IMG/VR virus record: IMGVR_UViG_3300014205_000172
Location: 96,001-160,000 of that record
Length of the DNA: 64,000 nt
Direction: 5' to 3' (one strand)
DNA from: a virus
Lineage: Duplodnaviria > Caudoviricetes
Positions 1-64,000 of the stretch are shown here, one piece after another. A program made the position numbers and the translations under genes. Under the pieces are notes generated by a model. The model saw only the letters and a program-made list of their open reading frames with translations, searched no databases and had not been told where the DNA came from. The number at the start of each line of letters is the position of its first letter. The stretch's first letter is position 1.

Positions 1-4
1 AATA

Positions 5-50
5 GAGCGACAGGTGGAGCAATCCACCTGTTTGCTCACTTTTTCTTTTT
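5..50 (+). terminator. Intrinsic terminator (probably of the upstream chimallin-position gene)
   Basis: GAGCGACAGGTGGA-GCAA-TCCACCTGTTTGCTC hairpin followed by a T-rich tract. Confidence 0.8.
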
Positions 51-74
51 ATGTTGTTAGGGGGATAAGTTACA

Positions 75-1574
75 GTGGAAATAATCACCCACGACGTCCA
101 TGAACCACGGTTTCGTTATCAGGATCGTAAGGGTATCTATCCTTCAATCGTTGATTTCGATGACTTGTACAAGACACTAGAAGTCAGGCCAATCTTGGCA
201 AATGACATCGACCTGTCTACAGAAGCTGGACGTGACCTATTCAGCCGTCTGGTGTACAGTCGTCACGATGGCGATATGTTCAGTAACGTTCCATCGTGTG
301 CATGTGGCGCAACAACACGCGGTAGTCGGATCAACACGATCTGTAAGGAGTGCGGTCAGCCAGTCTTACCACTGACTGAAATGCCAATCCAACCGATCAT
401 CTGGATAAAGGCACCGGAAAAGATCCCTGGGTTTATCAACCTGATGGTCTACCGACACTTAAAGCTTGAGTTTACAAAATCAGGTTTCAGTGCAATCGAT
501 TTCATTATCGATCCAGGATATCGGTCTCCGAAAGCCGATAGCAATGAAGAAGCTGTCATTGTCAACATCCTGGGCGGACCTCGAAACCGTGGTCTGAAAT
601 ACTTCCATGACCATTTCGATGACATCATGGATGCGCTGTGCGCTAGTCGATTCTACATCAAGGCTCAGCAGTCTATCGTCGTCAAGAAATATTTGGCGAA
701 GTTCAGGCATTTGGTGTTTTGTAAGTATCTTCCGTTTCCATCGAAGATTGGTTTCATCATCGAGAACGTCGGCGAGCGTACATTTGCCGATCCTCGGATG
801 GCGCCCGCTATTAGCGCACTGATCTCTCTGTCAAATGTGTCCTTTGGCAAGAACCTGCCACTGAAAGACATTGAGAAACGTGTAGCTCGATCCTTGTCCA
901 AGCTGACCCAGTATTACATGGACAACGAAGGCAAGAATCTGTTTGACAAGTCGGGTGTGTTCCGTAAGCTGGTTTATGGCACTGACCCACACTTCAATGC
1001 TCGAACAGTGATCACGCCGCTTCACAGGCCCCACAAGCACGATTCTATTGAAACCCCTTGGGGTGTCAGTATTCTCATGCTGAAGCTACATATCGCCAAC
1101 AAGCTGCTCAAGGATGATTACACGCCGAACGAAATTTCGACGTTGGTCTATGACAACATCACCCGGACGCAGCCAAAGCTTGAGATGATCATCGATGAGT
1201 TAATCGCTGAAACTCCAGGCGGTAAAGGCATTCCGGTAGGTTGGACGCGATTCCCCGTTCTCATGCGGGGTAGTACGCAGCTTAAGTACATCACTGCGGT
1301 CAAACGTAACCCAACCCAGCTGTCGACATCGACCAGTCCACTGACCGTAACATCAAGTAACGCCGACTTCGATGGTGACTACATGACCATCCAGATGGTA
1401 CTTGATAACGTATGTGCCCTAGCCTATGACCGGTTGGCTGACCACACCGGGATCATGGACCTTAAACATCCGTTCAAAATGAGCAACCACGCAGCGATTC
1501 CTGCGCCCACCCTTACAACGATTAACGCTCGTCTTGAGGAGGGTGTTGCAATCTCACGACCCGTGGAGGAATAA
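75..1574 (+). CDS. Non-virion RNA polymerase beta' subunit, N-terminal part (phiKZ gp55-like)
   Basis: Catalytic NADFDGD motif; N-terminal Zn ribbon CACG...CKECG; SGVFRKLVYG/ARTVITP and RFPVLMRGS match beta' conserved regions. Confidence 0.93.
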   Translation: MEIITHDVHEPRFRYQDRKGIYPSIVDFDDLYKTLEVRPILANDIDLSTEAGRDLFSRLVYSRHDGDMFSNVPSCACGATTRGSRINTICKECGQPVLPLTEMPIQPIIWIKAPEKIPGFINLMVYRHLKLEFTKSGFSAIDFIIDPGYRSPKADSNEEAVIVNILGGPRNRGLKYFHDHFDDIMDALCASRFYIKAQQSIVVKKYLAKFRHLVFCKYLPFPSKIGFIIENVGERTFADPRMAPAISALISLSNVSFGKNLPLKDIEKRVARSLSKLTQYYMDNEGKNLFDKSGVFRKLVYGTDPHFNARTVITPLHRPHKHDSIETPWGVSILMLKLHIANKLLKDDYTPNEISTLVYDNITRTQPKLEMIIDELIAETPGGKGIPVGWTRFPVLMRGSTQLKYITAVKRNPTQLSTSTSPLTVTSSNADFDGDYMTIQMVLDNVCALAYDRLADHTGIMDLKHPFKMSNHAAIPAPTLTTINARLEEGVAISRPVEE

Positions 1575-2194
1575 TGGCACGCTTAGTAGATTGTGATGAA
1601 GATGTCATGCACGCCCGGACTCATGGCGTAATGTCTTCGTCTGACTTAAGCTTCTTCAGAGACCGTTCTGAACGGTCAATGCGGGAGTCTGGTCATTTCA
1701 GATTGGCCTACGCCCAAGAGTCATTCGAGGCTATTGAAGCCTTTGACTTAGCCGGATTGCGAGATCGTGTTGAGGCTACAAACAGCCGGAATGAACATCG
1801 TTGGTACAATAACGTTATTCGTCAGCTGGATGACCTCTACGATATCCGCAATGCATCTGCCATCAACCGCCGGTATCTCATGTCGGATTCTCGGATCAGA
1901 CTGTTACACCAGCAAGGTCGTACTGATGGTTACGGTGATCTGTATCAAGATGAAGATCCGTTCGCTACAGCCCTGGAGCACCAAGCCAACCGTGAGATCA
2001 TCACAGGTAGCTTTGTAGAAGACAACGAGGGGAATGACACCTGGCGGCACTGCATGGGCACCGAAGATGAGAACGGTGACCAGATTGCGCGCTACAGTCA
2101 ACGTGAGATCGTACGTCAAAACCGACGTCGGGCTCATGAACTGCTGGACTTGGGTGGGCTCGATCCATTCAGTCCACTGGGTAAGTCTCTGTAA
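1574..2194 (+). CDS. Hypothetical protein, translationally coupled to beta'N
   Basis: 206 aa ORF, TAATG stop/start overlap, GGAGGA RBS. Confidence 0.8.
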   Translation: MARLVDCDEDVMHARTHGVMSSSDLSFFRDRSERSMRESGHFRLAYAQESFEAIEAFDLAGLRDRVEATNSRNEHRWYNNVIRQLDDLYDIRNASAINRRYLMSDSRIRLLHQQGRTDGYGDLYQDEDPFATALEHQANREIITGSFVEDNEGNDTWRHCMGTEDENGDQIARYSQREIVRQNRRRAHELLDLGGLDPFSPLGKSL

Positions 2195-2199
2195 CCAAC

Positions 2200-2229
2200 C
2201 ATAACGCCAGCCTTCGGGCTGGCGTTATG
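2200..2229. repeat. CATA...TATG hairpin family member (cUUCGg loop)
   Basis: CATAACGCCAGCC-TTCG-GGCTGGCGTTATG perfect 13-bp stem, no U-tract. Confidence 0.75.
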
Positions 2230-2255
2230 CCCTATGATTCCTGGAAGAAAGATTC

Positions 2256-2459
2256 ATGCCCAACTTTGAAGGCGGTGACCGAGTAGTTGCAGCAGTTGAT
2301 ATTTATTTGACGGAACGTGACGGTACTCAAACCGATTACCTCCTGGCTCGTGAAGGCGATCCCATGGTTGTCCGTGATAGCCGCACCATGGAAGTGTCCG
2401 CTTTGTCCAACCCTTTGTTTTCGTTCGAAGTGAAATCCCATCAAATTCGCCCTGAATAA
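2256..2459 (+). CDS. Small hypothetical protein (possible SH3-like beta fold)
   Basis: 67 aa ORF with purine-rich RBS, co-oriented with neighbours. Confidence 0.6.
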   Translation: MPNFEGGDRVVAAVDIYLTERDGTQTDYLLAREGDPMVVRDSRTMEVSALSNPLFSFEVKSHQIRPE

Positions 2460-2471
2460 AAGGAAGTCTCC

Positions 2472-2852
2472 ATGCAACACATGACAAAAATCATGGTACC
2501 GGTTGAGCTTACCTACGACGGTAGCGTGTCGGTTGAAGAAGTTCAGGCAATGGTTGCCAATGTTCTAGAACTGGCCCGGATCGATGGCCGGTTGAGTACT
2601 GAACAAATGGGTGAGATCGGTTGCACTTCTGCAGTTGTTCAATTCCCGAAAGTGAAGCTGTGCACTCTTTATAAAGGCCCAGCTGAGGTATGTCCTGCGC
2701 TTGAAGAGTACTGCGGATCGGGTGATAGTTTGGTAAGCCTCGCCGCCGACAACGAATCTTGCACGCTAGAAGTCTTCGATAATTACGCTGAATTCAGACC
2801 GTTTCCAGCTGCATCAACGCTGATTATAACGCCTAGCAATCTGACGGCATAA
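2472..2852 (+). CDS. Hypothetical protein
   Basis: 126 aa, AAGGAAG RBS. Confidence 0.7.
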   Translation: MQHMTKIMVPVELTYDGSVSVEEVQAMVANVLELARIDGRLSTEQMGEIGCTSAVVQFPKVKLCTLYKGPAEVCPALEEYCGSGDSLVSLAADNESCTLEVFDNYAEFRPFPAASTLIITPSNLTA

Positions 2853-2871
2853 CTTTAAAGGTAGGTACCTC

Positions 2872-3438
2872 ATGGATCAGCAACAAGTTTATTCGCTAGC
2901 AACTCTGGCCGGTCTGAAGAACTGCGGTTATGAAAAGATCCGCAATGATTACTGGCCTTCCCATTCGGACTACGACCATCTACGTGAACAATATCCATGG
3001 TGGATTATCACCACCGAGTTCGGCGCCATTCGCGTAGGATACCGCAAGCGCGTTATCCACATCGACTGGATCAACACCAACCGTCGTGGTATTGTTACTG
3101 AAGACGATGTGACCAAAGAAGACTACATGGCCCATGCCTGGGATCTGGGTAAAGCAGTTACCTACATGAAGGCAATTGCATCCCTCCCAATCGTCGATGT
3201 CACGTTGCCAGAGTTCAAACAATATCACGTCACCAGCTTTGCCGACATCAAAGTGTTTATAAGGGACTTCAATAACGAAGCTCCTGAACACAAGTTGATG
3301 ACCGCGTTGCTTGAAACCATTGATCCGGATGTAACGCCGACCACGCTTACCTACTGCAACAAGAAAGAAGGTGGTGGGATCAGTCGTTATACCCTGCACA
3401 TCGGCACCTTCCGCATTGAGTGGGTGTCTAAACGGTAG
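2872..3438 (+). CDS. Hypothetical protein
   Basis: 188 aa, AGGTAGG RBS; Trp-rich segment PWWIITTEFGAIRVGYRKRVIHIDW. Confidence 0.75.
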   Translation: MDQQQVYSLATLAGLKNCGYEKIRNDYWPSHSDYDHLREQYPWWIITTEFGAIRVGYRKRVIHIDWINTNRRGIVTEDDVTKEDYMAHAWDLGKAVTYMKAIASLPIVDVTLPEFKQYHVTSFADIKVFIRDFNNEAPEHKLMTALLETIDPDVTPTTLTYCNKKEGGGISRYTLHIGTFRIEWVSKR

Positions 3439-3448
3439 GTAGTTAATT

Positions 3449-3559
3449 GTGTCTATTCTTAAAGCCATGCTTCAAAGTGTAATTTCGCGGTCGGTCATCG
3501 TCAGCGGTAAATCTATTAAACGTCAGCAAACTGGCACTGAAGAAAAGAAAAAAGACTAA
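3449..3559 (+). CDS. Putative 36-aa basic peptide (not in ORF track)
   Basis: GTG start after GGTAGGT; MSILKAMLQSVISRSVIVSGKSIKRQQTGTEEKKKD; ends just before a terminator. Confidence 0.4.
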   Translation: MSILKAMLQSVISRSVIVSGKSIKRQQTGTEEKKKD

Positions 3560-3567
3560 CAACACAC

Positions 3568-3609
3568 GTAGGGGTCTTCAGACCCCTACACCCCACCTTT
3601 CTTTTTTTT
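3568..3609 (+). terminator. Intrinsic terminator
   Basis: GTAGGGGTC-TTCA-GACCCCTAC then T8 tract. Confidence 0.7.
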
Positions 3610-3641
3610 GTCTATTAGATGTCTACTACCACCACTTGAGA

Positions 3642-4073
3642 ATGACCATGGTCCAAAAAGTAGCTACTCTAGGAATGGAAGGGTTTCTTGAGGACATCAA
3701 CCTTAAAATTGACTACCTCATGTGCTGCTACTTCTATTCCAAGTTCAAGCAGTCAACGCTATACAGAGACAAGATTGTTTCTCTGTCAAAGACTTTGCAG
3801 ATGCATGGGCATGATGCCATTGAAGCAAAGATGGCCATGCAGGCTGACCTACAGGACTACCTGTCCAAATTCTTCACTACTGCCTTTGCGGAGGTTACTA
3901 ACTTAACCGCAGAGGACGACCCTGGTATTAACTTACAGATCAACGCAATAGTAAGTGAGCAAGGGACCATTGAAGGTAACTCAGTCAGTGTTGGTTACTC
4001 GGTCTTCAGTAAAGACTCCATGCTCAAACAACTTATCAACCGGTCAAATGGCACGACCATTTATAGCGCCTGA
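3642..4073 (+). CDS. Hypothetical protein (core-block position)
   Basis: About 143 aa ORF; start probably ATG 3642 or 3648. Confidence 0.7.
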   Translation: MTMVQKVATLGMEGFLEDINLKIDYLMCCYFYSKFKQSTLYRDKIVSLSKTLQMHGHDAIEAKMAMQADLQDYLSKFFTTAFAEVTNLTAEDDPGINLQINAIVSEQGTIEGNSVSVGYSVFSKDSMLKQLINRSNGTTIYSA

Positions 4074-4093
4074 CCATTATTAAGGATGTACCA

Positions 4094-4687
4094 ATGACCA
4101 CTCCAGTCACCGAGCAAGAAATCCCATTCGCACTGCCAACCACTCGTGATGGCTTCAAGCAACTGTTCGCCGAGTTGTTCAGCGAAACCATGTCCAACCC
4201 GGACAATGCTGCTCTGTTGGCCAAGACCCTTTTCGCCGCCAGCCACAATGCCCTGCTGGGTCAGATTGGTGAACGCATCCGCGAACAGCGTAAGCCAGTG
4301 GTCGTGCGTGAAGCTTACGACGATGCCTGGAAGTGCACCGTACAAGGCGGCCTGAACGGCACCCTGACCGTACTCATCGAAGAACAACTCGATGGTATCT
4401 GGACCAAGCTGAAAGCCGAAGACAGCCTGTATCAGAAAGCCTCCGGCCTGGTCCTGTCGCAAACTGCCGTGCCTGGCGATGTGTTCTATCTCACTGATAG
4501 CTTGCGTATCGAAGCTGCGCGTGAATCGTACGTCGATGCATACATGGCACATCTGAACAAAGAGCAACAAGCTGCTCAAGATGCCCTTCATCTGAAGGCT
4601 ATTGCCGAATTCAGCGAAGCTACTGAGGCCGCTGGCGGTAAATTGCTAGACGCTGCAGGCGCCAGTCAACAGCCTGAAGAAGTGTAA
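4094..4687 (+). CDS. Hypothetical protein
   Basis: 197 aa, TAAGGA RBS, biased codon usage. Confidence 0.8.
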   Translation: MTTPVTEQEIPFALPTTRDGFKQLFAELFSETMSNPDNAALLAKTLFAASHNALLGQIGERIREQRKPVVVREAYDDAWKCTVQGGLNGTLTVLIEEQLDGIWTKLKAEDSLYQKASGLVLSQTAVPGDVFYLTDSLRIEAARESYVDAYMAHLNKEQQAAQDALHLKAIAEFSEATEAAGGKLLDAAGASQQPEEV

Positions 4688-4701
4688 CTGATAACAAAAC
4701 T

Positions 4702-4743
4702 CATAGACGGAGTGGGCGAAAGCCCACTCCGTCTATTTATTTA
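4702..4743 (+). terminator. Terminator hairpin (CATA-type variant, GAAA loop)
   Basis: ATAGACGGAGTGGGC-GAAA-GCCCACTCCGTCTAT then TTATTT. Confidence 0.75.
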
Positions 4744-4758
4744 GTTGAGGATTATGTA

Positions 4759-5388
4759 ATGACCGATAAGCCAGACGAACTCGACTACAGCCACTTGAGC
4801 GGTGCTTTAAAAGCCGGCCTGACCGACTGGGATGATGCGGCTAACATGATTCTGAGCATGTCTCAGGCAATGATCCGCCGAGTGCCTGAAGAGTACTTCA
4901 CAGCGAAGGTGTTGCCTATTATCAGGGCATGGGTGCAGGGCATACCTGTAGAAGTGGGTCAGTGGATGAACATCGCCGACGGCATGGAGAATGAAATCAT
5001 CGTCGTAGATTCAAAGAACGTTGAGCTGTTCATTTGCCCTCCTCCATTTATACCCATGATCCCTAAGTCAGAGTTCGGTGAAAAGAACCGCGAATCAGCT
5101 TTCGCGGTAGTTCACGCTCAAGGCATGATGTACGATGCTGGCGAGATCCGTCAGGGTAACGCTATTGATGAAGCATTGTTTGAACTTGTGGTTGAAAAGC
5201 CAGACATTGCGATAAAAACAGCAGCGATCGATAAAATGATCTACATCTACCAGCGTTATGACTTACCAATGGTAGAACTGCTAGGAAGCCACACCGATGA
5301 AATCATGAAAGCGCGAGGCGCCCCGGTTAAGGCAGCCACTGAAAGTAAGGCGATTCCTGATGACGAAGAAGACACCCTCATCTACTGA
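4759..5388 (+). CDS. Hypothetical protein (core-block position)
   Basis: 209 aa, GAGGA RBS, overlaps the next gene. Confidence 0.8.
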   Translation: MTDKPDELDYSHLSGALKAGLTDWDDAANMILSMSQAMIRRVPEEYFTAKVLPIIRAWVQGIPVEVGQWMNIADGMENEIIVVDSKNVELFICPPPFIPMIPKSEFGEKNRESAFAVVHAQGMMYDAGEIRQGNAIDEALFELVVEKPDIAIKTAAIDKMIYIYQRYDLPMVELLGSHTDEIMKARGAPVKAATESKAIPDDEEDTLIY

Positions 5389-6481
5389 TGCGGTAAACAT
5401 TGCTTGGATCAGCGATATCCACTTAGGTCACCGCCGAGTGCCGACCAAGAAGATTATTGCATACTTGGAGAGTCTATTTAACGATAAGACTTTCCCCAAT
5501 TACAAAGCTATCGTGATCTCTGGCGATCTGTTTGATAAGCGCCTGGCTCACGATAGTGAAGAAGCTATGCTGGTATCCTTCTGGATGACGGATATGTGCG
5601 TGCTTGCTAAACGGCACAATGTTTCTATTGTTGTGCTGCTAGGTACCCTGAGTCACGACCAGGGTCAGCCAAAATGGTTTGTCTCGATCAATGGTAAGAT
5701 CTCCAAGATTGCAGCAGATGTTCGGTACTACGATAAGATCACGGTAGACAAGCTGTATCCAGGTGGTCCCGATACATTGTTCATCCCGGATGAGATGAAT
5801 CATGTCGCTGACACTACGTACAAGGAAGCCGTAGAGGTCATTAAGCTCGCGGGACTAGATAAGGTAAAGGTTGCAGTGATGCACGGTATGTTCCACTTCC
5901 AGGAGCCTATCCGCACTGTGGTGAGTCATGATGAAGCCAAGTATCACGAAATTGTTGAACACCTGGTCATCATCGGCCATCACCACACTCACGCCAAGTC
6001 TGGTATCATCCGAGTACCGGGGTCGATAGAGCGACTGCGGCATGGTGAAGAGGAAGACAAGGGTCATCTTGAAACACTTTACTCTCCGACTGAAGGTGTT
6101 CTGGAAGAACATTTCATCGTCAATAAGAATGCCGAGATATTCTCGACGGTTGATATGCAGGGTTTGCCTTTAAACGAAGTCATAGCCCACCTGGAGACTC
6201 TTAATCATCTCCCCGATGGCAGTAGACTAAGACTGTTAGTAAGTCGCAATGACGAAGCTTACAGCGGCATGCCGGGGATCAAGAATAAATTCCCACACTT
6301 TAGCATCGAGCCTAAAGTGGCGGAGTTGGTTAAGAGTAATAAAGATACGACGGAGTTGATCTCAAGACCCGTTATGACATCTATCCGACCTGACACTTTA
6401 AAAGGCTTGATCATGCCTAGAATTAAAGATGTGTCAGCTGAAACATTAAAGGCCATCGAGGTCAAGTTAGATAATCTCTAA
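5360..6481 (+). CDS. sbcD: SbcD/Mre11-like metallophosphoesterase nuclease
   Basis: Motifs SDIHLG, GDLFD, GTLSHD (GNHD variant), MHG, GHHH, PGS. Confidence 0.88.
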   Translation: MTKKTPSSTDAVNIAWISDIHLGHRRVPTKKIIAYLESLFNDKTFPNYKAIVISGDLFDKRLAHDSEEAMLVSFWMTDMCVLAKRHNVSIVVLLGTLSHDQGQPKWFVSINGKISKIAADVRYYDKITVDKLYPGGPDTLFIPDEMNHVADTTYKEAVEVIKLAGLDKVKVAVMHGMFHFQEPIRTVVSHDEAKYHEIVEHLVIIGHHHTHAKSGIIRVPGSIERLRHGEEEDKGHLETLYSPTEGVLEEHFIVNKNAEIFSTVDMQGLPLNEVIAHLETLNHLPDGSRLRLLVSRNDEAYSGMPGIKNKFPHFSIEPKVAELVKSNKDTTELISRPVMTSIRPDTLKGLIMPRIKDVSAETLKAIEVKLDNL

Positions 6482-6496
6482 CTGTAGGAGTGCATC

Positions 6497-7357
6497 ATGT
6501 CAGCGGCACAAGACAAATCACGAGAAGTGATCTCCAATCGAGCAGTTGGACAATTCCCAATTTCCATTGCGACAAGTCTGGCATTTGAATCAGCCATCGG
6601 CATCCTTCCGGAAGCACCTGCTCCAGAACCCGAGATTAAAAAACGGGATCTGATCATGGTCAACGTCCGTACCTTGATCCGTAATCTGCTGGGGTCTTTC
6701 GAGAAGGAGGATAAAGTCCATCTGGAGAACTATACGCTCGCTGAAGCCTTGGTTGGCGAGATGCGTGTGATGGAGACCTTGGCCGTTGAACATTCCAATG
6801 GGCGCTGTCGTGTTGAGTTCTACACCTGCACCTACGATGACCTGCAGACCAAATTTACAAGGGCTCTGATTAAAGTCCCGACGACACCGCTTCAAGTTGC
6901 TTACATGGGGATTGAAAAGGATATTCTCAAATACATCAAGGATGATTTCAAGTCAGCACCACCAGTCGAAGAATATACCCGTAACTTTAAAGATCATTCG
7001 GGCGATGCATTGATTGTCACGCACTTCCCGATCGACCTGCTTCAACGCTACAGGTTTAATTCCCTGTCATTGCTCGAATCCTACACCGGCGCTATTAAAC
7101 CCCCGTTGCTGTGGAACACAAAGCTTAAAGATGGCAAGGAGTTTGAAAACATTCCGTTTGATCGGATGACGCTACAGATGTTCGGCGATGGTGTTTTGTT
7201 TGCACCTATGCCTATCAAGATTCGTCAACGTGTGTATTCGATCGCTATCAAGCAACAGTGGACTCCGGCTTCTACAAAGGACTGGATTATCCGTGGTATC
7301 GAAGCGCACCGAGATCCTGCACTTGAGGTACTTGTTAAAGACTTGTACCGTAAGTAG
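6497..7357 (+). CDS. Hypothetical protein (core-block position)
   Basis: 286 aa, AGGAG RBS, lies between sbcD and the ChmC-position gene. Confidence 0.8.
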   Translation: MSAAQDKSREVISNRAVGQFPISIATSLAFESAIGILPEAPAPEPEIKKRDLIMVNVRTLIRNLLGSFEKEDKVHLENYTLAEALVGEMRVMETLAVEHSNGRCRVEFYTCTYDDLQTKFTRALIKVPTTPLQVAYMGIEKDILKYIKDDFKSAPPVEEYTRNFKDHSGDALIVTHFPIDLLQRYRFNSLSLLESYTGAIKPPLLWNTKLKDGKEFENIPFDRMTLQMFGDGVLFAPMPIKIRQRVYSIAIKQQWTPASTKDWIIRGIEAHRDPALEVLVKDLYRK

Positions 7358-7408
7358 TTACGCCATGTACAGATGCTTTGATTAAACCCACCTACAGGTA
7401 GAGAGAAC

Positions 7409-8185
7409 ATGTCCGACCAACGCCAAGCCTGGGTCCCGACCGTAATGGACGAGCGCACCCTGAAACTGTACGGCACCCACCCGCTGGCAGAAGGTGCTTT
7501 CAAACCCGAATTCGCTATCAAGTGGATTCAGAAGACCAACGCCTTCTCGATCAAGGTAAGCACCGGCACCAAGACTGAGAAAGGGTTCCCCATCTCGATC
7601 GAAACCGCCATCAATGCCCTGTCTGTAATGGAGTTGATGGAGCTGATCGATACCGTTTCCAAAGCGCCGGGCGCAGTGTCTTTCGAAATGGACAACTGGG
7701 GTCAGCCCTTTATCTGGGATAACACTCAGAAGAAATCCATCCGTAGCCCTGACATCATCAACGTATCGCGCTTCCAAGTGGCCAAGCGTGAAGATGGTTC
7801 GGTGGTATTGAGCGTCGCGGCAAAAGGTAAGAAAGAGCTGGAATTCGAATTCAACGGCTCTGACTTCCACCGCATCCTTAAAGCCGGTGACGCGCACAAG
7901 GCGATGGCCTCACGTATCGCTGCAGTAACCTGGGCTGGTTTCTGGAAGAAGTTTGCTTACGACAAGTACAAGACCGCTTGGCAAGAAACCGAATACGACA
8001 AAAGCAAGCGTCTCGAACGTGCCGCCAAGGCATTGGAAAAGAGCGGCGGTCGCAATAACTACGGTGGCGGTGGCGGTGGTAGTCGACCTCCTCAACCTCA
8101 GCAACAACAGCGTCCTCAAGCGCCGGCTCCGGCACCTGCTCCACAAGGTGACTTCGACAGCTTCGACGAAGACGTTCCGTTTTAG
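7409..8185 (+). CDS. ChmC/Imp6-like (phiKZ gp67 position) single-stranded nucleic-acid-binding protein with an SSB-like acidic tail
   Basis: Directly upstream of the gp68-like gene; beta-rich N-domain, G/Q/P disordered linker, C-terminal DFDSFDEDVPF. Confidence 0.7.
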   Translation: MSDQRQAWVPTVMDERTLKLYGTHPLAEGAFKPEFAIKWIQKTNAFSIKVSTGTKTEKGFPISIETAINALSVMELMELIDTVSKAPGAVSFEMDNWGQPFIWDNTQKKSIRSPDIINVSRFQVAKREDGSVVLSVAAKGKKELEFEFNGSDFHRILKAGDAHKAMASRIAAVTWAGFWKKFAYDKYKTAWQETEYDKSKRLERAAKALEKSGGRNNYGGGGGGSRPPQPQQQQRPQAPAPAPAPQGDFDSFDEDVPF

Positions 8186-8219
8186 ACACCAGACCCCTGG
8201 GACTTGATCTCAAAGTAGC

Positions 8220-8270
8220 CATAAAGAATGCCCTCAATCGTGCTTCCGCGATTGAGGGTGTTTATGCCGC
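8220..8270. repeat. CATA...TATG hairpin family member
   Basis: CATAAAG..GCCCTCAATCG...CGATTGAGGGT.TTTATGCCGC. Confidence 0.65.
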
Positions 8271-8340
8271 TTGGTATGATTTCACTGAAGCACCATAGAC
8301 TATGGTAATGCCCCGAGTACCATCTTCCTTTACTTTTCTA

Positions 8341-8354
8341 CAGCAATACATTAC
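8341..8354 (+). promoter_or_regulatory. Putative early (virion-RNAP) promoter motif
   Basis: CAGCAATACATTAC, one of 6 copies of a CAGYMAYACATTAC-like motif at operon starts. Confidence 0.6.
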
Positions 8355-8385
8355 TTACCCGATGACCTACGCCTGGAGTTAATTG

Positions 8386-9966
8386 ATGGAGTTCAAAATT
8401 GCGACTTTTACGGTCAGGAGTTTCTCGATCGTACAAGCAAGCCACGGGGATGAAGTAGAGCTTGTCTTTAACACCGCCGGATACACCTCAACTAAACCTG
8501 GGGCAATCAAGCGCGATGATGGAAACGAGATGGGTACTAAGATTGAACTCTTTGAAGAGATCAATGCCCTGATTGCCACACTGCCACCCGCTTCTCAAGA
8601 TGCGCTGTACGGTGAGTATTCTCGCCTGGATAGCGTGCTGACTAGCTTCCACGTCATCGGCGCTTCTGGTCTGTCGGCCATGAAGCAATTACGAGAAGAT
8701 TTATCGGGGATCATTAAAAGCATTTACGAGCTTGTGTCATTTGCAGCTTTGCGTGAATACATCGTCAATAGTCCAAACATTCGACTGCCCATCGAACTGG
8801 CCGACGATTACATCACCACTGATAAAGTAACACCGCTGTATAAGGAACGAACGTATCTGCGTTCAGAGTACATCGACCTGGATGCGTTTGCGCTGGGCCT
8901 GCGGCTGATGATTCCTATCTGGGGCGGGTATTTGCCGATTGCTGAAACAGAGCACGGTAAGATGAAAGAGTACGATGCCTTCAAGTTGCTGTATGGTTCG
9001 GCAATGATGAAGACACCTGTGTTCGATCGACTTGAACGTTACCTGGCTGCCAACCTGGATGTCAGCAAATACGAACTGTCCGTGGTATCGAAGTTCCTTT
9101 CGGCCGATGGCGTTCCTGGGTTCTTGGCATCGTTTGCCTTGATCCGTAAAGTCAGTGTGGCACCTCTGTCGGCAGTGTCTGACAAAGACCACTTGATGAA
9201 GATCATTTACAACTACGTCATCGGTGATAAGAACCGAGTGCCGGCAGCGTTCGCCAGTAACATTCGCGATAAGAAACCAGAAGACTCATCGTCTGAAGGT
9301 AACGAAAGCGTTTGGGGTATCTTTAAGATGAAGACCAAAATCTCCACAGGGGATTTGGCAATCATCGAAGAGTACATGGAAAAGTATCAGCGCGCTGCGA
9401 AGAAGATTGCGCCAACACTCTCGGATGAGCGTATCGAGATGTGTGTACAAAATGCATTGACGCTCCATGACTTTGATCCGACCTATGGTCAGGAATGGTT
9501 AGTCATGCAAGTGTGTTCCACAGTTATTGTAGGTACTGCTATCGAGCTGATGGACCGGATACCTGGTCTGATTGCGGCCGGTGTTGTGCAAGCCGTACTG
9601 TGGGAGTGGAATCTGCCACAATTGGCAATTCTGACAACGGCTCGTATTGCTAAGCTTAAAGAAGGAGAAATGATTCAACCTATGCGGCGATTGCCCATCG
9701 CAGCAGATATCTTGGAACAATTTAATGTGATCTATCCGTACTTGGCTCCAGAGCCTCGCCGCGGTGATCCGATCCAGTCGACCAACGTCGGTGTCATCAA
9801 CGTTGAGAAGCATGTCCCACACTTCTATCGTCACGACTGGGTACCACAATGCCCTGTTGAACTTGCAAAGAGCTACTACCGGTCTGATAAGACCCGTCGT
9901 ATTGAAGTCACCGGCGACCTAAACAGTCAGCTGGGTGAAATGCTCATCAAGATCAATAACTTTTAA
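8386..9966 (+). CDS. nvRNAP promoter-specificity (sigma-like) subunit, phiKZ gp68-like
   Basis: About 526 aa, predicted helical; size and synteny three co-oriented genes upstream of betaC match gp68. Confidence 0.72.
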   Translation: MEFKIATFTVRSFSIVQASHGDEVELVFNTAGYTSTKPGAIKRDDGNEMGTKIELFEEINALIATLPPASQDALYGEYSRLDSVLTSFHVIGASGLSAMKQLREDLSGIIKSIYELVSFAALREYIVNSPNIRLPIELADDYITTDKVTPLYKERTYLRSEYIDLDAFALGLRLMIPIWGGYLPIAETEHGKMKEYDAFKLLYGSAMMKTPVFDRLERYLAANLDVSKYELSVVSKFLSADGVPGFLASFALIRKVSVAPLSAVSDKDHLMKIIYNYVIGDKNRVPAAFASNIRDKKPEDSSSEGNESVWGIFKMKTKISTGDLAIIEEYMEKYQRAAKKIAPTLSDERIEMCVQNALTLHDFDPTYGQEWLVMQVCSTVIVGTAIELMDRIPGLIAAGVVQAVLWEWNLPQLAILTTARIAKLKEGEMIQPMRRLPIAADILEQFNVIYPYLAPEPRRGDPIQSTNVGVINVEKHVPHFYRHDWVPQCPVELAKSYYRSDKTRRIEVTGDLNSQLGEMLIKINNF

Positions 9967-9991
9967 ATCCGCTAAGCCCTGAGGGATAATC

Positions 9992-11647
9992 ATGCGCGTT
10001 CTTAAGCTAAACTTTGTGGAGGCTCCGCCGTCCTCTACCCAGTTCATCCGCACCTTCGACTTCGACAAGAAGAACAGTCGAATCGATGATCTTGCGCGGC
10101 TGACTGAAGATGGGACGAACATCATGCCAGAACGTTTGGCAAAGGTAGCATCGTCTCTGCTTTCGCCGAATACCACCAACCGCGCCAAGATCGTTTCCCA
10201 GATCGACGGCGGCTGGGATCAGAAGCGCATCATGTTCTCCATGGTGGTTGAGACATCCAGCCGTCCAAACCACCAAGAGTACGAATACATCGTGGGCCAC
10301 ACAGACTACGATGGATTCTCTCTGATCGGTATGAAAGAAGTCAAGCTCGATCTACGGATGAAACTGTACTTCGACCAGATCACGCACATCAACCTGTCTG
10401 GCGGCATTCGTCGTAGTTCCGAAGTCTGGACGCCATCCATTAAGTCAAGCGACCTGATCCTGAACCGCGATACGCTTCGCGGCTTCGGTCATGACGATCT
10501 GGCATCGCGCGGCACTGACCGTGCGCTGTCCAAGCGACCAACAGATCTGTTGCGTCGAGAAGGGGCATCCCTGAGTTACAATCAGGATAACTTCGCCTTC
10601 GATGATAACGATAAGCGCCGGCAGCCTCAGTCCAACACCAATAACACAGTGGGTACCTTTACTCAGCAGCTGAAGTTGTCCAGCCGGGATAATAACAGTG
10701 CGACATCCTTCCTGCACCGAACTCTCGATGGCTACGTCTCCGCATCGACCGGCGCTGGACTCGAGCCATCTTCATCGCCTTACGGCCTGGGTGATGAACG
10801 TTCGAGCAAGCTGGGTAACTTGAAACTGGCTTATGGCCGTGTTGACGAAAACGATCCGGCTGCTGACCGTTACCTGGAAGAGCTCAAGGAGTCTACGCGT
10901 ATCCTGAACTCTGGCTACATCACGTATGGCGAACTGATGGAGATGAATCCAGAGTTCGTTAAAAATGAGCAAGAAACTTTTGCTCGGGCAGATGTGCGTC
11001 GTAGCTACCGCCACAGCGACACCAAGCAATGGCAAGGCGATGATCACGAAACGATTGCAGCGCTCACGCTCGCCAACTCCCTGCCGGGATTGATGATCAA
11101 GAACATGTACTCGAAGCTGGATAAGCTGACGATTAACTCGTACGGTCACTCCAAACTGTCCCGTATCACCGGCTGCGTCCCATCACCGTACATCGATGGT
11201 CTGGATATCGAAGCTACATGGCCTAACTTTGAACACCAAGTGTCCGAAGTCTTGATTCATGAAGTGTCTCGCGGTATCTTCAACTTCGAGGCAAAAATTG
11301 ACGCAAACGTCGATGGTTATGTCGACATCTGGATTCGCATCGATGGCGGTCCTGAATCGTTCCACAGCTTCCCGGCGTATTGCGCTGCGTTGATGTCGCC
11401 AACTCTGGACACTAACGTTGGTTCGTTGAACTCGATGAGTACCAACCTCACCGATATCTCCAACGATCTCGCCACTCGGCGCATGGGTCACTCCCGCATC
11501 TCAATCGAAGATCCATTGCGTAACAGTAGCGGTGGGCTTCAATTGGGCATTGGTGGGATCGGTCGCCGCGATGCTCCAAGCTCCCGTACCCTTGACACCG
11601 CACTCAGTTCAAGTTCGCTGGATCTTCCGGCCAAAAAGAACTGGTAA
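9992..11647 (+). CDS. Phage-nucleus protein importer PicA/Imp1-like (phiKZ gp69 position)
   Basis: 551 aa directly after the gp68-like gene; assigned by synteny and size only. Confidence 0.65.
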   Translation: MRVLKLNFVEAPPSSTQFIRTFDFDKKNSRIDDLARLTEDGTNIMPERLAKVASSLLSPNTTNRAKIVSQIDGGWDQKRIMFSMVVETSSRPNHQEYEYIVGHTDYDGFSLIGMKEVKLDLRMKLYFDQITHINLSGGIRRSSEVWTPSIKSSDLILNRDTLRGFGHDDLASRGTDRALSKRPTDLLRREGASLSYNQDNFAFDDNDKRRQPQSNTNNTVGTFTQQLKLSSRDNNSATSFLHRTLDGYVSASTGAGLEPSSSPYGLGDERSSKLGNLKLAYGRVDENDPAADRYLEELKESTRILNSGYITYGELMEMNPEFVKNEQETFARADVRRSYRHSDTKQWQGDDHETIAALTLANSLPGLMIKNMYSKLDKLTINSYGHSKLSRITGCVPSPYIDGLDIEATWPNFEHQVSEVLIHEVSRGIFNFEAKIDANVDGYVDIWIRIDGGPESFHSFPAYCAALMSPTLDTNVGSLNSMSTNLTDISNDLATRRMGHSRISIEDPLRNSSGGLQLGIGGIGRRDAPSSRTLDTALSSSSLDLPAKKNW

Positions 11648-11674
11648 CACATTTCTTAAATGAGGTACCATTGA

Positions 11675-12961
11675 ATGTCAACGAAACTCGACAAGCTGAT
11701 TGATTTCTATTCGAAGCTTCTGCTTGATGTCGGGGTGTTTGACAAAGACGGTCAGGGTCTGCTGTTTTACAATCAGGGTGATACTGCTCACCCTGTTTCC
11801 CTGAGCGGCACTCGTCTTTGCCTCCCAACCCGCGAACTGGTCCGCGACGGCGATTGGACTGCCCGTACGGCATTCCACCCTCTGTCCGAACAGATCAACC
11901 AGGGTCCGTCCCCTGTGCTCAACGCGTTCAAAGCTTACATCATCGAACGCATCAAACCCCTGTACAAACTGATCGCCGTAGAGCTCGCTGAGCTAACTGC
12001 CGACAGTTCGCGCCACAAAGCGCTGACTACCAAAGCTTCGAAGTTCATGAAGAGCCTGGTAGGTTTCGACGATACCACTACCAAGACTCTGGAAAAGATC
12101 CTCAAGCGCACCAGTTCCGACATTCCGGAAAAGCGCCTGGTCAGTATTTTCCTCCAGGGTAGTCAGGGCGGCGGTATTTTACGCAGCTGTAAAGTATCAT
12201 TTCCAGTAATGGATGATGCTGAAAACGAAGACACTACCATGTTCTTCGAAGTGGCAATGCCGCGTAAAACAAAGGACAAGGCACTGATCGTATCTCTGCT
12301 GAACTACGTCCTCGGCGAATCTGGCATGTTCGATGGCGACGTAAAGAAAGGCGATGCGCCTTATTTCGAAAGCCTGCTGATCAGCTTCCACAAGATCGCC
12401 GAGCATCTGAACCGCTTGATCGATCTACATGGTGCCGCTTGTCCTGTACTCAAGGACTTCCGGTTCCATCTGGAATGGGCGGACGAACTCGCTACGTTTG
12501 GTGAGTTCTGTGAGAAATACGGCGTGGCTGTTCCAGCCCTGCCTGGTAACGTTGGTATCGATCCAGAGCCAGATGATGAAGAAGAAGAACCGTCCAGCAA
12601 GTCGGTATTTGAAGCAGGTGCCGATAAAGTTGGGGCAATTGACCTCCCGTTCAGCCGCAAAGGTGAAGACCGTAGCAGCCTGGGTAGTAGTGTTAATCGC
12701 AGTGGTGATGCCTTTACTCGCACTCGCGAGCAAGATGATCGTGATAACGATCGCGGCCGACCTGCTGCTACCACCATGAGTGTTGATGAAATCCTGCGTA
12801 GCGGTCGTGACCGTGGTCGCGGTGACTTCGATCGTCGTGATGATCGTGACCGTGGCCGTGATCCATTTCAACGTCAGTCTCATGAACGTAGCGGTATTCA
12901 GCTGGGTGGCGGTAACGGCGGTAGTGATCGTGGTGGTCGTGGCGGCGGCCGCGGCTGGTAA
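11675..12961 (+). CDS. Conserved-position protein (phiKZ gp70-like) with acidic and RD/RG low-complexity C-tail
   Basis: 428 aa; tail RDRGRGDFDRRDDRDRGR...GGRGGGRGW. Confidence 0.75.
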   Translation: MSTKLDKLIDFYSKLLLDVGVFDKDGQGLLFYNQGDTAHPVSLSGTRLCLPTRELVRDGDWTARTAFHPLSEQINQGPSPVLNAFKAYIIERIKPLYKLIAVELAELTADSSRHKALTTKASKFMKSLVGFDDTTTKTLEKILKRTSSDIPEKRLVSIFLQGSQGGGILRSCKVSFPVMDDAENEDTTMFFEVAMPRKTKDKALIVSLLNYVLGESGMFDGDVKKGDAPYFESLLISFHKIAEHLNRLIDLHGAACPVLKDFRFHLEWADELATFGEFCEKYGVAVPALPGNVGIDPEPDDEEEEPSSKSVFEAGADKVGAIDLPFSRKGEDRSSLGSSVNRSGDAFTRTREQDDRDNDRGRPAATTMSVDEILRSGRDRGRGDFDRRDDRDRGRDPFQRQSHERSGIQLGGGNGGSDRGGRGGGRGW

Positions 12962-12965
12962 ACGG

Positions 12966-13010
12966 CATAGAGAGGTGGGGGTAACCCCACCTCTTCTACC
13001 CTGTTTTTTA
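12966..13010. terminator. Terminator at a convergent junction
   Basis: AGAGGTGGGG-GTAA-CCCCACCTCT then T6; preceded by CATAG. Confidence 0.75.
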
Positions 13011-13349
13011 ATTTGCAGATAAGCGTGTTCGATACACCATTTTCATCCGCGCAACAAGATCTTTGTTTGGAATGAGTAAAGTGCCTAGATTTTCATCGAT
13101 CTGGGTATTAGAGGTCAGCCCATTGACACGCATGATTAGCTCGTGATCCTCAAGCTGTACGTTGTTATCCAGCAGGAACGCCGCCATGTCAAATTGGTAC
13201 AGGTACCCATCTTCCGGGGCTATGACTAATGACGTTGTGGTTGAGTGCGTTCTGTAAAAGGTGACGAGCGACTCGACGAAGGTTTTGTATTCCTCAGTAG
13301 TCGTGTACTCATCGGGAGAATCAATCCGTAGTTTTTCAAGCGCTGTCAT
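13008..13349 (-). CDS. Small protein, possibly LysM/T4 gp53-like baseplate component
   Basis: 113 aa, GAGGT RBS; IMRVNGL...LGTLLIP resembles the LysM/tail-X C-terminal pattern. Confidence 0.55.
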   Translation of the reverse strand: MTALEKLRIDSPDEYTTTEEYKTFVESLVTFYRTHSTTTSLVIAPEDGYLYQFDMAAFLLDNNVQLEDHELIMRVNGLTSNTQIDENLGTLLIPNKDLVARMKMVYRTRLSAN

Positions 13350-13367
13350 TTCGACCTCGTAAAGTTC

Positions 13368-13381
13368 CAGTCACACATCAT
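13368..13381 (+). promoter_or_regulatory. Putative early promoter motif
   Basis: CAGTCACACATCAT upstream of the betaC gene, with TTCGA about 18 nt upstream. Confidence 0.55.
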
Positions 13382-13417
13382 AGATGTGTAGTACCATACC
13401 GCCCAATGGAGTTGAAC

Positions 13418-15598
13418 ATGTCGGATATAATCTATCCAATTCACCCAGAATACGTTTCATTTAACGGTATGAATTCGCATTTCAAGAACGTATCGCCCGT
13501 ACGTCAGGTTATGCATACCGGCGCCATGTCACAGTCGTTGATTGTAGATGGCCGAACCCGTAAGCGTCAGCAAACGGGGCTCGAACGAGAAATTGCCCGA
13601 GGAACAATTCACAAAACCTTTACCGAAGACGTTATTATCCGCGCAGTGATTCCTCGTTTCACGGATGACATGTTTACGCATCTGAAAGATGGTCGCAATG
13701 CCAACCCGCTGGATCTGATAATCTTCGAAGACTACCGCACCGGGATGCTGGACGTAATGGAGCTGGCCAAGTTCCACGTCATGCACCAGCACTTTGGGTT
13801 TATCTTTGACATCGATGATGAGGTTTACAATAAACTTGTCAGCGTTAAGGATGCTCATATCCCAGCAGGGACCCAGGTAGCTCGCTCACCGGCTGTTACA
13901 GCCGATGGTGACTACATGCCAGGGCTTGAAGCCAACGTTGTCATGCTGTCCCACCCAGCGACCGATAACGACAGTATCATCTTCTCTGAATCGTATACCA
14001 AACGCATCCAGACCAACGCCTTTGAATCCCGTGGCGTGGAATGCGGCCGACATAAATACCTGGTCAATGCATATGGCAACGGCACTGTCTTCAAATGCAT
14101 TCCTGACATCGGCGAAACCATCCATACCAACGGGTTGTTGGTAGCCACCCGTCCGTATGACGAACGGCTGGATGCGGTCTACATGACCCGCAAGCAGTTG
14201 CTCAAGCCAGTCTATTGGTTGGATGATCGGGTCGTTGGCCATCCAGGCGCTGAGATCGTTGACATCCGTGTGATGCACAACAGTCAGTTGGCAAGTCAGC
14301 GTATGCCAGAAGAAATGTCTCATCAGATCCGCAAGTACTGGGAAGCTGACAGACTCTTCAATACCGAACTGATTCGCCACACGGTGTGTCGTACAGGTCG
14401 GTGGGATGACAGCACCAGTATGTCTGATCGCTTAGCCACTTTGGTTAACGCGGCTATTCCTCGTGCAGGTCACATGCTGATCGACGAAGGTCTCTGGCCG
14501 AAAAGCCAGGCCGAACAGCTCAATGTTCGGATGAACTACCGTGGCGAACTGCTCGATGAGTGGAAGATAGATATTACATACCGCTATAAGACAGAAGCTG
14601 GCGAAGGTCCAAAGAACACGGATGAGAACGGCGCTAAAGGTGTTGGTTCGTTTGTAATGCCTGATGCATCTATGCCGATCGATAAGTTCGGTAACCGTGC
14701 TGAGATCGCAGTACTCAGTAACCCAACGGTTAACCGGATGAACCCTGGGCGCCCTCACCAGCAAATGGTGGGCGCCGCCGGTCGAGATGTGATCAAGCGT
14801 ATTCGCCGTACCTATGGTTTCCCTGACATGGGCGTGGTGAGTCGTGCTGCTGTTGAAGCTGCCGTCTATGCAAAACCAAACGCAGAGCTGAACTTCCAGA
14901 ACTATGCCTACCTTCTTGGTTTCTACAAGATCGTGAGTAAAGATCGGATGTATGCGCGCGGTACGCGTGATGATGTCATGCCGACTGGCCGCTATCTGAC
15001 TCACTTGATTGAAGTGATTCTCGATGGCAACTGTGAGGAAGGGTTGGCTTACGGTCTGTATCTGCAGAAGGTACCAGAAAGCCAAGACAAGATGGACGAA
15101 GTCATCCGCGCTATTGCGGAAGGTCCATATCGTCCAGAAATGAGTCCGGTGACTTACGAAGATTACAACGGCAACATGGTCACCACCAAGGAAGATATCC
15201 TCATTGGCCCTATCTACCACCTCAACCTGGAAAAGACAGCGACTGACGGCTCAGGTGTAAGCTCCGCCAAGCTTAATCAGTTTGGCATCACCTCACGTCT
15301 GACCAATGCTGACAAGTACGCTACTGCCGGCCGGCAAACCGTAACGCGCTCTTTGGACGAAGCTTCTGTTCGAAGCATGAGTGCGGCATCTGGTGCTGAA
15401 ATCATGGCGCACATAATGGACTTGCACAACAACCCAGTGGTGCATAAGGCGGCTTGCCGAACCATTATCACCGCAGAGTATCCGACCAACATCGACTCTC
15501 TGGTTGATCGAGATGTGTTCAAGATGGGTGGTCACAGACCGTTGGCGTTTGCCATCCACCACTTCATTTGCTCCGGCAAGTACATCACTCGCGACTGA
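13418..15598 (+). CDS. nvRNAP beta subunit, C-terminal part (phiKZ gp71-73-like), uninterrupted
   Basis: GPKNTDENGAKGV (cf. GDK..GRHGNKGV), NRMNPG, GPIYHLNLEK, DNDSIIFSES; GGAG RBS before ATG 13418. Confidence 0.9.
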   Translation: MSDIIYPIHPEYVSFNGMNSHFKNVSPVRQVMHTGAMSQSLIVDGRTRKRQQTGLEREIARGTIHKTFTEDVIIRAVIPRFTDDMFTHLKDGRNANPLDLIIFEDYRTGMLDVMELAKFHVMHQHFGFIFDIDDEVYNKLVSVKDAHIPAGTQVARSPAVTADGDYMPGLEANVVMLSHPATDNDSIIFSESYTKRIQTNAFESRGVECGRHKYLVNAYGNGTVFKCIPDIGETIHTNGLLVATRPYDERLDAVYMTRKQLLKPVYWLDDRVVGHPGAEIVDIRVMHNSQLASQRMPEEMSHQIRKYWEADRLFNTELIRHTVCRTGRWDDSTSMSDRLATLVNAAIPRAGHMLIDEGLWPKSQAEQLNVRMNYRGELLDEWKIDITYRYKTEAGEGPKNTDENGAKGVGSFVMPDASMPIDKFGNRAEIAVLSNPTVNRMNPGRPHQQMVGAAGRDVIKRIRRTYGFPDMGVVSRAAVEAAVYAKPNAELNFQNYAYLLGFYKIVSKDRMYARGTRDDVMPTGRYLTHLIEVILDGNCEEGLAYGLYLQKVPESQDKMDEVIRAIAEGPYRPEMSPVTYEDYNGNMVTTKEDILIGPIYHLNLEKTATDGSGVSSAKLNQFGITSRLTNADKYATAGRQTVTRSLDEASVRSMSAASGAEIMAHIMDLHNNPVVHKAACRTIITAEYPTNIDSLVDRDVFKMGGHRPLAFAIHHFICSGKYITRD

Positions 15599-15608
15599 GG
15601 TATAAACG

Positions 15609-17579
15609 ATGCGTACGTTTCACGTCAGAGAGTTCTTTGACAATCCGCAGCGTGAATGGCCTTGTCTGAAGGACGAGCTGTTCAGGATGCAGTTGGATGA
15701 TGGGGAAGTTATTGAAACCATCACGGCCGCTGTGGAGATCTCCAGGAAGTTGTGGTTGGTTCACGAGAAGTACGACCGCCTGCCAATCTTTGCGCGTCAC
15801 TGTGTGCGAACAGTGCCGATGTCGAACGGAGACATTTCCAAAATCGGCTCTGCGCTGGCTGAAGATGTTCATGACATCTATGGCATTGATGGCTACAACC
15901 GGGAAGAGCTGTGGTGGTTTATGCAGCTCAACAACCAGCGGCTGTATAACGAATCGATTATTGACTACCCTGAATACGTGCGAGGGTCTAACTCTTTCAC
16001 GTTTGATGAGGTCTACTTCTTTCCGGCAGTCGCAGCCATCCGTGATAAGTTGATGGAAAACCCTACCGCCTTAGCTATTGAGAAGGCGACGGACCAAGCA
16101 GCGCACGTCATCATGACGGCGCCGGAACTTGCCCGTAATGCGGTGGTGTCCGACCTGCGGGCCAAGATCATTAAGATGGAGCAATTCCTTCAATGCATCC
16201 TGGTCCGTGGGTTTAACACCGACATCGATGACGTGATCTACAGGAAGCCGATCACAGGTAACTACTACTCGGGTATCAATGATCCAGCAGAAGCCCTCAT
16301 GGACTCCACACTGGCGTCTAAGGCTATCATCTACCAAGGTGAGCCGCTGGAACAAACCGAGTACGCCAACCGTAAGTTGCAGTTCAGTTCACAGCGGGTT
16401 GACCTGCTGATCATGAATGACTGCAACTCACCAGTGCTCGCCGCTATCGAAGTAACGCCAAACCGTTATTCCGACATGGAAGGGCTGTATTTCAAAGATC
16501 CTGAAACAGGGCAGCTTAAAGCACTGCGTCTACGGGATCGGAAGAAGTACGAAGGCATGACGTTAAGTTTCCGTCTGCCATTCAACTGTCGTTGGCGAGG
16601 CAGTGCGTGTGTCTGCAGAATGTGTTACGGTGAGCTGGCATTCAATCTGCCTTACGGTGTGAATATCGGTCACGTTGCATCGACCATGACTCAGTCGATC
16701 ATTTCTCAACGGGTGTTGAAAGTTAAACACTCTGAGAGATCAACGGTAGCGGAGCGGATCAATATCAACCTGGAGGAAAAGCCTTACATTGACCATGCCG
16801 AGGCACCTAACCAGATTGCGTTGAACCCAGAGCTTGCGAAGAATGGCGTTAAGCTGATCCTTAAAGCAGCCGTAGCCCAAGGTGTATTCGGGGCTTCGAA
16901 GATTCCACTGCTCAAGAAGGAACACATCCGCGACGACGTCCCATCTTCCAAGTTCAGTCAGTTCCGTACCGTGTCGTTCGATCTGCCAAATGGCGAGAAG
17001 CAACCACTGCGGGTCCATGTCACTGTATCGCGAGGGGGTAACTATTCCTTCTTGACGCATGACTTCCTGCGGTACATCCTCGACAACAAGTTCCCTATCC
17101 GGGAAGATGGTAACTATCACATCGATCTGGAGAAATGGGACTTCACCAAGCCTGTGTTTGAACTCCCGAACAAACACATCTCCATGCGAGACTTTGCGGC
17201 TGAAGTTGAGGTAATGATCCGGTCTACTCGTGACAGTTCCAGCCGTCACTTGGGTCGCTTGAAACAACTGACCCAATACGCAGATCCAGTAGAAGCAATG
17301 CTGGACGCCCATGAACTGATCGCCAGTAAAGTGCCGGTCTCGATGACGCACGTTGCTGTAGTGTTGCTGTCGATGACCACGGGGATGGATAAGGATTGTG
17401 TTAACATTCCAAAGTTTGGCGAGACATTGCGTTTTGCTAAATACGGTAAGATCCTTTCCAATGGTAGCTATGGTGTGCTCTTTGCATATCAAGGCGCTAA
17501 CGCAGTGATGAATAAACTTGAGCAGTACCTCCTGGTAGATCGTAATCCACATCTGCTTGATCCGATTCTCATGCCTTAA
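15609..17579 (+). CDS. nvRNAP beta' subunit, C-terminal part (phiKZ gp74-like)
   Basis: Bridge-helix-like TEYANRKLQ, Zn site C..CVCRMCYG, trigger-loop-like NIGHVAST...SQRVLKVKH. Confidence 0.9.
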   Translation: MRTFHVREFFDNPQREWPCLKDELFRMQLDDGEVIETITAAVEISRKLWLVHEKYDRLPIFARHCVRTVPMSNGDISKIGSALAEDVHDIYGIDGYNREELWWFMQLNNQRLYNESIIDYPEYVRGSNSFTFDEVYFFPAVAAIRDKLMENPTALAIEKATDQAAHVIMTAPELARNAVVSDLRAKIIKMEQFLQCILVRGFNTDIDDVIYRKPITGNYYSGINDPAEALMDSTLASKAIIYQGEPLEQTEYANRKLQFSSQRVDLLIMNDCNSPVLAAIEVTPNRYSDMEGLYFKDPETGQLKALRLRDRKKYEGMTLSFRLPFNCRWRGSACVCRMCYGELAFNLPYGVNIGHVASTMTQSIISQRVLKVKHSERSTVAERININLEEKPYIDHAEAPNQIALNPELAKNGVKLILKAAVAQGVFGASKIPLLKKEHIRDDVPSSKFSQFRTVSFDLPNGEKQPLRVHVTVSRGGNYSFLTHDFLRYILDNKFPIREDGNYHIDLEKWDFTKPVFELPNKHISMRDFAAEVEVMIRSTRDSSSRHLGRLKQLTQYADPVEAMLDAHELIASKVPVSMTHVAVVLLSMTTGMDKDCVNIPKFGETLRFAKYGKILSNGSYGVLFAYQGANAVMNKLEQYLLVDRNPHLLDPILMP

Positions 17580-17591
17580 TCAACCCAAAAT

Positions 17592-17627
17592 AGCCACACC
17601 TACTGCCTTACGGCAGTAGGTGTGGTT
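17592..17627 (+). promoter_or_regulatory. 16-bp hairpin abutting the endonuclease RBS (possible translational or termination control)
   Basis: AGCCACACCTACTGCC-TTAC-GGCAGTAGGTGTGGTT directly before GAGGT and ATG 17637. Confidence 0.55.
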
Positions 17628-17636
17628 GAGGTCCGT

Positions 17637-18359
17637 ATGGATAAAAATATAGAGTCTATTTTCTTTTCTGACCCGGAATATGTAGCCAAGCTTAAATTGT
17701 TTAATGATAAGTTTTGTGTATACAGAATTATTCATATTCCAACGTGTAAGTTTTATTTTGGCAGTACAAGTGGATTAGCTTACAGAGTCCTTAAACATAT
17801 CTCAGAATTAAAATCTGGTAAGCATCATAATCAGAAACTTCTTGATACCTATACTCAAATTGAAGACTTTGTTGTCGGTGTTCAGATCTATGAAACCAAA
17901 GATGAGATGCGGGTTGCCGAACAGGGTTATTTAGACATCCACCACGGATCTGATGATTGTCTAAATATAGGGAATTCGGCAACCAGTCCATGGAGTGTCC
18001 TTCCTGACTATGTGCGAGAAGCAATCGTAAAGGCAAACACAGGTAGAGTTTCGCCGACCAAAGGACAATCTCGGTCGGAAGTCCACAGGTTAAACGCTGC
18101 CGAAGGTACTAGAAAAGCCTTGTGTGGGAAACCAGGGCATTGGCTAGGTAGAAAGTTTTCAGAAGAAACGCGTCTGAAAATTGCATTAGCTAGATCTAAG
18201 CCAATCTCTGTAGCCGGGGTCGTTTATCCAAGAGGGGCAGTGGAGGTATTTGAAAAACTGGGGATTACACGTAAGCATATTTATAAAATGATAAATGATG
18301 AATCGGCTGAACATGCGGATAAGTTCTTCTGCGATTCAAACGGAAATAAGAAAGAGTGA
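17637..18359 (+). mobile_element. Free-standing GIY-YIG homing endonuclease with NUMOD3-like repeats
   Basis: CVYRI...FYFGST, R..KH..EL..GKHHN, EQ.YLD...LNI; NUMOD3-like GRKFSEETRLKIA; visibly more AT-rich than flanks. Confidence 0.85.
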
Positions 18360-18361
18360 CG

Positions 18362-18404
18362 CATAGCCGGGGTAATTCCCGGCGTGACCCACATCTTTAT
18401 TTTT
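18362..18404 (+). terminator. Terminator after the endonuclease gene
   Basis: GCCGGG-GTAATT-CCCGGC then T-rich tract. Confidence 0.55.
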
Positions 18405-18460
18405 AACATAAACGCCTAATCCTCTGAGAGTAACTATGCCGTAAGCTTCGGGGGTTCATT

Positions 18461-19984
18461 TTGAAAATAGATGTCTACAGCCATGGCTTTTCGGTAACAG
18501 AACTTAACACAGCTCAGGAAAAGAAAGCCCTTGAGCAGTTCTGCACGCCGTTGATTCTGTTCGAAGAGAAAACGTTCGAAGGCGGAATCACTCGCATGGT
18601 GCCGTCTAAGACCTTCGCAGCATCAAACGCTTCCCGTGATTACTACCGGTTTCACGTCAACCTGCTGAGAGAGTTTCAGCAGATGGTAGCGTACTGCCAG
18701 ATTAAGCGTGATGATGTACAGATCACACGACACCCCGTAGTTATCGATGACAGCTTTCGGGTTGAGTTTGTTGAAGATAAATTACACCCGCCTCGTGATT
18801 ATCAGGAAAAGATCATTGAGTACAACCTTGCCGATGGGTCTAACAAAGTAATCACCCTCCAAGCTGGCGGCGGTAAAACTCTGTTGGCTCAGCACACCAT
18901 GAAACGACTGGGTTATCGGACCAGCATCATGATGAAGGGTGGGTATCTGGATCAGTGGGTATCAAGCCTCGATATTGCGTTTAAGTTTGGCCGTGGTGAC
19001 TTGGTCAAGATCCAAGGTTCGGTTGCACTGCACACAATCATGCAGATGGCTATCGATGGGGACGAGCTGCCAATGTGCATGCTTATCTCTATCAACACCT
19101 TCTCTGAGTACATCAGGGAGTATGAGCGTAACGGCGTAACACAGATGTACCCCATCGCCCCTCACGAGTTCTTTGAGGTGATGAAGATCGGGCTGAACAT
19201 CTTCGATGAAGGACACCAGTTCCCGCATCAGGTAATGAAGCTGTTTGTCTACACCCACATTGAAAAGTTCATGACGCTGTCTGCAACGCTTGAGACACGC
19301 AATAAGTTCATGAATCGGATCTATGAGATCATGTACCCCAGGTGTGACCGTTTTGATGCGGGGTATAGGAAAGTCTATATCTCTGCTTCTGCGGTCTTCT
19401 GGCAACTGAAGGACTCTAAGTCAATCAGGTACACGGGGTATAAAGGTGCGTACTCACATGTAAAATTTGAAGAAAGCATGATGCTGTCAAAGAACAGAAA
19501 GATCTTGGCCAACTACGTAGACATGATCTGCGCGTTTGCTGAGTCTGAGTTCATCAGCGTTATGGAGAAAGGTCAGAAGATGCTTATCTTTTGCGCCACC
19601 GTGAAGTTCTGTACGATGCTGGTAAGAGAGATTCAGAAACGTTATCCTCACATGGACACTACCCGCTATGTATCGGCGGACAAGCGTACTGTGATGGATA
19701 AAGCTGACATCATCGTCAGCACAGTGCTCTCAGCAGGTACTGCGGTAGACATCCCTAACCTACGGGTAACGTGGATGACTACGGCCATTGACTCGCAGCA
19801 GGCGAATGAACAGGCGCTCTATCGGACACGGCCGCTTGTTGACTGGCCGGATATCGTTCCTCGCTTCATTTATAGTGTATGCAACACGATTCAGAAACAC
19901 GTTGCATACCACCTCAATAAAAAGAAGGCCTGGCAAAGCTTGGTCAAAGAACACGGTACGTTGCAATCCCCCATTAGTGTATAA
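18461..19984 (+). CDS. SF2 (UvsW/RAD25-like) DNA helicase (phiKZ gp75-like)
   Basis: Q-motif PRDYQ, Walker A AGGGKT, DEGH, LSATL, GTAVDIPNL, QALYRTR. Confidence 0.9.
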   Translation: MKIDVYSHGFSVTELNTAQEKKALEQFCTPLILFEEKTFEGGITRMVPSKTFAASNASRDYYRFHVNLLREFQQMVAYCQIKRDDVQITRHPVVIDDSFRVEFVEDKLHPPRDYQEKIIEYNLADGSNKVITLQAGGGKTLLAQHTMKRLGYRTSIMMKGGYLDQWVSSLDIAFKFGRGDLVKIQGSVALHTIMQMAIDGDELPMCMLISINTFSEYIREYERNGVTQMYPIAPHEFFEVMKIGLNIFDEGHQFPHQVMKLFVYTHIEKFMTLSATLETRNKFMNRIYEIMYPRCDRFDAGYRKVYISASAVFWQLKDSKSIRYTGYKGAYSHVKFEESMMLSKNRKILANYVDMICAFAESEFISVMEKGQKMLIFCATVKFCTMLVREIQKRYPHMDTTRYVSADKRTVMDKADIIVSTVLSAGTAVDIPNLRVTWMTTAIDSQQANEQALYRTRPLVDWPDIVPRFIYSVCNTIQKHVAYHLNKKKAWQSLVKEHGTLQSPISV

Positions 19985-19987
19985 ATC

Positions 19988-20047
19988 AAAAAAAAACAGC
20001 ATACACCTCCGGCTAATGCCGGAGGTGTATGTCACTATCTTTTTTTT
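19988..20047. terminator. Bidirectional terminator, CATA...TATG family
   Basis: A9-CAGCATACACCTCCGGC-TAAT-GCCGGAGGTGTATGTC then a T-run; lies between convergent genes. Confidence 0.85.
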
Positions 20048-20048
20048 G

Positions 20049-21536
20049 TTACTGGCCGTGTACGGTGTAGAAGTTCACGACGTTCATGCGCTGTTCTTCA
20101 GTCGCGTAGCGCAGCATGTGGACGATCTTGTGCTGCTTGGCATCCTGCATACGGGTAGCGCCGTTACGTGTGTTGATCAGCAACGTCAACACGTCTTCAA
20201 ACGTGGCCAGGGTGGTCTTCGGCAGTTTGATTTGTGCCCAGCCCTTACGTGCACGCTCTGGAGTGAATAGCGTGTTGTATTCGGTGTTCACGAAGTTCAA
20301 CAGTTTGACCCACCCTTCCTGGAAGGTCTGTGGATCGCGTTTCAATACATCAAGGATGATGCTCCAAAGCGATGCTTGAGCTTCGCCAGCGGAGATAGCG
20401 CTCAGCACTTTGCCTTGTGGCGTCATGGCTGCCTTGAATGAGCTGAGTCTTGCGTCCAGAATCGAATCGTCCATTGTTGCCTCATCAGTGTTAGCGTTAA
20501 GACTCTCAAGAATTTTCTCTTGGGAGGTGGCGTTAGAAAGACCCAGGCGGGAGCGCAGTGCGCTGACCAGATCGTCTTTGCTGTGCGTACCAATTTCGAT
20601 CTCGTCCAGCAGGCCGGCTTTGATGTCCTTGAACGCCCAGTGATTCAGCGGCGTGTTATCACGGGCACGGTCGGCAATCAATACACCGCTCAGGGTATAT
20701 TCTGGCTTGACGCCAGTCGCGATGAATGCCGACGCCGACTCAAGAGACCAGTTGGCTGGGAGTTTATAGCGACGATACAGCTCATCGGCCAGTGCTTCTG
20801 CCAGTACGTTACGCGGTGTGTTGATCTCACCATTGAGCCAATCAACCAACGCGCCGTCTGACCAGGTGGTCATGTCTTTGGTGCGACGAAGATCCACTGG
20901 CCATTCATTGTGGCTGGTCTTTACCGGCAGCATGCGTTTTTCTTCAAACAGGATCAAGCCCTTGTTATCCAAAGCCGCCAAAGCATCAGCTTCCAGCAGG
21001 CCAGCCAACCGTTGGCGAATAGGCAATGTGGCATGATCCTGAGCGGCTTCTTCTACCGGTGCTGGCGCAGGAATGGGCTCAGGCGCGGCGGTTGCTGTTT
21101 CGGCACTAGGTTCTGGCGCAGGCTCGATGGTCGCATCACCTGCCGTGCCTTGCACATCTTGGCTATCCACAGTTGGTGCTTCAACGACACCGCTTTCAAG
21201 GCTCGGCGCATTGGTTACATCGGTGCTGACAACGCCATCGGCATTGATGGCATCAGATGGAACTACGAATGCTTCTTCAGCTCCAGCGCCAAGCTTTTGA
21301 ACCTGCGTCGCATCATCGAGCAGTAGATCGGAATCCAGTCCTGAGACATCTTCAGCTCCAGCCCAAGATTGATCGCTGCCCACATCGCTGCTGTCTTCAT
21401 CACTGTTCCCCAGACCCTCTGTGAGGTCCTGTGCGTCATTTTGGGAGGTTTCGTTATCTTCTACGTCCTGACCTTGCAGGTCAGCGCTATCGCCAGGCGT
21501 AGGGGTATTGGATTGACCACGGTTCTTTCTGGACAT
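20049..21536 (-). CDS. Hypothetical protein with acidic disordered N-terminus and two internal repeats
   Basis: 495 aa; repeats P..T....D..R.....W......L..EI occur twice. Confidence 0.8.
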   Translation of the reverse strand: MSRKNRGQSNTPTPGDSADLQGQDVEDNETSQNDAQDLTEGLGNSDEDSSDVGSDQSWAGAEDVSGLDSDLLLDDATQVQKLGAGAEEAFVVPSDAINADGVVSTDVTNAPSLESGVVEAPTVDSQDVQGTAGDATIEPAPEPSAETATAAPEPIPAPAPVEEAAQDHATLPIRQRLAGLLEADALAALDNKGLILFEEKRMLPVKTSHNEWPVDLRRTKDMTTWSDGALVDWLNGEINTPRNVLAEALADELYRRYKLPANWSLESASAFIATGVKPEYTLSGVLIADRARDNTPLNHWAFKDIKAGLLDEIEIGTHSKDDLVSALRSRLGLSNATSQEKILESLNANTDEATMDDSILDARLSSFKAAMTPQGKVLSAISAGEAQASLWSIILDVLKRDPQTFQEGWVKLLNFVNTEYNTLFTPERARKGWAQIKLPKTTLATFEDVLTLLINTRNGATRMQDAKQHKIVHMLRYATEEQRMNVVNFYTVHGQ

Positions 21537-21543
21537 GTAAAAA

Positions 21544-22839
21544 CTACCTCAAGAAATTCTCGACATCGAGATCAGTTGTTTGAAGGGCTTTAGCGTGAGC
21601 AGAAGCCATCATGCGCGCCATCATTACAGCCGGGATGTCGCCGATCATTGATCCCAGACTATCCGGGTTTGCTGCAAGCTTAGCGCCTGCGCAAATGGCG
21701 CAAATGTCACCGCCCTCTACTTTACAGTAAGGAGGTGCGTACATTGGATAGACGCGACCATCATAATCGGGCAGGTTGTCGGCAGTGATCTGAACGATCT
21801 TGTCATCGATCAGGAAGTTACGACCAATGCGTCGAGCTTCCACTTTCTGGATGAACTGTTCTTCAGTGTTACAGAACTCAGGAACCACCTTAGCGTTCTG
21901 GAATACGCGACTCATCAAGTCAACGTCTTCCCCCGCCAAAGCAGTCAACGCACCACGGAAGAAGGAACCAGCCCGTAGACTGTTTACCATCTCCGGATAG
22001 TAGTTGATGTCCAGACCTTCAAGCAGACTGTTGGTGATCAGAGTAGCGCGACCACCTTCTTCAAATCCACCTTCGGGACCGTGGATAAGGAACATCCGCT
22101 TGATAGCCGTCTTGAACGACTTAGCCTTAAGTAAGAAGCCTTCTGACGGATCACCCTTGATCATGTTCATGTAGTTGGCAATCAAGGCATCTTGAATCTT
22201 AGCCTGGATCACCGGATCATCCAATTGATCCTTGTTCTCCTCAAGCAACTTATCCCTCAGCTGCTTGTTATCGGGAGGGGGTTGAAGAGACTTCTCAGTC
22301 ATGGAAGGAATGAAGATCTCATACCCGCACAGATCGCCAATCGCCCGACCTAGTCGTTTATAGTGCTTAACGTAAATCTGATTGGGGTCTTCTTCAGCCT
22401 CGATGACATCAGAGATCATCTTGTCAGCGACGATCGTCGCAATCTTGCGAATGACGATCTGACCTTGGGTATACGGATAGCGCTCACCCAATGCGTAAAC
22501 CAACACCCGGCTATTAAACAGCAAGTCGCCCCAAGTGTTGTTATCGGGAAGGTCGACCTTGAGGTTCTCAATATCCCCAGCCCGCAATGGACCTGCATCA
22601 TCATGGTAAACGAAAGGGATCTGGTAATGTTCAGCACCTTCCAACACTTCCCAACTGTACCCATTATTACCATTGGGTACGTAGACCTCTACGGCCTTGT
22701 CGGTGTGACGTAACGCCCAGGGTTTTGGCGCAGTGCCGTTCTCGCCAATGACCACCGTCATCGCCCGCAGAATCCATTCACGATCGTAATGGGCCTTAGC
22801 TTTCATGGACCCAAGAAAGTACGCTTGCCTATCCATCAA
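21544..22839 (-). CDS. Virion RNA polymerase beta' subunit fragment (phiKZ gp80-like)
   Basis: ITNSLLEGL, bridge-helix-like RAGSFFRGALTALAG, Zn site PPYCKVEGGDICAICAG, trigger-loop-like MMARMMASAH. Confidence 0.85.
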   Translation of the reverse strand: MMDRQAYFLGSMKAKAHYDREWILRAMTVVIGENGTAPKPWALRHTDKAVEVYVPNGNNGYSWEVLEGAEHYQIPFVYHDDAGPLRAGDIENLKVDLPDNNTWGDLLFNSRVLVYALGERYPYTQGQIVIRKIATIVADKMISDVIEAEEDPNQIYVKHYKRLGRAIGDLCGYEIFIPSMTEKSLQPPPDNKQLRDKLLEENKDQLDDPVIQAKIQDALIANYMNMIKGDPSEGFLLKAKSFKTAIKRMFLIHGPEGGFEEGGRATLITNSLLEGLDINYYPEMVNSLRAGSFFRGALTALAGEDVDLMSRVFQNAKVVPEFCNTEEQFIQKVEARRIGRNFLIDDKIVQITADNLPDYDGRVYPMYAPPYCKVEGGDICAICAGAKLAANPDSLGSMIGDIPAVMMARMMASAHAKALQTTDLDVENFLR

Positions 22840-23720
22840 TCATCTCCAAACATAGGCTTATAGTGCGATGTAAGCTTCATGCGTAGCTGCTCTGCTTCAC
22901 GGCGCATTTCAGCGTCGTAGTACAGATCATCTAGCCAATGAGCCACGCCAACCATAGCCCCTTCAAAACTCTCATTGGAGATAACCGACAGAGAGAACAG
23001 ATTGTTCACGGCTACATCAACTGGAGAGTCCATGAGCTTAACAACGTTCTGAGCGTAGAGGGATTCAAGTGTCAAACCAAGACCCTGATCCGCTTTACCA
23101 ATCTCGGCACCCAAGCTCTCAGCGTTAGATTTTACCAAATGGTTTAATCGTTTGAGGAGTGGTGCTGTTGCTAGACTGGTGTTACGGTCAGTAATGTCCT
23201 GTTCGAGCGTCTCTACACAGAACCCTCGGACACGCTTAGCAAACGCATCGCTGACACGAGAGATGTAAGGAAGCCAGTCATCGTCCGAATACGTGCCTAG
23301 CAGATCTAGCAGTACCATTACAGTTTCTACAGAATCTTCAGCCGCATCGATGGCGTCGATCACCAATTGAGGAAACTCAGTAGGATCGAATTTAAGCAGT
23401 ATTTCACAGCCTTCGATGAGCATGCTCAATGGAACATCTGGATCGAATTCCACACCGCAGTTGTTGAGTGCGGTTTCAGCGCCGATGCGTAGGATTTGAT
23501 CCACGTCAACGATGATACCAGAAGGATCGACCATCTCCGAATCCATCTGCTGATAAAGAACATCAAGTTCCTGTAAGTGTCCTTTAAAGTTTACTGAAGA
23601 GAGCAGCATTGCCAGCTCTACAAATTCATCTTCAAGTTCTGGAGTGCAGCGGTCACGAACAATATCACGCACGGTTGACTCTGTTACATTGTCTTCGACT
23701 TCAGATTGTGTGTCGCTCAT
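22836..23720 (-). CDS. Hypothetical protein (acidic, helical)
   Basis: About 294 aa, GGAG RBS before ATG 23720; overlaps the gp80-like start. Confidence 0.8.
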   Translation of the reverse strand: MSDTQSEVEDNVTESTVRDIVRDRCTPELEDEFVELAMLLSSVNFKGHLQELDVLYQQMDSEMVDPSGIIVDVDQILRIGAETALNNCGVEFDPDVPLSMLIEGCEILLKFDPTEFPQLVIDAIDAAEDSVETVMVLLDLLGTYSDDDWLPYISRVSDAFAKRVRGFCVETLEQDITDRNTSLATAPLLKRLNHLVKSNAESLGAEIGKADQGLGLTLESLYAQNVVKLMDSPVDVAVNNLFSLSVISNESFEGAMVGVAHWLDDLYYDAEMRREAEQLRMKLTSHYKPMFGDD

Positions 23721-23812
23721 GTAAACAGACTCCAAGAAATTTGTATAAATCTTATTGATTGCTTAGCCCATAGTGGGCATTTGAGAAAATATTCATACTA
23801 GAGGTTAGTGCC

Positions 23813-24289
23813 ATGGGTAAGAAGAAAAGTAAAGCGGGGGCGTTTCAGGCACGGGGCACGTCGCCTTTGCAAAATTGTATCCGTAATGAAAAGTCGGTAA
23901 AAGATAGCAGCGTAAAGTTGGATGAATCCATTCGTGACGCTTCACGAATCCTTACTGAACTCCCTAACGGGATGAGAGAACTCAAGGAAAAAGGTCGCGA
24001 GGATAAGATTCCTGACCTGATCGCGCTGAACCGTTCCGCTGCCCGTGACCTGGATTCGTTTGTAACTGAAAAGGTCGGCTTGGATGCTGAGTTGAAAACG
24101 CACGTTCAGACGCGGCCAAAAGAAGCTGCTGAAATGGCCGACTATAACAGCAAAACTCTGAGCATCGGTAACAAGTACGTTACCCTCGGTCATCGCCTGA
24201 TCGGCACTGTTGGTAAGAGTACCGGCCAGATCATTGAAATCCTCACCCCTGTGGATGAGCCTGAAGCTGCTGAAGAGGCCGTTGTTTAA
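23813..24289 (+). CDS. Hypothetical coiled-coil protein
   Basis: 158 aa, GAGGT RBS, coupled to the next gene (TAATG). Confidence 0.8.
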   Translation: MGKKKSKAGAFQARGTSPLQNCIRNEKSVKDSSVKLDESIRDASRILTELPNGMRELKEKGREDKIPDLIALNRSAARDLDSFVTEKVGLDAELKTHVQTRPKEAAEMADYNSKTLSIGNKYVTLGHRLIGTVGKSTGQIIEILTPVDEPEAAEEAVV

Positions 24290-26136
24290 TGAACGAATCG
24301 CCAGATAACCCAAGTACCGAAGAGCCCGCTGAACTCAACACCCCAGCTGAGCTACCTTCCGCCTTCCCAGTAGCGGAAGAAATCCCAACCGCCCCAGTTG
24401 TGCCTTCAGAAGCGGTAGAGATCCCTGCCTCGGCAGCGGTGTTCGCCGAGGCGGATGAATTCATCCCGATTGAAGAACCACTGGTTGAAGAACGTGGTGA
24501 CTTCATTCCCGAAGACGCCCCACCCGCCCCAGCTCCAATCTTGGCCGATGGCGTCAACATCCCAGACGACGGTCCAGAAGAAGTCTATGCTGGCGTCTGG
24601 GACCCAGTGCCGGGCGTAGAAACATCGGCTCCGATTCTGGAACCGATGTCTGACGAACTGCTGAGTAAGTTTGCCCGACACGGCAAAGCCGTTATCACGA
24701 ACATGAACTTGGCTGAAGTCGAGAAACTCGATCAGATTCTTCGATTGCGCATATTCGCTTCTCAGCGTGAGCGTTACTCGAAAATCAACCAGGGTCTGCC
24801 GCGCGATCAGTTCATCCAGTTGGATCTTGACGGGGTGGGTAAGCTCTATATCACCGAACCTGAACAGCAGGCCATGAACCAGGTGGCGCAATATCTTCGA
24901 CAGGTATCATTCAGCCACATTGGTGATATCATCGAAGAAGGTGAAACTGCCACCAACCGCCCACTGGTTGATGACATCCCCATCATGATGGGTTTGGTAC
25001 AACCTGCCAAGAACGGTAACGGCATGATGGCCGTGCGTGATGCGTTGGGCCTGTCCCAGCGTGTCGCATTCCCAATGTGGGGTTCGGGTATTCATGTGCG
25101 GATGATTGCTCCCGGCGCATTGGCGCAGCTGGGTCTGGATACGCAGCTGGGTCAGGAAAAGGTACGGGAGGCAATGGAATCTGCAGGCTACTCACTTGCA
25201 GCGCCAGCGGTGTTCCTGAACCGCGAGTTGGCAGACTTTGCCATCAAGCACTTCCTGAACACCACAGCGGGTACGGTTGACCCCAAAACCCTGAAAAGCA
25301 TCATCACCCTGCTTGACTTCGATCAGATGATCACCAGCATGGCGTTCAGCCTGTTTCCAAAAGGTTTCCCTGTCACTCGTTATTGCACTAACTCTGCACT
25401 TAACTGTGACGGCGAGATCACGGACTTGCTGAACATCAACCGCATGGTCATCGTACTCGACAGCCGTTTGGACGAACACCAAAAACGGTTCATGTCCAAA
25501 CGCAGCGGTCAGCACGACATCAAGACCATCCTGAATTACCAAGCCAAGATGCGGCCTGAAGTTAGCCGTTACATCGACCTGGGTAATGGCGTTCGACTCA
25601 AACTGCGTGTGCCTACATTGGCGCAATACGAGTCGACATCCACAGCGTGGCTCGATAACATGACGGCTGAGTCCAAGCAGCTGATCTCCAGTAATGCTCG
25701 TGAAGAAGATCGTCAGAACTATCTGTTGCGTGCTCAGCAGATATCCACTGTGATGGCCTATGCCTGCTGGGTTGAGGCAGTGGTGCGTCAAAGCGATGAG
25801 CTGGAAGCTGAACCTGAAGTAATTCAGACTCGTCTGTTACCAGAAGGTGCTACGCCAGATCAGCAGTTCGAAGCCGATAAGGAAATCGACGACTTCCTAC
25901 GTGACTTTGCATCGGACCCTGATCTGACCAAGAAGTTCACCGACGCGCTGGAGAAATTCATCGCAGCGATGACTCTGACGACAGTCTGCATTCCAAAAGT
26001 GCATTGTCCGAAGTGTGGTCAGCCAATCGACAAAGACGAAGGTATCAAGTTGGGCCACCCAGCGCTGGTAACGATCAACCCGTCTGAGTTTTTTTTTACC
26101 CTACTCCGCCACAGCATAGCAAGACACAGACCGTAG
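24289..26136 (+). CDS. Putative tail/baseplate assembly chaperone (T4 gp26/gp51-like Cys motifs); frame-0 product of a frameshift locus
   Basis: 615 aa; RYCTNSALNC and CPKCG Cys pairs, LKLRVPTL; ends EFFFTL on a T9 run. Confidence 0.6.
   Translation: MNESPDNPSTEEPAELNTPAELPSAFPVAEEIPTAPVVPSEAVEIPASAAVFAEADEFIPIEEPLVEERGDFIPEDAPPAPAPILADGVNIPDDGPEEVYAGVWDPVPGVETSAPILEPMSDELLSKFARHGKAVITNMNLAEVEKLDQILRLRIFASQRERYSKINQGLPRDQFIQLDLDGVGKLYITEPEQQAMNQVAQYLRQVSFSHIGDIIEEGETATNRPLVDDIPIMMGLVQPAKNGNGMMAVRDALGLSQRVAFPMWGSGIHVRMIAPGALAQLGLDTQLGQEKVREAMESAGYSLAAPAVFLNRELADFAIKHFLNTTAGTVDPKTLKSIITLLDFDQMITSMAFSLFPKGFPVTRYCTNSALNCDGEITDLLNINRMVIVLDSRLDEHQKRFMSKRSGQHDIKTILNYQAKMRPEVSRYIDLGNGVRLKLRVPTLAQYESTSTAWLDNMTAESKQLISSNAREEDRQNYLLRAQQISTVMAYACWVEAVVRQSDELEAEPEVIQTRLLPEGATPDQQFEADKEIDDFLRDFASDPDLTKKFTDALEKFIAAMTLTTVCIPKVHCPKCGQPIDKDEGIKLGHPALVTINPSEFFFTLLRHSIARHRP
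26089..26097 (+). promoter_or_regulatory. Putative -1 ribosomal frameshift (slippery) site T TTT TTT
   Basis: The -1 frame is closed by TGA at 26085-26087, then open from 26088 into ORF 26178..26588. Confidence 0.7.
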
Positions 26137-26177
26137 ATAAAAATACCGGTCTCGTCAAAATCAATCACGTAGTAGCG

Positions 26178-26588
26178 ATGGATTTTGGCGAAGGGATCTC
26201 GCCGTATAAGCCGGGCACTCACACCTACGACATCATCCTTAACACACAGACCGATGACGACCGCACTAAGCGGCTGATTCTTCTGGAAGCCTATGACCAG
26301 ACCTTTGGCTTGTTTGACCATGTGAATGAGGGCTTCAAGCCTGAAAACCAGATGGCCATCATGCGTATGCATCCAGCCGAAGATATGGCAACAGGTAACC
26401 GTCTGCGTGGTTTGATGAGGGAGTTGGTGGCGTGTCGTATTCCTGAGATGACTAACGAACCCCTATCTAAGCTACTTGAGTATCCTTTGGATATCCTTGA
26501 GGAATATTTGGTAGAGGGTCGTAAAGCTCAGAAGCACAACGCGGGGGTAACGGCGAAACTTGAGGCGGAGTTGCAAAAACCAGCATGA
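26178..26588 (+). CDS. Hypothetical protein; probable C-terminal extension made by -1 frameshift
   Basis: 136 aa, no clear SD, frame open back to the T9 site. Confidence 0.7.
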   Translation: MDFGEGISPYKPGTHTYDIILNTQTDDDRTKRLILLEAYDQTFGLFDHVNEGFKPENQMAIMRMHPAEDMATGNRLRGLMRELVACRIPEMTNEPLSKLLEYPLDILEEYLVEGRKAQKHNAGVTAKLEAELQKPA

Positions 26589-26629
26589 ACAGCATACACC
26601 CCCGGCTTAGTGCCGGGGGTGTATGTCGT
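26589..26629. repeat. CATA...TATG hairpin, near-identical to the one at 20000
   Basis: ACAGCATACACCCCCGGC-TTAGT-GCCGGGGGTGTATGTCGT at a convergent junction, no U-tract. Confidence 0.8.
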
Positions 26630-26631
26630 CA

Positions 26632-27957
26632 TCAGAACAACTTACGCAGGTTTTCACGATACTTGGAAATGTGAACATTGCCCGACACGTTGATGTTGCT
26701 TTTATTAGCTGTGAGGAATTTGTCCACTACCTTCGCAGTGGCAAGCCCACCTTCAGCTATCTTCAACGTTGCATCGTTACGGGCTTGAACCATCATCCCC
26801 AATGCCTGCTCAAGTTCAGTGAACGCAGAGACAGTAGAGGTGATGTTGGCAAAGAACGCGGTCAGGTGACGGGCATAGCTGTCTTCAAGGCCAGGCTTCA
26901 ATGAAGTCTCACTGAAGTTTGCCAGCTTATTCAGCACAGGGCCTGTCTTAGCACTCGACCATTTAATCGTCTCAATGATCTCTTTAGACCAATCCTCGAT
27001 TGTCATGGTCAACATCAGTTCAGTGTAAGCTTCCTTGCTCAGCTGACTGTGGCGGCTGGCCAACGTCTTCATGTATCCGCGGATAAAGTTGGACACCGAC
27101 TGGAACTGAGTCATGCGCTGATCCAGACGCACATTGGCCTGGGAATAACCATAGCTTTGAGCTAGGTTTGTCAGGGCGCCGTTAGTGATGCGAGCAGCTT
27201 GCAGCTGGGCAATAGCGGCTTTCACATCTTCTTCGGTCTCAGCCTTGACCAGCTCGTCCATGAAGATATCGACTGATTCAATGAATGGCGGGATGGCAAC
27301 TTTAAGTGCGCCCGTAAGTGCACTCAATGCAGCATTGCGATCTTCGGCACGCTCAATGAAGAAGCTGTGGATTTCACGCCAGGTCTTGTTCAGGTTGTGG
27401 CGGGTGTTTTCGATAGCGCCTTGACGAAGCTTGAGGTAATCATCAGTGATGGGCAAGCCCGTTACGGCACGATCGACTTGGATCAGGTAATCCTGAACCG
27501 CCAGCACGCGATCAGACAGGTTGTCGATTGCGATAGTGCGACGCTCATTGCCGTTGAGGAATTCCCACAGACGTGTAAATGAACGAACAATAAAGTTCAG
27601 GATATCGCGCAACACTTTAACGACAGCGTTGTAAGCGGTTTTGATAAACCCTTCCGTCGACACATCGTAGTTGATGTTGCTTGGGTCTTGAGTGAAACTA
27701 CCTACGGGATGCTTCGCCAGCATCTTCTTAAGGTTTGGGTACACCTCAGCCAAGTGCTTAACGCGCTCGATGTCATCCCGGCAAACCACACCGCGGTCTT
27801 CCACCGCATTGAGTGTAGCGAAGACAAGATCCATGTCGTTGTAATCTTGCGTGTATAAGGGATTGTCAGGCACTACACGGGTGTTCTCAAACAACTCAGA
27901 GTCAGCGATTGTTTCGCTGGATTCCATCGAGAGGTCTTCAAAGGGTACCGTAGTCAT
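26632..27957 (-). CDS. Virion (internal head) structural protein with S-x-E maturation sites
   Basis: 441 aa; LSME, VSTE followed by an amphipathic helix (GFIKTAYNAVVKVLRDILNFI). Confidence 0.7.
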   Translation of the reverse strand: MTTVPFEDLSMESSETIADSELFENTRVVPDNPLYTQDYNDMDLVFATLNAVEDRGVVCRDDIERVKHLAEVYPNLKKMLAKHPVGSFTQDPSNINYDVSTEGFIKTAYNAVVKVLRDILNFIVRSFTRLWEFLNGNERRTIAIDNLSDRVLAVQDYLIQVDRAVTGLPITDDYLKLRQGAIENTRHNLNKTWREIHSFFIERAEDRNAALSALTGALKVAIPPFIESVDIFMDELVKAETEEDVKAAIAQLQAARITNGALTNLAQSYGYSQANVRLDQRMTQFQSVSNFIRGYMKTLASRHSQLSKEAYTELMLTMTIEDWSKEIIETIKWSSAKTGPVLNKLANFSETSLKPGLEDSYARHLTAFFANITSTVSAFTELEQALGMMVQARNDATLKIAEGGLATAKVVDKFLTANKSNINVSGNVHISKYRENLRKLF

Positions 27958-27992
27958 TTCTCGTCCTTCTTAATTATCGTGAGAAGGCGGCC

Positions 27993-28436
27993 TTAAGCCG
28001 CTTCTTTTACAATCTGACTTTTCAGCAGATTGATCGTTTCGGTGATCTTGCCTGCATCGAGACACAGCTTGTCAAACTCAGGCACCATACTACCGAAGAC
28101 CGAGCCGAACAGCTTTTCGCCATGCAGCAAATCCATTGGCGAGCAGTCGTAAGCAATCTCGTAACGGCGCTGATAGATCTTGTACGCCAGTTGCAATGCG
28201 CGATCGATCTCGAATGGAATGATCTCGTTGATCTCGTACATGCAGGATTGGTACTGTTCGATGTTGTCGAAGAAATAACCCTGCAGGTTAGAGAGTGGTA
28301 CCTCATTACCTGGCAGATGTACCACACCGCCCACCGCCATGGCAATGACCACGGTGACGTGCTGACGCAAGCAGGTCTGATCGAAACCGCTAGGGAGGTT
28401 GTTGAAGTGACCATGAACAGCAATCGGGTTAAGCAT
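27993..28436 (-). CDS. Hypothetical (probably virion) protein
   Basis: 147 aa in the structural operon, AAGGT RBS. Confidence 0.7.
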   Translation of the reverse strand: MLNPIAVHGHFNNLPSGFDQTCLRQHVTVVIAMAVGGVVHLPGNEVPLSNLQGYFFDNIEQYQSCMYEINEIIPFEIDRALQLAYKIYQRRYEIAYDCSPMDLLHGEKLFGSVFGSMVPEFDKLCLDAGKITETINLLKSQIVKEAA

Positions 28437-28441
28437 GAGAC

Positions 28442-29740
28442 TTACCTTTGATGAGTGGCGGAGAATTCAAAAAAGCGATTATTAGCGAGGTTTTCTTTCA
28501 TCTGATTCGCACCGATGACGTGATGCTTACCCGATACCACATCCAACACGTATGCGGAAAGCTGCGACATAACGTTAGAAAATGGATGAACGTTCCCTGC
28601 TTCGGCGTCAATAACCTTCAGATCTTCCAACGCCCGTTCACGCACATCCTTAGGAAGATCTTTATCTTTCAGCAGATGTACGATCTCATTACGAATGCCT
28701 TGAATGCGAGCACGCATTGGCGGGTGTGTGTCCGGAGACAGTCCGTAGGTAGTGCCGCCCAGAAAGAAGCTGACCGAAAAACTAACTGCCAGCCGGCGAA
28801 TAACTTGTAGAACAGCGGCGGAACCGCCTGCGGCCAACGTAACGCCATACGGTAGCAATACAAAGTTGAGCAGGTTACCCAGGACCCCCAGCCACATGTT
28901 GTCGTAACCACCCTCGGCGCTAAACCCTTTAGCGCGTTCCAACTTACCCAGTGCTACCACCAGATCTTTACCCATACCCCAGCGTGCGGCAAATTGATCG
29001 GACATAGCCTCGGCAAGACGTTGGTCGTACCAGCGTGTGTCGTATGCTTTCTGCATGCGTTTGACCTGACCCTCAAGTACCAAAGCGGTGATCTCACTGC
29101 TGGTTACATTTTCGGGAATCTTCTGGTCATTCTCAGCCAACTGCAACGCGCAACGCGCCAATGCAAACTTACGAGCTTCGCTAGTCTGTACGTCCATGCG
29201 GCCAACCAACTCAGCAAGAATCATGTTGGTCAAAAGGGTTTGGCCCAAGAATTCACAGATCGCCCAAGCGTGACCTACTTCATGACCGTAAACACTTGCC
29301 AGCTCACTAGCGGTAAATGACCCATCCAACATCGATAGACTGACGCCAGACCCGAATGGGATAGTCCCATAAAAACCAGTTACCCGCCCATTCTTTCGGT
29401 CGATCGTACCTTTAAGGATATCGAGCTTAGTAACATTTTGCAGATCATATTTAGCGATCAGCGCCGATGCCTTTTCGTTGATGGGTGAGAAGGCATTGAA
29501 GTTAGGGTCCAAGACAAACATGTTAAAGGCTTTGTGATGGGGACCGTCCATCAACCGTGGGAGGATGTACAGACCAGTGGCCTGTTTAGTGACAGCACCC
29601 AGTTCTTCCAGCAGTTGATCGGTCTCAGGTCGAGCCGCTTTTATGTCAAGAATTTTCTGAAAGATGTTGGTGATGGCCTTTGGAAGATCCGCGTTTATTT
29701 GGAACGCGATGGCTTCCATTGACGCTTTATATTGACCCAT
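28442..29740 (-). CDS. M48-like zinc metallopeptidase, probably virion-associated, with hydrophobic segments
   Basis: ELASVYGHEVGH, EAMSDQFA, THPP..RI; N-terminal ASME processing site. Confidence 0.75.
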   Translation of the reverse strand: MGQYKASMEAIAFQINADLPKAITNIFQKILDIKAARPETDQLLEELGAVTKQATGLYILPRLMDGPHHKAFNMFVLDPNFNAFSPINEKASALIAKYDLQNVTKLDILKGTIDRKNGRVTGFYGTIPFGSGVSLSMLDGSFTASELASVYGHEVGHAWAICEFLGQTLLTNMILAELVGRMDVQTSEARKFALARCALQLAENDQKIPENVTSSEITALVLEGQVKRMQKAYDTRWYDQRLAEAMSDQFAARWGMGKDLVVALGKLERAKGFSAEGGYDNMWLGVLGNLLNFVLLPYGVTLAAGGSAAVLQVIRRLAVSFSVSFFLGGTTYGLSPDTHPPMRARIQGIRNEIVHLLKDKDLPKDVRERALEDLKVIDAEAGNVHPFSNVMSQLSAYVLDVVSGKHHVIGANQMKENLANNRFFEFSATHQR

Positions 29741-29816
29741 GACCTGACTCCAGTGAGTGGGTAGTTATCTACATAATCTGCCTATGATTTAATAGGTACT
29801 GGAGCGAGAGTCATTC

Positions 29817-31637
29817 ATGAAGAAGTTTCAAACCCCTCAGGAAATTGATGCTTATTTAAAAACGATCCCGAAAGAAAGGATTGTTTCTAAAGAGATCAAG
29901 CATGGCACTTACACAACACACGCAGATGAAGGGAACTACGACGACGCCATTGTTGCCAAGATGTGGGTGACTCTTGACACTGGCGAGCGTTATCCGACAC
30001 TGATCATTCCAGAGAACTATAAGCGTCCCTTCTGGATAACAAAGCCAGCCTTCCGTAAGAATCAGCCTGAAAAGATCCAGTTTGAATTTCTTGATCGTGT
30101 TGACATGTTTAAGTCAACTCAACGTAATCTTCGTCGAGAAATCTGCAGCAAACTTGGTTTTGGCACCCCGAGTCTTCCTTTACGTCAGATCGCACGCAGT
30201 AACTATCTTTACGGTACAGACCCAGGTCCTGAAGTATTTTTAAAACAAGCCTACACGGATAAATGGCCGAATGCCTTCCAGCCAAACGAAGTAACGGTCA
30301 TCGACGTTGAGACCGATGTGAATGGGGTGATCGACCAGACCAAGCAACTCCCTATCCTTTGGTCGGAAGTCAACGATCGTGAAGTCATCGTCTACGCTAA
30401 CGAGCAGTGGACGAAGGACATCCCAAACTACGAAGAATTGTTACGCAAAGACTATGCTGAAATCATTCCTCAGTGGGTAAGTAAACTACGGGATGGTATC
30501 AAAGACAAGAAAGGTGAGTACCCTCAGTGGGTAGACGATATCCTGAACTTGGAATTCAAAGTCGTCATGCTAAAAACGCATTTCGATATTACCAACGAGA
30601 TGTTGAAACACCTCCACTTATCGCAGCCCGACATCGTAACTGGCTGGAACGTATTCTTCGACTTTAAACGTGCGGCTGAGTCAATTGAGTATGCGGGCCG
30701 TAGTGTTAGCGACGCATTCTCAGATCCCCGTGTGCCATCGTGGTATAGAAAAGTAGTAGCTCGTGAAGGCAAGGAAACCCGTGAATCTTCCTCGGGTAAA
30801 TCGTTTCGAATGGACCCACAGGAACAATGGCACGTTGTGCTATCGACCTCTTCATTCCGCATCCTGGACTCGATGCAGATCTATTGGCAGTTGCGTAAAG
30901 CCAAGGGTAAAGAAACAGGTGGGTACAGCTTGGGGGCGGTTCTTGACCGTCAATTGAAGATTGGTAAGCTGTCTCATGAGACAGAGGATAGCGGTATCCC
31001 AGAAGGAACGCTCCACTGGCACATGGAAATGCAGCACAAGTACAAAGTCCGCTACGGTTCTTATAACGCCGTCGACTCCATTGGCGTATGGGTGCTGAAC
31101 AAAAAGAACGATGACTTGAGTAGCCAGATCAGTACACTGGCAGGTTCTCTCGATTACTCGAACTTTAACTCGCAGCCAAGGATCAACAGTACGGACATGC
31201 TTTTCTCCGTAATGCGGAAAAGTAAACGCATCATCTGCTCCACCTCTGACGAAATGAAAACCCAACTTGACCTTAAGCTTCCTGGTCGTGAAGGTTGGAT
31301 TATTGCATTCCCGTCACACAACGTTGAAGCCTCGGGCGTCTTTCTGTTTGAAGACATGCCAGAAGTTCAATCCATGCTTCACATGTTCAACGCGGATGCT
31401 GACGTGGAGACCACGTACCCTATCGCAGGGATCATCCAGAACGTGGCGAAGGAAACCACACTGGCCGAACCTTGTCGCATCCATGGCGTGTCTCAAGCTA
31501 ATCTCAAACTGATTGCCGTGAACATGTCGGGTGGTCGTGTCAACGCCGTTGAGATCATGCAGATGGCGTGTAAGATGCTTCCGATGGACGCATGGGTAGA
31601 AGAGGCCCGTAAAGACCTGTGTAAAGAGGTTGCGTAA
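29817..31637 (+). CDS. Split family-B DNA polymerase, exonuclease/N-terminal subunit (phiKZ gp82-like)
   Basis: ExoI IDVETD, ExoII GWNVFFD, ExoIII YNAVD, motif A ADVETTYP; motifs B and C absent. Confidence 0.87.
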   Translation: MKKFQTPQEIDAYLKTIPKERIVSKEIKHGTYTTHADEGNYDDAIVAKMWVTLDTGERYPTLIIPENYKRPFWITKPAFRKNQPEKIQFEFLDRVDMFKSTQRNLRREICSKLGFGTPSLPLRQIARSNYLYGTDPGPEVFLKQAYTDKWPNAFQPNEVTVIDVETDVNGVIDQTKQLPILWSEVNDREVIVYANEQWTKDIPNYEELLRKDYAEIIPQWVSKLRDGIKDKKGEYPQWVDDILNLEFKVVMLKTHFDITNEMLKHLHLSQPDIVTGWNVFFDFKRAAESIEYAGRSVSDAFSDPRVPSWYRKVVAREGKETRESSSGKSFRMDPQEQWHVVLSTSSFRILDSMQIYWQLRKAKGKETGGYSLGAVLDRQLKIGKLSHETEDSGIPEGTLHWHMEMQHKYKVRYGSYNAVDSIGVWVLNKKNDDLSSQISTLAGSLDYSNFNSQPRINSTDMLFSVMRKSKRIICSTSDEMKTQLDLKLPGREGWIIAFPSHNVEASGVFLFEDMPEVQSMLHMFNADADVETTYPIAGIIQNVAKETTLAEPCRIHGVSQANLKLIAVNMSGGRVNAVEIMQMACKMLPMDAWVEEARKDLCKEVA

Positions 31638-31955
31638 ATGACAGACGCTAAAGGGAAGCTTACCGACCCCGCCTGGTTAAAGAATGAGCTTAACTGGGCG
31701 AGGGGCGCCGATGCTGAAATGAAAGAAGCCATGCTGAATCGTGTTACAGGGTTTTTAAATTCTGTAAAAGATCAAAGTCATTGTGAAGCTAGTCCATTTA
31801 AGTGGACGTGCATCGCTCGACATCCAGAAGTAATGATGTTCAGTGATCAGAAGCGCTGCAGATATTGTAAACCTACCGAGATACATGAGGATGATCATCC
31901 TTTGTTTTGGCGCGGTGGACAGCCTATCTACAACGATGATCTTAGCTGGAAATAA
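31638..31955 (+). CDS. Hypothetical protein (possible Zn-binding, C..H...CRYC)
   Basis: 105 aa directly after the polymerase gene. Confidence 0.6.
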   Translation: MTDAKGKLTDPAWLKNELNWARGADAEMKEAMLNRVTGFLNSVKDQSHCEASPFKWTCIARHPEVMMFSDQKRCRYCKPTEIHEDDHPLFWRGGQPIYNDDLSWK

Positions 31956-31960
31956 CTGAA

Positions 31961-32003
31961 GCGACATAAAGCCCGGCCATTGCGGCCGGGCTTTATGCTG
32001 TTT
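31961..32003. repeat. CATA...TATG hairpin at a convergent junction
   Basis: GCGACATAAAGCCCGGCC-ATTGC-GGCCGGGCTTTATGCTGT. Confidence 0.8.
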
Positions 32004-34950
32004 ACTCGCCGGAAGTGTGGCGCTTGAAGTTAACCTCAATGCCGTCAATTACAGCGTAGGTACCGTCTGCCTGGAACGTCATTGACTTAGCCAGACACAG
32101 TCGTGCAGTTTCATCCAGCAGTGTGACGATGCTGAAGTTGTTCTCAGCGCCGCCCAGGCCACTCAAGTTAGCGCTAATCAGATCATTACCCAGTGCGTTG
32201 CGCACTGCTGTTTCCAAACCATCACGCGCTACAGACACTTCCTCCAGACCTTTTACGATCTGAGCAATAGCCGATGTCTGCATAGCTGCCCGAAGGTCAT
32301 TGTCAGCGTAGACTATTTTGCTGACGTACAGATCAAGCGTCAGGAACTGAGCTGTATGCAGAGTAATGCGTTTGCTATCGTTAGCCAAACACTCTACAAA
32401 CTTGAGCGTATTGCGGGGCTGGAAGAACAGATCGGTTTCGTCCAATGTGGCTTTACGTACAGGTCCTAATGTATCGTTGATCCATTCAACCAGGATCTGA
32501 GGAACGTCACGTTTATATTGCACGTCGTTAACGTCAGTCGCAAACCGATAGACGCCATCAAATAAGACGAGGTCCCACCAACGAATGATGTTACGGTCAG
32601 ATTCCATGATTGGGTTGTTGAACTCATCGAGTATGGCAGTGCCCTTCTCATGAAGGATTACCTGACTGCCATCGGCATTGAGTTTGATATCGCCTTTTGC
32701 ATGCTCGATCACCAAACTCTTATTACCTTGAGCATCCGTCTCAAGCACAGGGTATTTCCCAGAAGCATCCCGCTTGTAATAGTTAGCCTCCCACTTTGCG
32801 ACCACATCGGCTTCGTATTTAAGGAACTTACGCAACCCAATCATGCTCCGGCTCATCGCCCACAGACCAGTCAGCTCATCCCCCAAGTGAAGGCGAAGCG
32901 TTTCGTGGTAGACGCCAACCGCACCATCGGGCAATAAGAACTTGCCCAACTTCTGGTCAACTTCCGTGTTGCTAAGCCCATCTACTGCGTAATCTGACAC
33001 TGCCCACAGAATTGAGAAATCATTCAGCAACGGCGTCGGGTACGATCGTTCGATAGGTTCAAACATATTGAAGTTGGTGGTGATCAGCCGGTGATCATTG
33101 ACGTTGACTACATCGATGTCCCAGTTGGACTTAATGATGAACTCAAAAACACGCTCACCGCTTACCAGGATTTGTTTACCGTTGATGTAGGCCAAGTCCT
33201 TTTCGCCAGGCGGCATGAATGCCATCTGCACATGAACCTGGTCGTCACGCAGTGCTTTCCACACGTCGTTAGAAATCGACTGAATGTGGATTACGTAACC
33301 TTCTTCAGTGCGGGTGATAGACCGCGTAGTGCTTGCACTGATGGTGAGGCCGAGCGTATCGTTACTGGCGACGTAAGATCCCAATGTGATCTCAGGCGCC
33401 GATAAGAAATACGGCCGGGCTTTAAAGGTATTGCCTGCGGTATCCAATACGTAATGCAAAGGCGTGTACAGGTACGTCCCATCACTCACAGCGTTAACCA
33501 GAGCGTCACCAGAGAGCGCTAACAGTTTAGCCAAGTCAGCATCAGAGACTATGGTCAAAACGCCGTCAATGTAACGATAGAGCGTCTTAGGTGTAACTGT
33601 GAGCCGCTCACCGTTGTCGACCACAGTAGCATGGCTTAGCAAGTCAGTAATGCTCGACTTATAAGTCACGACGGCCGTGTCGATCCCAGTGGTCACTTGA
33701 CCTTTGGTGTTGTCTGGCATAGCGCGAGATGCCAGATACGTCCTGTGGCTGATATCGTCGATGTTCATCGACGCTTCAAATCCAAGGTGGGCCAGCGTTG
33801 TCCCTACTTGGGCATTGCTGATTGGAACGACCTGCGCGCCAGTGGCGTTGGTTTGAATGCGCTGACGACGTACCGCAAAGGTAGGCGCCGCCGCGCCGCC
33901 AGAAACGGTGTCGGTACTCATTACGGTGATGGTGCTCATTTGTGACAATGGAGCACTGTAGATGCTGTTGTCGTCTTGGTCTAGATCCCGCCAGTTTGCA
34001 ACGAACGAATTATCAGTCATTCCGTTCAAAGTAACGTTCAAAGGACCTTTAGTGGTGTAGACGTCCACACGGATATCATGCGTCACCAAACCCGTCGCGT
34101 AATACACGTAGGGTAATTCAATGGTAAGCTGACCATTCAGTACCGTCAGCAGCACGGTCGGGTCAGTGGCGTCAAACACTTGCTGGCTATGAGTGGTCTT
34201 AATGGCTTTCCATTGATTCTGACTGTCGTTCACAAACGCGCGAGCGTAGTAAAACGAATCAGTCAGCGGTACTGTAGTCAGCAGCACCTTAGACCCAACC
34301 AGGCTATACTTGTACGTAGTCAGCAACATCTGCTTAACAAAGGTACGGATACGAATCATCCGCACAGGACCTTTGTTGTTTTCAGTGATATTGACAGTCA
34401 CCAGTTCCCAGTCGACCTTGTTCCCTCCAAGTGCCTGAAGAGGAGAAGGTTGACTACCGTCGTATACCACATCGATCGCACCATGAGGTTTGACGATAAA
34501 GGTGATCGGGTACTGGAATGTAAACACCATGTTGTTGACGGTGATCTGTGTATACCGAGGCATAACCAAACGACGCGTTGCAGTATCACCCACCTGCACA
34601 GCGTACTTGATGATCTCAGCCTCATCCACGTAGATGTCGAACCATACGCCCGCAGGGCTGCTGAAGTTACCTTCATAATCCACATCGGAAGCATGCATGT
34701 AGACGTCTTGTTCAGTCTGCGCCGTCTCCGGATATTGACGCCGGTCAAGGTTCTGGTCTTCGGAGATAGCCGCATAGGCCGTCAGGATTGAGATCTCTTC
34801 CAGATAAGGAAAAGGCATCGAAGGGTCAAGTACCATCTCCTCACCGTCAAACATACGGTTAAGATATCCGTTGACCAACGTCGCCAACCGAGTGGGCTCG
34901 TAACGAATCGCCGCCATGTCGGCTAAAATTTCACTGCTGGTGATCGTCAT
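32002..34950 (-). CDS. Large virion structural protein, probable baseplate wedge (phiKZ gp87 position)
   Basis: 982 aa, beta-rich; VSGGAAAPTFAVRRQRI resembles the baseplate J/gp6 GG motif; synteny. Confidence 0.65.
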   Translation of the reverse strand: MTITSSEILADMAAIRYEPTRLATLVNGYLNRMFDGEEMVLDPSMPFPYLEEISILTAYAAISEDQNLDRRQYPETAQTEQDVYMHASDVDYEGNFSSPAGVWFDIYVDEAEIIKYAVQVGDTATRRLVMPRYTQITVNNMVFTFQYPITFIVKPHGAIDVVYDGSQPSPLQALGGNKVDWELVTVNITENNKGPVRMIRIRTFVKQMLLTTYKYSLVGSKVLLTTVPLTDSFYYARAFVNDSQNQWKAIKTTHSQQVFDATDPTVLLTVLNGQLTIELPYVYYATGLVTHDIRVDVYTTKGPLNVTLNGMTDNSFVANWRDLDQDDNSIYSAPLSQMSTITVMSTDTVSGGAAAPTFAVRRQRIQTNATGAQVVPISNAQVGTTLAHLGFEASMNIDDISHRTYLASRAMPDNTKGQVTTGIDTAVVTYKSSITDLLSHATVVDNGERLTVTPKTLYRYIDGVLTIVSDADLAKLLALSGDALVNAVSDGTYLYTPLHYVLDTAGNTFKARPYFLSAPEITLGSYVASNDTLGLTISASTTRSITRTEEGYVIHIQSISNDVWKALRDDQVHVQMAFMPPGEKDLAYINGKQILVSGERVFEFIIKSNWDIDVVNVNDHRLITTNFNMFEPIERSYPTPLLNDFSILWAVSDYAVDGLSNTEVDQKLGKFLLPDGAVGVYHETLRLHLGDELTGLWAMSRSMIGLRKFLKYEADVVAKWEANYYKRDASGKYPVLETDAQGNKSLVIEHAKGDIKLNADGSQVILHEKGTAILDEFNNPIMESDRNIIRWWDLVLFDGVYRFATDVNDVQYKRDVPQILVEWINDTLGPVRKATLDETDLFFQPRNTLKFVECLANDSKRITLHTAQFLTLDLYVSKIVYADNDLRAAMQTSAIAQIVKGLEEVSVARDGLETAVRNALGNDLISANLSGLGGAENNFSIVTLLDETARLCLAKSMTFQADGTYAVIDGIEVNFKRHTSGE

Positions 34951-34953
34951 TTA

Positions 34954-36048
34954 TCAGAGCCCTTTAATCAGTTTTGCGTAATCGTCGTTAGCCACCCACC
35001 ATTCAAACTCCATGGTTTGTAGATTGATCCACGGGTAGCCATGATAGTTAGTGGCCGCAATGTACTGACGGTCCACTTTGGTGTAGACTTGTTTGCGTTT
35101 ATCGTCGGCCATGTTTGGATTGGCACGGGAGATACGCAGGTTGAATTCGTACAGCTGGATAGGGTCGTTATAACAAGCCCCTACGCAGGCAAACTGAACA
35201 GAGTAAGATTTGTTTTCAAACTCATACCCCTCTTCGCGGTTGTACGCCATCCCTGCACCTAGTGAAAGGTTGGTTGGAAATGAGGCGCCGGTGTGGAACC
35301 ATTGCTCAATCTTACGCCCCGTGATGTCGAACTTATATCGCTCGATACGGGTGAAGTAATCCATCTTGTCCTGACGACGACTCTCAGGGTGGGGGATGAT
35401 TGGCCCAGTCCGCAGATAACCAATGTAGTTAATCCAGGAGTGGAGCGCTAACCCCATGACGTTACCTTTAATGTTGTTAAAGGTGCAGGTCAAATCGAAG
35501 TAGCCATTATATTGTGAAATGCTGTCGTTCATCAACCAGACTTCTTTTGCCATACCCTCAGGTGAGCGGTAGGCGTTAAGTTGGATGTCCGGTGGTGAAC
35601 TCATGGTCTGAATCAAGTTTGTGAATAGATTCAGATAAGGCATCTGCGGATCAACCAAAGGAGACTTAGCTGGTCGCTTATCGCCCCCTGTTGGCGTCCC
35701 TCCGTAGGTGGTCGTATCGAGCATCATCCGAACCGCATATTGGTAGCTAGTCGGGTCTTGCACGAATAACGCTGCCAGATTCCGCACTGTGGCAATGTTA
35801 TCGTATGATAAATTGAGATTGGGCCTTGTAAACAATACAAGGCCCTGATCCTCACGATGCAGTGGCAGTGGCGCTAAGTTAGATAAGCGGTTAATGCCGT
35901 AGAACACATCTGCATAACGGCCGTACTCACTACCCCCACCCATGCTGCGGGAGATGTTATCCATGACCGCATATTGATCGGACAGGCCTTGTTGGTCTGC
36001 CACGTACTGCATTAGCTTCGAGTAATAAAAATCAGTTTCAGCGCCCAT
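34954..36048 (-). CDS. Virion structural protein, tail-tube/baseplate-like (phiKZ gp88 position)
   Basis: 364 aa; FTRPNLNLS, GASFPTNL, YSVQFAC tube-fold-like pattern; synteny. Confidence 0.6.
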   Translation of the reverse strand: MGAETDFYYSKLMQYVADQQGLSDQYAVMDNISRSMGGGSEYGRYADVFYGINRLSNLAPLPLHREDQGLVLFTRPNLNLSYDNIATVRNLAALFVQDPTSYQYAVRMMLDTTTYGGTPTGGDKRPAKSPLVDPQMPYLNLFTNLIQTMSSPPDIQLNAYRSPEGMAKEVWLMNDSISQYNGYFDLTCTFNNIKGNVMGLALHSWINYIGYLRTGPIIPHPESRRQDKMDYFTRIERYKFDITGRKIEQWFHTGASFPTNLSLGAGMAYNREEGYEFENKSYSVQFACVGACYNDPIQLYEFNLRISRANPNMADDKRKQVYTKVDRQYIAATNYHGYPWINLQTMEFEWWVANDDYAKLIKGL

Positions 36049-36110
36049 AAACCAGCCTCACTAAATTACGCGTTTGTTTTGAACACAAATTGGGGTTAGA
36101 GGAGACATCG

Positions 36111-37409
36111 ATGAGTATCTCTAGTATTCTTTCAGCAGCAGGTTCTGTTGCCAAAATCGGCGGTATCGCACTGGGCGGTCACTTAGCATATCGGGCAAGT
36201 GAAAAGCTTGCAGACAAATTGGTTGACACATCTGTCAGCAAAGCCATTGACGCAATCATCAATGCGTGGAGCCGCGGTGCCGGTCAGAGTCTGGCCAGCT
36301 ATGGTTCATCTCTGCGTGTCGAACCCTACACCCTGATCGACAGTCGGCTGCTCCGTTTGCCTTACACGAAAGATGTACTCAACATCGCTCAGCGTCATTT
36401 CAGCTGCCTGTACCTGATGGCCCAGGCTAGCGACAACACCATCGACGGTATCAAAGTTTCTTCCCGTATCGACAAGTTCTCACCGGACCGTAACCTGCAA
36501 GCAGCGACTGCCGACTTCCTGCAAGGCCGCGGCGGTAAGAACTGGCTTTCAACTGAGTCATATCAATTCGGCTTGCCGTTTCCGAACGAGCGCGATGGTC
36601 TGGAACGCTTCGCAACCTACAGCAGCGAAGCCGCTATGCCAGGCAACCCTGCTGGTACTAAAGACCCTAAGGCCAAGGAAGATAAGGCTAAGGAAGATAA
36701 GGCCAAGGAAGAGGAAGTCAAAAAGCAGTCAGTGGCATTTGCTACCAATACCGCTAAGGCCATCCAGGATGTATCCGATCTGTCGATCGGCCAGGTGATT
36801 GACGTCAACGTCACCAATGGTAAGCAAAGCATGGTGCTGCCAATTCAGATCCGTCTGAAAACCATCGGGATGGAACCTGTGTCTCTGGCGGAACTGCTGG
36901 CGCTCGGCGGTGAAGATAACAGCCTGGATGCTCGCTGGATGCGGATGCGTGTGGGCGACTTGACTGGCTGGCGTAATCTGGTCTTCCAAACAGATCGTGT
37001 TGATCGCTATCGCCGCGCTGCCGTCGCTGACAAGTCGGGTTATCTGCGTAAAGCTGTGGCGCGTGATAACAAAGCACTGATGGCTACCGCACTGACTGGC
37101 GAACCATCGGTAGGTGCCGCTTCTTCTATTGCCGTGATTTCCAAAGAAACCGCGCGTGAAGCCGAAGAGTTGATGAACGGCCGCTTGTCCGATTTCGCTA
37201 CTCGTCAATCCATCTTCGATCAGGGTCTGATGCTCCTGCTCTTTGTGGTAGATGCCGACCACGAAACTGTGACTATCTACACCCGCGATATCGACAACAG
37301 TGCGACTTACGCCATCCGCGATGTGAAATCGTCGAGCAGTGATTCGAAATCTGACCTCACTGACATCATGCGTTCGTATCTGGAAGGTCGTATTCCAGGT
37401 CGTCTGTAA
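36111..37409 (+). CDS. Internal head protein (phiKZ gp89 position)
   Basis: GAGGAG RBS before ATG 36111; STE/SSE sites; KAKED repeats. Confidence 0.7.
   Translation: MSISSILSAAGSVAKIGGIALGGHLAYRASEKLADKLVDTSVSKAIDAIINAWSRGAGQSLASYGSSLRVEPYTLIDSRLLRLPYTKDVLNIAQRHFSCLYLMAQASDNTIDGIKVSSRIDKFSPDRNLQAATADFLQGRGGKNWLSTESYQFGLPFPNERDGLERFATYSSEAAMPGNPAGTKDPKAKEDKAKEDKAKEEEVKKQSVAFATNTAKAIQDVSDLSIGQVIDVNVTNGKQSMVLPIQIRLKTIGMEPVSLAELLALGGEDNSLDARWMRMRVGDLTGWRNLVFQTDRVDRYRRAAVADKSGYLRKAVARDNKALMATALTGEPSVGAASSIAVISKETAREAEELMNGRLSDFATRQSIFDQGLMLLLFVVDADHETVTIYTRDIDNSATYAIRDVKSSSSDSKSDLTDIMRSYLEGRIPGRL
36669..36713 (+). repeat. 15-nt tandem repeat x3 (KAKED)
   Basis: AAGGCYAAGGAAGAK x3, in frame. Confidence 0.85.
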
Positions 37410-37435
37410 TCCATCTTTAAAGAGACTCCGCATCT

Positions 37436-38338
37436 ATGGACATCTTAGCGTTTCTGAAAAACATCCTCCCCTCGTTCACTAAAAAGGACCTGCGGGAAAA
37501 GTTGCGTACAATCTCCAGTAAGTTTTCGGAGATCCTTCGCCCTACCGCTGAAACTGTCTTTGAAGATATTGATGAGCGTAAAGCTAAATCGACCTTCTTC
37601 AAGACGTTCGTCCGGGAACTGTTGTCCGAATCAACGGCGGCTGTACGCAATGCGGCTGGTCCTTACAAGCTGGTCTTCATGACGGCAGCTGGTAACGGTC
37701 AGAAGCTGCTGGAGCTCATCGAGCAGTATGTCGATAAGAACGTACCTTCGACGATCCATATTGAAGGTGTGACCTATCAGACGGGCTCCGTACTGAGGCT
37801 GGTTGAGCTTCTCGACTTCTTCGCCGATTACAGCATGCGTAACTTCAACTTCATTGCAGCATCTGAAAGTGAGATTGAGGCATTCGACAAGCCCGACATC
37901 AATCCTTCGACGCCTTCTGAACTAAAGTACCTGCAACGCCACCGTGCTGATTATTTCAAGGTGATGTCGCTGTTGGCAAAAGATGGTAAGGTCATCATGG
38001 CTATGTTGGATGACCTGCCTGAGATCACCCTGGGGGATGTCGACGGTAGCAACTCTCCGACGTTGGCAGGCGCTCAGGGTGATCCATTGCAACTGGGCAT
38101 CATCCCGGTCGTGTCGAGCATCTTCCACCGCATCGGTATCACGCTGGTCAACTATGAGCTCGATCGTTATGACCGAGCTCTGAAAGACAAACGCGTCATC
38201 GAAATGCGTCTGGAGGCTTTGCGTAACCGTCGCAACGGTAACCCGGACGCCGCAATTGAAGCGGTCATCGACGGTTACGATCGTGAGCTGTTTGTACTGC
38301 GTCAGAAGATCTCTGACTACGAGGAGCGTGCCAGATGA
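37436..38338 (+). CDS. Head structural protein (phiKZ gp90 position)
   Basis: 300 aa with C-terminal coiled coil; synteny. Confidence 0.7.
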   Translation: MDILAFLKNILPSFTKKDLREKLRTISSKFSEILRPTAETVFEDIDERKAKSTFFKTFVRELLSESTAAVRNAAGPYKLVFMTAAGNGQKLLELIEQYVDKNVPSTIHIEGVTYQTGSVLRLVELLDFFADYSMRNFNFIAASESEIEAFDKPDINPSTPSELKYLQRHRADYFKVMSLLAKDGKVIMAMLDDLPEITLGDVDGSNSPTLAGAQGDPLQLGIIPVVSSIFHRIGITLVNYELDRYDRALKDKRVIEMRLEALRNRRNGNPDAAIEAVIDGYDRELFVLRQKISDYEERAR

Positions 38339-38850
38339 CAGTCGTCTACACGCACCGTGGATTCCCGGTGTCGCTGGCGATCTCCGGGCAAATTGATTCG
38401 GTTTACGAATCTCCAGAAGTCAGCGATATTTACAGAGCACGTATCGCACCTATCCGTCCGAACTTCGCAGTTGAGTTGGATCAGGTAGCTAGTATGACCA
38501 GGGAATGGTCGATCACCCGTGGCTTCTTCGTTGCCGCACTGGACCCGGCTACCCGCATTGGCGGGTCTGTCCAGTCCTTCATCGCGGAGACCGCGATGTA
38601 CCTGACGGGTCGCATCACACGGCGGCGTGTGTCGTTTCAAGATCGTGGATTGCTGATCAAAGAAGACGCTGCCGCCACAGCCCGTGTTCCATCTTTCACC
38701 CAGTCTGAATTGATGGCCATTACCGAACTGGCTAACATTGAGCCAGAGGCATTGATTCAGCTTTGGATCACCCGTGTAGGTGTCGATGACCTGTCCAGTA
38801 CCCTACAGTTATATGTAGGCGACCGTTCTCGGGCCTCAGCTCTGCAATAA
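38335..38850 (+). CDS. Hypothetical virion-region protein
   Basis: 171 aa, ATGA overlap with the preceding gene, GAGGAG RBS. Confidence 0.75.
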   Translation: MTVVYTHRGFPVSLAISGQIDSVYESPEVSDIYRARIAPIRPNFAVELDQVASMTREWSITRGFFVAALDPATRIGGSVQSFIAETAMYLTGRITRRRVSFQDRGLLIKEDAAATARVPSFTQSELMAITELANIEPEALIQLWITRVGVDDLSSTLQLYVGDRSRASALQ

Positions 38851-38883
38851 GCGTATACGCAGTCGGTATGCAACCGACACTTA

Positions 38884-40221
38884 ATGTCTAATGGAGTCAA
38901 CAACATGTCCACAGCTTTCACGCAAGCGATGATGAGTATCTCGATCGAATCCGGCGAGATTCCGAAGCCGGAAGAAGACTACGATCACAGCGGTGTCGGC
39001 GCCGAAGAATTCGTCGTTGTGACCGACGAAACCCAAACCGAGCTGGAAGAAGCCGTTGCTGACACCGCTGAAAAAGTTGAGCGGATGCTGGAAAACGACA
39101 CCGCTGCTGAAAAGATCGTCGAAGCCGTTGATTGCCTGGAAGCTATCCAGGTTCAACTGAGCACCGAAGCAGCCGCTGGCCGCCCTCTGGCCGGTTTCGC
39201 AGTACCCCTGCTGAACCAGCTGATCGCCTCCTCGATGGAAGCCCGCCAAATCCCGGCCGGTATCTACGAAAGCGCCGTGATGGAAATCCAACAGTCCTTC
39301 GAAAGCAACCGCTTCGAAGACTACACCACCGAAGCTGAAGAAAAGACCGAAGGTCTGATCAGCAAGCTGATGAACATGCTGAAGGCTGCGGCCAAAGCGG
39401 TGTGGACCTACATCACCGAATTCTTCACCACCATCGGCCGTTCCGGCACCGCCATCAAAAACGGCGGCACCCAGATCAAGCGCATGGCGGCCAAGCTGAC
39501 TGGCGAGCTGAAGAAAGAAGAACTGAAAGCGTCGGGTTACAACCTGCTGAACAGCGGCGGTTCTTTCAGTCCCGCTGCTGCCGTTAACGCCGTGACTGCT
39601 GGTTACAGCACCATCGCTCTGGCAGCCTTCGGCGAAATCACCGGCCTGATCAAGCCTTGGGTTAACAGCGTCTCGCTGACCCCAACCGTGAAGACCGTCA
39701 ACCTGCAAGCCATGAATGGCTCGGTCAAATCGACCGAACACGATCTGCCAGGCGGTTACAAGGCTGCTCTGAAACCAGGCGCTGGCGAAGGCGTTGCTGC
39801 TGTATCGGGCGCCAAGTTCACCATCACCGGTCCTGAAAAGAAAGCCGGTCCTGAAAAAACCGCTCCGCTGACCAAAGGCGAGCTGGAAGCACTGGGTTCG
39901 GCTCTGGAATCCCTGGGCAGCCGCCTGCTGGAATCCAAGAAGTCGGGTACCGTGGTTCTCCAGGCTCAGAAAACCCTGCTGGACGAAGTCGACGGCAAGC
40001 TGAAAGCGATCAAGGGCGACGACAAAGAAGGTGCGAAGAAAGCTCGCGCCATCGTTGCCGAAGTGAGCAAAGCGCTGAACGCCGGCAAGACCATCATCCC
40101 TACCTACCTCGACTTCGCGTCGAAAGTCGGTAAGCAAGGTTACAACTTCGGCAAGGCGTCCCTGGGCGCCTACGGCAAGAAAGTCGAAGAGAAAAAGCCT
40201 GAAGAAAAAGCTGCCGTATAA
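38884..40221 (+). CDS. Abundant internal head protein (phiKZ gp93-like family)
   Basis: 445 aa, very strong codon bias; acidic propeptide with SIE, SME, SFE, TTE sites, then an amphipathic helix. Confidence 0.78.
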   Translation: MSNGVNNMSTAFTQAMMSISIESGEIPKPEEDYDHSGVGAEEFVVVTDETQTELEEAVADTAEKVERMLENDTAAEKIVEAVDCLEAIQVQLSTEAAAGRPLAGFAVPLLNQLIASSMEARQIPAGIYESAVMEIQQSFESNRFEDYTTEAEEKTEGLISKLMNMLKAAAKAVWTYITEFFTTIGRSGTAIKNGGTQIKRMAAKLTGELKKEELKASGYNLLNSGGSFSPAAAVNAVTAGYSTIALAAFGEITGLIKPWVNSVSLTPTVKTVNLQAMNGSVKSTEHDLPGGYKAALKPGAGEGVAAVSGAKFTITGPEKKAGPEKTAPLTKGELEALGSALESLGSRLLESKKSGTVVLQAQKTLLDEVDGKLKAIKGDDKEGAKKARAIVAEVSKALNAGKTIIPTYLDFASKVGKQGYNFGKASLGAYGKKVEEKKPEEKAAV

Positions 40222-40250
40222 GCCATAGCGGCACGGCTTATAGTGACTAA

Positions 40251-40284
40251 CATAAAGCGGGGCTTCGGCTCCGCTTTATGCTGT
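40251..40284. repeat. CATA...TATG hairpin (cUUCGg loop)
   Basis: CATAAAGCGGGGC-TTCG-GCTCCGCTTTATGCTGT; a second hairpin lies at 40217-40242. Confidence 0.75.
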
Positions 40285-40319
40285 ACTCTATGGTATAACC
40301 CACCAATAGGACACCAACC

Positions 40320-41486
40320 ATGGTGATCAATTTTGCAAGTCAAGGGGATGAAAGTCCACTACTTGATTTAATGGAATGCGACCGCGCACTTCAGAGTTCT
40401 TTTGAAGCCATGCAACGCTCAATCCAGTCGGCTGATGCGTTAGGTCAACTTCAGGAACTTTCCCCTGAGAACTTCAGGGCTGCTGTAGGTCCTGTCATGT
40501 CCGCTTTGACTGCCGGCACCACGGTGGACCTTGAAGGATTCACTTACAGCCAAGAAGCCATGAGTGTCAGTGCGATGGGTGTGCTTAAAGCCATTGGTCG
40601 CGCTATTGCTGAGTTCTTTAAAGCCGTGCTTGATTTCCTTACCTCTTTAGATCTGGCTGCAATCTGGCTGGGCCGTAAGGTATCGGTATTGGCTAAAACG
40701 GTTCCGACCACCAGCGGGATGCAGGCAACCGTCCCCACGATCACAATGGGTCGGCAGGCTAAGTTCCTACGAGTTGGCGCTAAGTACATCCGCGAAGCCA
40801 ATCGGTTAGAGCAGGAACTTAAGTACCTGGATAAAGCCATTGATGTAATCTCGGGTACTTACACACACTCCCTGCTTGAAACAGCCACCGACATGCCTGG
40901 TGCTGTCCGTGGTAAGTCAGGGGATATGCTAGAGTTGGCGATGGTTGAACTGATCGAAAAGATCAAGTTCGATAAAGTGGCTCAAGATCTTGAAATGCAA
41001 GCTGCGCCTCAGGAACGTTTTAATCGCGCGAATGTTCAGGTAAGTAAGCCGCTGCTTGGCGGACACAGCATTTTTTATCTTCAGTCTGACCTACTTAAGA
41101 AAGGTGTGTCAGGTTTTACTTTTCACGGCCTGATGTATGAGAAGACTACAAGTAGTGAACTCAAGATCGACAGCCATGTTGATTTCGATGTCCTGCGTCC
41201 TAATCAAATTGGCCACATTCCAGAAATCCTTAAATCGGTGCTGGGTAGTCTTTCGTCGGCATCTAACCTGCCTGTTCGCACTGCTATCAACCACGCTAAG
41301 TCGTCGCTCAATAACCTGACTAACAACATGGAAGGTACTGAGCATGATATCAGCCTAGTACGTCGTACCGTTTCAGCATTAACGTATTGGATGGGTAACC
41401 CTTCCCGTATGCTGTATTCCAACTCAATGTCCGTAGTCAGGGCTAGTATTGCTTACTGCGAAGATTCCATCAAAACTTACAAATAG
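40320..41486 (+). CDS. Internal head protein paralogue
   Basis: 388 aa; SFE, SQE sites then amphipathic helix GVLKAIGRAIAEFF. Confidence 0.72.
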   Translation: MVINFASQGDESPLLDLMECDRALQSSFEAMQRSIQSADALGQLQELSPENFRAAVGPVMSALTAGTTVDLEGFTYSQEAMSVSAMGVLKAIGRAIAEFFKAVLDFLTSLDLAAIWLGRKVSVLAKTVPTTSGMQATVPTITMGRQAKFLRVGAKYIREANRLEQELKYLDKAIDVISGTYTHSLLETATDMPGAVRGKSGDMLELAMVELIEKIKFDKVAQDLEMQAAPQERFNRANVQVSKPLLGGHSIFYLQSDLLKKGVSGFTFHGLMYEKTTSSELKIDSHVDFDVLRPNQIGHIPEILKSVLGSLSSASNLPVRTAINHAKSSLNNLTNNMEGTEHDISLVRRTVSALTYWMGNPSRMLYSNSMSVVRASIAYCEDSIKTYK

Positions 41487-41494
41487 GTGATAGT

Positions 41495-42793
41495 GTGACT
41501 CGATTTATCAGTGACTTCAAACGCAGTCTTAGCGGAGCCAGCCTTGAATCGGCAGAAGTACCTGCAGTGCCAACGGAACCTATTCACGAAGGTGCTGTAA
41601 CTCAAGAAGATATCGACAGCGTGCGTGAACACCGTGCTGCGGTGATTGATGTGGTCCAAGATCTGAAAGCGCTCAATGTTGACTCGGAAACGATCAGCGA
41701 TGTCACCAGCGCGATCCGTACGGTATCCACACCGCTTGAGAACGCCGACAAGCTAACGCCGGGTAACGCCCAAACTTACATCGGTCTGTCCAACATCGGC
41801 GCGGATCAAGCAGAGAAGGTGCTCGACACCACCATTCCTCGCCTGCAAGAAGCTGGTAATGGCATCACGGGCGAATCGATGGAAGGTGTGGCGGGTTGGG
41901 TAGCCTCGGCTACTAAAAGCCTGTGGAATGCCGCTGGTAAGTTCTTTGAACGCATTGCCACAGGCTTTGCTCGGATGAACACCACTTCTCAAGGTTTCCA
42001 CAACCGTATTGCTCGTATCCAGGGTAAGATGAGAAGCCGTAAGGGCGATGGCGGCAAACCTCTGTCGATGGCGGCTCGCACACGCGCTCTGTTGATCGAA
42101 GGCAATGGTTTCGTCTCGGCGCACAATGGCGGTGAAGAACTGAAGAAGTTTTCTACTGTGGCACTCGGCATTGTCAATGAGCTTGAGAAATACATGCTCG
42201 AAGTCGACAGCGCTGCGAAGAATGAACTGATGGGCGCTCTGATCAATAACTTTGATCGGGGCGAGACCGTCATTGACAGTTCTGAATACGCGACGAAGAT
42301 TGCTTCACTGCTGAGTGCGCAAGGCGGTCAGATGCTGGGCAATGCCAAGTACGAGATCCGTGAAGAACGTGGTCGTTCACGCATCCTCAACTGCGTGTTG
42401 GTCAATTCGGTACCTTCGGCTTCGGACATGGTGAAACACTTGGATGCTCCGGTATCCTTGCCCCCTGCCGATGTCGTTCATCTGCTGAGTCAGATTTCTG
42501 ACGTGGTTACGCACCAAACCACGCAACTTCAGCACATCATCAAATCCACCGAAAGTTCGTTCAAACAGCTGCGCGGTGTGATTGACTCGATGACAGAGCA
42601 GAAGTTCGATGAGAAAGGTGAAGCGATGGTGCATGGCCACGACGCCAACATCCATCGCCTGATCCGTCTTGAGAACACTCTGGTGGATGAGCTTAGCGAT
42701 ATTGCTAAGGCGATGACACGCCACCAGAGTGATCTGATCGTTCGTATCGACGCAGTACTGACCCTTGCGGAAGAGTCAGTGTTCCAGGACTAA
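41495..42793 (+). CDS. Internal head protein paralogue
   Basis: 432 aa; SLE, SME sites then GVAGWV...SLWNAAGKFFERI. Confidence 0.72.
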   Translation: MTRFISDFKRSLSGASLESAEVPAVPTEPIHEGAVTQEDIDSVREHRAAVIDVVQDLKALNVDSETISDVTSAIRTVSTPLENADKLTPGNAQTYIGLSNIGADQAEKVLDTTIPRLQEAGNGITGESMEGVAGWVASATKSLWNAAGKFFERIATGFARMNTTSQGFHNRIARIQGKMRSRKGDGGKPLSMAARTRALLIEGNGFVSAHNGGEELKKFSTVALGIVNELEKYMLEVDSAAKNELMGALINNFDRGETVIDSSEYATKIASLLSAQGGQMLGNAKYEIREERGRSRILNCVLVNSVPSASDMVKHLDAPVSLPPADVVHLLSQISDVVTHQTTQLQHIIKSTESSFKQLRGVIDSMTEQKFDEKGEAMVHGHDANIHRLIRLENTLVDELSDIAKAMTRHQSDLIVRIDAVLTLAEESVFQD

Positions 42794-42801
42794 CCACTGA
42801 C

Positions 42802-42835
42802 CATAGAGGGAGGGTCAGCTGACCCTCCCTCTATG
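42802..42835. repeat. CATA...TATG perfect palindrome
   Basis: CATAGAGGGAGGGTCAGCTGACCCTCCCTCTATG, no U-tract. Confidence 0.8.
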
Positions 42836-42851
42836 ACGTTTAGGAGTACGT

Positions 42852-44591
42852 ATGCCTCGCATCACAACACCACTTGCTGTCAATTATCAAAACATCCAAC
42901 TACCCGTCGCTACGCAAATCGCTCGTGATGTCATGAAGGTGTGCGGCATTAACGAAAACACGCCATTGTACATGATGGACGAATTCGATAGCATCAAGCA
43001 ACGCGGTAGCGGACCTAATGCTGAAACAGAGATTAGCTTCAACAGTTCGTCTCAGTTGATCGTTACGGCTAAGGATACCCTACAGAACGAATCTATCACT
43101 AACCAGACTGTCCGCACTAACGATCAACCACCTTATTTGGAAGATCGTCGGCTTGGGTTTAGTGTCCGTCCTGTCATGCTAGTATCGAACCTTCAGCTGA
43201 CCTTCAAGTACCGCGCTTCCTCTCGACGTGAAGCGCAAGCGTGGCGTGACGAACAGGCCGTTCGTAAGGCTGAATACCGCCAAGCGATGCACCACGAGAT
43301 CAATTACAACGTACCCATCCATGATGGTGTATTGGCTCTGGTAGCGGAGATCCATTCGCTAAGAGAAAAGATTGCAGGCTACGGTGAGTCATTCCCGGAG
43401 TATTTTAACTCGATCGCCAAAATGGAATTCTCGGCCGATGGCGCGCCAGACGGCGACATTGAAAAGCTCACAACGGTGGTGCCGTTTAAGCAGGATGAGA
43501 TCTCAGGTTGGTTTGAGTTTGATGAGATTCCTCAAGAGACGAAGAAAGACAAGTCGTCGGCCTGGGAGATCGAGTTCACGTACAACATCCGTTACAACCG
43601 ATGCACCCACCTGTATCTTGCGTATCCGCTCATGGTCCATCAGTCTCTTATCTCTAACCAGTATTTCTCAAAGGAAAGAAAGTTCGGATTAGAAGACATG
43701 GAAATGAATGGCAGCATTGGCCTAGCGGCCCTGCACCAAGTGTTAAAGCGTAATGAAATGCCACCGCTCGAAGCTACTACAGGTATGCGCTTCCCACATT
43801 GGGACGAATGGATGCCTGGATATCGAAGCGTGGTATCGCGCACTGTTCCTGCGGCAACCTGGATGATTACATTGGACCCTAAGGACACTCAGGATATCAT
43901 CAACCTTGAGCAGATCCCTAATGTTCGGTTTACGTTAGAGCAGCTGACGTACATGAAATCGACCTTTGCAACCTTGGGACGTAAAGGCGGCGCGAGCTTA
44001 CTTTTTACACTGTACTCAGATACCGTCCCCATGAGTGAGCGGTTACTCACCATCGACAAAGATCTGAATGTGCGGACTACTGTCCCATTGGACTTACGCA
44101 AGCAGTATCACCTGCGTTTGAACTTCCCAACCCTCTACTCCGATTTTACACCAGAGGCGCTGATCGGAATATCGGAACATCCTGAAGCCACGCTGCAAAT
44201 CTTCCAGTCTATGGTTTATGCATTGGACGTAGAGAAGGCTAGAGCAAAGTACGTGTCTGAAGGCTGGCTATCCCGCGATTACGTTAAATGGTTCTATGGG
44301 TATTTGTACGACCATGGTCGCGGTAGCGATGGCAATCCAGCAAACGATGGGACGGGTGGTTCAAATACCACACGGCCAGGTCCTGGTAATGACAACCTTC
44401 CTGGTGGTTCAATCCCTGGAACAGGTGGGATCGGTGGTAATGGGGGTAGTGGTGGTGATGGTTCGTTCCCAGGCGGTGGTGTGCCAGGCAGTGGCCCTGG
44501 TGGCGGTGGCGGGACGTATCACTGGGTTGGTGGTCGTTGGGTTCAGTGGTTGGCGGTGATGACTAAACGCGAAACTAAGGCAGAGGATTAA
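42852..44591 (+). CDS. Virion structural protein (phiKZ gp98 position) with a Gly/Pro-rich segment near the C-terminus
   Basis: 579 aa, AGGAG RBS; synteny. Confidence 0.65.
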   Translation: MPRITTPLAVNYQNIQLPVATQIARDVMKVCGINENTPLYMMDEFDSIKQRGSGPNAETEISFNSSSQLIVTAKDTLQNESITNQTVRTNDQPPYLEDRRLGFSVRPVMLVSNLQLTFKYRASSRREAQAWRDEQAVRKAEYRQAMHHEINYNVPIHDGVLALVAEIHSLREKIAGYGESFPEYFNSIAKMEFSADGAPDGDIEKLTTVVPFKQDEISGWFEFDEIPQETKKDKSSAWEIEFTYNIRYNRCTHLYLAYPLMVHQSLISNQYFSKERKFGLEDMEMNGSIGLAALHQVLKRNEMPPLEATTGMRFPHWDEWMPGYRSVVSRTVPAATWMITLDPKDTQDIINLEQIPNVRFTLEQLTYMKSTFATLGRKGGASLLFTLYSDTVPMSERLLTIDKDLNVRTTVPLDLRKQYHLRLNFPTLYSDFTPEALIGISEHPEATLQIFQSMVYALDVEKARAKYVSEGWLSRDYVKWFYGYLYDHGRGSDGNPANDGTGGSNTTRPGPGNDNLPGGSIPGTGGIGGNGGSGGDGSFPGGGVPGSGPGGGGGTYHWVGGRWVQWLAVMTKRETKAED

Positions 44592-44593
44592 GC

Positions 44594-45946
44594 ATGCCGT
44601 ATATTGATGATGAAAACGAAGTCGCCAAAGAAGTGCCTTCGTTAACGATCGCCAAAGAAGATTTCAAAGGCCCGGTGGTTGATACACGCAAGCAGCAATA
44701 CAGCACACTCTCCACGTTCTATCAAGGTGAAAAGTGGGCCGTTGATCTGCTGCTGGAAACCACAGGTCGTGATTCCACTGTAGGTTCGTTCAGCGCAGAC
44801 ACTTTGGCCACTTACGGCAACTACAAGTTGGTGAAAGGGTTTGAACTGGTTGTTGATTCGACCATTACCAACACTCAAGTTGTAGGTGAGGCTAACGGAT
44901 TCGATTCAACGGGCGGCGGTATTGTCTATCCGTGTGTCGTACCCAACAACGGTACGCTGTTCATTGCTGACATGGGTAATGGGCGTAACGTATTGTTCGC
45001 CATGTACAATCCTGTAAAGCTCGGTATCTACGAAGAGTCTCCGCACAAGGTTGAGTGGAAGGCGATTAAGTTCCTTGATGCCGAGACCATGGCAGCCTTG
45101 GAGGAGCGTACAGTTGAAACGGTCTACTTTGACCGTGAGAACATGCGTAACAACTTAAAGCCTCTACTGACCCGTGCTGAAGTTAACAGCATCAAGCGGC
45201 TGAATAATTCATATCGCCGTTTGATCAACCTGTACTTCAAGAGCTTCTTCAATCCTCGGTTTTCCACCTTTACAGTGCCGATGAATGACGATTCGACGTA
45301 CGACCCTAACTTGGTTCGGTTCTTGCGTCGCTCAATCAGCACCGACATGCACAAAGACATGCATCGGGTGATTGAGCTCGATTGCAGCGCAGATGTAACA
45401 AGTGATCAACTGTCTCTCTACGACATGATCGCTAAACGCGACTACGAGCTCCTGTACAGCTGCTCACGGCATTTTAACCTGCGATCTGTTGACATGTACC
45501 GCACACTCCCTAAACTGCACTCTGTGTTCTACTCAGGGATTCGTAAAGTCATGTCGGCGTCTGACATTAGCTTTTCGGTTAGCCACCCGATCGGTATCGT
45601 CGGTGCAGTAATTCCATTACTTAAAGCTGGCGTTGAGAATCCGCATATGCGGGCTATTCTTCCGCAGTTGTTAAAAGGCGGTACTGAGCCAGCGCCTACC
45701 TATGGCAAGTATATCAAGCGGATTCTGTGCGATGACTATTACGTCTTCTCTAAAGAGTTCTACGAGGGGGATGGTGAAGTCTCCATGCTTGAGCGTATGG
45801 TTCAGCATCGAATGAAAGGTGAGGCCATTGACCTAACCGATTTGGCTGACCTTGCTGAATATTCAACCCGGTTCGATAACCTGGAGCGTTTCTATTACAC
45901 TCCGATTATCCTGACATTGATTAAATTGGCGCCTGGAGTGCTGTAA
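44594..45946 (+). CDS. Virion structural protein (phiKZ gp99 position)
   Basis: 450 aa, GAGGA RBS; synteny. Confidence 0.65.
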   Translation: MPYIDDENEVAKEVPSLTIAKEDFKGPVVDTRKQQYSTLSTFYQGEKWAVDLLLETTGRDSTVGSFSADTLATYGNYKLVKGFELVVDSTITNTQVVGEANGFDSTGGGIVYPCVVPNNGTLFIADMGNGRNVLFAMYNPVKLGIYEESPHKVEWKAIKFLDAETMAALEERTVETVYFDRENMRNNLKPLLTRAEVNSIKRLNNSYRRLINLYFKSFFNPRFSTFTVPMNDDSTYDPNLVRFLRRSISTDMHKDMHRVIELDCSADVTSDQLSLYDMIAKRDYELLYSCSRHFNLRSVDMYRTLPKLHSVFYSGIRKVMSASDISFSVSHPIGIVGAVIPLLKAGVENPHMRAILPQLLKGGTEPAPTYGKYIKRILCDDYYVFSKEFYEGDGEVSMLERMVQHRMKGEAIDLTDLADLAEYSTRFDNLERFYYTPIILTLIKLAPGVL

Positions 45947-45947
45947 C

Positions 45948-46571
45948 ATGAGAACAATGACGCTTGAAGGATTGGGGAATGGGTTCAGACGTCTGGAAAA
46001 CAGACACGTTCCAAAAACAACGGCGTATTACATCTTTGACAAAGCTGAAGTACATCTGTACTCTTTGGATGGCGCTCATTTTCGGGCGATGAATAATCGG
46101 ATGGGTGATTCGGTTATTGGTGCTTCTAACGCTCAGGACGTCGAAGCCGCGGCGGCGGAGATGATCTCCACAGGTGGTACCATCTGGAAGATCATCACGC
46201 AGTTTATCGAAGGGGCTGAAATCACGTTCCCCGATCCTCAGATTCCAGTAAGGATCTATAAACGCATCCTGGCGCATTTGGAAAACCACCTGGCTGAGAT
46301 GCGTACCAACCTGCGCTATGACGCTCCAGAGTTGGAAGACTTCAGACATATGGCGGAGTTCGCCACCCGAATCCGTAGTACTGCCATGGCATACGACCCT
46401 GACCTTGAGAAGAAAACTCCAGGTAACAATCTGGGCAATTGGTTTACTTCACGTCCCGTGTTCAGGCTCAGTGACGGTCATCCGACGGCTGAGAAGAAAA
46501 CGGTGATTCCTAAATCGGTGGCTACGTTGGATGCTATCGAACGGTTCATGGAGCTCACTAATGGCAACTGA
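45948..46571 (+). CDS. Hypothetical protein (phiKZ gp100 position)
   Basis: 207 aa, tightly packed in the operon. Confidence 0.7.
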   Translation: MRTMTLEGLGNGFRRLENRHVPKTTAYYIFDKAEVHLYSLDGAHFRAMNNRMGDSVIGASNAQDVEAAAAEMISTGGTIWKIITQFIEGAEITFPDPQIPVRIYKRILAHLENHLAEMRTNLRYDAPELEDFRHMAEFATRIRSTAMAYDPDLEKKTPGNNLGNWFTSRPVFRLSDGHPTAEKKTVIPKSVATLDAIERFMELTNGN

Positions 46572-47970
46572 ACTGCAATCATCCGCGTTGATGCAAGATG
46601 TCGGTCCGATACTTGCAGCTGATGGCAGCCCTTATTACGTCATCAGTGTGGTGGTTCATGCAGGTGGTAAGGAATACATCCCTCACCAAATCATCAGGAT
46701 AGATGTAGCCCGTGACTATCGGGGGGCTTACATGGACGACCACTCTATTGTCTTGACGTTTGGTGCGGGTACGATGATGAACAACATCGTACCTTTTGAT
46801 GATGATCTTCGGATCACTATCAGCAAAGCCCCAGCCAGAGAAGATGGCGTAATGATCAGTTCGATGCCTGTTTCGGTAAGGACCTATAAGGCGTACATGG
46901 GGGACAACACCGACAGCACTGCTGAGTCTGGTTCCAATGCCGCCATGCAGGACACCGATACGGCTGACCGGTTCTCCATCATCCACACTCAGTTCGTGTT
47001 GGAAGAAGTAGCGGTTCAGCAACTGCGCAGTCAGAGCGTCGGTTTTATCGGCCGGGCTAGACCACCTTGGACGGTGTTAGAAGGGTTTGTATCCAGTGCG
47101 ATCAAGACATTAAAACTTGGGTTAGAGGAAACCATTAATCAGTTTGATCTGGTTTCGGCTAACAACAACAACCCAAGGGATCATGTTGTCATCCCTGACA
47201 ATACCCCTGTTCTTGAACTGGCCGACTATATCCAGAACAAGGCAGGGGGTATTTACTCAACAGGGCTTGGCTTCTATATCCAAGGTCGCTGTATTTATGC
47301 CTGGCCGATGTACGACACTTCAAGAACTCAGACGGCAAAGAAATTGCTGACGGTGATCTTGGCACCTAGTCGTCATTCGATGATGATTGACAGAACTTGG
47401 CTGGTAAAAGGTCGTAAGCTGATGATCTTGTCAGCGGGTATTTCAAAAGTCATCGATGACACGGCAGGTAAACTCAATATCCAGGGTAACGGCGTTCGTT
47501 TTATGGATGCTAGTAAGATCATTGGCGACAATGGTACTGTAAAGGATAACAAGTTCACCATGTCCCGTAGTCAGAACGTGAATGAATTCATTACCACTGT
47601 GGTTGGTAATGGTCAGAACACGGCTAGGGGGTCAAGTCCAACCACTAACGTTTATCTGGAAGCGAGTAAGCTTGCGGCCAGATCGGTGGTCTACGTGCTA
47701 GTGCCTTGGATCAGGAGCAATCCGGATGCTATTGTTCCAGGCATGCCTACTGAGATTATATTCGAGTATGCAGGCGATATCCAAACAATGAATGGCGTAT
47801 TGCTAGAGGCGTATCACAGCTACGAGCTAGAAGGTCGAGGTATGATTGCGTCAAGGCATCGTGCTAAGTCTTCACTGCTACTCGCGGTTGATCGCCTTGA
47901 CCCTGCTTATTTACGGTACTTGAAAAATGGGGGTACGTTATCCCCAGCACCAGAGATGGGCGCAATCTGA
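46561..47970 (+). CDS. Virion structural protein, probable baseplate hub-like (phiKZ gp101 position)
   Basis: About 469 aa from ATG 46561 (GGAG RBS), beta-rich; synteny. Confidence 0.6.
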   Translation: MATELQSSALMQDVGPILAADGSPYYVISVVVHAGGKEYIPHQIIRIDVARDYRGAYMDDHSIVLTFGAGTMMNNIVPFDDDLRITISKAPAREDGVMISSMPVSVRTYKAYMGDNTDSTAESGSNAAMQDTDTADRFSIIHTQFVLEEVAVQQLRSQSVGFIGRARPPWTVLEGFVSSAIKTLKLGLEETINQFDLVSANNNNPRDHVVIPDNTPVLELADYIQNKAGGIYSTGLGFYIQGRCIYAWPMYDTSRTQTAKKLLTVILAPSRHSMMIDRTWLVKGRKLMILSAGISKVIDDTAGKLNIQGNGVRFMDASKIIGDNGTVKDNKFTMSRSQNVNEFITTVVGNGQNTARGSSPTTNVYLEASKLAARSVVYVLVPWIRSNPDAIVPGMPTEIIFEYAGDIQTMNGVLLEAYHSYELEGRGMIASRHRAKSSLLLAVDRLDPAYLRYLKNGGTLSPAPEMGAI

Positions 47971-47978
47971 TCACTGGT

Positions 47979-48008
47979 GGCATACCTGGCTCTTTAGCCA
48001 GGTATGCC
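47979..48008. repeat. CATA...TATG hairpin at the end of the structural operon
   Basis: GGCATACCTGGCT-CTTT-AGCCAGGTATGCC. Confidence 0.75.
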
Positions 48009-48030
48009 ATTATGCTATCGAAATTATTCT

Positions 48031-48044
48031 TAGCAACACATTAC
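48031..48044 (+). promoter_or_regulatory. Putative early promoter motif
   Basis: TAGCAACACATTAC. Confidence 0.55.
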
Positions 48045-48123
48045 GATACTGTAAAACCACTATAACCTGTTCGGTCCATCAGGGAACAGCCGATGATAAT
48101 GTTTCACCGCAAAAGGCAACACT

Positions 48124-48780
48124 ATGATGAACAAAGCGCTATCTCCAGCAAACCGTCCGGTTAAGCCCGGTGCGTTGATCAACCTGATTGTCTATGGCGC
48201 CGAAGGAGGATTACGCCGAAGGCAATTTTTAGTACTCAAGGAGTTCGACCACCAACAAATCTTGGGTAGTATTCGAAACGAAGGTATCGTTAAGTCCGAA
48301 GAGGTGCTTATAAAGCTCTCTGAGATACTTTTAAACCGCGGTATCGTTAAACCCGTTGATACGTACACCTTAGACCTTGGGGATCTTGGACGTCCTTCTA
48401 CGGCCTTACAGAGTTATTACAAGCATTCACTGAATGCTGATTCCTCCACACTGCTTGCAATGATCGAGCAGATCGACAAAAGCTATTACACGTTCATGTC
48501 CGAGGAGGGTGAATTACAACTGCTGAAATTGGAAACCGGTGAAACGCTTGCACATGTGCAGATAATTCTGGAATTTCCACATGAGCTAATCTCTTACACA
48601 ACGCTTGATCTTACAGGACCGCCTGACGCGGATTATCCAGATACATTGGCTGAAGAAATTCAGTTAGCCGTCATGGAAGATCTTGTACTTAAATGGCCTG
48701 AGGCGGAAGTCACAGTAACTGTCAGAATAAGAAAGTCAGAGTTAGCCAGCGCCAAAGAAGCATTGCTAATACGCCAATAA
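48124..48780 (+). CDS. Hypothetical protein
   Basis: 218 aa, AAGG RBS. Confidence 0.7.
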   Translation: MMNKALSPANRPVKPGALINLIVYGAEGGLRRRQFLVLKEFDHQQILGSIRNEGIVKSEEVLIKLSEILLNRGIVKPVDTYTLDLGDLGRPSTALQSYYKHSLNADSSTLLAMIEQIDKSYYTFMSEEGELQLLKLETGETLAHVQIILEFPHELISYTTLDLTGPPDADYPDTLAEEIQLAVMEDLVLKWPEAEVTVTVRIRKSELASAKEALLIRQ

Positions 48781-48822
48781 CACAACTGGGGATTCAAACT
48801 ACTCGAAAAGAGGCACGGCAAC

Positions 48823-49275
48823 ATGCAAACTCGTGAAAGACTCGATGTAACAACCACACTAGCGATTTGTGCATTACTGACACAGGACACCCGTTCTGTG
48901 CAAGCATGCGCTGAGACGCTTATGGACAGCAGTAGCTTGGCCGTACAGAAATCTCTACTGGCGCCATTAGCGCAGTCTGAGTCAGCACTTGACATCGTGC
49001 TGAATGAACACGCATTTACTCAAACAGAGTTTCGACTTGGATTTGTCTGGCGCGGCAAATACGAGTACGAGATCATTGGTAGTTGCGATGAGAAGCCTGA
49101 TTACGATGTACGTGACGTCGTATCAACTGTAGCCGAAACTTTCGTTGGGTGGGGAATCCATGAAGGTAAGGTGAAAATGCGAGTGCTGCATCCGAACGAT
49201 GGGTCGTTTGGGTACCACTACGCAGACCTTGGCAGATCAGCGAATCTGTCCTACGCATCTAAACATGCGGCATAA
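48823..49275 (+). CDS. Hypothetical protein
   Basis: 150 aa, GAGG RBS. Confidence 0.7.
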   Translation: MQTRERLDVTTTLAICALLTQDTRSVQACAETLMDSSSLAVQKSLLAPLAQSESALDIVLNEHAFTQTEFRLGFVWRGKYEYEIIGSCDEKPDYDVRDVVSTVAETFVGWGIHEGKVKMRVLHPNDGSFGYHYADLGRSANLSYASKHAA

Positions 49276-49277
49276 TT

Positions 49278-49326
49278 ACGACATACATCCGCTCCCATCG
49301 GGAGCGGATGTATGCTGTCTTTTTTT
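49278..49326. terminator. Terminator, CATA...TATG family, convergent junction
   Basis: ACGACATACATCCGCTCCC-ATC-GGGAGCGGATGTATGCTGT then a T-run. Confidence 0.85.
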
Positions 49327-49327
49327 G

Positions 49328-50569
49328 TTACTTCGAAGCGCTGTACTGGGACAACGATGCACTCACATGCTTCGCAGCGTCCACACAGCAACCGCCCAAC
49401 AGTGGCAGGATCTTGCGAGGACCTTCCATCATGCCATCCATCAGGGAGCCGGCCATCGACACCACTTTGGAGTTGATTGGTTTTTCACCATTCTTGATGG
49501 CAGATTCCATCATCGCTTTCACTTTACCGATCTCAGCCTTACCAGCCTGGAATCGTGCTACTTCGTGAGCGATGTACTTTGCAGTAGCGGCGATCTCACT
49601 GGCGACGTGTTCCATCTGCTCAAGCGTCAAGACGGGCACTTGTTCCAGGCTGTGCTTACCCGACTTCACGGTCAAGTTGAACTTGTTGATGTGTTCGGCG
49701 TCACGCTTGACCGTTACGACGTGACCGCACGGCCAGTCACCATTGAAGGTGTTCAGCTTAGGGTCGAGCAAGCGCTTGAGTTCTGCGTTCAGATCAGCAC
49801 TGTCCATGGCGCCCAGCGAAACGAAGTTACTGGCCGCCATTTCCTTCACGGCGCTGAGATAGCTGTCGTACCACTCTTCGGTGAAGGCGATCGATTTTGC
49901 AGTCATGGCGTGGATAGCCTTGACTGGGTCAGCGCGAACTGCCACACCACCCCCGTCAATACCTTCAGTCAAGTACACCGCCCAAGCACCAGGCTTCATG
50001 GTGGTTTCTTTGGCAGACAGTTTCTCAGCACGGGCTTTAGTAACACGCGCTTTGATGTTTTCGGCCAGCTTGGTCAGCTTGCCCGAAGACACACCCAGGA
50101 ACGCAATGAAGTTCTGGATGCCGTCCCACAGGCGGGTGATCATCTCAAGGAAGGTGGTCCACAGACGCTTGATCACGCTCTCAGACTTAGCCTTGGTTTC
50201 GGAACGGTTCTCTTCGTTGGTTTGAGTTACGCCCGCGGCTTCGAAAGAAGCACTGTAAACACCGGCCGGGACTGACACGCCACAGGTACGCAGGATGGCT
50301 TCCATACCGACCTGGTATTGATGGGCCAGACGCGGAGTCCAGCTTTCGGCACTGACCTGATCCAGGAAGCGGGTGGTGTAGTTCTCGACCGAAGAGGCGA
50401 CGTTACTCATCTCCTCAACATTACGGCTGATTTCACCAACTTGGTCAGCGGCTTGCTGAATGGCTGTAGTCGAGTCGGCAATATCGTCCATGACCACTTC
50501 GGTAGGGCTGTCTTCCAGGACCGCTTGCGCCGCCGCAATCTCCAGGGCGTTTTGATGAACGATGCTCAT
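49328..50569 (-). CDS. Internal head protein paralogue (gp93-like family)
   Basis: 413 aa; ALE, SVE, GME, SFE sites; SVIKRLWTTFLEMITRLWDGI helix. Confidence 0.75.
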   Translation of the reverse strand: MSIVHQNALEIAAAQAVLEDSPTEVVMDDIADSTTAIQQAADQVGEISRNVEEMSNVASSVENYTTRFLDQVSAESWTPRLAHQYQVGMEAILRTCGVSVPAGVYSASFEAAGVTQTNEENRSETKAKSESVIKRLWTTFLEMITRLWDGIQNFIAFLGVSSGKLTKLAENIKARVTKARAEKLSAKETTMKPGAWAVYLTEGIDGGGVAVRADPVKAIHAMTAKSIAFTEEWYDSYLSAVKEMAASNFVSLGAMDSADLNAELKRLLDPKLNTFNGDWPCGHVVTVKRDAEHINKFNLTVKSGKHSLEQVPVLTLEQMEHVASEIAATAKYIAHEVARFQAGKAEIGKVKAMMESAIKNGEKPINSKVVSMAGSLMDGMMEGPRKILPLLGGCCVDAAKHVSASLSQYSASK

Positions 50570-51747
50570 GATGGGGTTTTATCCTGTGCTGATGTAGCGT
50601 AGCGACGTGTGCAGATGGCGACATATTCAACACACGCCCGAATGGTTTTCAAGTAAAACGGACTCACATGCGTCAGACCGTTACTGCAGAGCTGAAAGGC
50701 CTTTACCAGATCCCGCGAACGCTTGCTGAAGGCACGTCCGGCTTCACTGTCAGTGTAGTGGTCGGCTTGGGCACTAGCTTCCTTAGCGGAGCTTTTAGAC
50801 AGCGCGTCAAGGCGGTTAATTTCCTGATCCAGTTTAGTGAACGAGGTCAACGCATCTTTAGCTGCGCTGATACCGTGTCCCATGTCGGTCAATGAAAGGA
50901 GAGGACCTTCAGACTTAGCGGCTTTCAGCGTCTTGACGACATTGACTTTGGCACCAGTGAGATTACCCGCACCAGTACCCGGCTTCACTTCAAGCGCCTG
51001 TCCTACTGCAAAATCGATTTTGATTGATTTAAGAGGAGGGAGGTTTTTAAGAATGTGGGTTTCTTTATCAAACAGACCGTACCATTCTTGAAGGAAGTCA
51101 GAGAACAATGAGTCGGACTCTGCAAGCTGTTTATCGGGTTTTGCAATGGCGCCATGGCGGTCTGTGAGGTAGTTGGCGGAAGCCCCTAACTTAACAGGGT
51201 CGGTATTAGTCGCCTCACCCTTTAAGGATTTAACCTTAGCCGATACTTTATCGACATACGTCCGCACAGCCGTAACGGAGCCTGTCAGCTGACCCCACCA
51301 CTGTTTGATCATGTCCATGACCTTACGCAGCGCATCGACTAACCACTTACCGATGCCAGCTGCTACGGTTCTACGCGTATCCTTGAGCTCAGCGCTATAC
51401 TGGTCCGCCGATTCAAATGAAGGTGTCCATTTACGAATGCCTACATTGATACCAGCAGCCCTAAGGTAAGACTCAACCGAGACAGCTAGTTGTTGCGCAG
51501 AAGCTTCCGTAACATCCGTGTTGGCGTGATTGTCAGCAAACTGCTGCATAATGTTGTCGAGACCATCCTGACCTTCGATAACGTCTACAATCCCATCGGC
51601 TTCTACGCACGAACTTAACGACAGTTCGCTTAAACAATTAAGCTGCGCATCGCAGTAATCAGCGGCATCAACGATGTCACTTTCCAGGCTCTGTTCACTG
51701 CAACGAACGACACCGCGAATTGCTAACCTTTGCAATACGCTATCCAT
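50566..51747 (-). CDS. Internal head protein paralogue
   Basis: 393 aa; SLESDIVD, VSVESYLR, PSFE, QYSAE. Confidence 0.75.
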   Translation of the reverse strand: MDSVLQRLAIRGVVRCSEQSLESDIVDAADYCDAQLNCLSELSLSSCVEADGIVDVIEGQDGLDNIMQQFADNHANTDVTEASAQQLAVSVESYLRAAGINVGIRKWTPSFESADQYSAELKDTRRTVAAGIGKWLVDALRKVMDMIKQWWGQLTGSVTAVRTYVDKVSAKVKSLKGEATNTDPVKLGASANYLTDRHGAIAKPDKQLAESDSLFSDFLQEWYGLFDKETHILKNLPPLKSIKIDFAVGQALEVKPGTGAGNLTGAKVNVVKTLKAAKSEGPLLSLTDMGHGISAAKDALTSFTKLDQEINRLDALSKSSAKEASAQADHYTDSEAGRAFSKRSRDLVKAFQLCSNGLTHVSPFYLKTIRACVEYVAICTRRYATSAQDKTPS

Positions 51748-51749
51748 GA

Positions 51750-53087
51750 TTATTCCCCGGTTTTTTCAGCTGGTTTCTCAGCTGGCTTTTCTTCAGGTTT
51801 CTCAGCTGGTTTCTCAGCCGCCGCTGTTTTACCATAGCCGCTGGCAGACTTCGCCACATAAACCAGGTTGGCGCGGAGCACTTTCATGACAGGTCCGGAA
51901 GTATTGCTGAAACCGTCCAATGCCACACGGCTACCACCCGACAAGGCCTGGCTGGCTTTACGCAGAGTCGCTGCTTCACCCTCACCTTGAGTTTTCAGCT
52001 TCTCACTGACGGCGCCGGCGACGTTACCCATCCGGCCGAGGTTACGCATTTTACTCAGCGTATCGTTCCACTTGGAAACGTCTTTCTCCACAGTGGTCAG
52101 ATCGAGCAGAACCGCATCAACCGAATCAAGCGTCTGCTTCATCTGTTCGATGGAGAGATAGTTGAACGAGGTATCTTTGGCAGCGGCTTCATTGGAAACC
52201 ACTTTGGCTTTAGCGCCAGCCAGTGCGTTTTCAGCATCTGCCCCAGGAGTGATCTCCAGTGTGTGAAATGGGGTAACTGGCCATTTCAACGAGCTTGGAA
52301 GTTTGGCAGTGTTGCCGGTAATCAGCGGTTTGAGACGTTCAGACCCACCCGAGGCCAATGCGTCGACGTTAGCCTGGGAGATCAGACTGTTCCAATGATC
52401 CGCCCAATCCGCAACGAACTTCTTATAGTCCGTGTGGGTAGTATTCACGATCTGAGAAGCTTCGCCCGACTTAGTCAGGTTACCATCACCACCCAGTTTT
52501 ACGTTACCCGACGGAGTCGCGCCTTGAGTAGCTTCAACACGTTCACGCACACGTTTGCTGTACGCTTGGACCGCGTTGATGTTGTTACGCAGCTTCGCCA
52601 GCATGTTGGTGATAAACTCACCAAAACCGGCAAATGCTTTTTTGATCATTTCCCAGATGCGGGCGATGATGCCTTCTTTCTTTTCTTCGGCTTCAGTCGA
52701 ATACTGGGAGCGGGATTTACCTTCCATGGAAGGTAGTACTGTGCTAGCAGGAATTTTCATCCCCATCGAGCGCAATACGCACTCAACCGAAACCTCCAAC
52801 ACGCCGACAGCGTCTTCTGGAATACCTGCCTCTCCGTAGATAGCGACAGTGTTATCGATCAGGCCGGATAGCCCTTCAGCACCATTGGTGCTTTTAACGA
52901 TGTCATCAGAAGCGGTAGAAACATTACCGACTGCTTCATCATGCTCGGCGATCTGTGCGTCGAGGTCGTTGCCCAGCTCTACCATATCGCTTTCGAAACT
53001 GGCTTCTCGCTGAGCGGCAGCGCGTTGGATTTGGATGCCGTAGTTGTCGATAGTCCGACGACCCAGCATTGCAGAAACAGTAGTCAT
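51750..53087 (-). CDS. Internal head protein paralogue
   Basis: 445 aa; SFESDMVE, EVSVE, PSME, QYSTEAEEKK; EKPA C-terminal repeats. Confidence 0.78.
   Translation of the reverse strand: MTTVSAMLGRRTIDNYGIQIQRAAAQREASFESDMVELGNDLDAQIAEHDEAVGNVSTASDDIVKSTNGAEGLSGLIDNTVAIYGEAGIPEDAVGVLEVSVECVLRSMGMKIPASTVLPSMEGKSRSQYSTEAEEKKEGIIARIWEMIKKAFAGFGEFITNMLAKLRNNINAVQAYSKRVRERVEATQGATPSGNVKLGGDGNLTKSGEASQIVNTTHTDYKKFVADWADHWNSLISQANVDALASGGSERLKPLITGNTAKLPSSLKWPVTPFHTLEITPGADAENALAGAKAKVVSNEAAAKDTSFNYLSIEQMKQTLDSVDAVLLDLTTVEKDVSKWNDTLSKMRNLGRMGNVAGAVSEKLKTQGEGEAATLRKASQALSGGSRVALDGFSNTSGPVMKVLRANLVYVAKSASGYGKTAAAEKPAEKPEEKPAEKPAEKTGE
51761..51818 (-). repeat. 12-nt tandem repeat (EKPA/EKPE x4)
   Basis: GAGAAACCAGCT-like units in the 3' end of the CDS. 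Confidence 0.8.
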
Positions 53088-53104
53088 GTGAATACCTCAA
53101 AGAG

Positions 53105-53128
53105 GCAGGAGGTCCGAAGACCCCCTGC
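53105..53128 (-). terminator. Intergenic hairpin (cUUCGg loop) between paralogues
   Basis: Minus strand GCAGGGGGTC-TTCG-GACCTCCTGC; short U-tract. Confidence 0.55.
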
Positions 53129-53136
53129 GGCTGTAA

Positions 53137-54432
53137 TTAGGCGGTTGCTTTTTCAGCAGGTTTGGCTTTACCGTGTGCAGCTGCCGACTTGTTGACGTAG
53201 GTCAGGTTGGCGCGGATGATATCCAACACGGCAGGGACTGACTGCCCCAGGCCGTCGATGCCGATGCGCGCGAGGCTTTGGAAGACCTGACCCGTAACGC
53301 CCATCTTCTTCGCCATCTGGCGTACCAGCGGGCCATTGTTGGGATTGATCCCGACAGCAGCGCTATTAACACGCGTTAAGAGCCCGGTGCTCTTAAGGTG
53401 ACCCAGATTAGTTTTGTATTTGTCGAAGTCTTTCGCAGTTGCGGCTACTTCCTCCAGCAATGCAGCGGTGGCATTCAGCACCTCCAGCATTTTTGCTTTA
53501 GTCAGAGCGGGGCATTTGCTTTGCTTGTTTTCACCATCGATCTTGACGGAAGCTTTCGCCCCGATCAGTGGATTTTCGGCATTCGAACCCGGTGTGATTT
53601 CCAAAGAATGGAAAGAAGTAACTTTAACGTTTTTCCACTCAGGAAGTTTTTTAGCTTCCGCTTCCATCATGGCGGTGAAAGTAGCACCGGCGGTCGCGGG
53701 GTCCTTCAGTGATTTTTTAGACAATTCGTTGGTAAACAGGGTGCCGAAGTAGCCTTCCCATTTGGTGACAAATGCCTTGAAGCTAGTGCCGGTACCGGTG
53801 AGGGTTTCGCTAGCCGAGGTTGGGCTGCAGAACTTACCGTAGCCGCCGAGGGAAACATCACCCGTGGCTTCTTCGCCTTCCAGAGCCGATACTTTTTCTT
53901 TCAGCTTGGCGGTAAGCTTGGACAGCGATTCGGTGGAGTTGCGCATCTTATCGACCAGACCGCTAACGAAATCAACCAACTGACCGAAGATCTTTTGAAT
54001 CCATTCCCAGATACGGCTAACCACGCCGTTCTTTTTCTCTTCGGCTTCAGTCGAATACTGAGTCGGAGTGGCGCAGGCTTCCATAGATGGGAGGATAGTG
54101 GAGAAACCACCAGGGTGGCCCATCACGCGCAGGATGGCTTCAACCGATACCTCCAATTGTTTAGCGGCATCTTCCGGAATGCCGGTTTCGCCGTAGATAT
54201 CTACGGTGTTATCGACCAAGTCCGACAGGCTACCGACACCTGTGGTGCTGCTGACGATGTCATCGGAGGCGGTAGTGATCTGGGTGGATACCTCGGACAC
54301 TTCGTCAATAGCGGTGTTGCTTTCATCAACCAGATCGACGATGTCACTTTCCAGGCTGAGCAACGATGCGGCAGCCGCAGCTTTGTTGTGGTTAGCTGAA
54401 CGGCGGCCAAGTTGGGCGGTAAGAGTGGTCAT
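53137..54432 (-). CDS. Internal head protein paralogue (closest relative of 51750..53087)
   Basis: 431 aa; SLESDIVD, GIPEDA..LEVSVE, LPSME, QYSTEAEEKK. Confidence 0.78.
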   Translation of the reverse strand: MTTLTAQLGRRSANHNKAAAAASLLSLESDIVDLVDESNTAIDEVSEVSTQITTASDDIVSSTTGVGSLSDLVDNTVDIYGETGIPEDAAKQLEVSVEAILRVMGHPGGFSTILPSMEACATPTQYSTEAEEKKNGVVSRIWEWIQKIFGQLVDFVSGLVDKMRNSTESLSKLTAKLKEKVSALEGEEATGDVSLGGYGKFCSPTSASETLTGTGTSFKAFVTKWEGYFGTLFTNELSKKSLKDPATAGATFTAMMEAEAKKLPEWKNVKVTSFHSLEITPGSNAENPLIGAKASVKIDGENKQSKCPALTKAKMLEVLNATAALLEEVAATAKDFDKYKTNLGHLKSTGLLTRVNSAAVGINPNNGPLVRQMAKKMGVTGQVFQSLARIGIDGLGQSVPAVLDIIRANLTYVNKSAAAHGKAKPAEKATA

Positions 54433-54553
54433 GCTTGTTCCCCTAGAGCGGTTGAGATATGTTCGGTCGTTATTCGTTTAATAGTACGTAGTCATTAATC
54501 ACCAAGACAACTAGCTGTATGACCACCACATAAGATCGAAGGATACAGTCACC

Positions 54554-54946
54554 ATGTCAGATGCATCGCTTGCTAATTTGGTGTACGACATTCCTTTAAG
54601 TAATCTATCGTCTGAACCAGATAGCTACATTCTAGATGATATTGGCTTTGCTGTAACGGAGTATGGGAACCTCCAACCCCTATGTATCCTTTATAGTGAA
54701 TCGAACGATCCGGACCCCTCCCGCGTCATTTACCTTGCTAATACAGATGTGTTGTTTAAAAAGAACCTGTTGCTGGGAGATGTAGTCGACAATGACTTAA
54801 ACCTTATTTATAGACCCACCAATGTGTCGCCTGTGATCATTCCAACGCTGTGCCCGCAATGCGGTGAACCATTGGACATTAACCACAGTCGTAAGTTACT
54901 GATCAAATGTGTTCCCTGTAGCGTATCCAAATACCACCAGCCGTAA
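54554..54946 (+). CDS. Small protein resembling the OB-fold and Zn-finger of NAD-dependent DNA ligase
   Basis: LDDIGFAVTEYGNLQPLCIL, YLANTDVLFKKNLLLGDVV and IPTLCPQCGEPL..C..C parallel LigA segments; no adenylation domain. Confidence 0.6.
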   Translation: MSDASLANLVYDIPLSNLSSEPDSYILDDIGFAVTEYGNLQPLCILYSESNDPDPSRVIYLANTDVLFKKNLLLGDVVDNDLNLIYRPTNVSPVIIPTLCPQCGEPLDINHSRKLLIKCVPCSVSKYHQP

Positions 54947-54987
54947 TGGCTGGTGTTATGCCGTTAGTATTCGATTTAAAAAATCTA

Positions 54988-55001
54988 CAGTCACACATGA
55001 C
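54988..55001 (+). promoter_or_regulatory. Putative early promoter motif
   Basis: TTCGATTTAAAAAATCTA-CAGTCACACATGAC. Confidence 0.6.
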
Positions 55002-55043
55002 TGAATCGAACACCACCACTAATGTCCTAAGGAGGACTGTAAC

Positions 55044-55424
55044 ATGATCACTATCACTAACCTGAAAACCATGCTGGCCGAAACCATGACTAAAGGCGCT
55101 GACGACATTGTCGTTCATGTCGACACCTTGAAGCAAATCAAGGCCATGCGCGATAAGCTCGTGGAGATGTCTGGCTACGATGAGAATAACCTCACCGAGG
55201 CTGACTTGATTCTCATGCACGACATCCTGCAGTTCTTCAAACCTGAGTACATGACCCAGGGCACCACGATCGAAGACTGGCACCTGATGCCAGCGCCGCA
55301 AGAGACCTTCGATGCCTGTCTGGAAGATATGGAAAGTAAACGCGGCATCATTAGCGATAATATCTTCTTTCCGGCGATCTTGATCTCTAACTACGTCCTG
55401 GAAAAAGAAACTTTCGCAATTTAA
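55044..55424 (+). CDS. Hypothetical early protein
   Basis: 126 aa, perfect TAAGGAGG RBS. Confidence 0.85.
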   Translation: MITITNLKTMLAETMTKGADDIVVHVDTLKQIKAMRDKLVEMSGYDENNLTEADLILMHDILQFFKPEYMTQGTTIEDWHLMPAPQETFDACLEDMESKRGIISDNIFFPAILISNYVLEKETFAI

Positions 55425-55450
55425 CGATATATCCGTAGGAGGATAACACC

Positions 55451-55573
55451 ATGAGGAACTTAATGTTTCTTGCACTCGGGCTGTGTCTGGGCGTATACAT
55501 CAGCCGCCTCAAGTCTGCACAGATTGACGCACTTCGTGCGGCGCAACAAGCTTCTAAGTCACCGCTTGACTGA
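55451..55573 (+). CDS. 40-aa single-TM peptide (not in ORF track)
   Basis: AGGAGG RBS; MRNLMFLALGLCLGVYISRLKSAQIDALRAAQQASKSPLD. Confidence 0.75.
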   Translation: MRNLMFLALGLCLGVYISRLKSAQIDALRAAQQASKSPLD

Positions 55574-55623
55574 CCAATAACAACGAGGGGCATTAGCCCC
55601 TCACATCCACAGGGAGTATCGAC

Positions 55624-56106
55624 ATGTTTACAGTTAACCCGAAGTACGTTGCTAAGCTTAAGGCTGAGTTTACAAAGCTGGACCCAGCGCTTTTCGACAA
55701 AGGCATGTGGCAACTGTGCAGAGCCATCAATTCCATTCCGGATGTGGCTACTTCGTATTGCTGTGCAGGGCATGTCGATACTACCGAGTCCGGTAAAGAC
55801 TTGATGTATCTGTCTGTCCACGCCGGCACAGAAGCTGCTGAACGCATCATTGCCAGTGTTTACGACTGGTGGTGCAAGTTCCTGGGTACCCAAGTTCTAA
55901 CGAACGAAGGGATGCAGGCTATACACCAGACGACTTGCTTGACGATCACTCGTCAAGAAAACAAGTACGAGGAAGGTGAGGTGGTTTACACCTACATCCT
56001 TGAAGCACAAGTTGACAGCGAAGTCAACACATCCGAACGCAACATCAACGCACTGGCCAAATCGCTTGAGCGCCTTGGTTTTCTTAACAGCCGTAAAATG
56101 GCATAA
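55624..56106 (+). CDS. Hypothetical protein with a TYW3-like N-terminal motif
   Basis: 160 aa, GGGAG RBS; D..M..L..AINSIPDVATSYCCAGH. Confidence 0.65.
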   Translation: MFTVNPKYVAKLKAEFTKLDPALFDKGMWQLCRAINSIPDVATSYCCAGHVDTTESGKDLMYLSVHAGTEAAERIIASVYDWWCKFLGTQVLTNEGMQAIHQTTCLTITRQENKYEEGEVVYTYILEAQVDSEVNTSERNINALAKSLERLGFLNSRKMA

Positions 56107-56117
56107 AGGAGATACAC

Positions 56118-56246
56118 ATGAAACAATTCAAAATGCTGGCACTCGGTTTGGTAATGGGCGTTGTTGGCGCAGTCGGTATCGGCAGCGGTGTGTTTGACGA
56201 AGCAGGTCAGGCACAAGCCGCACACGCGGCATTCGCTCAGCAGTAA
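56118..56246 (+). CDS. 42-aa signal-like/TM peptide (not in ORF track)
   Basis: AAGGAG RBS; MKQFKMLALGLVMGVVGAVGIGSGVFDEAGQAQAAHAAFAQQ. Confidence 0.75.
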   Translation: MKQFKMLALGLVMGVVGAVGIGSGVFDEAGQAQAAHAAFAQQ

Positions 56247-56268
56247 GAAATTCGATTGAAATAAGTTT

Positions 56269-56282
56269 CACTGATACATTAC
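56269..56282 (+). promoter_or_regulatory. Putative early promoter motif
   Basis: TTCGATTGAAATAAGTTT-CACTGATACATTAC. Confidence 0.55.
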
Positions 56283-56327
56283 GAACGTAGATGTGATCCA
56301 TCTTTTGGTTTACCTAGGAGCATTATC

Positions 56328-56450
56328 ATGTTGAATGTAATTGGCCGTATCGCAGTATCCGTCACCGTACTCGTTGTAACCTTCGTCATCCTCGATCAGG
56401 TTCGTGAACGCGACTTGGTTAACAAAGCTATCGATAAGCTGAACAAGTAA
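56328..56450 (+). CDS. 40-aa single-TM peptide (not in ORF track)
   Basis: AGGAG RBS; MLNVIGRIAVSVTVLVVTFVILDQVRERDLVNKAIDKLNK. Confidence 0.75.
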   Translation: MLNVIGRIAVSVTVLVVTFVILDQVRERDLVNKAIDKLNK

Positions 56451-56510
56451 TACCCGGTAATACCCAAACCCTTTCGATTTAATGTATACACGTCCTTAGG
56501 AGGACACTCC

Positions 56511-56867
56511 ATGTTTGACACTATCCTGTTCACACTCACCCTCGTTATGCTTCTGATCATCCTGGTATCCGGCTGGGCTATGTTCAAGTTCGGCACTCGG
56601 CCAGCTCAAGTAATTCAAGACGTCTGCAGTTTGATGACGTACAGCCTCGGCAGCAACAACAAACAAACTCTGGCCTGTAACGTCGCCCTCGCCGTAACGT
56701 TGGTAGCCTTCAACTTTGCCTGGCCTGTGCCAATGTACACCACGCTGATTGTATCGACCTGGGCAGTCTGCTGGGTCGTTCAACTGATCGTTCGTATGAC
56801 CACTGGCGAAGAGTTCGGTAACATGAACGAGTTCGGCTTCAAGATGGTAAAGGTCATCTGGAAGTAA
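56511..56867 (+). CDS. Membrane protein (about 3 TM helices)
   Basis: 118 aa, AGGAGG RBS, hydrophobic segments. Confidence 0.8.
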   Translation: MFDTILFTLTLVMLLIILVSGWAMFKFGTRPAQVIQDVCSLMTYSLGSNNKQTLACNVALAVTLVAFNFAWPVPMYTTLIVSTWAVCWVVQLIVRMTTGEEFGNMNEFGFKMVKVIWK

Positions 56868-56868
56868 A

Positions 56869-56913
56869 ATGTATGGGGTCTTCGGACCCCTACATCCCCT
56901 CTTCTTTTTTTTT
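56869..56913 (+). terminator. Intrinsic terminator
   Basis: ATGTATGGGGTC-TTCG-GACCCCTACAT then T9. Confidence 0.8.
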
Positions 56914-56929
56914 GTTTAAGGACAGCGAT

Positions 56930-57925
56930 ATGCCCAGTTCCAGCATTAAGCAATATAAGCTCATGATGTTTGCCGCTATGAATGCGGACTTTGCAAAGAA
57001 GAAGGGGATCGATCAGAAGGTCGCTAAAGAATGGCACGAAGCTGACGAGAAAAAGAAGAAGGAAGATCCACAGTGGTTTTACCACCTGCCTGATAAATTT
57101 GAAAAGAAGAAGAAAGAACATACTGAATCTATGGAAAGCTTGAGTTCCTTCTTCGGTAAGTTCTTTGGGTCCGGTGCGTCAATCAAAGGCACGCCCCAGC
57201 AAGTCGAACTCAACTACGTCAAGAAGCTGTTTAAGGATGCACACCTTCTGGATGAGATCGTATTAAAGGAAGGTAAGATCGATACCCCGAACATTAACCA
57301 CCATTTGCTGCTGCGTCATTTTAATGAACGCACTTGGTTGAGCGATCTTGAAAACGGTGTTTCGCAAATCACCAACTACGCGCAGCAGTTCTTTAAAGCA
57401 CGCGCGAGTTACGCGGGTGAAATGCACACGATCTACAAGAAATGCGAAACACTGGAGCCAAAGGCCGCGCTCGATTACGCCGTCAAAGCTACGGCCACGG
57501 CTAAGCGTAAACTGGATGCAATCTCGCCGCCTAAATTCATCTTGGCTATCGACACAACCAAACTCGAACATGGGTATAGGTTTGTAGTCGGTGACTTGGG
57601 TCAGAGCCCGCATTACATGAATGCACTCACTAAAGGCCAAGTTAAAAAAGTCCTTTCTTTACTCCCCCATCTGTTTCGTGTGGATAGCGATACTTTTACA
57701 GATGATGAAGATGACGATTTGTTGTGGACGTTAGACGACACGGATGAAACCAAATGGTGGTCGAACAAATACCCGGATGATGATCACGTCTGGGGAGAAA
57801 TGCTGAACCTCTTCCCATGTGCTGGTGATTTCTACGAGTACGAATACGAAGATGAGCTCAACGGCATCGTGGCCAAGATCCGTAATGGCTGCGAAGAACT
57901 GATTAACAAATCGGTAAAGATGTAG
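56930..57925 (+). CDS. Probable virion head protein with an SME processing site
   Basis: TAAGGA RBS before ATG 56930; N-terminal MPSSS..Q.KLM..AA....FAKK.GI.Q.VA.E module; ESMESLSSFFGKFF. Confidence 0.7.
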   Translation: MPSSSIKQYKLMMFAAMNADFAKKKGIDQKVAKEWHEADEKKKKEDPQWFYHLPDKFEKKKKEHTESMESLSSFFGKFFGSGASIKGTPQQVELNYVKKLFKDAHLLDEIVLKEGKIDTPNINHHLLLRHFNERTWLSDLENGVSQITNYAQQFFKARASYAGEMHTIYKKCETLEPKAALDYAVKATATAKRKLDAISPPKFILAIDTTKLEHGYRFVVGDLGQSPHYMNALTKGQVKKVLSLLPHLFRVDSDTFTDDEDDDLLWTLDDTDETKWWSNKYPDDDHVWGEMLNLFPCAGDFYEYEYEDELNGIVAKIRNGCEELINKSVKM

Positions 57926-58023
57926 GGTCCTACGCTAAGGAAAGTAAAGGACCCTACAAAGAAGGAAACGATAGTACGTTCAACCACCAAGGAAAGGTTT
58001 ATAGAGTTGATGATTTACTCTAC

Positions 58024-58281
58024 ATGACAGCCAGAGCTAAAGCGCACCCATTTGAATTATCAAAACTCAAATGGATGCTAACAGGTGAAAAGATAGATCA
58101 GGCGCGTGTCGACCGAGCTGATAAGTCTATTCCTGTTATTGTCACAGAGTACGAACCAGGTAAGTTTGTCACGATGGATGGTTTTCATAGGGTGGTGAAG
58201 GCGATTCAGGCTGGGGATAAAACCATACCTGCTGTCGTTGTGTCTAAAGCGATGGTCTCGCAGCTACCCGAAGTCAAATAA
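58024..58281 (+). CDS. ParB/Srx-like N-terminal domain protein (frame open back to 57907)
   Basis: PVIV....FVTMDGFHRVVKA...G.KTIPAVVV. Confidence 0.75.
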   Translation: MTARAKAHPFELSKLKWMLTGEKIDQARVDRADKSIPVIVTEYEPGKFVTMDGFHRVVKAIQAGDKTIPAVVVSKAMVSQLPEVK

Positions 58282-58284
58282 ACA

Positions 58285-58323
58285 CATAGAGCCAGCTCCG
58301 CAATGGAGCTGGCTCTATGCTGT
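58285..58323. repeat. CATA...TATG hairpin (GCAA loop)
   Basis: CATAGAGCCAGCTCC-GCAAT-GGAGCTGGCTCTATGCTGT, no U-tract. Confidence 0.8.
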
Positions 58324-58334
58324 CAAGTGTTGTA

Positions 58335-58348
58335 CAGTAATACATTAT
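58335..58348 (+). promoter_or_regulatory. Putative early promoter motif
   Basis: CAGTAATACATTAT about 37 nt upstream of the amrZ-like ATG. Confidence 0.55.
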
Positions 58349-58384
58349 CCAACTGACTTATATCCCACTACAAGGAACTCTGCA

Positions 58385-58792
58385 ATGCGTCCAAATCACA
58401 AAGCTATCTATTCTTCCCGCACTGCTGACAAGTTTGTACTGCGCCTCCCTGATGGCATGCGCGAAGTAGTTGCCGAAGCCGCCCGTGCGAATCATCGGAG
58501 CATGAACTCTGAATTGATTTCTCGGATTGAAACAAGCCTCATGGAAGATGAGAAGAAAAACAACCCGGCCATTCACATTGATACAGGTTCCGGCGTGACC
58601 ATGCCTGTAGTCGATGCCTGGACTCCGCGCATTGGCATGCTGATCTGCTTTCGCCTGGACATTAAGAAGGTAGGTAACATCCTGGACTTTGAGACGGCCG
58701 ATGACGGCACCATCTGGGCTGACTTGGATCTGCTTGACGGTAATCAAGTAAGCGCTCCGATCAGTCATCTCCAACCTTTCGTTTGCACGTAA
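58385..58792 (+). CDS. amrZ: AmrZ (AlgZ)-like Arc/ribbon-helix-helix regulator with a distinct C-terminal beta domain
   Basis: YSSRTADKFVLRLPDGMRE.VAEAAR.NHRSMNSE.I.R.E.SL is nearly identical to the Pseudomonas AmrZ N-domain as recalled; AAGGA RBS. Confidence 0.85.
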   Translation: MRPNHKAIYSSRTADKFVLRLPDGMREVVAEAARANHRSMNSELISRIETSLMEDEKKNNPAIHIDTGSGVTMPVVDAWTPRIGMLICFRLDIKKVGNILDFETADDGTIWADLDLLDGNQVSAPISHLQPFVCT

Positions 58793-58854
58793 TTGTAACT
58801 TGTTAATAACACTGCCGATCGTATAACCAAAATCTATCGGCAGGGGCAAGAAGC

Positions 58855-59523
58855 ATGCATAAAGGTCTGTTTGTAGCATTCGAGGGTATTGACGGTACCG
58901 GTAAAACTACTCAGCGGAACATGACCGCCGATCGCTATGAGAAGGGGACTATTGAGGTTACTCGCACACTTGAGCCAGGCGGTACTCAGCTGGCCATGCA
59001 GCTACGTGACATTATAAAGTACTACAAAGATGAAACCATCTCTACGGTGGCTGAGGCCATGTTGTTCTACACCGCCCGAGAACTTCATCTGACAAACGTT
59101 ATCCGCCCCCATTTGGCTGAGAATAAAATTGTTCTCTGTGACCGTTTTGCTGACTCCACAGAAGCTTATCAGATGGCCGGTGGTAAGCTGGATCAAGCGT
59201 TTCTTCAAGTACTTCGTAAAACTGTGGTTGGTGATACCGAGCCTGATTTGACGTTTGTGTTTGTGATGGACATCGATAAGGCGTTTGCCCGGGCTGGTGA
59301 ACGTGGTGAAAGCTGTCGGATGGAAGGAAAGGGCCGTGATTACTACATTGCCGCTCAGCAACACTTCGTGAAACTGGCACATCAACCTAACTCTCCGACC
59401 ACTTACGTCATCATCGATGCCGATCAGTCAATCGATGTCATCAATGAAAAGATCTGCGAAGAAGTGGCAAGAGCATGGGATCGTAAACATGGACCTTTGA
59501 TCAAACCACTGGTTCTCAATTAA
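58855..59523 (+). CDS. tmk: Thymidylate kinase
   Basis: FEGIDGTGKTT, EPGGT, LCDRFADSTEAYQ, PDLT. Confidence 0.93.
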   Translation: MHKGLFVAFEGIDGTGKTTQRNMTADRYEKGTIEVTRTLEPGGTQLAMQLRDIIKYYKDETISTVAEAMLFYTARELHLTNVIRPHLAENKIVLCDRFADSTEAYQMAGGKLDQAFLQVLRKTVVGDTEPDLTFVFVMDIDKAFARAGERGESCRMEGKGRDYYIAAQQHFVKLAHQPNSPTTYVIIDADQSIDVINEKICEEVARAWDRKHGPLIKPLVLN

Positions 59524-59557
59524 CTAACTTACTTAATAGACATTCTGGAGTCTTTTA

Positions 59558-60248
59558 ATGGCAAAGCCTGAAGTTACAATCGCAATCGACAAAGCCGAAG
59601 TGTTCTACCGCCTCCCGGCCAACGCCGAAGGTCTGATTGAAATGGATGTACGTCGGTTTCTTAAAGACGTATCTCGGTTTGGTTCGGTTCAGGAACGCGA
59701 GTTGCTGGAAAACGATCGTACCAAGCTGCACCCAATCAATTACAACGCGGTTGTTCGCGTAACACACATCGACGAAGAAGCCCAGCGTTTTGAGTTCCTC
59801 GTTTATCAGCGACCTAAAAAAGGGTAATGGCGAGTCCCGCCTGTCTGAAAACCATTCCATCGGTATCGGCGGACACCCAGATCGCGCTGATGTGGTTTAC
59901 AACAGCAATGACTCACTGAACCTATTCGCGACTGCTGTCGCTGGCGCTAAACGCGAGAATAGTGAAGAAGTAACTCTTTCTGAAACACCTTCGCAACTTC
60001 GTTTTCTCGGGTTGATTTATGATCCAAGTAACGATGTAGGCCGTTACCATCTTGGCCTGTTCGGCATCTTGTTCGTTAGTGCCGAATGCACAGCCACATC
60101 GAACGAAAATCAAATCCTCAATCCTCATTGGGTTGATGTCGATGCCATCTCTGACGCTGGTTATAACTTCGAAAGCTGGTCGGCCATCATCCTGGCCGGG
60201 TTGAAAGCGTCTGACCTTCGGAGTGGCGCTATCTCCGCACAAGTTTAA
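59558..60248 (+). pseudogene. NUDIX-like phosphoesterase (YmaB/COG4112-like) split by a +1 frameshift at 59816-59827
   Basis: ORF1 ends VYQRPKKG*; the +1 frame continues NGESRLSENHSIGIGGH...AKRENSEEV...VGRYHLG...FESWS. Confidence 0.75.
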
Positions 60249-60252
60249 CAAT

Positions 60253-60280
60253 AAAGCACGGGCTTCGGCTCGTGCTTTTT
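60253..60280 (+). terminator. Intrinsic terminator
   Basis: AAAGCACGGGC-TTCG-GCTCGTGCTTT followed by further T residues. Confidence 0.8.
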
Positions 60281-60298
60281 GCCCTTTAAAGGATAGAC

Positions 60299-60544
60299 AT
60301 GCAACAGACTAAAGTTGCGTCATTAATAGAAACGGTGTTTGGCACGGCAGCTGGTCTGATCGTTGGCGTCCTTACACAGCTCGTGATATTTCCTTGGTAC
60401 GGCATCAACGTCCAGTTTCACGATAACCTTTCCATGGTAGTGATCTTTGCCGCCGTTGGCATGGTTCGGACATACGGCGTACGCCGACTCTTCAACGCAG
60501 CCCCTTGGCGCAAATTTAAGGAACGTAGAAATGCGAGCAATTGA
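60299..60544 (+). CDS. Small 2-TM membrane protein of a type common in phages
   Basis: SLIE....G..V....Q..IFP.YG......NL....F..V...R.Y.VRRLFN. Confidence 0.75.
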   Translation: MQQTKVASLIETVFGTAAGLIVGVLTQLVIFPWYGINVQFHDNLSMVVIFAAVGMVRTYGVRRLFNAAPWRKFKERRNASN

Positions 60545-62765
60545 TAGTCAGTACAAAGACATTTATCGCTTCATTAATCAACACGGCCTGGACAAAGGCG
60601 ACCGCACTGGCGTGGGTACTCTTTCTGCGCTGGCTGGTTGGATGCGTCATGACCTGCGTGATAACCGTCTGCCGATTACCTCTCTGCGCGTTATCCGACC
60701 AGAGAAGTTCATCCACGAAATGCTCTGGTTCGTGTCGGGCAGCTCCAGCATCAAGTACCTGAAAGACAACAACGTCGGCATCTGGGACAGCTGGTTCATC
60801 CCTGGTACTGACAAGTATGAAGAGCCCGTACCTTACACAGTTGACGAACTGGCCAACATGTACGTCGACGTACATGGCGTCATGCCGTTCACGATTCTGT
60901 TTCAGGCAGTTCCGGCTAAGCCTTCTTTTGAAGAGCTGCAGTCGGCGCTCATCCTTTCGGGCATTCCAAAACGTTACTGGCAGACAATGATCGAAGATGA
61001 GTTCTCCGGTAAGGAATATCCGGTCGATCCTCAAGATCTTGAGATTAATGTCAGGAACGGTGCTTTGAAGGTCACCATGACTCGTTTCCAGGGCGTTCTG
61101 CTCTGCTGCTCGATCATGAAGGATTTGGGTTGCGGCTACATCAATCCAAAAGCCGGCGGTCCAAACCGTCCTATGTACGATGTAATGGTTGATGTCCTCA
61201 ACAAGTTTGCAACACAGCCTGGGTATGTCAGTAACGGTCAAGAAATAGCCGCTAAAACAAAGATCGATCTTTTTAATGATCTGGTTTTCTGTATGGGGGT
61301 TGATCAAGGCACCGACATAGAGGAAGAGCAGTATGCCAGAAGCGTCCTGGCTAAACTGAGTCCCGAAGAAGAAACTACTTATCGCGAACTGGCGGCCAAA
61401 GCGGGCGTTTCGACTACCGTAGTGCCCACGCCAACGGTACTTGGCTTCCGCGAGCGTATCAAGAAAGCCCATGCTCAAGGTCTGGAACAAAAGCTGTACG
61501 AGTTCTGCGATTATAAAGAAGGTCTGGTTCGGGATACAACCAGTAACATGTACGCCGAGTTGAACGTCGAACTCTGTCCGTCGATCACTGGTCCGTGGGA
61601 CTTGTTCCAGTCCGAAGTTGACCAAATCAATGACTGGCTGACAAAGCACAACGTTCCTTCTGAAATCACACACCCTGCTGTGAAGCCTGTATCCCTCCAG
61701 ACTCGCCTCAATCGTGTCTCCAAGAACGATAAAGAAAAGTGGGACAAGATCAACGCAGTGATCGACGAACCGTGGGAGAACCTTGCAGAGAGCACCACAG
61801 GTAAGTCCATCCTGGAAGCGGGTGAACTTGTTAAGATTGAGATCTTCAAAGACGGTAAGTTCCAGAAGGTCGAAATCCGCAACATCGTGGCGGCTTGCTT
61901 GCACATCACTCTTACTGAACTGGGTATCAATCAGTACAAGCTGATTGACGCCGACATTGGTAAGGGCGCTTACGGCCCGCAATGGCGTCACTATCAAGAT
62001 ACACAGATTGTGGACGTATCCGAGATGGCTGCGTTTAAAGAGAAGGGTTACGGTTATATCACCGAAGTTACCGAGGGTGATAATGGAGACGGTTTCTACG
62101 GAAAGGCCGTCATGCATCGAGAAATCGATCAGCTGCAGAATGCTATCGATCTGCTCAAGAAGGACCCGGACAGTCGGCGCATCTACGTGACTTCCTGCAA
62201 CCCAGGTACTAACTGGCAAGCAGCGCTGGAACCATGCCATCTGTACTTCCAGTTCGTCAGCTACGAGAAAGACCTGCGTGACTTCGAAGAAGACTTTGCC
62301 AAGCTTGACCTGACTGGCGAATACATCGATGCGTTCTCGGCCAGTGACTTGTCTCATAGCGATGAAGATCGTGATGAAGATGAGTTCCTTAAGCTAGCGA
62401 AGGAGTTTGCCGCCAGCAAAGGCGTCCCTACTCGCTGGCTCAGTATCGCAGTAGTACTACGTAGTTGGGACGTCCCAGCCGGCGGGGTCTTTAACACACC
62501 TCAATACGCGGTGCTGACCCGCATGGTTGCTGAGGTGGTCGGCATGGAAGCCCGTGAGATGTTTATCATGGGTGTAGATAGCCACATTTATGAAAACCAA
62601 AAGGAGCTCGTTGACGAAGTCATCTACACTGACTATCAAAACGATAATCCTCAACTGCACATCACGCGCAAGGTTACCAACATCAGCGATTTCAAAATCG
62701 ATGACTTCGTAATCACCGGGTACGATCCAGTGCCAAACACGAAGGTGATGCCGATCGCGCGTTAA
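60531..62765 (+). CDS. thyA: Thymidylate synthase ThyA with about 385-aa and 55-aa insertions
   Basis: DRTGVGT, EMLWF, IWDSW, YGPQWR, PDSRR, PCH, RSWD..G..FN..QY, DSHIYEN; TAAGGA RBS before ATG 60531. Confidence 0.9.
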   Translation: MRAIDSQYKDIYRFINQHGLDKGDRTGVGTLSALAGWMRHDLRDNRLPITSLRVIRPEKFIHEMLWFVSGSSSIKYLKDNNVGIWDSWFIPGTDKYEEPVPYTVDELANMYVDVHGVMPFTILFQAVPAKPSFEELQSALILSGIPKRYWQTMIEDEFSGKEYPVDPQDLEINVRNGALKVTMTRFQGVLLCCSIMKDLGCGYINPKAGGPNRPMYDVMVDVLNKFATQPGYVSNGQEIAAKTKIDLFNDLVFCMGVDQGTDIEEEQYARSVLAKLSPEEETTYRELAAKAGVSTTVVPTPTVLGFRERIKKAHAQGLEQKLYEFCDYKEGLVRDTTSNMYAELNVELCPSITGPWDLFQSEVDQINDWLTKHNVPSEITHPAVKPVSLQTRLNRVSKNDKEKWDKINAVIDEPWENLAESTTGKSILEAGELVKIEIFKDGKFQKVEIRNIVAACLHITLTELGINQYKLIDADIGKGAYGPQWRHYQDTQIVDVSEMAAFKEKGYGYITEVTEGDNGDGFYGKAVMHREIDQLQNAIDLLKKDPDSRRIYVTSCNPGTNWQAALEPCHLYFQFVSYEKDLRDFEEDFAKLDLTGEYIDAFSASDLSHSDEDRDEDEFLKLAKEFAASKGVPTRWLSIAVVLRSWDVPAGGVFNTPQYAVLTRMVAEVVGMEAREMFIMGVDSHIYENQKELVDEVIYTDYQNDNPQLHITRKVTNISDFKIDDFVITGYDPVPNTKVMPIAR

Positions 62766-62809
62766 CGATCAGTGCCTCAAGGACGAGGCCCCTATTAAGG
62801 AAAATATTC

Positions 62810-63145
62810 ATGAACGATTTGAGCAGAGCTTTAGTTGCGACATTCCTCGAATATCTGTCTATAAAGTTACACAAGACTATTCGTGGCCCATATGTCTGGA
62901 ATGAGAACAACTGTGCTCATCCAGGACCACCTGTAGAAGTGTGGGGGATGTTTGTCGAAGATGGTGTTGAGTCCATTAAGCTCAGTAATGGTGATCACAT
63001 CGTTGAGATCACATACCCGATAAGAAACCCCCAATGCTTTACGATCAATCATGAACATCAGGACGATGGAACCCACCCCATGACGGATATGACCGTGATC
63101 AGAGCCCTAGTCAACGCAGTGAACCTCATTGAATTCGGAGCGTGA
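62810..63145 (+). CDS. Hypothetical protein
   Basis: 111 aa, TAAGGA RBS. Confidence 0.7.
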   Translation: MNDLSRALVATFLEYLSIKLHKTIRGPYVWNENNCAHPGPPVEVWGMFVEDGVESIKLSNGDHIVEITYPIRNPQCFTINHEHQDDGTHPMTDMTVIRALVNAVNLIEFGA

Positions 63146-63567
63146 CCATGAAGCGTTTTCTACTCGATCCTCGCGTTAAAGGTGATCCATTCGATCGTCC
63201 GGTTGAAGAGATTGTTTCAAAGTTGCGCGCTACTGGCTGGGTGGGTATCTATGCGTTTGTTGCCGAACAGGAACACTCGATGGAAACCCATCCTGAACTT
63301 GTCGGCACGATCCTGAACTACGGCATCCTTCAAGAAGAAGGCGTTAAGCAGATCTTTATCGATGTGGAGTGTGCGAAACCTAAGCTATTCGAGGGTTCGA
63401 TGACAGCCCGCATTAACACAGCCACCAAGATGTCCCGTAACAAGGCTACAGGCAAAGTGAACATCAGTCGCGATAGCTGTTATTTCGTAACCATCGAGAC
63501 GCATTGTTTGGACCACATCGGCCGTGGCACGCTGCATTGCCTAGACCCTGAAATGATTGAGGAGTAA
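63142..63567 (+). CDS. Hypothetical protein
   Basis: 141 aa, GGAG RBS, overlapping start. Confidence 0.7.
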   Translation: MTMKRFLLDPRVKGDPFDRPVEEIVSKLRATGWVGIYAFVAEQEHSMETHPELVGTILNYGILQEEGVKQIFIDVECAKPKLFEGSMTARINTATKMSRNKATGKVNISRDSCYFVTIETHCLDHIGRGTLHCLDPEMIEE

Positions 63568-63676
63568 ACATGGATACTGCCGTTTCGATTAGGGTACTTG
63601 AAGAATAAGTACTTTGAAGTAGCCGGTTACATGCCCAAAGCCAGTATGTCCAATACCAACCGTCGTAAGAAGGGAC

Positions 63677-63967
63677 TTGACCTTGGAAGTAAAGTTTCGG
63701 CACCTCGAACGCCGCATGTATCTGGTGGCAAACGAAGCAAGTTTTAAAGCTGCGGCGCAGCAAGCGTTTACGAACAACGGCTGCATCAATAGATTGGATG
63801 AGGAAGACTGGCAAGGTATCGATGGCGGAGCTAAGCGCATCTATCCAGCCGTCGTTACCTTCTACGGTGCTATTGGCACCACCCACGAACCTTCATCCTC
63901 GTGGATAACTTTAGCGCAGTACGTTAAAGAACTGACCGCTAAGGTTGACGCGATTTCTAATTTCTAG
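63677..63967 (+). CDS. Hypothetical protein
   Basis: 96 aa, TTG start after AGAAGGGA. Confidence 0.55.
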   Translation: MTLEVKFRHLERRMYLVANEASFKAAAQQAFTNNGCINRLDEEDWQGIDGGAKRIYPAVVTFYGAIGTTHEPSSSWITLAQYVKELTAKVDAISNF

Positions 63968-64000
63968 GAGGCATGATGCCGTCTGTAACGTATATCCCTC

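Follow-up and report, generated by a model that had tools for sequence, protein, structure and literature searches.

The window analysed here is a 64,000-nt stretch of a 95%-complete phage genome of 237 kb (GC 49.6%), and the locus of interest within it is a run of plus-strand genes. These encode an SbcD-like nuclease in the position of phiKZ gp65 (5360..6481; phrog_100, E 2e-39; same slot in phiKZ, PhiPA3 and 201phi2-1), a conserved protein in the gp66 position (6497..7357; phrog_3229, E 6e-79, and synteny), a protein of 258 amino acids plus stop (7409..8185, from the ORF list and its translation) that is the subject of this analysis, an orthologue by tblastn of phiKZ gp68 and Goslar gp175, a non-virion RNA polymerase (nvRNAP) subunit (8383..9966), and an orthologue of PicA/Imp1, phiKZ gp69 (9992..11647; phrog_3141). 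By tblastn, the product of 8383..9966 finds matches in 157 records of chimalliviruses, PHIKZ068 and Goslar gp175 among them, and the nvRNAP role of phiKZ gp68 is taken from the Imp1/Imp6 preprint (10.1101/2024.03.27.586873). The PicA orthologue is 24% identical to phiKZ gp69 over 511 aa (BLASTP, E 4e-20). The gene order SbcD-like, gp66-like, ChmC, nvRNAP gp68, PicA gp69 is shared by the window, phiKZ, PhiPA3, 201phi2-1, DT01 and Goslar, and chmC and picA are syntenic in all loci examined; the 7409..8185 gene therefore occupies the ChmC slot two genes before the PicA/Imp1 orthologue, as an earlier note on this DNA had claimed. A hairpin with a 10-bp stem at 8231..8258, 46 nt past the stop codon of this gene, came up in a terminator-like scan and might mark a transcript end; the scan picked it up only on the minus strand, its plus-strand T-run is weak, and the count of such hairpins was not above that in shuffles. 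Megablast of the 6 kb around the gene against a phage database gave no match, and tblastn of the encoded protein against that database found Goslar only; the source phage belongs to a deep, uncultured chimallivirus lineage. No cultured phage is closely related to it, and the homologue closest to the window's gp68 is that of Pseudomonas phage DT01, at 29% identity.

Several comparisons identify the product of 7409..8185 as an orthologue of ChmC/Imp6 (phiKZ gp67, PhiPA3 gp61, Goslar gp176), the identity that the earlier note had proposed and for which it had called for profile evidence. The protein matches phrog_3284 over residues 3-258 (E 2e-16), as do phiKZ gp67 (E 6e-80) and Goslar gp176 (E 1e-35). 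A profile of its N-domain finds a near-twin of Goslar gp176, at 99% identity (E 5e-17; profile search, blastp), hhalign against phiKZ gp67 gives a probability of 84% (E 8e-6), and tblastn against Goslar gp176 gives E 7e-4, with 27.5% identity over the core. A match to phrog_2544 covers only the tail region (residues 188-258), and the long ChmC forms examined belong to phrog_3284; a Pfam search with this protein and its six neighbour proteins gave no match. Window ChmC, as we call the protein, shares with the studied ChmC/Imp6 proteins (PhiPA3 gp61, phiKZ gp67, Goslar gp176 and 201phi2-1 gp123) its PHROG, its slot, a Whirly-like predicted fold, a length of ~250 aa and a disordered C-terminal region with an acidic end. 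The differences lie in that region: the linker is Q/P/A-rich in window ChmC and N/G-rich in the studied proteins, and window ChmC has a clean SSB-Ct as its tip (..FDEDVPF), while the ends of the studied proteins are degenerate (FDEDMPSF, FDDEIPNF, ELASFDW, AFDGLAF).

In an AF2 model, the folded core (residues 14-212; 7448..8044, plus strand; net charge +6) consists of Whirly/PUR-like beta-beta-beta-beta-alpha repeats and then two long helices, with pLDDT mostly 80-94 over the beta-sheet repeats and 57-79 in parts of residues 151-210. VIA-align ranks StWhy2 (3n1h, Z 8.1), MRP1/2 (2gia, Z 8.1), PBF-2 (1l3a, Z 7.5) and Pur-alpha (3k44, Z 6.7) highest, with the next match at 5.2; these four span 121-132 residues at 6-8% identity, and a Z of ~8 denotes, in the tool's own terms, a possibly common arrangement. 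Foldseek returned the same Whirly/PUR/MRP folds as its best matches, with probabilities of 0.77-0.96 and E only about 1e-2. The Whirly-like fold that the earlier note had expected of the N-domain is thus predicted. There is no match to the Whirly family PF08536 at E up to 0.1, either in window ChmC or in the whole genome, and the modelled likeness to Whirly proteins is at the level of the fold only. StWhy2, PBF-2, T. brucei MRP1/2 and Pur-alpha, the best structural matches, are tetrameric single-strand (ssDNA/ssRNA) binders, and we know of none among them with a DDDIPF-type end; a literature search for a C-terminal acidic autoregulatory motif in Whirly proteins found nothing relevant. An ordinary OB-fold SSB, the other identity considered for this ORF, was rejected on the predicted Whirly-like fold, and PF00436 (OB-fold SSB) has no match in window ChmC or anywhere in the genome.

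The last 45 residues of window ChmC are GGRNNYGGGGGGSRPPQPQQQQRPQAPAPAPAPQGDFDSFDEDVPF (nt 8048-8182, with the stop at 8183-8185), exactly the C-terminal string quoted in the earlier note, which had set its start at position 8040, within codon 211. Residues 213-258 have pLDDT <50 and are predicted to be disordered. They comprise a linker (residues 213-247, GGRNNYGGGGGGSRPPQPQQQQRPQAPAPAPAPQG; 8045..8149, plus strand) and an acidic tip, DFDSFDEDVPF-COOH (residues 248-258; 8150..8182, plus strand; net charge -5), which its conservation and a family profile mark as a short linear motif of the SSB-Ct type. The linker is G-rich and then Q/P/A-rich (Q.20, P.23, A.11), a composition near that of the linkers in Pseudomonadales-type SSBs; the ChmCs of cultured phages differ, with linkers rich in G/N. 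All 16 close homologues of window ChmC, at 34-94% identity, have [DE][DE][DE][IVL]PF or something near it at the end; all 17 clade sequences share P257, F258 and F252, and the linker varies in both length and sequence. That the tip is kept while the linker drifts supports its reading as a docking motif. A Q/P/A-rich linker together with a DFDSF tip is a trait particular to this clade. When open frames of >=100 aa were searched for a loose C-terminal motif, [DE].?[DE][ILVMFYW]P[FWYMLI], only one of the 587 in the 237-kb genome had it, and that one was ORF 7409-8185; the tip is far beyond chance. Against PDB sequences, the tail gave weak, uninformative low-complexity matches only, among them an end-to-end match to the M. 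smegmatis SSB tail (E 0.42), and complex prediction with tail residues 209-258 and the PicA orthologue gave an ipSAE of 0.00 in both runs, a result that speaks neither for nor against binding.

The tip is a trait of the whole ChmC family rather than of this phage. Among 176 ChmC-family proteins retrieved by the N-domain alone, the consensus end is F-D-D-D-[ILV]-P-F, the bacterial SSB-Ct motif, with a profile of F at -7, D at -6, D/E at -5, D at -4, I/L/V at -3, P at -2 and F at -1. An acidic residue is found at -5 in 150/176 and at -4 in 142/176, I/L/V/F at -3 in 147/176 and P at -2 in 125/176; the terminal residue is F in 103, M in 23, L in 14 and W in 12. The motif always lies at the extreme C-terminus (n=176), and the last eight positions average ~3 acidic and 0.05 basic residues. 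In a comparison of orthologue tips with host SSB tails, of the kind that the earlier note had called for, the exact Pseudomonas-type tip was present in none of the seven cultured Pseudomonas chimalliviruses sampled (phiKZ ends ..FDEDMPSF and PhiPA3 ..FDDEIPNF); what is conserved in the family is hence something other than a precise copy of the host's tip. Some well-studied members, presumably functional, lack the Pro-Phe end altogether (201phi2-1 ..ELASFDW, Goslar ..AFDGLAF, Vibrio phage Yong MS32 ..SSTGW), which counts against a docking motif, and some cultured phages match enterobacterial-type tips, as in the ChmC of Proteus phage 10, which ends KDFDDDIPF. Serratia PCH45 and Erwinia AH06 likewise have clean tips. 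The variable terminal residue and the degenerate tips in cultured Pseudomonas phages fit a co-evolving partner. The lack of an exact host-type tip in the seven Pseudomonas phages speaks for a phage partner that co-evolves with the tip, or for the binding face of ChmC itself, no less than for host enzymes.

We compared the tail with those of SSBs from Pseudomonas and relatives, taken from ORFs confirmed as PF00436 (E 1e-35 to 1e-41). The description of the tail as a near-copy of the Pseudomonas SSB tail holds for linker and tip alike: the tip is identical to the Pseudomonas-type tip at nine of 11 positions, the two changes (D->E and I->V) being conservative, and 31 residues align ungapped with Pseudomonadales-type SSB tails, including QQQQRP and A/P/Q repeats. 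Window ChmC has the same layout as bacterial SSB (PF00436), in which a core that binds single strands is followed by a disordered G/Q/P linker and then by an acidic tip with [IV]PF-COOH at its end, but its core is of the Whirly/PUR type rather than OB, and a studied ChmC homologue prefers RNA. In E. coli SSB, too, linker and tip have been linked to partner docking and phase separation. In T4 gp32 and T7 gp2.5, which have OB-fold cores, unlike window ChmC, the acidic C-terminus (Phe-ending in T7 gp2.5) both regulates the protein's own binding to DNA and brings in the phage replisome. At the nucleotide level, identity to ssb 3' ends reaches 92% over the last 36 nt because the peptide is shared; over the last 90 nt it averages only 54%, with the best rows at 56-64%, which gives no sign of a recent transfer of an ssb 3' end. 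An ancient capture and convergence would both fit the sequence of the tail, and are indistinguishable by it.

The earlier note had interpreted this likeness as a possible capture of host partners: the tail would mimic the host SSB-Ct, and ChmC, with PicA at the shell, would capture RecQ, ExoI, PriA, RNase HI, TopB and other enzymes, either for import into the phage nucleus or to titrate them from host SSB. Besides the 31-residue alignment, this reading draws on a linker likeness that exceeds composition, the best alignment score of 79 comparing with 58.4 +/- 6.1 for shuffles and being reached by one of 300; on the tip of Proteus phage 10, which is of the enterobacterial type; and on host TopA, a protein that the Imp system brings into the nucleus of phiKZ (10.1101/2024.03.27.586873). 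It also draws on the rarity of DSFDDDIPF, which ends only one of 29 evenly drawn gammaproteobacterial SSBs, and on the lower similarity of those SSB tails to the window tail (mean 60, max 94) than that of the tails in a Pseudomonadales-rich set (mean 94, max 124), although this latter set was itself chosen by the DSFDDDIPF pattern. Moreover, DDDIPF is near-universal in Gammaproteobacteria (21 of the same 29 end in it, and another three in DDDVPF), such that a match hardly points to any one host, and the absence of an exact Pseudomonas-type tip from the seven cultured Pseudomonas chimalliviruses implies that the family function does not need exact mimicry. We consider host capture improbable.

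Published work on ChmC bears on two further readings. PhiPA3 ChmC is a homotetramer that binds ssRNA with a Kd of 58 nM and ssDNA with a Kd of 184 nM (Enustun et al., NAR 2024, PMC11077065), and ChmC prefers RNA and, in cells, binds phage mRNAs; RNA preference and mRNA binding are not classic SSB behaviour and count against an SSB-like role. Without residues 204-251, PhiPA3 ChmC loses condensates and nuclear-shell localisation but keeps RNA binding and tetramers; this deletion took away linker and tip together (PMC11077065). The authors of that study view the C-terminal region as an N/G-rich condensate driver plus an S/D/E-rich "electronegative cluster" (PMC11077065), and their description does not mention SSB at any point. 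Following this published interpretation, the tail could drive condensates by its low complexity alone, a non-specific electronegative cluster keeping the RNA binder soluble and selective, and the likeness to SSB-Ct being a convergence of composition with no docking. The loss of condensates on C-terminal deletion, the acidic bias of the last eight positions, and the several family members that are acidic-ended without Pro-Phe agree with this. Charge by itself does not, however, explain the position-specific pattern of the family (a hydrophobic residue at -3 in 147/176, Pro at -2 in 125/176, and an aromatic residue, Met or Leu at -1, always C-terminal), nor the invariance of P257 and F258 across 34-94% identity with a drifting linker, and we regard such an account as unlikely. 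Less likely still is a tip that serves only to fasten ChmC to PicA/Imp1 or chimallin at the nuclear shell, with no SSB-like multi-partner role, given that the tip is much better conserved than PicA (24% identity between the window phage and phiKZ), despite the direct binding of phiKZ gp67 to Imp1 in a stable complex of about 2:1 (10.1101/2024.03.27.586873), the loss of shell localisation without the C-terminal region (PMC11077065), and chmC-picA synteny.

We propose, with a probability of roughly 0.55, that the tail works much as the SSB tail does, as a peptide for docking and autoregulation carried by a basic Whirly-fold single-strand binder. Orthology, fold class, disorder, motif conservation and likeness to SSB tails are established here; all of the binding steps that follow are ones we infer. 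The protein would have three parts: a basic Whirly-fold core that binds ssRNA/ssDNA, a ~35-residue G/Q/P-rich linker and an 11-residue acidic tip. On a free core, the tip would fold back onto the basic nucleic-acid-binding face, which the charge split of window ChmC (core +6, tip -5) fits, and this fold-back would give rise to autoinhibition and to the multivalent contacts behind condensates. Loading of the core onto single strands would free the tip to dock, through its terminal Pro-Phe-COO- and acidic run, into hydrophobic-pocket/basic-ridge sites of other proteins, which would thereby gather at the phage nucleus. Most likely, these proteins are encoded by the phage and co-evolve with the tip; PicA/Imp1, the RNase H-clamp Rhc together with DNA polymerase, and nvRNAP are candidates. 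In this genome, a 519-aa frame with an RNase H domain, near position 28843, is a candidate Rhc, and an SF2 helicase frame lies near position 212026. In support of phage partners, phiKZ gp67 binds Imp1 directly, and Goslar Rhc pulls down ChmC, nvRNAP and DNAP; Rhc has also been put through complex prediction against all proteins of a phage (PMC13648698). Host SSB-binding enzymes could also be engaged in the window clade, because its final ~30 residues come close to a copy of a Pseudomonadales SSB tail.

A bolder extension of the docking model, which we put forward tentatively, is that ChmC is the missing SSB of phiKZ-like phages, a Whirly fold having replaced the OB-fold non-orthologously while an SSB linker and SSB-Ct were kept or captured. 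ChmC would then coat both nascent mRNA and replication-fork ssDNA in the nucleus, with the tip organising Rhc-DNA polymerase, nvRNAP and PicA; the tail of the window clade would have come from, or converged on, a Pseudomonadales host ssb, and could hijack host SSB-binding enzymes. SSBs have been reported as undetected in phiKZ-like phages (PMC4889955), and the 95%-complete genome studied here has no match to PF00436, gp32 (PF08804) or gp2.5-like (PF10991) families, control genomes being silent for the latter two. Both points also count in favour of the docking model itself. ChmC would be a candidate for the SSB that comparative genomics has missed in these phages (PMC4889955).

ChmC/Imp6 itself is already known; the SSB-type nature of its end is absent from searchable ChmC papers, which are silent on the peptide, and a literature search on the phage nucleus or Chimalliviridae together with SSB returned no paper linking ChmC to SSB. 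Once the end is read as an SSB-Ct-type peptide, what had been a vague "acidic low-complexity tail" becomes a precise target, open to F-to-A changes, an ssb113-like P-to-S change or a tip-only deletion. ChmC/Imp6 is essential, very abundant, and tied to mRNA export and the import factor PicA/Imp1, and the tip may bear on how ChmC stays at the phage nucleus and on which partners it draws there. Some clades may show a host-type SSB tail to host repair enzymes; if true, this would tie phage-nucleus biology to a well-understood bacterial peptide code.

The 258-residue open reading frame at 7409-8185 (+) of the window ends, on translation, in exactly the 45 residues that the earlier note had quoted. 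Pfam searches gave no match for this protein or six of its neighbours, and in PHROGs its full length falls in phrog_3284 (E 2e-16), which also holds the published ChmC/Imp6 proteins phiKZ gp67 (6e-80) and Goslar gp176 (1e-35). A profile of the window's clade restricted to residues 1 to ~205 retrieved 397 relatives (E <= 1e-3) from 1.84 billion representatives, among them 'P0044' (E 5e-17), a homologue 99% identical to Goslar gp176, and others with ~37% identity to the ChmC proteins of phiKZ, PhiPA3 and 201phi2-1; in hhalign, the same alignment matched phiKZ gp67 with a probability of 84% (E 8e-6). Gene order agrees with the published ChmC locus: an SbcD-like nuclease (5360-6481), a gp66-like gene (6497-7357), chmC, a homologue of the nvRNAP subunit gp68 / Goslar gp175 (8383-9966), and a PicA/Imp1 (gp69) homologue (9992-11647; 24% identity over 511 aa, E 4e-20), two genes from chmC as had been claimed. 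Orthology to ChmC/Imp6 is borne out by these family, profile and synteny matches; the gene adds a new, divergent member to an established family. The parent IMG/VR record has 237,171 bp, 49.6% GC and an estimated completeness of ~95%.

Other features of this gene block can be noted. A hairpin with a 10-bp stem lies 3' of the chmC stop (8231-8258), and the TACATTAC motif at 8347-8354, ahead of the gp68-like gene, has two copies in the whole window, which is not above chance. Some cultured chimalliviruses have an annotated endonuclease gene between chmC and the gp68 homologue (Psa21, fetched locus L132:2423-3004; AH06, L145:1934-2350), suggesting mobile, homing-type insertions in a conserved block. 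Adjoining picA, the gp70-position protein (phrog_3520; 11675-12961, +) has an R/D/G-rich, RGG-like C-terminus of ~110 residues ending ..GGNGGSDRGGRGGGRGW, a sign that the ChmC locus may encode a further tail that binds RNA or readily forms condensates. Directly upstream of the SbcD-like gene, a 209-aa ORF (4759-5388, +; weak phrog_5171 match) ends ..AIPDDEEDTLIY; it is the only other ORF of the 237-kb genome with a terminal acidic run plus aromatic residue, and may provide a second acidic C-terminal peptide within the block.

An AlphaFold2 model of ChmC built on 17 sequences (mean pLDDT 71) has a folded core at residues 14-212, with pLDDT mostly 80-94 in the beta-sheet repeats, dropping to 57-79 in places between residues 151 and 210; from 213 to 258 it stays below 50, and this stretch is therefore predicted to be disordered. 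The four best matches in an exhaustive structural comparison (StWhy2, Z 8.1; MRP1/2, Z 8.1; PBF-2, Z 7.5; Pur-alpha, Z 6.7; next 5.2) are all Whirly/PUR/MRP single-strand binders, and Foldseek also ranked these folds at the top, with weak E-values. The expectation of a Whirly-like fold thus holds for the modelled core, and an ordinary OB-fold SSB, the case that the earlier note had set against its own proposal, does not apply. Longer family members, namely the retrieved homologues 'P0148' (466 aa) and 'P0037' (404 aa) and an ORF of Erwinia phage pEa_SNUABM_54 (fetched locus L146:3-1088), each contain two phrog_3284 stretches, indicating that the Whirly unit is duplicated in tandem within a single chain. 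The Erwinia phage ORF, like 'P0148', ends ..PPAFDTDIPF, and 'P0037' ends ..IVENDIF; in the Erwinia phage the gene is found four small genes ahead of the gp68 homologue.

All 16 homologues from a word-based search (34-94% identity) end in [DE][DE][DE][IVL]PF or a near form, with P257, F258 and F252 invariant and the linker varying in length and sequence. Across 176 tails (165 from proteins whose retrieval did not draw on the tail, 11 from cultured-phage ChmCs), position -7 is F in 55, -6 is D in 95, -5 and -4 are D/E in 150 and 142, -3 is I/L/V/F in 147, -2 is P in 125, and -1 is F in 103 (M in 23, L in 14, W in 12, Y in 6); the consensus, FDDDIPF, is the bacterial SSB-Ct. A loose tip motif occurs in one of the genome's 587 long open frames, namely chmC. 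On an N-domain tree of 170 leaves the PF/non-PF state switches at least 37 times, and canonical tips are spread over many lineages (20/27 in the window's clade). Family-wide conservation, rarity in the genome and spread over the tree establish that the SSB-Ct-type tip is real and selected, but as a trait of ChmC as a family rather than of the window's clade alone. We found no mention of this SSB-Ct nature in the literature searched; the ChmC end has been called an S/D/E-rich 'electronegative cluster', in a paper in which the term 'SSB' is absent (PMC11077065).

What is new here is the Pseudomonadales-type linker-plus-tip of the window's clade, together with a host test on cultured phages and an argument from terminal-residue variation. 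Cultured-phage ChmC linkers are G/N-rich, with at most 6% proline; that of the window is rich in Q (.20), P (.23) and A (.11), similar to those of SSBs ending DSFDDDIPF (Q.26, P.20, A.17). A scan for DNA that codes for a DSFDDDIPF-type nine-residue end plus stop, with each species represented by one genome, gave at least 120 loci; the matches listed are overwhelmingly from Pseudomonas, Stutzerimonas, Cellvibrionaceae and other Pseudomonadales. The derived ORFs are 160-200 aa long with the N-terminus MARGVNKVIL, three that were checked are PF00436 SSBs (E 1e-35 to 1e-41), and their C-termini confirm the P. aeruginosa-group tail given in the earlier note. The window's last 31 residues, PQPQQQQRPQAPAPAPAPQGDFDSFDEDVPF, align without gaps to one Pseudomonadales-type SSB tail, and the linker alone, with the tip cut off, scores 79 against 58.4 +/- 6.1 for composition-preserving shuffles, 1/300 of which reaches 79. 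Among 29 evenly drawn gammaproteobacterial SSBs, 21 end DDDIPF, three DDDVPF and one DSFDDDIPF; similarity to the window's tail averages 60 (maximum 94) in this sample and 94 (maximum 124) in a Pseudomonadales-rich set that was chosen by tip pattern. DNA identity to ssb ends reaches at most 92% within the final 36 nt and averages 54% within the final 90 nt (56-64% in the best rows); high values are confined to the stretch that the shared peptide dictates, giving no sign of recent transfer. The tail may equally well stem from convergence or from an ssb 3' end captured long ago.

The earlier note had proposed that the tail mimics the Pseudomonas SSB tail, either capturing and importing host SSB partners or titrating them. 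When ChmC tails were read from 25 cultured chimalliviruses whose hosts are stated, tips were clean or near-clean in Proteus phage 10 (KDFDDDIPF), Erwinia AH06 (FDDDLPF), PhiEaH1 and pEa_SNUABM_48 (FDSDIPF), RAY (DFADDLPF), Serratia PCH45 (YDEDIPF) and Burkholderia FLC9 (SEDLPF), but none is exact in the Pseudomonas phages, all seven of which have altered ends: phiKZ (FDEDMPSF), PhiPA3 (FDDEIPNF), DT01 (FDDDVPL), Noxifer (DFDDFVM), RVTF4 and Psa21 (..GD[AV]MAF) and 201phi2-1 (ELASFDW). This drift of ChmC ends, set against near-invariant SSB tips in proteobacteria, argues that the family does not conserve exact host mimicry. Capture of host enzymes, with their import or titration, is possible but improbable. 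Judged from the tails, the conserved feature is more likely a contact with something that co-evolves, either a partner encoded by the phage or the basic face of ChmC itself.

The Whirly-fold ChmC of PhiPA3 assembles into homotetramers and binds ssRNA (Kd 58 nM) and ssDNA (184 nM); in cells it binds phage mRNAs. The protein also forms condensates, and infection requires it (PMC11077065). Without residues 204-251 it loses condensates and nuclear-shell localisation, and keeps RNA binding and tetramers (PMC11077065). A tail acting by charge only is an unlikely account of such an end, because the pattern is position-specific and fixed at the extreme C-terminus. A dedicated PicA or shell anchor, set beside the direct, ~2:1 binding of phiKZ gp67 (Imp6) to Imp1/PicA (10.1101/2024.03.27.586873), is the least likely of these readings. 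The tip's sequence has the look of a docking peptide rather than a mere acidic patch. The net charges of core (+6) and tip (-5) fit fold-back autoinhibition, which is known for SSB and phage SSB tails. Pattern and charge split together favour an SSB-like mechanism for the ChmC tail, to which we assign a probability of about 0.55.

In a global survey no SSB turned up in phiKZ-like phages; its authors termed this surprising and suggested non-orthologous displacement as a possibility (PMC4889955). Our search of the genome for PF00436, gp32 and gp2.5-type proteins also found none, with the gp32 and gp2.5 profiles silent in control genomes too. Candidate partners for an SSB-type tail, both encoded outside the window, are an RNase H-domain protein (G000:C1:28843-29166 of the full virus genome, fetched locus L147; 519-aa frame), likely an orthologue of the RNase H-clamp Rhc, and an SF2 helicase (C-domain at G000:C1:212026-212325, L148; 852-aa frame). 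We propose that nucleic-acid loading of the ChmC core would free the tip, and that the freed tip would recruit partners, chiefly phage-encoded; in the window's clade, host SSB-binding enzymes may be recruited too.

Follow-up and report, generated by a model that had tools for sequence, protein, structure and literature searches.

Several well-described systems draw two proteins from a single gene. In lambda (gpG/gpGT) and P2 (gpE/gpE+E′), ribosomes slip by −1 on a slippery heptamer near the end of the upstream open reading frame (ORF), a few codons ahead of its stop. This yields a short and a C-terminally extended protein, and no separate start serves the downstream part. P2 uses a T-rich site for its shift, and many phage G/GT frameshift sites have no stimulatory element. 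Gene 10A/10B of T7 and T3 and dnaX of E. coli likewise give two products that differ at the C terminus, in a fixed ratio. A further point of reference is T4, where gp26 and gp51 are listed as chaperones of hub assembly (PMC3004832).

We analysed a stretch of 64,000 nucleotides (the window; positions 96,001 to 160,000 of IMG/VR record IMGVR_UViG_3300014205_000172) from a phage genome of 237 kb. It carries a member of the phiKZ gp77 family, a core gene of nucleus-forming giant phages, followed by a small ORF in the −1 frame. The original prediction for this locus was a programmed −1 frameshift at a T run, joining the two ORFs and producing a chaperone pair in the style of G/GT. The comparison of 33 related loci strongly supports the frameshift itself, through the frame of the downstream ORF, the slippery site, the −1 peptide and the lack of a conserved start or Shine–Dalgarno sequence. 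Reading very probably slips back one base on the T run, so that the locus would encode proteins of 615 and 766 residues. Taken as a whole, an explanation that combines two-way decoding, an ancestral arrangement and isoforms that most likely act in hub assembly is one that we hold with considerable confidence.

The gp77-type gene and its surroundings

The features of the locus are collected in Table 1. A tblastn search with the gp77-type protein retrieves PHIKZ077 (E 7e-20), and the phrog_4585-type protein of the window has matches in 222 phage records and 1067 homologues. One flank of the gene holds an ORF in the gp79 position (phrog_5038) and an RNA polymerase beta-like gene (phrog_2962), the opposite flank convergent genes of unknown function, and this synteny matches named phages (phiKZ, 201phi2-1, Goslar). 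The gp77-type gene does not lie between the tube and tape-measure genes; the original prediction had placed it away from the latter. The 158-aa ORF had no match in a PHROG search; a small ORF stands directly 5′ of the gp77-type gene in named-phage records too, and the 201phi2-1 and PhiPA3 records describe it as similar to phiKZ gp78. In the window its 3′ end overlaps the ATG of the gp77-type gene, and the two therefore probably belong to one operon. The palindrome beyond the second ORF, kept in the relative L005 with a single loop base altered, is likely a two-way terminator that closes this operon; a T-tail terminator scan did not call it.

Table 1. Coordinates of the features discussed, in positions of the window
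Feature	Position	Strand	Evidence or remark
158-aa ORF, phiKZ gp78 position	23813..24289	+	ORF list
gp77-family gene, 615 aa, 0-frame product	24289..26136	+	phrog_4585, E 1e-71
TGA in −1 frame, final stop before this frame opens	26085..26087	+	sequence
T9 run, encodes Phe601–603	26089..26097	+	sequence
−1 extension, 163 aa + stop	26097..26588	+	last 136 aa: phrog_12109, E 1e-13
0-frame tail TLLRHSIARHRP + TAG	26098..26136	+	tail E-FFF-TLLR-x-x-IA kept in 11 relatives, 53–95% identity
ATG taken by the ORF finder as start of a 136-aa gene	26178..26180	+	inside conserved motif
GC-rich palindrome ACACCCCCGGC-TTAGT-GCCGGGGGTGT	26596..26622		sequence; between convergent gene ends

The AlphaFold2 (AF2) model of the 615-aa protein (pLDDT 85.9, pTM 0.81) has a disordered stretch from residue 1 to about 100, a folded core from about 110 to 615 and a C-terminal helix at 598–613. 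Two Cys pairs stand out, Cys366/Cys373 and Cys573/Cys576; all four residues are among the near-invariant columns of a 148-sequence alignment, together with F602, F603 and L605. Database searches gave little. In Pfam the protein has weak zinc-ribbon matches alone (E 0.09), located at CPKC. Among solved structures, a profile search of the PDB sequences found no match, Foldseek of the model against the PDB found none below E 0.6, and VIA-align against 48,161 chains gave helical-hairpin matches alone (Z < 7). The absence of a solved relative does not prove a new fold for the core.

The slippery site and the two frames

Within the 615-aa ORF the site reads GAG (from 26086) TTT TTT TTT (the last at 26095–26097) ACC. 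A slippery heptamer of the X_XXY_YYZ type, T_TTT_TTT, lies in phase with the 0 frame at 26091–26097, and 12 sense codons follow the T run before the TAG at 26134–26136. The 0-frame tail encoded there forms part of the confident C-terminal helix of the AF2 model; it shares its DNA with the beginning of the −1 extension, and the stretch is therefore dual-coding. Past its last TGA the −1 frame is open (VFFYPTPPQHSK...INHVVA) into the 136-aa ORF at 26178..26588. The original description of the run, heptamer, stops and open −1 frame thus proved accurate, and the length of the fusion needs a correction of one residue, from about 765 to 766 aa (residues 1–603 plus 163 aa). The predicted trans-frame junction peptide is LGHPALVTINPSEFFFYPTPPQHSK in the window phage and FPHLIPIDMLSTFFYFGGLEVK in phiKZ.

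Codon usage and the rarity of such runs set the site apart from chance. Elsewhere in the window gene the TTT:TTC ratio is 4:18, yet TTT occurs three times at the site; A/T runs of nine number three in total in the whole genome. The T9 run recurs in three relatives from other metagenome assemblies, L005, L008 and L009 (97, 71 and 65% identity).

The ATG of the 136-aa gene is not conserved as a start: in nine relatives its column holds M (twice), I (twice), L, V, H (twice) and P. The predicted lack of a clear Shine–Dalgarno sequence is confirmed by a duplex energy of +0.4 kcal/mol, against an average of −5.8 for gp77-type starts. Since the ATG is present, some independent initiation is possible in the window.

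Conservation across 33 loci

The comparison set comprised 33 related loci, of which 24 belong to named phages with isolate genomes, including phiKZ, PhiPA3, 201phi2-1, Goslar and SPN3US. All 33 have their downstream ORF in the −1 frame, despite spacings of −136 to +219 nt. Starting at the FF site, which is conserved, the open stretch is 154–176 codons in the −1 frame, 8–44 in frame 0 and 1–106 in frame +1. An in-frame T_TTT_TTY heptamer is present in 27 loci, and the other six are without its first X (G/A_TTT_TTY or CTT_TTT_A). Run length is T9 in L005, L008 and L009 and T5–T8 in 29 other loci.

Part of the T-richness of the site is forced by the protein, because FF is a conserved protein feature that is also found in T4 gp26 (as TTC TTT). 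The first Phe codon of the site is TTT in 17 of 17 loci tested, although TTC is the preferred codon in the rest of these genes (P about 2e-12 with loci treated as independent; they are phylogenetically related, and such P values are therefore upper bounds on significance). Elsewhere in the gene, the TTT:TTC ratio is 0:18 in RSL2 and 0:14 in Xoo-sp14. The codon before the site ends in T in 14 of the 17, against 4.3 expected.

The −1 peptide is conserved where ordinary initiation would not reach it. Annotated downstream starts range from −28 to +85 codons relative to the site, while extension length is constant, and the −1 motifs GH[VI]xxxxFG and AYD..FGI stand 5′ of the annotated starts in phiKZ, Xoo-sp14, DT01, Goslar, Moabite and others. 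In L008 and L024 the first ATG, GTG or TTG of the extension does not come before codon 44–48. Purifying selection acts on the −1 frame in the stretch that follows the 0-frame stop and precedes the first ATG, as judged from two close pairs of relatives, with pN/pS of 0.05–0.06 and Sd:Nd counts of 12:2 and 5:1. The annotated starts are mostly without a Shine–Dalgarno sequence, and their positions are not conserved; duplex strength averages −2.6 kcal/mol there, −1.8 in the background and −5.8 at real gp77 starts (Wilcoxon p 5e-4). A kept FF site, a −1 frame open in all loci, conserved −1 motifs 5′ of the starts, a widespread heptamer and downstream Shine–Dalgarno strengths near background are what the original prediction led us to expect of orthologues.

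Folding of 83–86 nt 3′ of the site in six phages gave z scores of −2.1 to +0.2 and no shared stem, and no convincing conserved Shine–Dalgarno-like stimulator was found upstream near the site. The AF2 model of the −1 extension (pLDDT 52, from only 12 usable sequences) is too poor for a fold search.

In named-phage records the gp77-type gene and the downstream ORF appear as two separate hypothetical genes, as predicted, with exceptions: in PhiEaH1 the gp77-type gene is unannotated, and in two records it bears the name “putative baseplate hub assembly protein”. A frameshift is annotated in none of the 24 named-phage records, and the annotated phiKZ downstream ORF spans less than half of the extension domain. 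In the literature searched, the shift is not described and phiKZ gp77 has no function assigned to it. Literature matches to “gp77” and “gp136” concern other proteins, under the numbering of other phages. The paper on the structure of the Goslar virion does not mention the Goslar homologues gp81 and gp82 by name, and gp77-type proteins are absent from those virion protein lists that we checked.

Resemblance to T4 gp26 and gp51

The gp77 family resembles the baseplate-hub assembly chaperones of T4 in predicted fold and in the order of its motifs. A Foldseek search of BFVD with the 615-aa model returned, at ranks 20–50 (E 1.7e-4 to 0.3), about a dozen targets named as T4-like baseplate hub subunits, assembly proteins or chaperones; these are predicted models rather than solved structures, and they were identified by protein name. 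Those at ranks 20–34 have E up to 0.02, probability 0.99–1.00 and TM 0.44–0.57 on targets of about 226–284 aa. The shared landmarks follow one order. The first Cys pair precedes a [KR]-x-P strand, after which come another Cys pair, which in gp26 reads CP-x-CG, and an FF-x-LL helix at the C terminus, which in gp51 reads VF-K-LL. T4 gp26 thus has C82/C84, C187-P-E-C190-G and then EFFELL, and the window protein C366/C373, C573-P-K-C576-G and then EFFFTLL. Both Cys pairs and the helix are near-invariant in the gp77-family and gp26 alignments alike.

Profile methods do not bear the link out. The Pfam PF12322 (T4_baseplate) HMM does not match the 615-aa protein, nor, with E values up to 10 allowed, anything else in the genome, and it matches one of 19 relatives (E 0.064), against 9e-64 for T4 gp26 and 4e-52 for gp51. 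With hhalign, probabilities were 0.5% for A4 against a 26-sequence gp26 alignment, 15% when T4 gp26 was used by itself and 9% with gp51; the alignments consist of short pieces in collinear order and are below significance. The comparison with gp26 and gp51 is thus supported by predicted structure and not confirmed by profile. The chaperone identity proposed originally has partial support: fold and motif order point to the T4 type, the Pfam test fails and profile–profile comparison does not confirm it, and by size, gene position and sequence match the lambda G/GT type does not apply. We also tried the −1 extension as a gp51-like domain and rejected it for want of evidence (hhalign probability 0.2% against gp51).

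Alternative explanations

Three other readings have to be weighed. RNA polymerase could stutter on T9/A9 and add one U, so that a share of the mRNAs, with U10, would encode this 766-aa fusion without a change of frame. Bacterial RNA polymerase slippage is known from Shigella mxiE (T9) and from IS elements. A run of nine is within the range of such slippage, the product would be identical, and the window clade has lengthened the family's usual T7–T8 by a third TTT codon. Most relatives, however, keep the arrangement with T5–T8 only, too short for efficient stuttering as known for bacterial enzymes, and what the family conserves is a codon-phased heptamer with a preceding T. We therefore regard polymerase slippage as improbable in place of ribosomal slippage, to which it may add in the T9 clade. 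An artefact is hardly credible: homopolymers are error-prone under some sequencing chemistries, and a true T10 would make a single 766-aa ORF, but T9 occurs in four separate metagenome assemblies, and the two-frame layout is also found in the 24 isolate genomes. Recent pseudogene formation belongs with it, as the 0-frame tail is conserved from relatives at 53% identity to the family consensus and is modelled as a confident helix. Recurrence of T9 and conservation of the tail led us to reject a sequencing error.

The last reading is that nothing is recoded, and that two ordinary genes follow each other, the second starting at ATG 26178 (in relatives, at non-canonical starts), perhaps by re-initiation, while the T run simply encodes Phe-Phe. 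This ATG does exist, gene callers find downstream starts in every record, FF is retained as a protein motif even by T4 gp26, where no frameshift exists, and the best 150 of the 1067 homologues by score include no natural in-frame fusion. We nevertheless consider two ordinary genes very unlikely, given a −1 frame that is constant under variable spacing, a constrained peptide 5′ of the downstream starts, a Met column filled by I, L, V, H or P in relatives, a start without a Shine–Dalgarno sequence, and synonymous-site selection for TTT and for the T before it.

Proposed mechanism and implications

We infer from the site, the frames and their conservation that slippage takes place; its rate and the function of its products are inferred with it. 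In the proposed mechanism, most ribosomes would pass the T9 run and terminate at the TAG at 26134, giving the 615-aa protein. A fraction would slip −1 on U_UUU_UUU, the two Phe tRNAs re-pairing with UUU UUU, and continue to 26588. The resulting 766-aa protein would share its first 603 residues with the shorter one and carry a new 163-aa C-terminal domain, and the “136-aa gene” would therefore be, for the most part or entirely, the tail of that isoform. The two-frame arrangement is presumably ancestral to nucleus-forming jumbo phages. Given the resemblance of the core to T4 gp26 and gp51 in fold and motif order, the isoforms are most likely non-virion baseplate-hub assembly factors, and the frameshift would set their ratio, much as it does for lambda G and GT.

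If the shift is real, phiKZ-like genome records mis-annotate a conserved, family-wide gene, and the small hypothetical gene 3′ of gp77 is the tail of a second isoform. Baseplate-hub assembly, as a putative role, would be the first functional handle on the gp77 family, for which we found no described function, and the lambda G/GT principle would have arisen in an unrelated chaperone family. This matters for phage engineering and for Tn-seq and CRISPRi essentiality maps, which score the two ORFs as independent genes.

A more far-reaching reading, which we offer tentatively and would not bet on, is that in nucleus-forming jumbo phages one two-frame gene replaces the two paralogous hub-assembly chaperones of T4. 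The frameshift rate would then set the ratio of core-only to core-plus-adaptor-domain protein, the 160-aa frameshift-only domain would have a new fold and serve to dock a component of the hub or the tape measure, and in the T9 clade polymerase stuttering would be a second, tunable layer. Were this so, the phiKZ gp77 locus would be the first family-wide recoding event described in Chimalliviridae, and the G/GT logic of tail assembly would have originated a second time, independently.

Comparison with known systems

With lambda gpG/gpGT and P2 gpE/gpE+E′ the locus shares the position and direction of the slip, the short and extended proteins, the missing downstream start and, probably, products that act as non-virion assembly factors in a fixed ratio. 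Size and setting differ. Lambda-type G is small and helical (about 100–150 aa, with GT about 250–300 aa), a description that does not fit gp77-type proteins; at 615/766 aa they are about four times larger than the lambda pair (roughly 140/280 aa). Lambda G/GT-type pairs lie between the major tail/tube and tape-measure genes, whereas gp77-type genes stand beside virion RNA polymerase and head genes, and the core has a four-Cys site that sets it apart from the lambda and P2 chaperones. With E values up to 0.1, Pfam gave no TAC family, and the PDB gave no match by sequence or fold; a relation may still exist. Membership of the lambda G/GT family itself was rejected by size, gene position and lack of a sequence match. 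T7/T3 gene 10A/10B and dnaX use other slippery sequences in other protein families; the dnaX shift shortens its product and has well-defined Shine–Dalgarno and hairpin stimulators, of which no convincing counterpart was found at the gp77-type site.

The direct orthologues are phiKZ gp77 with PHIKZ076.4, 201phi2-1 gp136 with gp135, PhiPA3 gp074 with gp073 and Goslar_00081 with 00082 (phrog_4585 with phrog_12109), all with the same synteny, FF slip site and −1 extension. The window phage differs from them in having T9 (FFF) instead of T6–T8; its disordered N-terminus is also longer, and its extension contains an ATG. Relative to T4 gp26 and gp51, the gp77-type core is about twice as long, with an N-terminal addition of 100–250 aa. 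T4 has two separate paralogous proteins, with an internal-start gp26′ and no slip site (TTC TTT), whereas the jumbo phages have one gene with two frames.

Candidate Slip Site and Gene Neighbourhood

The ORF, T run, heptamer, TGA and open −1 frame of the original prediction all match the sequence. Past the TGA, the −1 frame reads …FFYPTPPQHSKTQTVDKNTGLVKINHVVA and runs into the ATG of the 136-aa ORF. A slip after Phe603 would give a trans-frame product of 766 residues (603 + 163), close to the 765 or so proposed. Just three A/T runs of length 9 exist in the whole 237-kb IMG/VR record containing the window, and 20 in the genome reach at least 7; other long homopolymers nearby are one more T9 and, separated by about 50 nt, an A9 and a T8. 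Outside the slip site, the Phe codons of the gene are TTT in 4 cases and TTC in 18.

Features of the gp77-type locus and other elements of the window
Feature	Position	Strand	Source
gp77-family ORF, 615 aa	24289..26136	+	ORF list, sequence
−1 frame TGA, after which the frame is open	26085-26087	+	sequence
T9 run (GAG TTT TTT TTT ACC)	26089-26097	+	sequence
In-phase heptamer T_TTT_TTT inside T9	26091-26097	+	sequence
0-frame stop TAG, 12 sense codons past T9	26134-26136	+	sequence
ATG of the 136-aa ORF, −1 frame	26178	+	sequence
Stop ending the −1 frame	26586-26588	+	sequence
13 nt 3′ of the T run (ACCCTACTCCGCC)	26098-26110		
Palindrome, 11 bp, GC-rich, perfect (ACACCCCCGGC / GCCGGGGGTGT, loop TTAGT)	26596-26622		
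Codons of residues 1 to ~100	24289-24590		
Second T9	56905-56913		
A9 and T8	19988-19996, 20040-20047		

Database matches are phrog_4585 for the 615-aa protein (E 1e-71) and phrog_12109 for the 136-aa ORF. By tblastn, 222 phage records were matched, every one a phiKZ-like jumbo phage. Judged by annotated neighbourhood, the orthologues are phiKZ gp77, 201phi2-1 gp136, PhiPA3 gp074 and Goslar_00081, each preceded by a small ORF at the gp78 position and followed by another (PHIKZ076.4, gp135, gp073 and Goslar_00082, respectively). Annotation of the downstream ORF differs between records: its start lies 28 codons 5′ of the slip site in Erwinia phage Simmy50 (L022 2415-2963; 136-nt overlap with gp77) and 85 codons 3′ of it in phiKZ (L011 2730-2972), and in PhiEaH1 the gp77-type gene at the start of the record is left unannotated (L042 210-1400). 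The palindrome sits where the end of the gp77 operon meets a convergent 441-aa minus-strand gene and is retained, with one loop base different, in a 97% identical relative; it probably acts as a two-way terminator, one that has no T tail.

The same T9 is present in that relative, which comes from a different assembly (L005), and in two further metagenomic loci (L008, 65% identity; L009, 71%). Beyond the run, the 0-frame tail TLLR-x-x-IA is kept in 11 relatives with identity down to 53%, F602, F603 and L605 are nearly invariant among 148 homologues, and the tail belongs to a C-terminal helix modelled confidently by AF2. Because of this conservation and this helix the 615-aa product is real, and a true T10, misread through an assembly error, is excluded, as it also is by the T9 of the three relatives.

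Conservation of the Proposed Frameshift

We compared 33 phylogenetically related, hence not independent, loci (24 from named phages and 9 from metagenomes, the window included); among the 150 best-scoring homologues, no natural in-frame fusion was found. The spacing from the upstream stop to the annotated downstream start goes from the 136-nt overlap to a 219-nt gap, and all 33 loci have their downstream ORF in the −1 frame. From the FF site to the next stop, the −1 frame stays open for 154-176 codons (median 163), the 0 frame for 8-44 (median 14) and the +1 frame for 1-106 (median 14). The −1 extension is thus steady in length, whereas annotated starts are spread over the whole interval between those of Simmy50 and phiKZ; the annotated 80-aa ORF of phiKZ takes in under half the conserved domain. 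An in-phase T_TTT_TTY is found in 27/33 loci, and G/A_TTT_TTY or CTT_TTT_A in the remaining six. All 17 loci tested have TTT as their first Phe codon, even where TTT:TTC elsewhere in the gene is 0:18 (RSL2), 0:14 (Xoo-sp14) or 1:16 (DT01); the per-gene probabilities multiply to ~2e-12, an inexact figure as the loci are related. The residue before FF varies (T, V, L, F, I, A, G, Y, N), and its codon ends in T in 14 of the 17, vs. 4.3 expected (again not an exact probability for related loci). At the 20-25% protein identity of these loci, however, synonymous sites are saturated.

The −1 peptide has the family-wide motifs GH[VI]xxxxFG, L-x-EAYD-x-x-FGI[FY]DH and HP-x-ED, which precede the annotated start in phiKZ, Xoo-sp14, DT01, Goslar, Moabite, FLC9 and others. 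Met 26178 falls within the first motif, at an alignment position where nine relatives have M, M, I, I, L, V, H, H, P, and in loci L008 and L024 the extension's first ATG, GTG or TTG comes no earlier than codon 44-48. In the stretch from the 0-frame stop to the first ATG of the −1 frame, nearly all changes within two close pairs are synonymous, with synonymous:nonsynonymous ratios of 12:2 (pN/pS 0.05) and 5:1 (pN/pS 0.06). Mean anti-SD duplex energies are −5.8 kcal/mol for gp77-type starts, −2.6 for annotated downstream starts (Wilcoxon p = 5e-4 between the two) and −1.8 for random positions; ATG 26178, for which the original prediction saw no clear Shine–Dalgarno sequence, gives +0.4 kcal/mol. 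Taken together, frame, open length, slippery site, synonymous sites, −1 peptide, starts, selection and Shine–Dalgarno energies make translation as two independent genes improbable.

Mechanism

In the simplest reading, two Phe tRNAs would slip in tandem by −1 on U_UUU_UUU. We found no conserved RNA structure downstream of the site (z −2.1 to +0.2 in six phages) and no Shine–Dalgarno-like element upstream, and the slippage rate is therefore probably low, as it is for lambda G/GT. The 13 nt following the run are unchanged in relatives with only 65-71% protein identity; dual coding explains some of this, and an RNA-level role may exist.

Since the run is T9 in the window and usually T7-T8 across the family, with T5-T6 in a few members, stuttering during transcription could add to ribosomal slippage or, in the T9 clade, replace it, with the same protein as a result. 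The codon-phased heptamer is kept family-wide, even where the run is shorter than polymerases are known to slip on, and this conservation points to ribosomal slippage as the more likely ancestral mechanism.

Fold and Probable Relation to Hub Assembly Chaperones

The AF2 model of the 615-aa protein is confident (pLDDT 85.9, pTM 0.81; 148 homologues), with residues 1 to ~100 disordered, then a mixed alpha/beta core, and FFF within the last helix. The disordered region is acidic and Pro/Ala-rich (pLDDT 43-53), highly variable in length and sequence even in 60-85% relatives, and resembles a flexible tether or a docking segment. For the 163-aa −1 domain we found no Pfam match and detected no relation to T4 gp51; its AF2 model has pLDDT 52 (12 sequences).

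No solved structure resembles the 615-aa model (Foldseek, VIA-align), and no PDB sequence matches the protein. Among predicted viral structures, T4-like proteins bearing the names baseplate hub assembly protein, chaperone or subunit rank next after the jumbo-phage orthologues (E 1e-4 to 1e-2, probability 0.99-1.00, TM 0.44-0.57; predicted models of ~250 aa). T4 gp26 (PF12322, E 9e-64) carries one Cys pair early in its sequence and ends in …KCPECGKTHAHVIRGLKEFFELL; the 615-aa protein has C366/C373 and ends in …HCPKCGQ…PSEFFFTLLRHSIARHRP. The order of these landmarks is common to both, and they are nearly invariant in each family. Profile searches speak against membership of the gp26/gp51 family: the PF12322 HMM has no match in the window's genome, a single one of 19 relatives reaches E 0.064, and hhalign against gp26/gp51 gives probabilities of 0.5-15%. 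Because of these values, we regard the link as a resemblance of fold and probable distant homology, not family membership. In T4, gp26 FF is encoded by TTC TTT, and gene 25, which follows, has a start of its own; the slip site is thus a jumbo-phage feature added to an older protein motif.

A review of the T4 tail (PMC3004832) counts gp26 and gp51 among the chaperones of hub assembly. The Goslar virion structure paper reports a T4-like hub and does not name gp81 or gp82, and the 201phi2-1 record has a mass-spectrometry mark on neighbouring genes, absent on gp136 and gp135; both points, though indirect, fit a non-virion assembly role. A part in hub assembly for the gp77 family is plausible, with the chances about evenly balanced. 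Both T4 proteins match PF12322 and are therefore paralogues (L030:3803-4429 (−), L030:4480-5229 (+)); gp51 has ~45 additional C-terminal residues past the helix equivalent to FF-x-LL, and gene 26 has an annotated internal product, 26′. T4 too, therefore, has a set of related hub-assembly proteins, obtained in another way.

Comparison with Known Frameshifted Chaperones

None of the 24 named-phage records annotates a frameshift at the gp77 locus and our literature search found no published description of one in this family. As in lambda G/GT and P2 E/E+E′, the −1 slip would lie just before the stop, a short and a (here predicted) extended isoform would be made, and the downstream part has no separate start. 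Identity with the G/GT family itself does not hold: unlike G/GT, the gp77-type protein is not small, is not placed between tube and tape-measure genes and, in Pfam at E up to 0.1, has no match to tail assembly chaperone sequence families. The locus is best described as putative G/GT logic carried by another family of assembly factors, gp26/gp51-like and kept throughout Chimalliviridae.
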